Source of the DNA: Ginkgo biloba
Taxonomy: Eukaryota > Plantae > Ginkgophyta
Reading direction: 5' to 3'
DNA: 30,343 nt
NCBI GenBank assembly: GCA_024626585.2
Contig: JANKJI020000002.1
Location: 252,167,940-252,198,282, forward strand
Part shown: positions 1-30,343 of the stretch, in pieces
How positions within the stretch are numbered: the first letter of the stretch is position 1
How the letters are laid out: each line of letters begins with the position of its first letter
Translations under genes and position numbers: made by a program
The notes under the pieces: generated by a model
What the model was told of the DNA's origin: nothing
The model's input: the letters and a program-made list of their open reading frames with translations, nothing else
Databases searched by the model: none

Positions 1-1331
1 TAATAAAAAATACCCCTTGTATCACTCGTGTAGGTTTGTACATGAACCTATAGTGACACCTCCAAGACTGCACTACATCCAAAGAATCAATCTCTGGGTT
101 GTTTCCCATGTGTCACTTTTCCATTAAGAGCATCCTACACTAGACTCTTCTTTTGGTGCTCAATAGTTTCCCTTTTTTTCTCATCAAAGCTACCATTGAT
201 AGTGCTATCAGTAATTGTAGGATCCACATGCCAGCATCCTTCACTTATCTCATTGCCTTTTCCTCTTTTAAAGGCCAAAGTTGCTCGAATTGATTGGCCT
301 GTAACAGGTATAGATGCAAATATTTATAAAGCACAGATCTAAGATCATTTTGATCGACAGTCTGCTAAATGACATTTAATGATGCAATCCAGATGTTCAC
401 AGAAATCCACTACATGTATACAATAGAAGCTTAACAGATTGAAAAATTAGGTGTGAATTCAGCTCAAATTGCATGCATAGAATAACTTCCTGCCCTGTAC
501 CCAATTGAGCCATGCACAGACAAAGCATCAGCAATGATAAACACAACAATTGAAGCGAGGAATGGCATGGTCTTACATGAAAAAGCAGGTACAAAATATT
601 CAATGTCCTGGAGATATAAGATACAATATAGGAAAATACAATGGATTTTCATGTGTGGTATTTAGGAACTCTCTTGACAGCAATAATACACGGTAAGCAA
701 ATAAATATATAGCTTCACTTTGATCACCTATCAATAATAAACTATCTGCAAATCTAGGATGGCAAACACACATTCATGGGAACAATGCTGATACTCTAGA
801 GGATAAAATAAAAGTGAATACAAGCGCATACAAGTTTTCTGGGTGTAAATCAGGGTACTTAACTACTGGGCTCTTAAAACATTTTCAGATGCTTTCCTAC
901 AACACCAATCCTCCCTTGTCAAAGAACACCTGAACCTGAACAGACGACAATGTGACTAAAAATAATAACTGGACAAACTTAAGGAATACCCATGAGTACC
1001 TAAATGCGATATATATACATGAATAATCCTAATGCTATTGGCAACTTTGTCAACCAATAGTTCTGTTCATCGCCCATATACAAAGCAATGATCAGGCCAA
1101 CCCACGCTATCAATTCCATCCATTGTACTAGGTAGTGTCTGCAAAGCCTGCCACCCTGTCTTGCTCATCCTGCTCAAGGACATGAGAATTACAACATTTG
1201 TTCCCTATTTCACAAGTGAGTTTAGATTTCATAAGCTCCCTGCCCAAACAAAAAATAATATATATATAGGCAAGGTTCTTTGGTACCATAAAAATAGGCA
1301 GTCTGCTTCTTTTATATGTAACCTTTTCGTG

Positions 1332-1394
1332 TTAATGACTGGTTGCCAGAGCTGTGACCAGCAGACCCAATACAAGGAACGGTTGTGCACTGCC
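1332..1394 (-). CDS. CHLG: Chlorophyll synthase terminal coding exon (GSAQPFLVLGLLVTALATSH*)
   Basis: ATACAG acceptor; matches the ChlG C-terminus ASAQPFLVLG..VTALA; TAA stop at 1334-1332. Confidence 0.96.
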   Translation of the reverse strand, partial: GSAQPFLVLGLLVTALATSH

Positions 1395-2448
1395 CTGTAT
1401 TGGAAGGGTGAGAGAAATATTCAGAAGCACAGAGTTGTCTGTAATGGCACCGAATAGACNNNNNNNNNNNNNNNNNNNNNNNNNNNNNNNNNNNNNNNNN
1501 NNNNNNNNNNNNNNNNNNNNNNNNNNNNNNNNNNNNNNNNNNNNNNNNNNNNNNNNNNNNNNNNNNNNNNNNNNNNNNNNNNNNNNNNNNNNNNNNNNNN
1601 NNNNNNNNNNNNNNNNNNNNNNNNNNNNNNNNNNNNNNNNNNNNNNNNNNNNNNNNNNNNNNNNNNNNNNNNNNNNNNNNNNNNNNNNNNNNNNNNNNNN
1701 NNNNNNNNNNNNNNNNNNNNNNNNNNNNNNNNNNNNNNNNNNNNNNNNNNNNNNNNNNNNNNNNNNNNNNNNNNNNNNNNNNNNNNNNNNNNNNNNNNNN
1801 NNNNNNNNNNNNNNNNNNNNNNNNNNNNNNNNNNNNNNNNNNNNNNNNNNNNNNNNNNNNNNNNNNNNNNNNNNNNNNNNNNNNNNNNNNNNNNNNNNNN
1901 NNNNNNNNNNNNNNNNNNNNNNNNNNNNNNNNNNNNNNNNNNNNNNNNNNNNNNNNNNNNNNNNNNNNNNNNNNNNNNNNNNNNNNNNNNNNNNNNNNNN
2001 NNNNNNNNNNNNNNNNNNNNNNNNNNNNNNNNNNNNNNNNNNNNNNNNNNNNNNNNNNNNNNNNNNNNNNNNNNNNNNNNNNNNNNNNNNNNNNNNNNNN
2101 NNNNNNNNNNNNNNNNNNNNNNNNNNNNNNNNNNNNNNNNNNNNNNNNNNNNNNNNNNNNNNNNNNNNNNNNNNNNNNNNNNNNNNNNNNNNNNNNNNNN
2201 NNNNNNNNNNNNNNNNNNNNNNNNNNNNNNNNNNNNNNNNNNNNNNNNNNNNNNNNNNNNNNNNNNNNNNNNNNNNNNNNNNNNNNNNNNNNNNNNNNNN
2301 NNNNNNNNNNNNNNNNNNNNNNNNNNNNNNNNNNNNNNNNNNNNNNNNNNNNNNNNNNNNNNNNNNNNNNNNNNNNNNNNNNNNNNNNNNNNNNNNNNNN
2401 NNNNNNNNNNNNNNNNNNNNNNNNNNNNNNNNNNNNNNNNNNNNNNNN

Positions 2449-2530
2449 TACATACATCCATACATGCTACATGCATGCATTTATGCATCCATCCATACAT
2501 ACATACATACATATATCATGCATACATGTA
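2449..2530. repeat. Degenerate (CATA/CATG/CATC)n tetranucleotide microsatellite at a gap edge
   Basis: Runs such as tacatacatccatacatgc...catacatacatacatac are directly visible. Confidence 0.9.
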
Positions 2531-3261
2531 TCCAACCACAATTTTTCTAAGCATCCCTGATCAGAATAGCTGTCAATTATAAAACTAGTCCTACTGCTGC
2601 AATACCCAAAACAAGGCATGATCCTAAATGAACTGCTGCAATCCTGGCAAAATACTCTTCCAATCACCTCTTCTAAACATGCAGAGCATAGGTATGACTG
2701 TGAGCAGGTGCAAGCCATCTCAATAGCAGAAGGGCAAATGTATCCAACTAGGTATTTTTTTCTACAAATATTGGCGAGTGATCATTCCCATCACCACCAA
2801 AAGACTGCAACAATAAAGTACTGATTTTTAACTTTTGATATCTCTACTAAGCCAACAGCCTTCCCCTCATAAACTCAAACCAATAAAAACTCTTACCATT
2901 ATCCATTGATTCAAAGTTGATGCTAAGGTTGTTGATAAATAAATCTTCCTCAAGAAGAGGAAAATTGAAGCCCCAACAAACTGAACGAACCAGTGTAGTG
3001 TATCATCAGCAACCTGATATTAGGATTGCATTTTCAGAAGACACATCGGATGATGTTAATAGTATTTTCTGCAACATCCTTCCAACTACAATTATTTTCT
3101 AGCACGATGGCATCTCCATCATCCAACTGTCCTGTAAGTTGCTGCACTGCCTGTGTTGAAATTGTAACTAACCCTAGTTTATCAGCCATCATATAAATGA
3201 TTTTTTGAGTGCTCATTGCATCCACTAGAAAAAGGTGGTCTGATCAACAGATGATCAAAGC

Positions 3262-5822
3262 CTAAGTGGGGTGTTCAGAGGTCGGACGCGCTTCAGAAAC
3301 AGAAACTGCCAAAAACATGTGGGAAATGTTTCAGCATTTTCCGTTTTTTTCTGAAAACATTTTGTTGGAGTTTCAACCTCAGCTGAATAAAAATGCCTTT
3401 CAGTCATTTCCTGTGGGGGCACACATAGGGTCTACATGAATGACTCTAAACTTGGAAAAATATCCTAGGAAGGTTAAAGAACATGCAAAATAATATAAAA
3501 TAAAATCTTGGAAAGAAACAACTACTTTTCTTGTGCATTCCAATCTTCACCATGTCTCTTGTAAGGAGTACATGACTGGGCCTTCAATATTGGGATGTAC
3601 CTCCTGAAGATCTTGATCTCCACTCATCCACATTAGCCTTTGGTAGTCTGGATTTATTATCTACACCTTTGCTCATGGATCTACTTTAGTTCAGGATTAG
3701 TATTGGGTTCTAACTGCCATAGTTCAGATGATATTGGATATAAATGTACAACGATCTTGAGATTAATGATCTTGATAATTAATCAAGCTCAACCCCCAAT
3801 ACTTTTGTTATTCATTATGTATCCAGATTGTAGTTACCTTCAGCCTAACCTATAAAGGCTAATCCTAATATCAATAGCTGAATTTGATTTTTTGTTGCAT
3901 ATTTGATGTCTTCTGAATTTCCTACTTGATCGTGTTTATGAATGTAGGTATATACTATTATTTTGAAAACTAGGACTTTTCAAAAAGCCCATCCACCCAG
4001 TCTAAATATATACCAATCCAACCCAAAAATAAACAGCAATCCAAAAATTGCTGAAAACATGTGGGGAATGTTTCGGCATTTCCTATGTTTTCCTAAAAAC
4101 ATTTCCTTGTAAATTCACACAAATNNNNNNNNNNNNNNNNNNNNNNNNNNNNNNNNNNNNNNNNNNNNNNNNNNNNNNNNNNNNNNNNNNNNNNNNNNNN
4201 NNNNNNNNNNNNNNNNNNNNNNNNATATTTTTGCTAGCTAGATAAAATCCCGATAATCTCCAATGTTTTTTATTTGTAGGTTATTATCACTCCTAATGTT
4301 CACTTGTTTGATATTGATTTCTTTGTCAAAGTAGAGTCGGTCTCCCTTGATAGGTTCTTCTTCCAACTGTCGATCTTCTTGCATTTCTCTTAAGAAATTA
4401 TGTGGTATAGTTGGTCCTTCTTATGTGGGAGTCATTGGTGGATCTCCTTTTCTTAATATTATTCGTATAAAGTCCCCTCCTAGTTTCAAAATGAAACTTT
4501 TCCCTTCGTCCTCCGCATAGGTTATTTTTTTCCTTATCTGCAATAATGGATTGGACAGTGTGCATGCTATAGTCACAATGTGTGGCATTTTTCATCAGTC
4601 ACACTGTGCATTTCTTGTGTTGGCATATGTGGGGTTCACATGAATGATTCTAAACTTGAGCCTTCACAATAATGGGATATGCCTCTTGAAGATCTTGGCC
4701 TACACTCATCCACATTAACCTTTGGTAATCTGGATTGTTATCGACGCCCTTTGCTCATAGAGCCATTTCTAGTTCAGTATTGGCATTATAGTTTCAATGG
4801 TATTGGACATTAAATGTATGATGATATTGATATTTAATGAAGCTCAAGCCCCAAAACTTTTGTTATTCCTTATGTATTCAAATTGTAGTCATGTCAAGTG
4901 TAATCTATAAAGGCTAATCCTAATATCAATATACGATTTTAACTTTTTGTTTCATGTTTGATGTCCTTTGAATTCCCATTTGATAGCGTTCAACTTCATA
5001 CTTCGAATTTCATATTAATAACCGATGCGTGCATGCACACNNNNNNNNNNNNNNNNNNNNNNNNNNNNNNNNNNNNNNTGCTCATAGAGCCACTTCTAGT
5101 TCGGTACTGTAATCGGCATTGAGTTTTAACTACCATAGTTCCAATGATATTGGACATCAAATGTATGATGCTCTTGAGCTTAATGATCTTGATAATTAAT
5201 CAAGCTCAATCCCCAATATTTTTAGTATTCCTTATGTATACAAATTATTTATAAAGGCTAATCCTAGTGTCAATACACGATTTGAGTTTTTTGTTTCATA
5301 TTTGACATCTTCTAAATTTCTTATTTGATTGTGTTCAACTTCATGCAACTAATTTCACATTAATAATTGATGCATGCATGTCTATCAATATGTTTGTGTG
5401 TATTATTACATTTAAAAAAGACTTTTCCAAAATTCCATCCACCAAATTTAAGTTTATACCGATCCAACCCAAATGTGACCGCCAAGCCAACCTGAGTATA
5501 TTATTAATAGTAATAACAAAACAATACATCAGCCCAACACAAAATAAGCNNNNNNNNNNNNNNNNNNNNNNNNNNNNNNNNNAACTCAAAACTTAATTGT
5601 GGTTGACTCAATATTAATTCTTGTTGGATCAAAATAGCATTAAAGTGTTCCCAATGTTTTAACAATATAATATTTTATGGTAAATATTTGCCACAGGCAT
5701 ATGCTCGAGTGTGTGCGCGTGCACGTGTGTATAAAGTCCAATTGTGTTGATTCTTGTTTCCTAGTATTTTGAAAACACCCATTTTGAAAGCATTTGCCAT
5801 TTCCAAGTTTAAGGTGACTTAA
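3262..5822 (+). mobile_element. Non-autonomous hAT DNA transposon relic
   Basis: 8-bp direct repeat ATCAAAGC at 3254-3261 and 5823-5830; termini CTAAGT...ACTTAA. The internal + strand relic LVHSNL..KEYMTGPS..WDVPPED (about 3530-3615) resembles the C-terminus of DUF659-type hAT transposases. Confidence 0.75.
3428..5345 (+). repeat. Three degenerate direct copies of the hAT 3' segment (about 3428-3940, 4631-4995, 5079-5345)
   Basis: Shared blocks: acatgaatga.tctaaactt, tgctcat.ga, aagctcaa.cccc, taaaggctaatccta. Confidence 0.85.
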
Positions 5823-6566
5823 ATCAAAGCCTATTTCTAATATTGGATTTTGCTTCAGATCATACCCTTGAGCATCCAACTTGTTGTCCTCCATTGTCAT
5901 TCTCCCAAATATTAATGTTTGGAGGTACAAAAAAACATCTTTTCCCAATAACCTAGGCATCCTTGGTCTTGTAGCTACACTCAACAATAATACCCTAAGC
6001 ATCCTTGGTCTTATGGCTACCCTAGTGGTGAGCTACAATAAGACTAGCCAGAATTGCACATATTGATAACTACTTGTGCACTACTCTTCAATGAAATCCA
6101 ATCCACCCAAGTCACACTATAGTATAATCTCTCCATTGCCCAATATCAATCTTCAACAAGAACCACAACTCCAACCTCCAACCTTCTCGCAATTCCCTAC
6201 AACAATCTTCAATAGACCACACCTAGATTGCAACCCTAGCAATAGCCAAAAGCTTGAATTATTTAGCGTTCCAACAAGATCCTCCCTAATACTCAGTAGC
6301 ACAATCTTTCAACATCCTCAACATCAAGATCTTTGGGGTAATCGCAAGAGTTTAATGCAACCCAACTTCACAACTTCTGAATACCAACTGTAACCATGCA
6401 ACATCACGATCTTCAAACACTAATACAAGCAAGCCTAGTCCTCTAAATCAGTTGCATTGAACTTCCACAAACAAGGACTTCACCAAAAACAATACTTACA
6501 AGGGTGCCCCAATTTGGTCTTCATCTATTTCAATTCTTCAAACAAAGCCAAATTACAAATTCCCCC

Positions 6567-6587
6567 ATATATATATATATATATATA
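6567..6587. repeat. (AT)n microsatellite
   Basis: About 10 AT units, directly visible. Confidence 0.9.
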
Positions 6588-6993
6588 CTAATTATCATGA
6601 TTGCCATTACACTCCATGATCTGANNNNNNNNNNNNNNNNNNNNNNNNNNNNNNNNNNNNNNNNNNNNNNNNNNNNNNNNNNNNNNNNNNNNNNNNNNNN
6701 NNNNNNNNNNNNNNNNNNNNNNNNTACTTTTGTCCCTAACAACCTACCTTTTTAAGTTTGTCATGCATGTGCACTTGTATGCACATGATTCATTAATTAA
6801 CATGAATGAATATTTATCATGTACTTGTACTCTATTATTTATCTATGTTGCAACTCTTAATTGTGTTAGCATGAAGGTTTATGAGGTGGGTTTGTTACAC
6901 AAGTCGCATGTCCATCTATTGGCCCTTCATGAGCTTTACCTCAAAATGCCTTGGCTCTCAAGTTGTGTTACACAATGATGAAGAATATTGTCT

Positions 6994-8500
6994 AGTCCCA
7001 TGTGATAAAATTACCCTCCATTCAACTGACATATTGAATCCCTACATGTCAATTTCTTCATTTTGTTCAATCCAATCCAAGTGGAATCAAATTTATTGCA
7101 AGTCATTCTTCAATTTTGGCATAGTACATTCATACCACTTCAACTCGATACAATTTTGTATCTGGAAAATAATCTTGAACTCCATTACCTCTGCATCATT
7201 TTCAATCAAAGACAGTTGATCTACAGTCACAAAGGATTTCCCTAGTTTCTTAATGACCTTGAAGTTGAATTCTCGAACCAACAAAATTCATGTGCTAATC
7301 CTGCTCTATAACAAAATCTTATACATTGGCTTTAGACGGGTTGATGATCCATGCGAAAATAAATGGATTAGCCAACAAAAGGTAGGAGGATATCTGGATG
7401 GTNNNNNNNNNNAGACCATTCCAAGTCCCTCACATTTAGTCATATTGTAATTTTTTGAAACTAAAGTCAATGGGCAATCAATCTTATTTTTCTCTTATTA
7501 GCAAAACTAGGAGCATCAACATGATTATGAAGGGTCTTGGTCAAATCCAAAAAGTTCAAAATAGGAGTTGTAGCTACATTTGTCTTCAATTTAATGATTC
7601 TCGATTGTCACTCTTGCGTTTAATACCACACAACACCTTTATTCAATAGTGCTTCAAGTGGTTAGGATATTTCAACATACCCCATAATGAACTTTTGATA
7701 GTAACCTGACATACAAGGAAGCTTTTGATCTCTTTTAAATTCTTTGGTTGTACATAAGCCAAAATAACTCTGAATATATCTAGATTATTAAGCAGTCATT
7801 CTTTAGTCAAAATGTGACATAGGCTTCCTAAAGGCTCTAAGAAAATGCACTTTCAAAACTTAAACAAAAATCTTTGTTTATGACAAATTTCTCAAACATT
7901 ATCAAAATCATTTGGCATCAACTAGATATTTCAACTCATTTCCCATTTAATTCTTTTAAACTATTTAGTATCACTCGCCAAAGCGTGAATGATGTGTCAA
8001 CCCAAATGGAATGCACCGATATGCATAAGTCCCACGTGTAGTAGAAAATGTAGCCTTCAATTAATCCCTTCAAGTAGTGTTCACCTAATTGTATCCACTA
8101 AGCTAATCAATAAAGGAATACACATCAAAGCATGACACTTACTCAAGCACATNNNNNNNNNNNNNNNNNNNNNNNNNNNNNACATCAATACTCCACATAT
8201 TCTGATCTTGTTGTTTTTCTTTTTCATGACCACAATTGGGCTTACCCACTCCCTCATATTTGCCTCATAGATGTATCATGCTTCCAACGTCTTATCAATC
8301 TTCACCTCCACCTTTACTTTAAATTTAGGATTCAACCAATATAGTCTTTGGCTAACAAGCTTCACCCCTTCAACGAGTCCAACCCCATGGACTCCNNNNN
8401 NNNNNNNNNNNNNNNNNNNNNNNNNNNNNNNNNNNNNNNNNNNNNNAACATGATAATATTCTTCAAAAACTACTCCACTTTGAGTTGCAATTGACACATC
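6994..8500 (-). mobile_element. Ty3/gypsy pol relic(s): RT fragments, integrase C-terminal/chromodomain-side relic, purine tract and LTR start
   Basis: Decayed minus-strand motifs: VSQRLYWLNPKFKVKV (8276-8395), EWVSPIVV..KNNKIRIC (about 8190-8245), PFGLT (about 8000), GYYQKFI..PLEALL (about 7640-7710), KKLGKS..LSLIE (7093-7284). GGAGGG at about 7014-7019 is followed by TATCACATGG. RNase H and the integrase core are not visible, so this is either internally deleted or two elements. Confidence 0.8.
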
Positions 8501-10840
8501 CTAATAATACACCATAATAAATGGTTATTGCATGGATTGAATAAGGGTTGCTTCCCTAGGCTAAATGCACTATGTATCGTGCTATAAGGACCTAGTTAAA
8601 AATGGAATGGAAATGAACTCATGAGGATTAAAAGCATTGTTATGATGTGGGGGGCAAATTCTTGAAACCACATGCAACGAGGATGGATTTTATAGATGTT
8701 GTAAGGGGTAATGTTTGTATGGAAGGGAGCAAGATCCCCTAATCACACTTAATAAATGATGTAGGAAAGCATCCTGGCTTGAATTTTTTTGGACAAAGGT
8801 AAGGAGATCAAGTATACAAGCTCCTTTGAATCCTACATGATTCAAAAATGCTGCATAAGTCTAATACTTTGAAGTCATACTCAATTTGGATCCAGTCATA
8901 GAATAGGAGTTTGGCCACACTAATCTTTCTTTGAGTGGAAGCTTGACGCATATTCTATAAATATTGCTTCAATAAACTATAACACTAGCATCAAAGTTGA
9001 GTTTTGGATCACATTCACACCGATTGTAGAAAAGAGAAATGGTAGAAATAGACACAATTGAGAATGGAATTGTCCAAATTGAAAGGAAGTAGTAAGAGTC
9101 TGCAATTGGAATACATCTATGCAAAGAAGAAAAGAAAACAATTGAAAATCCTAGAGAAGATTTTTTCTAAGAGGTAGGAGAAGATGGTGGAAGGAAAATT
9201 ATCATGAAGTGGCTCAAGAAAGAAACAAAGTTACTAATAGAATATTGTCGAGTAAACAAGGAAAAAGGGAAGAAGAGGTTATTGTGTTGATTGAGTATAT
9301 TTATGTACAACATCGACCTTATTCTTGGTCAAAACAAAATTGTTGGATAATTAATGTTCGCACACATTTCACTTGTATATCTAATTGTACTTTGAGTTGT
9401 ACTTTAAGTTAAGTGANNNNNNNNNNNNNNNNNNNNNNNNNNNNNNNNNNNNNNNNNNNNNNNNNNNNNNNNNNNNNNNNNNNNNNNNNNNNNNNNNNNN
9501 NNNNNNNNNNNNNNNNAACTAAGATGCATCTAATATACTCTTCCATGGAACATGACAAAATATACTGACTCGTTGATCGCTAATCAGACTCAATTACAGA
9601 CTTTAATAGACTCATCAATGTTAGACTCATACTTGCACAAACTCAACAGCAGAATGACTTTACATGTTTAATCAACTAACTCGATAGAGTTTACAATTAC
9701 ATCATGATAGCATTTTAACAATTTATCTGTGGACCATCTCTCTCAATGAAATCCGTTAGTGTCAATAAGGCTTTGTTGGTGAAACAATATTGGTCTTAAG
9801 TCGTTAATCATCAACCTTTGTAATAACTAATCTCAAAATCAGAGAAAAGCTTCATAAAAATACTTTGTTGAAATAGTCACCTCCTTAAACTTCTCCATAT
9901 GCCCATACCATAACCTTTTAACCCCTTGATAAATTAAATCTTTAGAACTACAACCATGGTTTATTTTTATTTTATTTTTTTCCCAATCGACATTTTTTCG
10001 CAAGCGATGTTGAACACGTATTTAACTATGACTTGTGGCAGAGGCATGAAGTCGTAGCGATGTATCGATGCACCTCTGAGAGGATCTAATGAATCACCCC
10101 AATTCAATGAGACAAGCAGTACAATCGAAAGACAGATTATTCATCCAATAGACGGCGTGCTCCGCAAACAAGTAATTCGTCTAACATCACAGCAGTCCAA
10201 AGCTTCCTCCGACATAGTGCGTCCTTCGACAAGTAATTCGTTCGACATCACGTGAGTCCAAAGCATCCTCTGACAAATACTATTGTGCGCGTTGATGTCA
10301 TTCAACAAAAATCTGACCGAATTGCTCTCCACTGATGTCGATGAGATATCCACTGACAGATAACCAATGTCTCCAACAACTATCGCCACATTACTGAAAG
10401 AAAACGCCTGCAGTAATCAACAATCCTTCGACGTGTGAGAAGAACAGGTTATACATCTTTCGACATGTGAGAAGAACTCCAACAGACCTTGCACACAATA
10501 CTTCTCATCTGACATCCGAATAATTTGACTAAACTATCGAACAATGTAATGCATCTCCATAACGTTGTAGCTCATCCCCTCTCTGACGCATCACCAGTAG
10601 GTTCTTTGACATCCATCGCTCAACTGTTGTCAGTTTGGGTGAAACCGACAATGTGTCAATTTGGAAGAGACTGACGAGAAAAGCCCAACTTGTCGATTTA
10701 TGAAAAATTTAAGGGAAAAAACAAATTTCTTGGGGCTCCAACGGAGCTCCTCTTCCAATGCAACTACACAGGTCCTCCTCCAATGCCGACATGGGATTAT
10801 TCCTCCTTCGACAATTGTCTCTGACCATCACTAATAACAA

Positions 10841-11491
10841 TTAAGCCTCGGACTTCCGACAAGAGCATAAAATCTCCGACAACATATCGTTCTCTAAAAA
10901 TGCTTTCATCTTCTTATGGACTGTAGCATTTTGATGATCCTTTAACAAATGATAAACAAATATCCATGCAGAAGAATCCAATGTTTGTCGAATCCTCGGC
11001 GTTAGGGAGCCTGTCAGTGTTATTTCAAGAAAACCCATTGGTTTTCTACAATGACTGCTACAAGCTTCTCTTTATCTTCATCTATGTAATAGTAAGCAGG
11101 TTCAAATCCTGTGCACTCTACTATACAATTCTCATTAATACGAGAAAATGAAAAAATTCAAGTTTGAACCCCACTAAGCTTAGAATATGTATTCCACCAT
11201 AGTGCAAAGGTCTTGGTTGGCCCAAGAATTTATGCATCTCATAGATGTTAGCAAGTTCCAAACGCCCTGAATTCTTCTCATTGGGCCCTTCTCTGTCCTC
11301 CATATTGCCAAATAATACTCTATTACATGAGCAGAAGAAAAATGCTATATGGTCACTTCAATTCAATCATAGAGTCATGGCTTCTGTGCAAGCAAAGGAT
11401 GCTACCAAATTCATGCTCATCAATGATACACATAGAGATATGACATTGAAGACTCAATGTCATATTTGATCGTCCAACATCTCGCTTATCT
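10841..11491 (-). mobile_element. Probable LTR-retroelement accessory-ORF relic
   Basis: Broken minus-strand frames (ISEMLDDQ..., TPRI...W) next to CpG-rich, LTR-like sequence at about 10020-10830. Family assignment is by resemblance only. Confidence 0.35.
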
Positions 11492-12847
11492 NNNNNNNNN
11501 NNNNNNNNNNNNNNNNNNNNNNNNNNNNNNNNNNNNNNNNNNNNNNNNNNNNNNNNNNNNNNNNNNNNNNNNNNNNNNNNNNNNNNNNNNNCCATGGGAT
11601 ACTAATTGGTGCATCAGTAAGGTAGTGAGTGTGGATGGCCATTAGGTTGACCTAGTAATTTTACTGCTTACCAGAGTGCTCCCTCATGTGCAATCCCAAG
11701 GGTGGTTGGTAGAGACAGTGTTAGTCCAGTGCCTCATGCAGAAGCCTGATTAATGTCTTGGCTAAGAAGTAATCTGATGAAGCTAACCTTGCCTTGTCAA
11801 CTCTAAATGGTCTGTCATCAAAGGCTATCGAGCCTATTTTACTTGAGGTTTGTTACCATGCTTGCTTTGCCTAACAATGCTAACAGGTTCTTGTTGAGCA
11901 TGGTTGCTTTAATGCAGGTTTCTACAAGTAGGAGTATAGGTCTATAACTGTCTCCTGCCTGAGAAGCTTGTTTTTTTAGTATGGCAGAAGTGCTTATTTT
12001 ATACTATGCAGGACTTGCAATTAGGTTGCATGTTGAGTAGAAGCTGAGGCTGAAATACATACTTAAGGCTAATTTTCGGATACAATTTGGCAGCAACTAA
12101 TGGTATGTTTTGGTAGGCTCAGGCAACATAGTGCACTTGAAACTCAGTTTTGACACATTTGCAAGATGTGTTTAGGCAAATTTTAGTCAGAAGTTGGGTG
12201 CACTTCAAGGTTGTATTTGGGCAGACGTCTAATCTTTGTAGGGCATGTCAGGAGAGGAAGATTCGTCATGTAATGGCCATGTTTGAGCTCACCTACATAC
12301 GACTCTCTAGACACTTGCAGCAGTGCAACATGGAGACTTTCCTTTAGTAATCTATATCAAGTAGCAGATGTATTTAGGTGACCTGAAGTCTAATTGGTAC
12401 AGGACCATGTGCATACTATACAGTTAGCTGATGAATAATTCTACTGGGTAAAAATAATGAGAGAAATTAGATTAAGAAAATGTTGGTTGATAGCCCCATA
12501 AAATGTAACACTGGAATTGTCAGAAGAATCTTCCATTTTGTTGTCTGCTTTATGGAATGCTGCCATGTGCAAGATGCAAAGGGAAAGCATAAGCATGGCA
12601 GGCCCTATATTAATAATTAAGCAATGGTCAAAAGAATGAGAAGAAAAACAGAAACAAAGGAATCCACCCAAATGTCATTAAAGCAAATGTAAAGGAAAAG
12701 AGGATGCCAAGTTGAAACCACCAGCAGCACATCCAAATACATTAAATGCTCAAATAAAGCCAACATAACTTCAATAGGATCAATGTCTAATAAAATTAAA
12801 ACTATCTGCACAAATCTACTTGGATTATAAATAACATTGAATCTTAC

Positions 12848-12924
12848 TTGGAATATAACTTGTGGAGCAATCAAACCAAGAAGGGCCAAAGCATAATACA
12901 GCTTGCCTGTTGTAAAAAGATAGC
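12848..12924 (-). CDS. CHLG: Chlorophyll synthase exon (G-YLFTTGKLYYALALLGLIAPQVIFQ)
   Basis: 77 nt between TTGCAG and GTAAGA; phase is compatible with the previous exon. Confidence 0.96.
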
Positions 12925-14009
12925 CTGCAACCAGTTTGACAGTGTATTGGAAGAAAGTTTTGGTAGTAACAACAGATATTGAACTGTTTCTCAAAGTTTT
13001 TATGCCACTTGTATCGTTCAATAACAGAACAAAATTCAAAATAATATCTTCTTTATTTTGCTAATAAGCAGTTTATGGTATCAAATTTNNNNNNNNNNNN
13101 NNNNNNCACAAAGGTAGATCTGATATAGAACTTGCATGAAGGTATGCTTTATTTGGCCGACTTAGTAAATACACATACTAACTTTCAAATCACACAATCA
13201 CAAGAAACATTTGTATTTGCCTTGATAGAATAATGCACACTAACTCTCAAATCACACAATCACAAATATTTGTATTCTTGGATTATTCACATCATCCCCA
13301 GTCAAATTATGAAAAAAGATTACTTCTTCATATGGGAAGGATTCATATAAAAATGAAGAATCTTACATGTGGACAATTCTTCACTATTTTTCCTATCCAC
13401 AACAATCTCTTTTTTTATCTCCATTAGTGAAAGAAAGCCTATTCACTTGGAGATGGCTAATAATTGCCATAAAATATCATTTTGTCAACATTCTANNNNN
13501 NNNNNNNNNNNNNNNNNNNNNNNNNNNNNNNNNNNNNNNNNNNNNNNNNNNNNNNNNNNNNNNNNNNNNNNNNNNNNNNNNNNNNNNNNNNNNNNCCGGA
13601 AGAGATTTGGTCCAACCAAGTCATGGAATGGAATCATCAGGTGAATTATGGGTTGCAACTCCAACTAGTTGTTGTTGAACTGCAAGTGTAGTCGGGAGAC
13701 AAAATGTTGATTTCACATGATCATGTGACTCCTCAACTACAAGGGTTTTACCCTTCTTCCTTCTTCTAACTGTTGTGAATCCATCCCCTGGCCATGAGGT
13801 GGAGTCATCACCAGGCTACATATTTCTTCTATTGTCACTACATTTCCTTCTAATTCCCCCTGTAATAATCNNNNNNNNNNNNNNNNNNNNNNNNNNNNNN
13901 NNNNNCATTACTGTTGCTTGGTCATCTAAAACTATTCCTTGTCCATACGCTTGAGTCCAAGCCTTTAATTTTGAAAATTCTGGATTTTTTGTTGGGATTG
14001 GAAGTTGGA

Positions 14010-14700
14010 TTTCTCAAAATTTGTTTAGCAGCAACCTTGCAAAAATAATAGGCATGAAAAGCGAAGCTTGTTTAGTGGCCTCATTAACTTTGTTAAGGTT
14101 TGTCTGCAGTCGTGCCCTCAGGTAGCCGCACCAATTGAACCTTTGTCCTACTATTAGGTGTGTAGGAAAATACATATAGCACTAAAACCCAAATAATTTA
14201 GCCACCATGAGTTTGGTGATGCATTAGAGGTTGTCATCCCTTAATCCTTCAACTTTTATGCATGATATGCAACAATCATTTGGTCCACCACAAAAAGCCT
14301 CTGCTACTTCCTCCTGATTTCTCTTCGGTCCCTCAAGCACCTCTAGAGCCTCATCTAGTAACCCTATGACCGCGTGTAGTACTTCATTTGTAATTGGGAG
14401 TGCTTCTAGGTGCAAAGCGACATATTTGACAGCTTCAACGATAAGCGATGTATCCCAAAATATATTCAACATAAGGAAGAAGTCATGTAGGCTAGTGTTC
14501 TAAAGTGTAGAGTAACAGGGGTGCTCGTCATATTATGTTCCCATAGTTCAGGCCCGTCATGCTCGCGGAGTTCAATGCTCGTTGGTCTAAATAGGGAATC
14601 ACCTGCCTTACATTTGCTCATTCTGCCTGTATCTCAGTTTCACTCTTCTTTGTTCGATGTGAGGTGTTGGCCGCTTGCAAGTTCATCCTCTAAGCTCTCT
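14010..14700 (-). mobile_element. Decayed retrotransposon accessory ORF ('plant transposon protein'-like)
   Basis: One frame with few stops: YSTL*NTSLHDFFLMLNIFWDTSLIVEAVKY...L*CITKLMVAKLFGF*CYMYFPTHLIVGQRFNWCGYLRARLQTNL...LFMPIIFARL. The GxxFNWxxY..F.MP pattern is typical of such ORFs. Confidence 0.55.
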
Positions 14701-15398
14701 ATTTGCTTGTTCACTAATGATGGTTGCTTGCTGAGAGTTTTGTTCCATCGTTCAACTAGCTTTTCCCCCGATTTATGCCACCATTTGGTGAGATAATTGT
14801 TATTCGTACACCACAGAATTCATTATGAAGGGGCATGCTGACTTGTGCTGAGGTGACATCACCCCTATTCAAATTATGATTCCTTTTTNNNNNNNNNNNN
14901 NNNNNNNNNNNNNNNNNNNNNNNNNNNNNNNNNNNNNNNNNNNNNNNNNNNNNNNNNNNNNNNNNNNNNNNNNNNNNNNNNNNNNNNNTACTTAGAAAGA
15001 AGGCACCTAGGAAGCAAGTGCTTCCACACATCTTCAAAAGCGTAACTTTTGACTTATCTTGTGATCTTGATCTGATTTGACTATTTTGATTAACAAGATT
15101 AGTTCTTGATATATTTGGCGTAATTTTGAGTATCTTTCATTTCCATTGTGCTTAATTATTAAGTTTATTTATGATTCATGAGTAATTTCCCATCAAGGGT
15201 CATTATACCGTTATTGCTATCCAGTTAAAATGTGCATTTTCCTAAATCAATACAATATGTACTTTTCAATAAAGGTTTCATGTAAAGGAATAAGAGATAA
15301 ATCACTAAATTCTGAGAACTAGGGTATAAGGAACATGCATACTTCAAAAGAATTATCAGAACATACTCCCTTGTAAAAATTAAACACACTCTACATAC

Positions 15399-15480
15399 CT
15401 GCAACAGATAATTGAGTGATGTCAATCGCACCGACACAAATCCACTTTGCAGTGTCAATGCCAAATGCAACTGGTAGTGA
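15399..15480 (-). CDS. CHLG: Chlorophyll synthase exon (SLPVAFGIDTAKWICVGAIDITQLSVA-G)
   Basis: 82 nt between GGCAG and GTATGT; ends in phase 1. Confidence 0.97.
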
Positions 15481-15619
15481 CTGCCCAAAAAGGAACAATT
15501 AAAGATACCAATAAGTATTTGCAAAAGAAGCACCATAAGTCACAAGAACAGCACAGAAAGTTCACGTTTGCAGTCCATCTTAAGCAATGAAATTCCAAAT
15601 TTCTGAAAATAGAAGAAAC

Positions 15620-15682
15620 CTGCAGTCCCATGGCTCGATCTCCTTCAATGCTTTTGAAGTCATTTACAATAGCAATACCTAG
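15620..15682 (-). CDS. CHLG: Chlorophyll synthase exon (LGIAIVNDFKSIEGDRAMGLQ)
   Basis: 63 nt between TGCAG and GTTTCT; carries the second aspartate-rich motif NDFKSxEGD. Confidence 0.97.
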
Positions 15683-15804
15683 CTGCAATGTATCAACACA
15701 AAATCAGGCAGACATAATGTAATATATCTCATTGATGAAGTAAAATATCCTCATTCACTAATCCTTAGAAATGTAATCATATGATGGGACTAAAGATGAC
15801 ATAC

Positions 15805-15895
15805 ACCCGCTATACTGTACAAAATAGTCAGCACCNNNNNNNNNNNNNNNNNNNNNNNNNNNNNNNNNNTCCCAAACAATGCTTGACCAGCCCAC
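15805..15895 (-). CDS. CHLG: Chlorophyll synthase exon (WAGQALFG..[N gap]..VLTILYSIAG)
   Basis: AATAG acceptor and GTATGT donor; both ends match ChlG; interrupted by 34 Ns. Confidence 0.93.
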
Positions 15896-16159
15896 CTATT
15901 CATTGAAACATTTGACAATTAATTATTTTTCAGGTGAAAAAATAAAATTTATATTATTGAAACCAACTGTACAACACTTCCAAAGGCATTGAAAAGAAAT
16001 TGTTGATTTTGCCATTGTATTACTGAAATACCTCCTTAAAAGCCATTACAATGCATTACCAAAAGTTTCTCTATTTATGGAAGTTTAATTTTACCTTAAT
16101 CCAGACATATCAAACTTGGAGATGTCCTCTTGTAGCATTTACAATGGGTNNNNNNNNNN

Positions 16160-16983
16160 AACTGTATGTTGATGCCAAGAGTAGCCTCCATACGAGTCTC
16201 CTAATCTTACTCGCCATCCTCCTGCTCGTCTTTTAGCATGCTCAATGGAATCTTATTGTGCCGGTTGTCTACACAACCACCTCCACCTAATGGTTTGGCC
16301 TTTTGCACAGATCCAACTTTATGGCCTGCTACAAGGCCCACATGGTCATCAAGTCTGACAATGCACATGCATGCATCCGAGTTCCTCTGGACAGCTATTA
16401 TCAAAGACTATACTTTTCTTCTGTAATAGTGGCCTAGGTCCATGTTCCTGACCTGGATGTGTGTCTTTCCCTAGGACGAAGTGCTTCATTTGCACAATAC
16501 TTCACACCACACCTCATGAACTAATGGCATCCTTCTACCTAATGTGCTGCTTCTGGGCTTCAAACCAAATTTTATTGGTTCCAAGTCAAATCACCTCGGA
16601 ATCTCCATTGGCCATGTTGCAGGATTGCATGCTCACCAATGAGGTCTGAACATGATCACTCGAGCTATACTCTTTGTAAAATCTCCCTTGCTCAAGTCTG
16701 TATCTTCCAGTACTACGGTCATGTTACTCCTTCTTATTGATCTTTATGGCTTGCAACCATCACCACTAAATTATGTCCTTCGTCAAAATCAGGTCATCCG
16801 TGTTGAGGCTGCCCAGAAGCACTTTGATTCCTTTGGGAATAATTTATTGTTTTTTGTAAGGAACAAGTCTTTGTTTACTTGAGTCCTTAGGATGTTGGTG
16901 TCTATTGTTGCATAATCAACTCCATTTTGGATCCACAACTCCATTTTTCTAGCTCTTGGGCTCGTTTTAAAGCCTGTAGTAAA
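16160..16983 (-). mobile_element. LINE ORF2 endonuclease relic
   Basis: Decayed APE-endonuclease motifs in the expected order on the minus strand: N-terminal G.TSP.A region, W..RGDL (cf. WxxxGDFN, about 16590-16610), DH (cf. SDH, about 16340). Confidence 0.55.
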
Positions 16984-17320
16984 NNNNNNNNNNNNNNNNN
17001 NNNNNNNNNNNNNNNNNNNNNNNNNNNNNNNNNNNNNNNNNNNNNNNNNNNNNNNNNNNNNNNNNNNNATTGCCTTCCATCTCAGACCAAGCATCACATG
17101 GATTTTTTTTTTTTTTTCCATTGGTCCTGGCTTTCGTTTTCCCTTTCCAGCTCAATTTGTGCTCCGTTGATTCCAACAAGGAAATTTGAACTGGTTTACT
17201 CTGTCCACAAATACCCAAGCAGCAAGAATTTGCTTTTTGGATCAAATTTTGTTTCTTCCCCTTGGTTGTAAGAATCGGACCCTTAATGCTCATCTTGGCC
17301 TGTATTCCCTCCCCCATTGA

Positions 17321-17636
17321 CATGCTCCATGAACTATTTGACAGAAACCTCGCATGAAGTGTAAAGATTAAGGGCACAAGAGACTCTTTTCTGACTATTA
17401 TCACTCTGCATCAACAGACTAACTTTTCTTCCTTAGAAAAGGAGCTAAACCAGACTGCTATGCTGGAATTGGATCCCATGCTCCATGAACTATTTGACAG
17501 AAAACTCACACTTAGCACAAGAATTAAGGGCACGAAAGGCTCTTTTCTGAATACTATCACTCTTTAACAAACAGATTATTAGATACTTGTCTTCCTCAGT
17601 GAAGGAGCTAAAACACAGTCCTATGCTGGAACTGGA
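17321..17636. repeat. Tandem duplication, two units of about 156-160 bp
   Basis: catgctccatgaactatttgacagaaa starts at both 17321 and 17477; aaggagctaaa..ctatgctggaa.tgga recurs at about 17439 and 17602. Confidence 0.9.
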
Positions 17637-19181
17637 GTGTAAACAGAAGAATTTAAAGACAAAAGAATTGAGGGAAACCCACAATTATCCCTCCCCCAAG
17701 GAATGACTCATCTTTAATATCAGGAAATGCCATATATGATACCTTAAAAATGGTTGTCAGCTCCTAGATGATGGTTCCCAGTTGAAAACTTGAAGGAAAA
17801 TCATAATAAAACTCCAAGCATGCAAATGTCTATGATATTGGAATTGGAATTTGTTCAACAAAGTATTTCCACAAGACTGAAGAAAGGGGAAGGTATCCAA
17901 TCCAAGAGCATCAAATGTTCCTAAGCAACCTGACTTTACCCAAGATGGAGGTTGTTCTATAACTTTGAAGGAAGATGAAATGTCAATTTTATAAAGTGGG
18001 TAGAGTGGATCCATCTCTTGAGGATATAGGCCATGTGGGATGTCTATCGATGGGAAGCACGACTTCATTGATTAAGATATTAATGGACGTAGAGATAATG
18101 GAATGCTGGTAAGTAGGGCATTCTTGGTTCACATCCTGACCTTTGAATGTGGTTTTCCATTGTGCAACAACTGTTCAATTTGGGCATATGGCTATAAATG
18201 AGACAGCATTCACCCTGTTATACACCCTTGAGCTTACCTCCATGTGATTATCCNNNNNNNNNNNNNNNNNNNNNNNNNNNNNNNNNNNNNNNNNNNNNNN
18301 NNNNNNNNNNNNNNNNNNNNNNNNNNNNNNNNNNNNNNNNNNNNNNNNNNNNNNNNNNNNNNNNNNNNNNNNNNNNNNNNNNNNNNNNNNNNNNNNNNNN
18401 NNNNNNNNNNNNNNNNNNNNNNNNNNNNNNNNNNNNNNNNNNNNNNNNNNNNNNNNNNNNNNNNNNNNNNNNNNNNNNNNNNNNNNNNNNNNNNNNNNNN
18501 NNNNNNNNNNNNNNNNNNNNNNNNNNNNNNNNNNNNNNNNNNNNNNNNNNNNNNNNNNNNNNNNNNNNNNNNNNNNNNNNNNNNNNNNNNNNNNNNNNNN
18601 NNNNNNNNNNNNNNNNNNNNNNNNNNNNNNNNNNNNNNNNNNNNNNNNNNNNNNNNNNNNNNNNNNNNNNNNNNNNNNNNNNNNNNNNNNNNNNNNNNNN
18701 NNNNNNNNNNNNNNNNNNNNNNNNNNNNNNNNNNNNNNNNNNNNNNNNNNNNNNNNNNNNNNNNNNNNNNNNNNNNNNNNNNNNNNNNNNNNNNNNNNNN
18801 NNNNNNNNNNNNNNNNNNNNNNNNNNNNNNNNNNNNNNNNNNNNNNNNNNNNNNNNNNNNNNNNNNNNNNNNNNNNNNNNNNNNNNNNNNNNNNNNNNNN
18901 NNNNNNNNNNNNNNNNNNNNNNNNNNNNNNNNNNNNNNNNNNNNNNNNNNNNNNNNNNNNNNNNNNNNNNNNNNNNNNNNNNNNNNNNNNNNNNNNNNNN
19001 NNNNNNNNNNNNNNNNNNNNNNNNNNNNNNNNNNNNNNNNNNNNNNNNNNNNNNNNNNNNNNNNNNNNNNNNNNNNNNNNNNNNNNNNNNNNNNNNNNGC
19101 AAGGCCTTAGGTATCATTTCAACCTCAAAATATCGTCCAGACATGAGACGCCAAGAAGGTTCTGCCCTTAACTAGCAAACA

Positions 19182-19397
19182 ATTATTTATGCTAATTCAT
19201 GGTACCTTAATTGTGGCTATCCTCTCGATACATATATATTAATTTATAGTAAAAATGGATAATGGTTTTGTACATATCTTTTCAACCTGATAGCCATCCA
19301 TCATATATGGGTAACCTTTTAACCCTCATGGCTAACAAATCAGCAGGTATCCTTTCAACCCAATAGATGTGAATAATCATGGGTATCCTTTCAACCC
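19182..19397 (+). repeat. Minisatellite-like array, about 36-bp period with core GGTATCCTTTCAACCC (copy 1)
   Basis: Cores at about 19273, 19310, 19346 and 19382; an isolated core at 19110. Confidence 0.85.
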
Positions 19398-20901
19398 CTT
19401 TTTGTAGCTTACAAACAATAGCCCATACAAGCATAAAAACAACCAAGCATATTTCATCCAATGGACTTCCATTGCTCCTTATGCAACCCTCCAATAAGAA
19501 CCTCGGGTTTGACAGGGCATAAGGTAAAATTCAGCAAGCATGCACAAGGACAAATATCCTAAGTTTAATAGCACGCACTTCAAACACAGCCATTAATCAA
19601 TACAAATACCTTTGGGAAGTATCTAAAGAGACATGCCCTCTCTTGAGCATTCTTCTCATGCATTTGCCAAGTCATATCTGAAATTATTCATTATATCCAT
19701 AAGAATGCTTTAGCAGTAGACTTTCTTATTTATGTATAGTGTTAGGGTTGATTTCCCATAGGAACCCTCAAGTTGTGCAACGTCCTTGCATGCACCAGGT
19801 TGGAATTTTCAGTACCCTGCAACCATAATCCTCTTGTAATCAGCCACTAACCGATGCCAAAACAGCCTTCACAAAGGCGTGTGTCACCCCTCTAGGGTTT
19901 CTTGAGGCTTCTAAAGCTACAACAAAGTTGGTTCTTGGTGCCCCAGTGTGTCGTTCCTACTAGGAAATGCCCCGTGTCCTTTTACAAGCCAAGAATCAAC
20001 CTTATAATGCATCGGTCCAAAAAGCAACAGCATGCGATCCTATTTAATTATGAAGAAAGCCAAAAAGTTGTCAGCACAAACCTTAGCTTTCAATATATAA
20101 CAAATTGGGCGTTCTACCTCCCAAAGGCCATCCCATGGTGTTTTGCCACATGCTACTTCCATTTTTTTATCATTTTTTCCCTTTGATTGTTTGACGTCAT
20201 CCCTGGTAATGCCACAAGAAACTGTAGGGCCCGCTTACAAGCGTCTTCACTTATTCATCCAATTTTTTAATTCCTTAAGACCAAATTAACTTGAATTGAA
20301 TGCCTTGTAACATCTACCATCAATTAGGCTTGCTTCACGAATAAGCTCAATGTGTTTATTAGACCATTACATAAGATACTCCTTTATTTTGCGATTCTAA
20401 AAAGTAACAACTCTACTATTTAAACCTTCAAAACAACCATGCTTAACTTGCAAAAGAATCATACTTAACTTGTAGGACAACCATACTTAGTGGCACAAAT
20501 TGAACATTATCATACACAATATAACCATACAAATATCATAGGGTACATAGACAGGGTTGCTAATATAAGGGTCTATGACACGAGAACAAGCAACATCAAT
20601 TGTTGACCATGGGGACAACCAGAAGGGCTTATTGCATTGGCAACCAAACCTCCAATGGCATCCTTGTGCACACCATCAACAACTAGTAGTTATGACCACT
20701 CTACTAAACTCCACCCCTTCACCCAATGTGAATAAGGGTGACATGCCATAAGTATTTTTTCAAGTTTCAACCCAGTTTGGGCACCAAGAAACCTAAATAG
20801 GNNNNNNNNNNNNNNNNNNNNNNNNNNNNNNNNNNNNNNNNNNNNNNNNNNNNNNNNNNNNNNNNNNNNNNNNNNNNNNNNNNNNNNNNNNNNNNNNNNN
20901 N

Positions 20902-21087
20902 ATTTATTTATGTTAATTCACAGTACCTTAGTTGCAGGTATCCTTTCAACCCATTTCTATCAATTTATGGCATCAATGACCAACAATTTCATGGGTATCC
21001 TTTCAACCCAATAGCCATCCATCATAGATCAATATCCTTTCAACCATCATGGCTAACAGTGGTGGGTATCCCTTCAACCCAATAGCC
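20902..21087 (+). repeat. Minisatellite-like array with core GGTATCCTTTCAACCC (copy 2)
   Basis: Cores at 20937, 20994, about 21031 and 21065; shares the leader (atttatg.taattca..gtacctta) and spacers with copy 1. Confidence 0.85.
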
Positions 21088-21179
21088 ATGAATGTAGAGT
21101 CCAAGCATAGCTAGCACTAGGTAGGATAGTTGAAAGACGCTCAAGTCCAGGGTTACAGTAAAGGGTGTTGGTACCAAAA

Positions 21180-21460
21180 TAGGCACAATTGGCTTGCATC
21201 AGAAACTAATGGATAATGGCATTGATGCTCTTATATGTGGGTACCTTGTAGATGATGTACAGAGGCATTGTTATTAAGTAGCATTCCGATTCAAACAACT
21301 GAGCAACTATTTAGCAATTGGACATCATTCTTCATGTACATGCCCATCATAACCAAGCAGTGGTATGCCCAACAAGAATAGGCTTGTTTTGTGCCAATGT
21401 CTAATATATGAGCTTTGAGAAGCAGGTTACACGAGTGTGCACGAAAAGGAGCATGTAACG
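21180..21460 (+). mobile_element. LINE ORF2 3' end relic (Cys/His-rich terminal region)
   Basis: Highly decayed resemblance to the QLRTSSH..ETGRW..RLCxxC..H..C terminus of LINE ORF2. Confidence 0.35.
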
Positions 21461-22158
21461 CATACTGATGTTATTTCTTTGCTTTTTAGGATTTTCGTTC
21501 ACCAATAAACTGCCACACCTTTTGCCATTTTGACCAATTGTACTAGCTGAAGTATATGCGTGGAACAAAACTTCATATTAATTCTGACTATAAATTACTA
21601 AATGCAGGAAGCAAAATGGTTGACATGGTCCATTTTAGCAAATAGTAAATACTTTACCTGAAAATAACCAAGCAGAAAATTTTGGGGTTTTTTTTTTCCC
21701 AATTCAATCGTAAGCTTTCTTAACAGCTAAGTAACATTCCAAATTAAATAACTTTGCACGACAAACATTAGGAATTTTACCATATTTCTTAATATTAACA
21801 ACAAGAGGCACATAATAAGGAAAGTATTTCTTATCATAAGTTTGTTGCTTTCCTTCAAAACAGCAAAACTATAGCTAATTTGCTTTTTATTTCAACAAGA
21901 GATTGCAACTCCTTTAAAGGAGTTTGTCTTTAAAAAAATTGTTGGAGTTTCTTTCTGCGCCCCTCCTCTCAAACCTCTGTNNNNNNNNNNNNNNNNNNNN
22001 NNNNNNNNNNNNNNNNNNNCTGTATTTATCGCGACTCTTCCATTGTCTTTTATGAGAAGAACTAGCCAAAAGGTAACATATGAAAAATCAACAACCAATA
22101 GACTATAGAGCCACATACACAGCATTTACAAGTGTGTGGACCACCTTATACAACTTAC

Positions 22159-22220
22159 CAAGGCAAGCATATGTAGCTCGTGCCTAGAGCAAAATTGCCT
22201 ATCCATCCGTTTTGCTTTAG
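22159..22220 (-). CDS. CHLG: Chlorophyll synthase exon (LKQNGWIGNFALGTSYICLP-W)
   Basis: 62 nt between CACAG and GTAAGT; ends in phase 2, which matches the next exon. Confidence 0.96.
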
Positions 22221-22393
22221 CTGTGCAGAGAACATATCATTTCACAGTCAAGGTCCTTGACTATATAAGAAACACAATAACTTTGTTTGCAAAAACATGA
22301 ATCCCAAATTAATAGCAATCTTTTGTCACTCCTTATGGATCTTATTTCCAGGACACTAATCATTCAAACTAGATAAAAGTTAAAGTTGTGCAC

Positions 22394-22477
22394 CTTCAGG
22401 GGTGGAGCTGAGTATATGTAAGACAGTAAAGAGCCACCAATAGCAAGATAGAAAAGGAATGGAAATGTATGCCCTGC
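22394..22477 (-). CDS. CHLG: Chlorophyll synthase exon (AGHTFPFLFYLAIGGSLLSYIYSAPPLK)
   Basis: 84 nt between TACAG and GTGCAC; contains the UbiA-family YSAPPLK motif. Confidence 0.97.
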
Positions 22478-22587
22478 CTGTACAGCAACCGGAAAAAAAC
22501 AAGTTGCTAATCAAATTCATTTAGAAAGCTATCTGAAGCATTAAGCAGAGAAATATAGACTTGCCTATGTATGCAAACCATACTCAC

Positions 22588-22653
22588 CCATACATCTAAC
22601 AGAGCTGCCAAGCTCAGGCCTCCCAAGAGAAGTACCCAAATCTGGTTTATAAC
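22588..22653 (-). CDS. CHLG: Chlorophyll synthase exon (VINQIWVLLLGGLSLAALLDVW)
   Basis: 66 nt between TTTTAG and GTGAGT; matches ChlG VITQVWVLLLGG..LDVW. Confidence 0.95.
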
Positions 22654-23822
22654 CTAAAATGGCAGAGAGATCACGAAATGTAAATCCAGATAGAAAAATC
22701 TTGTTATCATACTAATTAACTTTATTTGAAAGGAATATGGATGAAACTTTATACTAATACTTATCAAAGAAACCTGGATATATCTATAAATTATAAGTTT
22801 AAACCTAAGCAATCAATGAATTCAGAAGGTACCCATTATGCACTGCTTTACTATCTCAAAATGGCATATATGTGTCGGATCAGGAGTATTGGATGGTCAT
22901 GAAATTCAAATATTTAATAACAATGAGGCTTCTCCCAATGTAACTATCCTTAGAATTGAACAATTAAGACCAAAGAACAATCTTGATTCAATTGAAAAGT
23001 GAGACCTGCCTGAAAACATAGCCAACGCTAATCTACTCTCAAAGCAGCAGCATACCATTGCCAAATTATCTATGTCATTGATGGCATGTAATTCCAAAAC
23101 TGAACAATCTAGTTTCCTGTGATAATTCGATGAATATGGAATTGTAATGCACTTAGCAAGGGAAAATCACGTCGCCGATAGGCTATAATTCTTCTAATCC
23201 AGGATCTCCAGTGTTTCACCAATTCCTGCTCCTCACAACAAAGAAGCCCATTTTTATGATTTCCAAAAAACATAATCCTTTGTCATGGGGAGCTTTTGGG
23301 GAGGGAGTGTGTGTCTAATACACATTATGACAAAATGCCACCATCCTAATGTTATAAACCAATCTAACATTTGGTTCATTATTCAGAACCTTGAATTTAT
23401 CTCCCAGCACCATTTGTTGGATATGTTAAAACTTAAGCTCCAAGTATCTCTCATTGAATTTACTAAATAAAGAAGTGAGGGTTACCTCTCTTGAACGACA
23501 GAGACACTATTTATGTGACAGTCTACTAAATAATAATATGTAGAGATGTTTACTGTGCTAGAAAATTACCAGTCCTAGATTTAGTTAAAAGTAAAGTTGT
23601 TCTAGTCCTTAGGGAGGCTGTGACAGTCGGTCGATTCCTTATTAGGAAAAGGAAGTGGAATGGTGCTCTAGTACTTAGGGAGTACTTACAGTCGAACCTC
23701 CAACTCCAACTTAGTAGGAAGAGGAAGCATACAGGCATAACTGAGAAATTATAGTTTACATCTATGACTGTAGCTACAATAATCTAATCACCTCTCTCAG
23801 AGGCATGCTTATTAACCAGAAC

Positions 23823-24661
23823 CTAAGTTACTAGGATCCGGCCCTAGGGATCCCAGTTCTGTTCCCGATTCATTTTGGGAGTGGATATGACTTGGAAATG
23901 GGANNNNNNNNNNNNNNNNNNNNNNNNNNNNNNNNNNNNNNNNNNNNNNNNNNNNNNNNNNNNNNNNNNNNNNNNNNNNNNNNNNNNNNNNNNNNNNNNN
24001 NNNNNNNNNNNNNNNNNNNNNNNNNNNNNNNNNNNNNNNNNNNNNNNNNNNNNNNNNNNNNNNNNNNNNNNNNNNNNNNNNNNNNNNNNNNNNNNNNNNN
24101 NNNNNNNNNNNNNNNNNNNNNNNNNNNNNNNNNNNNNNNNNNNNNNNNNNNNNNNNNNNNNNNNNNNNNNNNNNNNNNNNNNNNNNNNNNNNNNNNNNNN
24201 NNNNNNNNNNNNNNNNNNNNNNNNNNNNNNNNNNNNNNNNNNNNNNNNNNNNNNNNNNNNNNNNNNNNNNNNNNNNNNNNNNNNNNNNNNNNNNNNNNNN
24301 NNNNNNNNNNNNNNNNNNNNNNNNNNNNNNNNNNNNNNNNNNNNNNNNNNNNNNNNNNNNNNNNNNNNNNNNNNNNNNNNNNNNNNNNNNNNNNNNNNNN
24401 NNNNNNNNNNNNNNNNNNNNNNNNNNNNNNNNNNNNNNNNNNNNNNNNNNNNNNNNNNNNNNNNNNNNNNNNNNNNNNNNNNNNNNNNNNNNNNNNNNNN
24501 NNNNNNNNNNNNNNNNNNNNNNNNNNNNNNNNNNNNNNNNNNNNNNNNNNNNNNNNNNNNNNNNNNNNNNNNNNNNNNNNNNNNNNNNNNNNNNNNNNNN
24601 NNNNNNNNNNNNNNNNNNNNNNNNNNNTTTTGTTTGCCGCTCCCGCTTCCTGGTAACTTAG
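23823..24661. mobile_element. hAT-type MITE/non-autonomous element spanning an N gap
   Basis: 14-bp TIRs CTAAGTTACTAGGA / TCCTGGTAACTTAG (1 mismatch), flanked by the perfect 8-bp TSD ACCAGAAC at 23815-23822 and 24662-24669. Confidence 0.92.
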
Positions 24662-25659
24662 ACCAGAACACATGGCCAGGAGGAAAGGAACTGGAATATG
24701 AATAGAATCCAATTGTACAGAGCTGACTGATAATAGGAGTCAAAATGTGATCTTGCAGCAGTGGATGAGTGATTAGTAATTTCTTGAAGCATATACTCCA
24801 ACTACACTTTCAGAATGATATTGGAAGCTTTGAGCATGAGATATGGATAATGCAAAGGTACAGATCTGCGATTTAGTAAATCCTGAGATACAGGACAGTT
24901 GGCATCATTACATTCTTAAGGGAACTAGTCCTACAAGAAACCGCTGCCCCATTGGTTTTTTACAGGACTAATCCTTCTGGGATTGCTACCAGATCAGGCA
25001 CTAGGTGGTGATGGACTGAAGGAAGAACAGCAATGCCGTAGCTCTTTGATTGGTGCTGATTGAAAATTCAGTATTATTGAGGATGAAAGATTACATTCGC
25101 ATTTTAATATTTTATTCATACCAACCATGCGCAGCAAGTTTTTTGTTATCACTATCCTTTCATTTCTAACTTTATCTTGTTTCTGTCATTTCTAGCACTT
25201 TGCTTCTTGCCCTGTCCATAATGTAGAGTGAACCCCAAATTTTGAAGAAAGGGGGACAAAAGAGGCATTCAAAGAGAAGGTTTCAGCTTGGTAATGTAAG
25301 AACCCAACCACTTTTAGAGATAGAATTGCAGGAAAAAAGTTAAAACGGACTGAAAATCTTAAAGAAGGGGAATTGCAAAGAATATTTTATGGATACTCTT
25401 CTAACGATGCCATCCTTGATGTGTCTTTTTTACTTGGATCTTGGCATTTTAGTTTCCCAACCATCCAATCTATTTCTAGTTATATTCAAAATTTGAACCA
25501 ATTCTTGAAACTAACATAATTTTTGCATTCTTTGTATTTTTCATATTTTTGGGAACTCTAGGTTTTCAAATCTCCTTCATAATGAACTCCAAGTCAACAC
25601 AACTAGGTGTTTGTAAAGTGAATTCTTAAGTTACTTCAAAATTTTCAAACCCCGATATC

Positions 25660-26060
25660 CTGAAGTCTTTGAGCTTCCACCTTTTATTTTATGAAGTCCT
25701 TAATTTATGAAACTCAAATGATTTTTAAACCACATTGAAGAAAATGTTAGGTCCATTGAATTGAATGTTTGGCAAGGTGTTGGGTGTGCTTACTTTATTT
25801 TCCATGATCTTTGATCTCCTAAGGTCTCCGTGAGTTTCACCTTTTATTTTGTGAAATTTTAGCTTACAAAACTCAAATGTTTTTTAGAGAACTTTGAATA
25901 AATCATCAGGTCCATTAAATGGATGTTTAGAAAATGTTTGAGGAACATTCACTTTAGAATCCCCACTCCCTAAAGTCTTTATCTTGTGAATTATCCAACT
26001 TTATGAAACCCAAAATATTCCAAAATCATATCGAATAACATATCGGGTTCACAATGTTTA
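25660..26060 (+). repeat. Degenerate tandem repeat of about 160 bp (2 full units and 1 partial), retroelement UTR-like
   Basis: cacctttta ttttNtgaa..aaactcaaatg..aggtccatt..atgttt recurs at about 25678 and 25838, and partially at about 25985. Confidence 0.75.
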
Positions 26061-26230
26061 TATGAGGTGCCTTCACTTTGGTGAGTGAGGGGTCCGATAG
26101 CCCGATTCCTTTAGTCATGGGGGGAGGGGCNNNNNNNNNNNNNNNNNNNNNNNNNNNNNNNNNNNNNNNNNNNNNNNNNNNNNNNNNNNNNNNNNNNNNN
26201 NNNNNNNNNNNNNNNNNNNNNNNNNNNNNN

Positions 26231-27496
26231 GAGATAGAAAATACATCAATAGTATGTGTGGATGAATTATTATAAAAAAATCACCAAAATAGAGAAGGTA
26301 AGAGACAGAGAAAGGATTCCCTTAAAATTCCATTAGATGAGTTGGAGCTCTTAACTTGTGAACATATGGTAGAAAGAGAGCAATCGACTCATGACCAAGT
26401 TTATGGATGCTACAACCAGTCAAAGATGGAAAGTAGAGATTATGATGCTCTCGAAGACCTTAGCAAAAGTACTATTCAAGATCTTGAGCACCATGATAAT
26501 CTCATAAAAAAGGGCAAGAAGTTATCAAATCCAACTCTAGAGGGACTAATGAAAGGATGGAAAATTAAAGTTAAGAATGTTATCCCACTTAGTGGGTTAG
26601 TTCCACACAAATAACCTTATGTAATAGTAACTTCAAAGAAGTTTCGGGATACATAATGTTATTTCTGCATCAGGAAGCTTTCAATTAATTCTTTTCCTTA
26701 TGTATTTTGTACCATACCTCTATATTATTCTAAAAATTATAAAGAGTGTGCTGGAGGAAATCCATCTAGGACTAAAGATGCTATAACTAAATCATTATTT
26801 GAGAAACTCACAATGGGTTCCTATCATAAGTTTGAAAACCTACACTCCTCTAAAAAGGATACATGAATAAATTTGCAAATAGATCATGAGGTCAGGGAAT
26901 GGCATGAACATAAGCATGAATGTGAAAATAATGTTATAGTTAGTGAGACTAGTTTTCCTTCAAAAGGAGAAAATATTGGTTCAAGAGGAACAATAACTAA
27001 AGAAGCTATGTTGCAAGAAGCTATAAGGAGGAGTTTCAAAGACCTTGGTGTTTAGAGACTTAGAGGAAGCCCTTCTCGACTGGTCACCAAAGAAATTCTT
27101 CAAAGTTTCCCCTTTCCCTCTTAGAATGACCCAAGCAAGGATTATATCGGTCTGTTGCAAATAACGGCGGGTTCCATGGATATTGATGCTCCAACAAAAC
27201 ATTTCCAAATCAAGGCTAGGAATCCCGTGGGACTTTGGAAATATGAAGAAAGCCTCGATGCACAATGTGGCATTTGCAAAAACCACTCGATGAATCTATA
27301 CACTAATTGCCACACTGAGAAACGAAATCAAAGCGACACAGATGTGTGTCAATTGGCATTCGCCGAAGTAACATGCAGCCATATCTATCATAAACATTGT
27401 ATAAACCAATTTTGGCAAAACCACTATGGTCATAGACCATGTTCTATTCCTAATGCTTTAGGACATGTTATTAATAATTATAATAGGGTTTCCTAA
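26231..27496 (+). pseudogene. Decayed ORF of at least 421 codons: unknown N-terminal part + UIM-like motif + RBX1-like RING-H2
   Basis: The predicted ORFs ending at 26275, 26342-26614, 26873-27055 and 27155-27496 are all in one frame with no frameshift. There are only six internal stops (26273, 26612, 26654, 26864, 27053, 27122). Confidence 0.75.
27176..27496 (+). pseudogene. Intronless divergent RBX1/ROC1-like RING-H2 domain (106 aa from MDIDAP)
   Basis: HFQIKARNPVGLWKY aligns with RBX1 RFEVKKWNAVALWAW; CGICKNHSMNL with CAICRNHIMDL; C..AF...CSHIYHKHCI with C.VAWG.CNHAFHFHCI. Confidence 0.85.
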
Positions 27497-27756
27497 TGAA
27501 GAGATTGAAAGGAGGGGGCGTACAGTCGAAAAAGAACCGAAATGTTCTTTGTTTGGTGACAAGATTTAGAGGGCAATCCATTGCTATTCGAGCAGTTTTG
27601 AGGAATGGAGAAGGTTGTGGATCAATAGGAGCCAACCTTCGAATCCTCCGTTTTGGGTTGTGTCTTCCACCTCGAGGCGGGTCACGATGATTCACACAAA
27701 CGCATCGGTTCAACCACAATAGGCACCACAGCAGCGCTACAAAGGCTAGGCTATGC

Positions 27757-27930
27757 GACATAAGGGAAAATTATTATTAAAATTTGTTTAAAGGAGTTGG
27801 AAAAAGATTTTTAGAATATTCTTGGGTTAAAGAATATTCTAAATTAGACATAAGACACTTTCCTTTTTAATATGAATTATTCCAAAGCACTATGCATACT
27901 CATTATTAAAGGGAGGTATCACATGGTACT
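27757..27930 (+). mobile_element. Chromodomain-like relic followed by purine tract (AAAGGGAGG) and putative LTR start
   Basis: IRENYY*NLFKGVGKRFLEYSWVKE resembles the chromovirus Y.EYLVKW.G....DATW..E pattern. TATCACATGGTACT (27917-27930) matches the LTR-start candidate at 7007-6994 (minus) at 13/14 positions. Confidence 0.5.
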
Positions 27931-28306
27931 TTAGCATCAACGCTTATAAGTTCAAATCATGTGGAGTTAAAGGATCTCAAGAAACAACACAAAATAAGCC
28001 TCAATGCAATGGATGGATGTACATCACATCGAGAACATGGGCCATAGAAGGCCACTCACATACATTCCAATTAGTCACGAAAAGGATACGGGGAGATATG
28101 GTGAAAATGTTGTTATGAGAAGAAGGAAGTGAGAAGTCATCAAGGATTAGATAATAAGTGGATAAATAAATGGTGAGAGGACATAAAGTATGAAATTTAT
28201 TGTATCTGGTAAGAAAATAAACCTAGAATGGAATCTTAGACATAGAGTGAGTGAGTTAGAGAGGTAAAGATAACACTATAAGGAGAAGTGATTGGCAAAG
28301 GAAATA

Positions 28307-28704
28307 ATGCAAAAAGAAGCACAACTAGAGGAGAAAGGAATGCTGATGATATAGTTAGAGGTGGAGGATAAGATGTAGCTAGTGGAGAAAGAAACATAAA
28401 AAACATAGAGACGGGATCCCTAAGAAGATAGGTTGTAGAATTAGAAAATGAGCAGAAGAGAAAAAGAGTTAGTAATGAATCAAAATCAAAATCAGAGAAA
28501 GAAGAGGTTAAGTGAAAAGTTCCATAAAGGCCAAAGTATTATGATTCATTAACATTATAATTATTGAAGAACCAAAGAGGTGAATCCAAAATGAAGGTTA
28601 TGATCTTTGGAGAAAGATTGGGACCAAACTATTTATTATATAGGGTAGGAGCCTTGGAGAAATATTTTGATTGGGAAGAGATGGACGACCCTAAGAGAGT
28701 TAAT
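28307..28704 (+). mobile_element. Ty3/gypsy gag N-terminal relic, truncated by an N gap
   Basis: KMKVMIFGERLGPNYLLYRVGALEKYFDWEEMDDPKRV resembles the gypsy gag pattern F.G.L.P.ELLDW...EKYFD.....D.KRVK; it is preceded by a decayed charged/coiled-coil region. Confidence 0.8.
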
Positions 28705-29175
28705 NNNNNNNNNNNNNNNNNNNNNNNNNNNNNNNNNNNNNNNNNNNNNNNNNNNNNNNNNNNNNNNNNNNNNNNNNNNNNNNNNNNNNNNNNNNNNNNN
28801 NNNNAAGAAGCCAAAATAAGGGCAATATAAAGAAAACAATGAAGAAAAGAACAAAATCTGTAGCTCTTCAACATTTTACTTTCAAAAATATTTGCACTAC
28901 TATAATAGAATGAAATGAAAAGATAAAGAAAGAGAAAAGATACACAATCCATATGTTGCATATCTATTTTCATAACCATTCGTGTAAACTCATTTCCTGA
29001 ACTACCATTAGCAGTAAGCTTACTTCCGACTCCAGAATGGATGTCAAGCAGGTCACAACAGAGAGTAAGGGGTTGCAGTAAAACTATTACAATGGATGAG
29101 AAAAAAGAGTGAGATCCCAGAAAAAATAAGGGTTGATGTCAAAGAAAAAAGTATAGTTATCAATCGAAAAAGCAC

Positions 29176-29263
29176 CAGAGGCAGCAGCACCACAGACTAC
29201 CCCCCAGATCAGTGGTGGCCAAGTAACTGGCTTTGTAAGTTGTAGGCGAATCTTCCATTTATC
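29176..29263 (-). CDS. CHLG: Chlorophyll synthase exon (DKWKIRLQLTKPVTWPPLIWGVVCGAAAS-G)
   Basis: The peptide matches the hallmark ChlG N-terminal motif. Acceptor TTTGCAG, donor GTGCTT; 88 nt, ends in phase 1. Confidence 0.97.
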
Positions 29264-29639
29264 CTGCAAAATAAAATACAAAAATTAAAAATTAAATTTC
29301 CTCCCACAGATTACATTCCTCCCAGATGGACACTGATCCTTATGTTCCTTTATCTATATTCTATGTGGCAATGCATAACCAAACACATTTCATAACCCAC
29401 TTACTATTGTATTCTATCATTTTCATATTACTCTGCTCTCCAAAACTAAAGCAAACACAATGCACATTCTCTCACAGATTTCACACAACCTCCCCACAAA
29501 CAATCAATCTCACAACATTTTTACATCAACCTCTTTAAATATCTGTTAACGTACATACGCTTATCACTTAGAAATTGGCCTTATTTCAGCTAGATGCCTT
29601 CCACATTTACCCATATTCAAGTCCAGATTTGATCAAAGC

Positions 29640-30343
29640 TAGACAGGCAAAATTCCAAGTCTTCTGTCTTCCATAGTTGACATGACACTCATACTTGATG
29701 ATATGATGTCATGGATTCATGAGTGAATGCATAACTTCAATAACTAGATTACAATGTTGATAATAAATGTGTAGGATTTAATGAACACACCCCTAAGACA
29801 ATTTCCAAAGGCCTCTGACACCATTGTCTTATACAAGAATTGCACTCGTTGGGTTATATACCAATCATTATCAGAGTAGTGATGACTTTATATGAGTTGG
29901 CGGTGGGCAGAGTTTGCAGAACATACAGCTTCTCTACAGAAATTCATTAAGAGTCCAGGAGGGGTGCCCTCACTATCCAACCCTATTTGGACATTATTTT
30001 AATGTCCCAATGGAGTTTACTCAAGGGAATATTTGTGCACATGATGAATGCATTCTATATGAACTGTCACTCGCAATCCTCCTTTTGTTGATGATTTTGT
30101 TCTTCTATCTTTTGTGCTAGAGGGGTTCCATAGGCAATTAGATGCTCTTGCCTCTTTTTGTGATAGCAAGTGCCTTGAGGTGAACTTGGGCAAAACCAAG
30201 GTTATGGTTTTCAACATATGCAAAAACCACTTCATGGCGTCACTTGACCTTCAGAGGTTGGGCAATTGATCTGGTATCCTTTTACATGTCTTGGTGTTTA
30301 GTTTTGTAGTTCTACATAAGCATGACTACATACATTATGCAAA
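29640..30343 (+). mobile_element. LINE reverse transcriptase relic
   Basis: VQEGCPHYPTLFG (cf. GVKQGCPLSPTLFG), AILL..DDFVLL (cf. FADD) and RQLDALASFCDSKCLEVNLGKTKVMVFN, with frameshifts. Confidence 0.9.

Follow-up and report, generated by a model that had tools for sequence, protein, structure and literature searches.

The window is a stretch of Ginkgo biloba DNA of 30,343 nucleotides, and the part described here, 26231-28704, is a single contig of 2,474 bases set between scaffold gaps of 100 N each at 26131-26230 and 28705-28804. It lies antisense within an intron of the chlorophyll synthase gene (ChlG), the exons of which are found on the minus strand of the 30-kb window at about 29213, 15650, 15460, 12881 and 1374. 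On its left the unit containing an RBX1-like sequence runs into the scaffold gap at 26230, and beyond that gap, at 24628-26130, neither strand holds a coding-like frame. Elsewhere in the window, 29914-30266 resembles a LINE reverse transcriptase by eye. The contig carries the following features:

26231-26562, plus strand: segment A, the most repeated part, with one stop (26273)
26563-26894, plus strand: segment B, with the weakest coding signal, a lower copy number and stops at 26612, 26654 and 26864
26926-27102, plus strand: UIM-like segment, exon-sized (177 nt), with its motif at 27011-27034 and loose ends at 26926 and 27102
27053-27124, plus strand: linker from the UIM-like segment to RBX1, bounded by the TAG stops at 27053 and 27122
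27176-27496, plus strand: RBX1-like coding sequence, ATG to TAA, 106 codons, intron-free, without stop or frameshift
27497-27740, plus strand: tail of the family unit, possibly a former RBX1 3' UTR, with 3 contigs at 27520-27568
27808-27890, no strand assigned: short repeat of its own, containing a perfect palindrome of 14 nt (27810-27823 / 27830-27843)
27891-28056, no strand assigned: spacer that separates the RBX1 module from the gag-like repeat, with only single-copy depth seen
28223-28704, plus strand: gag-like N-terminal region, purine-rich, decayed and in another frame, ending in a gag-start motif at 28638-28704

Four open reading frames upstream of and including the RBX1-like sequence had been read in the first-pass annotation as one frame of about 420 codons, and this is what we found: the frame runs from 26231 for 422 codons to the TAA at 27494-27496 and is interrupted by six internal stops (TAA at 26273, 26612 and 26654; TGA at 26864; TAG at 27053 and 27122); this copy is dead, as had been stated. 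The other five frames hold 21-50 stops each, and 2,000 composition-preserving shuffles gave a mean of 32 and a minimum of 14, so that the claimed shortage of stops is upheld. The depletion held separately in all four sub-segments (P 0.0003, 0.019, 0.030 and 0.0003), the first two values belonging to segment A (1 stop in 110 codons) and segment B (3 stops in 111 codons), respectively.

An origin of the stops by C-to-T change had also been proposed, and this fits some of them only. We compared the window with two paralogous Ginkgo biloba gene models, P0001 and P0002 (as a pair, Gb_05343 and Gb_05309). P0001 reads glutamine at both 27053 and 27122, and P0002 does so at 27053, in agreement with the proposal, but at 26273 most copies differ in the second codon base, against deamination. 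Every stop codon can be reached from CAA, CGA or CAG by a single C-to-T step, so this property of the six stops is no evidence in itself. By eye, a possible GT-AG stretch of 78 nt at 26596-26673 would take out two of them.

The RBX1-like piece of the long frame spans 27125-27493 and, as had been claimed, the frame ends in a complete RBX1-like domain, colinear with RBX1 from start codon to last cysteine, with a Pfam zf-rbx1 (PF12678) score of 32.6 bits that lies only just above the cut-off of 31 (E 9.9e-8). The RING matched human RBX1 at E 3e-11, and its best matches among solved structures were all RBX1 (E 2e-11 to 9e-8); all 20 PDB matches at E ≤0.01 were RBX1 and none was an RBX2 or APC11 chain. 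As its zf-ANAPC11 score was 20.5 bits, below the Pfam cut-off of 25, the RING is by both the PDB and the Pfam comparison closer to RBX1 than to RBX2/RNF7 or APC11. Ten of the twelve zinc ligands are kept; Tyr stands in place of human C53 and Pro in place of D97. None of the three family copies has Cys at the C53 site, which is occupied by Tyr or Asp, indicating that this ligand was already absent in the family ancestor and making a fully working RING less likely. Of the N-terminal beta-strand, by which RBX1 inserts into the cullin C-terminal domain, the F, K, V, L and W columns show no variation (alignment A1), but Arg and Tyr replace human W27 and W35. Plant RBX1 genes contain introns, and the host RBX1 of Ginkgo presumably does so too. 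The sequence here departs from that standalone, conserved and intron-containing profile: its RING is 30-38% identical to canonical RBX1, is multicopy and is fused in frame to upstream sequence.

Could such a domain be a fresh pseudogene of host RBX1? This candidate was rejected, as the RING, although only 30-38% identical, is free of stops and retains 10 of 12 ligands. When neutral decay of RBX1 to ≤40% identity was simulated, 0.4-3% of runs remained stop-free, and at least 11 of 13 Cys/His residues were kept in <0.03% of runs. Because neutral decay almost never spares both ligands and frame, the RBX1-like RING is, judged from its sequence, a former part of a constrained protein, and so would once have belonged to a working one, either a host paralogue or a chimeric gene. 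Between the copies, nucleotide identity is about 80-83% and protein identity 58-62%, and we infer that evolution between copies has been neutral.

Copies of the stretch were counted as contigs of an independent DNA run, probably from another sample, that matched at ≥80% likeness; summed contig depth in this run does not equal true copy number, and single-copy contigs have a depth of about 15-20. The stretch was matched by 1,663 contigs, mostly at less than 90%. At position 27273, within the RING, there were ten contigs, all diverged, so the RBX1-like segment is multicopy rather than single-copy. Contigs tiled 26487-27490 across all segment borders, including two spans (26487-26841 and 26690-27081) that bridge into and out of segment B, and their number varied along the unit: up to 51 distinct contigs at one position of segment A, 7-15 at the listed positions of segment B, 10 in the RING and 3 in the tail.

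The closest protein relatives of the RING were only two, at 76% and 66% identity, both of them Ginkgo biloba models, and no intact family member was found among 1.84 billion representative proteins, in which the remaining matches were canonical RBX1 at 30-38%. Gb_05343 and Gb_05309 contain the same frame of UIM-like segment, linker and RBX1, from 26831 through the RBX1 start, and are open across the junction; the 40-codon linker is stop-free in both. The Ginkgo models may be spliced predictions, and their differences from the window upstream of 26831 may therefore be artefacts. Within the RING, both of these models have one and the same frameshift and have lost the same two cysteines, and they reach only about 12 bits against zf-rbx1; as the RING-destroying lesions are common to both, copying went on after the RING broke. 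Residues 345-394 of P0001 correspond to 27414-27563, read in the next frame, and the similarity can be followed by eye as far as about 27740. Exact-sequence look-ups of P0001 and P0002, aimed at their DNA context, gave no record.

In two further models, Gb_12889 and Gb_22420, a cellulose-synthase fragment takes the place of RBX1 next to the same upstream block, and the exon-sized pieces 26926-27102 and 27509-27559 were also found in unrelated transcripts, the former lying centrally, between other flanking sequences, in a 4,027-nt contig from an RNA-like run. With one upstream block paired with either RBX1 or cellulose synthase, the stretch is a mosaic of gene fragments, a multicopy unit with host-derived coding pieces from more than one donor. 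A tblastn search of the whole window with the four Ginkgo models gave no extra family pieces outside 26831-27563, and pairwise comparison of the upstream pieces of the window with Gb_12889 gave a single weak match of 29 residues (E 0.03). The N-terminal 420 residues of Gb_12889 obtained only chance-level scores in the ESM Atlas (about 0.8). All four models look like mis-annotated debris; the literature search returned no paper naming Gb_05343, Gb_05309, Gb_12889 or Gb_22420, and none combining RING-box with transposon gene capture.

Upstream of the RING, the proposed ubiquitin-interacting motif was not confirmed: UIM (PF02809) gave no Pfam match even at E 10, and the L-x-x-A-x-x-x-S spacing at 27011-27034 is present in the window copy only, being one residue short in P0001 and lacking the serine in P0002. 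Segment B had no Pfam match. Word-indexed protein searches with the RING and with a 112-residue upstream piece, run under a length window that excluded longer models, were blank, and the upstream piece had no usable match in the ESM Atlas. Reads of a polyA RNA run covered segment A only, with none over the RING, and all of them differed from the window at many sites. A relative of segment A that is expressed lies elsewhere in the genome; its transcript is abundant and about 85% alike to 26294-26558, and the flanks of this relative are absent from the window.

Downstream of the RING, the first-pass annotation had placed a chromodomain relic, a putative LTR start and a gypsy gag, and had taken the whole to be borne by an LTR retrotransposon. 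The plus-strand frame pieces of 27465-27760 gave no chromodomain in Pfam, their sole match being UEV at the chance level (E 0.09), and this DNA is homologous to the tails of P0001 and P0002; the relic was not confirmed. The supposed LTR start fared no better: the 30-kb window has no direct repeat ≥40 nt involving the stretch, on a contig that is bounded by scaffold gaps, and the only candidate for a tRNA-Met primer-binding site in the window, 29812-29823 on the minus strand with 2 mismatches, is at chance level. LTR, TIR or Helitron ends were not found on the 2.47-kb contig, nor was a poly-A remnant of the module, and the search there for target-site duplications (TSDs), terminal inverted repeats and tandem repeats returned only chance-sized matches. 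Carriage by an LTR retrotransposon accordingly lacks its chromodomain, LTR pair, primer-binding site and TSD.

The gag fared better in part. Over 315 codons its frame has 17 stops, where the other frames have 27 and 30, and the motif at 28638-28704, at the contig end, has a summed depth of 43,948 and a loose-end consensus that continues like a gypsy gag, but the 47 gag-like residues before the gap gave no Pfam match; a gypsy gag start is plausible from these features. Its link to the module, which had been assumed, was not borne out. The short repeat at 27808-27890 has a summed depth of 523 against 18-50 on its flanking sides, and the spacer at 27891-28056 has summed depths of 17.7 and 2.35, equivalent to one copy or less at 80% likeness, a threshold near which the RING copies themselves lie, so that diverged flanks could be missed. 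About 10 contigs cover the RING, and the depth of the gag start is roughly 100 times higher. An order of accessory ORF, chromodomain, purine tract, LTR and gag does not fit one element, and the gypsy gag fragment, 500-700 nt downstream of the module, is most likely an independent neighbour.

Together, these observations point, with a probability of roughly 0.68, to a mosaic family, probably of Ginkgo biloba, with about ten members, of which the stretch is a dead one; the RBX1 in it was once constrained, was later copied passively and is now functionless. The RBX1 coding sequence, being complete and intron-free, would have entered by way of RNA (retroposition or template switching) and been placed in frame behind other gene fragments, namely the UIM-like exon-sized piece and, further upstream, segment A. 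Before the present copies arose, the RING would have diverged over a long period in which its zinc ligands were held by constraint, in a host paralogue or in a chimeric gene. Later the unit would have been copied passively, through a mobile element with its ends off the contig or by segmental duplication, and in at least one lineage this probably went on beyond the loss of the RING. Every copy seen is broken, and the one that came to sit antisense in the ChlG intron is presumably without function.

Other histories would explain some of the same evidence. The stretch might be what is left of a lineage-specific multi-exon host gene with a C-terminal RBX1-like RING, duplicated in tandem or segmentally and then pseudogenised with no transposon involved; the past constraint on the RING agrees with this, as do the close serial numbers of Gb_05309 and Gb_05343, which may mean physical closeness, and the removal of two stops by the possible GT-AG stretch at 26596-26673 (by eye). 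We consider it unlikely, given that contig numbers differ so widely by part of the unit (51, 7-15, 10, 3), that two other models have a cellulose-synthase fragment attached to the upstream block, that exon-sized pieces are common to unrelated transcripts, that this copy sits antisense in the intron of a gene with no relation to it and that 1.84 billion representative proteins contained no intact member. Chance juxtaposition of a processed RBX1 pseudogene with unrelated decayed coding debris, the frames agreeing by a one-in-three coincidence, would be expected to give homology that begins at the RBX1 start codon and ends at its stop, like a plain retrocopy, as is seen, and the window has LINE reverse transcriptase-like sequence at 29914-30266 (by eye). 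However, two other copies have this junction in the same frame and open, the 40-codon linker is stop-free in both, and 30-38% identity with the ligands kept is not what a neutrally decayed canonical RBX1 looks like, making this account very improbable.

There is also the proposal from which the analysis started, that a Ty3/gypsy element family carries a UIM-RBX1 accessory gene engaging host cullin-RING ligases, for instance to counter silencing factors, and that this is a dead copy just upstream of the 3' end or LTR of the element. The module is multicopy, its in-frame fusion is open in two relatives, the RING shows past constraint, an intron-free RBX1 fits uptake through RNA and a gypsy-like gag start follows on the same strand within about 1.1 kb. 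Against this stand the missing chromodomain, LTR pair, primer-binding site, TSD and terminal repeats, the depth of one copy or less at 27891-28056, a gag about two orders of magnitude above the RING, and a feature order (accessory ORF, chromodomain, LTR, gag) that misfits a single element. The lesions common to Gb_05343 and Gb_05309 further argue that the unit spread with no need of the RING, for which the polyA RNA run had no reads. We regard this proposal, too, as improbable. A broader version, in which some mobile element of the Ginkgo lineage, LTR or other, once encoded a chimeric protein with a diverged, zinc-binding RBX1-like RING that docked on host cullins, redirected ubiquitination to the advantage of the element and left the present copies as its fossils, is a distinctly doubtful one.

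How, then, does the mosaic family compare with known systems? With RBX1/ROC1 (PF12678) it shares a full-length colinear match from start codon to last cysteine. Canonical RBX1 is nearly invariant, whereas the module is only 30-38% identical to it, has two tryptophans of the N-terminal strand replaced and lacks introns; it also continues in frame from about 300 codons upstream and is multicopy, all copies seen being broken. The parapoxvirus PACR protein is a viral RING-H2 mimic of APC11/RBX1. Any likeness to such mimics, the analogy drawn in the first-pass annotation, would be one of idea only, with a selfish element carrying a copy of a cullin-partner RING protein.

The nearer comparison is with the mosaics captured by plant transposable elements (TEs), which include Pack-type elements, LTR-element transduction or template switching, and chimeric retrogenes (PMC13477047 and the review PMC13317346). 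Gene-fragment capture by plant TEs is widespread and includes multi-fragment and RNA-mediated events (PMC13477047, PMC13317346), and TE-mediated capture and shuffling is reported to account for about 400,000 gene fragments per gymnosperm genome (PMC13477047). The Ginkgo family is like these in being multicopy, decayed and mis-annotated as genes, and in its apparent uptake through RNA. It has at least two or three donors in one unit, and one upstream block that is combined with RBX1 or with cellulose synthase. It differs in holding the whole RBX1 coding sequence rather than a fragment, in that no transposon ends were found, and in the signs of long past constraint, unlike most captured fragments. 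The architecture is less unusual than first thought, as gene-fragment mosaics are known and are common in gymnosperms.

The stretch is therefore an example of how gene pieces are shuffled and multiplied in gymnosperms and of how the resulting mosaics come to be annotated as genes. One feature rises above the ordinary, an RBX1-like domain that has diverged to about a third identity with nearly all of its zinc ligands kept. Going by this pattern of residues, some RBX1-derived protein, host or selfish, must have been functional for a long time in this lineage. If an intact member exists, it would be a new variant of cullin partner. We know of no cullin-RING subunit that is carried by a mobile element in plants, and an intact member inside a transposon would be the first such case in plants known to us.

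The studied stretch (26231–28704, plus strand) is a single contig of 2,474 bases with a 100-N scaffold gap on each side. From 26231 it carries a frame of 422 codons, ending at a TAA at 27494 and interrupted by six stops:

26273, 26612 and 26654, plus strand: TAA
26864, plus strand: TGA
27053 and 27122, plus strand: TAG

The other five frames of the stretch hold 21–50 stops each, and 2,000 shuffles of the same letters gave a mean of 32 and a minimum of 14. Depletion was found separately in each of four parts of the frame (1 stop in 110 codons, 3 in 111, 2 in 93 and 0 in 106; P = 0.0003, 0.019, 0.030 and 0.0003, respectively). Because stops are few overall and in each part, the long decayed coding frame without frameshifts that the first-pass annotation had described is real. 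That a single C-to-T change separates every stop from a sense codon, offered there as a sign of decay, carries no weight, as this holds for any stop codon; comparison with family copies was consistent with deamination at two stops and inconsistent at a third. By eye, 26596–26673 (78 nt, a multiple of three) starts with GTTAGT, ends in a T-rich tract and CAG, and holds two of the six stops (26612 and 26654); judged on these features, it may be a small intron of the ancestral unit that was retained.

The frame terminates, as had been claimed, in a complete RBX1-like RING domain. Pfam zf-rbx1 matched 27125–27493 with 32.6 bits, barely over the curated 31, and 20 of 20 solved-structure matches were RBX1 (best E 2e-11, spanning human residues 13–89), with no RBX2 or APC11 chain passing among them. 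Homology starts at an ATG (27176) aligned with RBX1’s own N-terminus and the stop codon lies three codons past the RBX1 end, so the entire RBX1 coding sequence is present in one unbroken block. Ten of the 12 zinc ligands are kept, with Tyr at the position of human C53 and Pro at that of D97. Canonical RBX1 proteins are nearly invariant across eukaryotes; the RING is only 30–38% identical to them. When a canonical RBX1 coding sequence was taken to ≤40% identity by simulated neutral decay, the frame stayed stop-free in 0.4–3% of runs and at least 11 of 13 Cys/His were retained in <0.03%. Because such decay rarely spares frame or ligands, a recently dead host copy, that is, a fresh RBX1 pseudogene, was ruled out. 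The RING was long under constraint on its metal ligands before death.

Among 1.84 billion representative proteins, a full HMMER scan revealed only two close relatives (76% and 66% identity). Both are gene models of Ginkgo biloba (Gb_05343 and Gb_05309), so that Ginkgo is very probably the source of the window. By tblastn, Gb_05343 residues 165–343 are colinear with 26831–27409 in the same frame and free of stops from the UIM-like part across the linker into the RBX1 start, so that the upstream frame is open in a homologous copy from 26831 onwards. The proposed UIM itself had no Pfam match even at E 10, and its spacing is not kept in either model. Both models then shift to the next frame (27414–27563). 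They share a frameshift within the RING, and both lack two cysteines which the window copy has kept. These shared lesions indicate a common ancestor that was already broken when copied, and hence a family that spread independently of a working RING.

From a DNA run, probably of a different sample, 1,663 contigs matched the stretch at 80% likeness, mostly <90% alike. Distinct contigs per position numbered up to 51 in 26231–26562 (segment A), 7–15 in 26563–26894 (segment B), ten at RING position 27273, and three at 27520–27568; with the two gene models, the ten at 27273 bear out that the RBX1-like segment is not single-copy. Diverged contigs spanning 26487–26841, 26690–27081 and 26968–27490 cross segment borders, so the segment order recurs in other copies. 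An in-frame fusion at the family level, with past constraint, is supported, and a chance juxtaposition of the RBX1-like part and the upstream frame, to be set against this recurring order, is highly improbable. The window and the gene models share 58–62% protein identity, about the neutral expectation at the 80–83% nucleotide identity of the bridging contigs, which suggests neutral divergence between copies. In run X18, labelled as another organism (organism B), a 233-nt contig was identical to the window over 27269–27501; this sample either holds the same species or is mislabelled.

Gb_05343 as a query returned two more Ginkgo models, Gb_12889 and Gb_22420, which share its upstream block and continue, with no RBX1, into a cellulose-synthase N-terminal fragment (PF03552, E 1e-29, profile positions 1–156). 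All four models look like annotated mosaic repeat debris, not real genes. The exon-sized piece at 26926–27102 (177 nt, including the UIM-like motif) also occurs, between other flanks, in the middle of a contig of 4,027 nt from an RNA-like run. A further 50 nt (27509–27559) recur in an abundant contig, with depth 66 and 49 in two RNA-like runs and different sequence on both sides; they may have been captured as another small fragment or be conserved by chance. PolyA RNA reads fell on 26231–26562 only and, all being only ~85% alike to the window, derive from an expressed relative. At 26294–26558 these reads reached a depth of ~80–110 in each orientation, in 6% of the polyA run, and had flanks absent from the window; segment A was probably donated by, or is related to, a transcript that is abundant and encoded elsewhere in the genome. 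No polyA reads fell on the RING at 80% likeness in ~6% of one run. Pieces of several genes in one multicopy unit, one block occurring with different genes, are characteristic of capture by transposons and exon shuffling. In gymnosperms this pattern was recently reported at ~400,000 fragments per genome; some elements carry several, and part of the capture is RNA-mediated (PMC13477047; review PMC13317346).

Carriage by an LTR retrotransposon, as proposed, is not supported. No plus-strand frame of 27465–27760 gave a Pfam chromodomain match; this interval, read earlier as a chromodomain relic, is homologous to the paralogous models’ tails and hence part of the family unit, and may be a former RBX1 3′ UTR. 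The putative LTR beside the RING had no counterpart, with no direct repeat of at least 40 nt involving the stretch across the 30-kb window; a tRNA-Met primer-binding site was likewise missing, and the 2,474-base contig showed neither terminal repeats nor a target-site duplication. The last 67 contig bases are a very high-copy repeat (summed depth, which is not a true copy number, 43,948 versus 15–20 for single-copy contigs) that, by motif and loose-end consensus, looks like a gypsy gag start, and purine-rich 28223–28637 upstream of it reads, in a different frame, like the decayed N-terminus of a gag. Copy numbers of module and gag-like repeat are ~hundred-fold apart. Between them, depth at 27891–28056 is one copy or less at 80% likeness, a cut-off near which the RING copies sit and at which more diverged flanks, visible only as far as contig ends, could be missed. 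The order that had been proposed, accessory ORF, chromodomain, purine tract, LTR and gag, is not a single-element layout either. Within 27808–27890, where summed contig depth is ~30 times single copy between single-copy neighbours, 27810–27843 forms a perfect palindrome (14 nt, 6-nt loop); this may be a miniature element.

Nearly the whole window is covered on the minus strand by the chlorophyll synthase gene ChlG, with very long, gap-ridden, repeat-filled introns; its exons are recognised by TIGR02056 matches (E 3.8e-16 and 7.4e-6) and conserved motifs:

~29160–29260, within match 29087–29281, minus strand: ChlG N-terminal exon (TIGR02056, E 4e-16)
~15650–15664, 15460–15477, 12881–12898 and 1374–1388, minus strand: further ChlG exons

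Not all exons for profile positions ~47–237 were found; these may sit in gaps. With minus-strand exons on either side, the stretch lies antisense within a long ChlG intron. Over 27221–27709 lie two near-identical contigs of low depth from a run that is possibly RNA; they may be ChlG pre-mRNA or DNA carry-over. Elsewhere in the window, 29914–30266 (plus strand) resembles by eye the central motifs of LINE-type reverse transcriptases (two ORFs with no Pfam match at E ≤0.1), and several direct-repeat families at 3585–5490 (shared spacing ~1,055 nt, 69–88% identity) indicate that a ~1-kb unit was duplicated, in tandem or segmentally, and has since diverged.

A host fusion gene confined to this lineage, multiplied by segmental duplication and now surviving as remains, would fit the past constraint on the RING, and has to be weighed against the upstream block shared with cellulose-synthase models; we regard this origin as unlikely. 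A true retrotransposon accessory gene would account for the multicopy frame next to gag-like sequence and is, given the missing LTR pair, primer-binding site and chromodomain and the low depth between module and gag, quite unlikely. We favour, with a probability of roughly 0.68, a small mosaic family of which this copy is a dead member: an RBX1-type coding sequence would have been taken up via RNA and set beside other gene fragments, the mosaic family would afterwards have multiplied passively, and the window copy would now adjoin an unrelated gypsy fragment.
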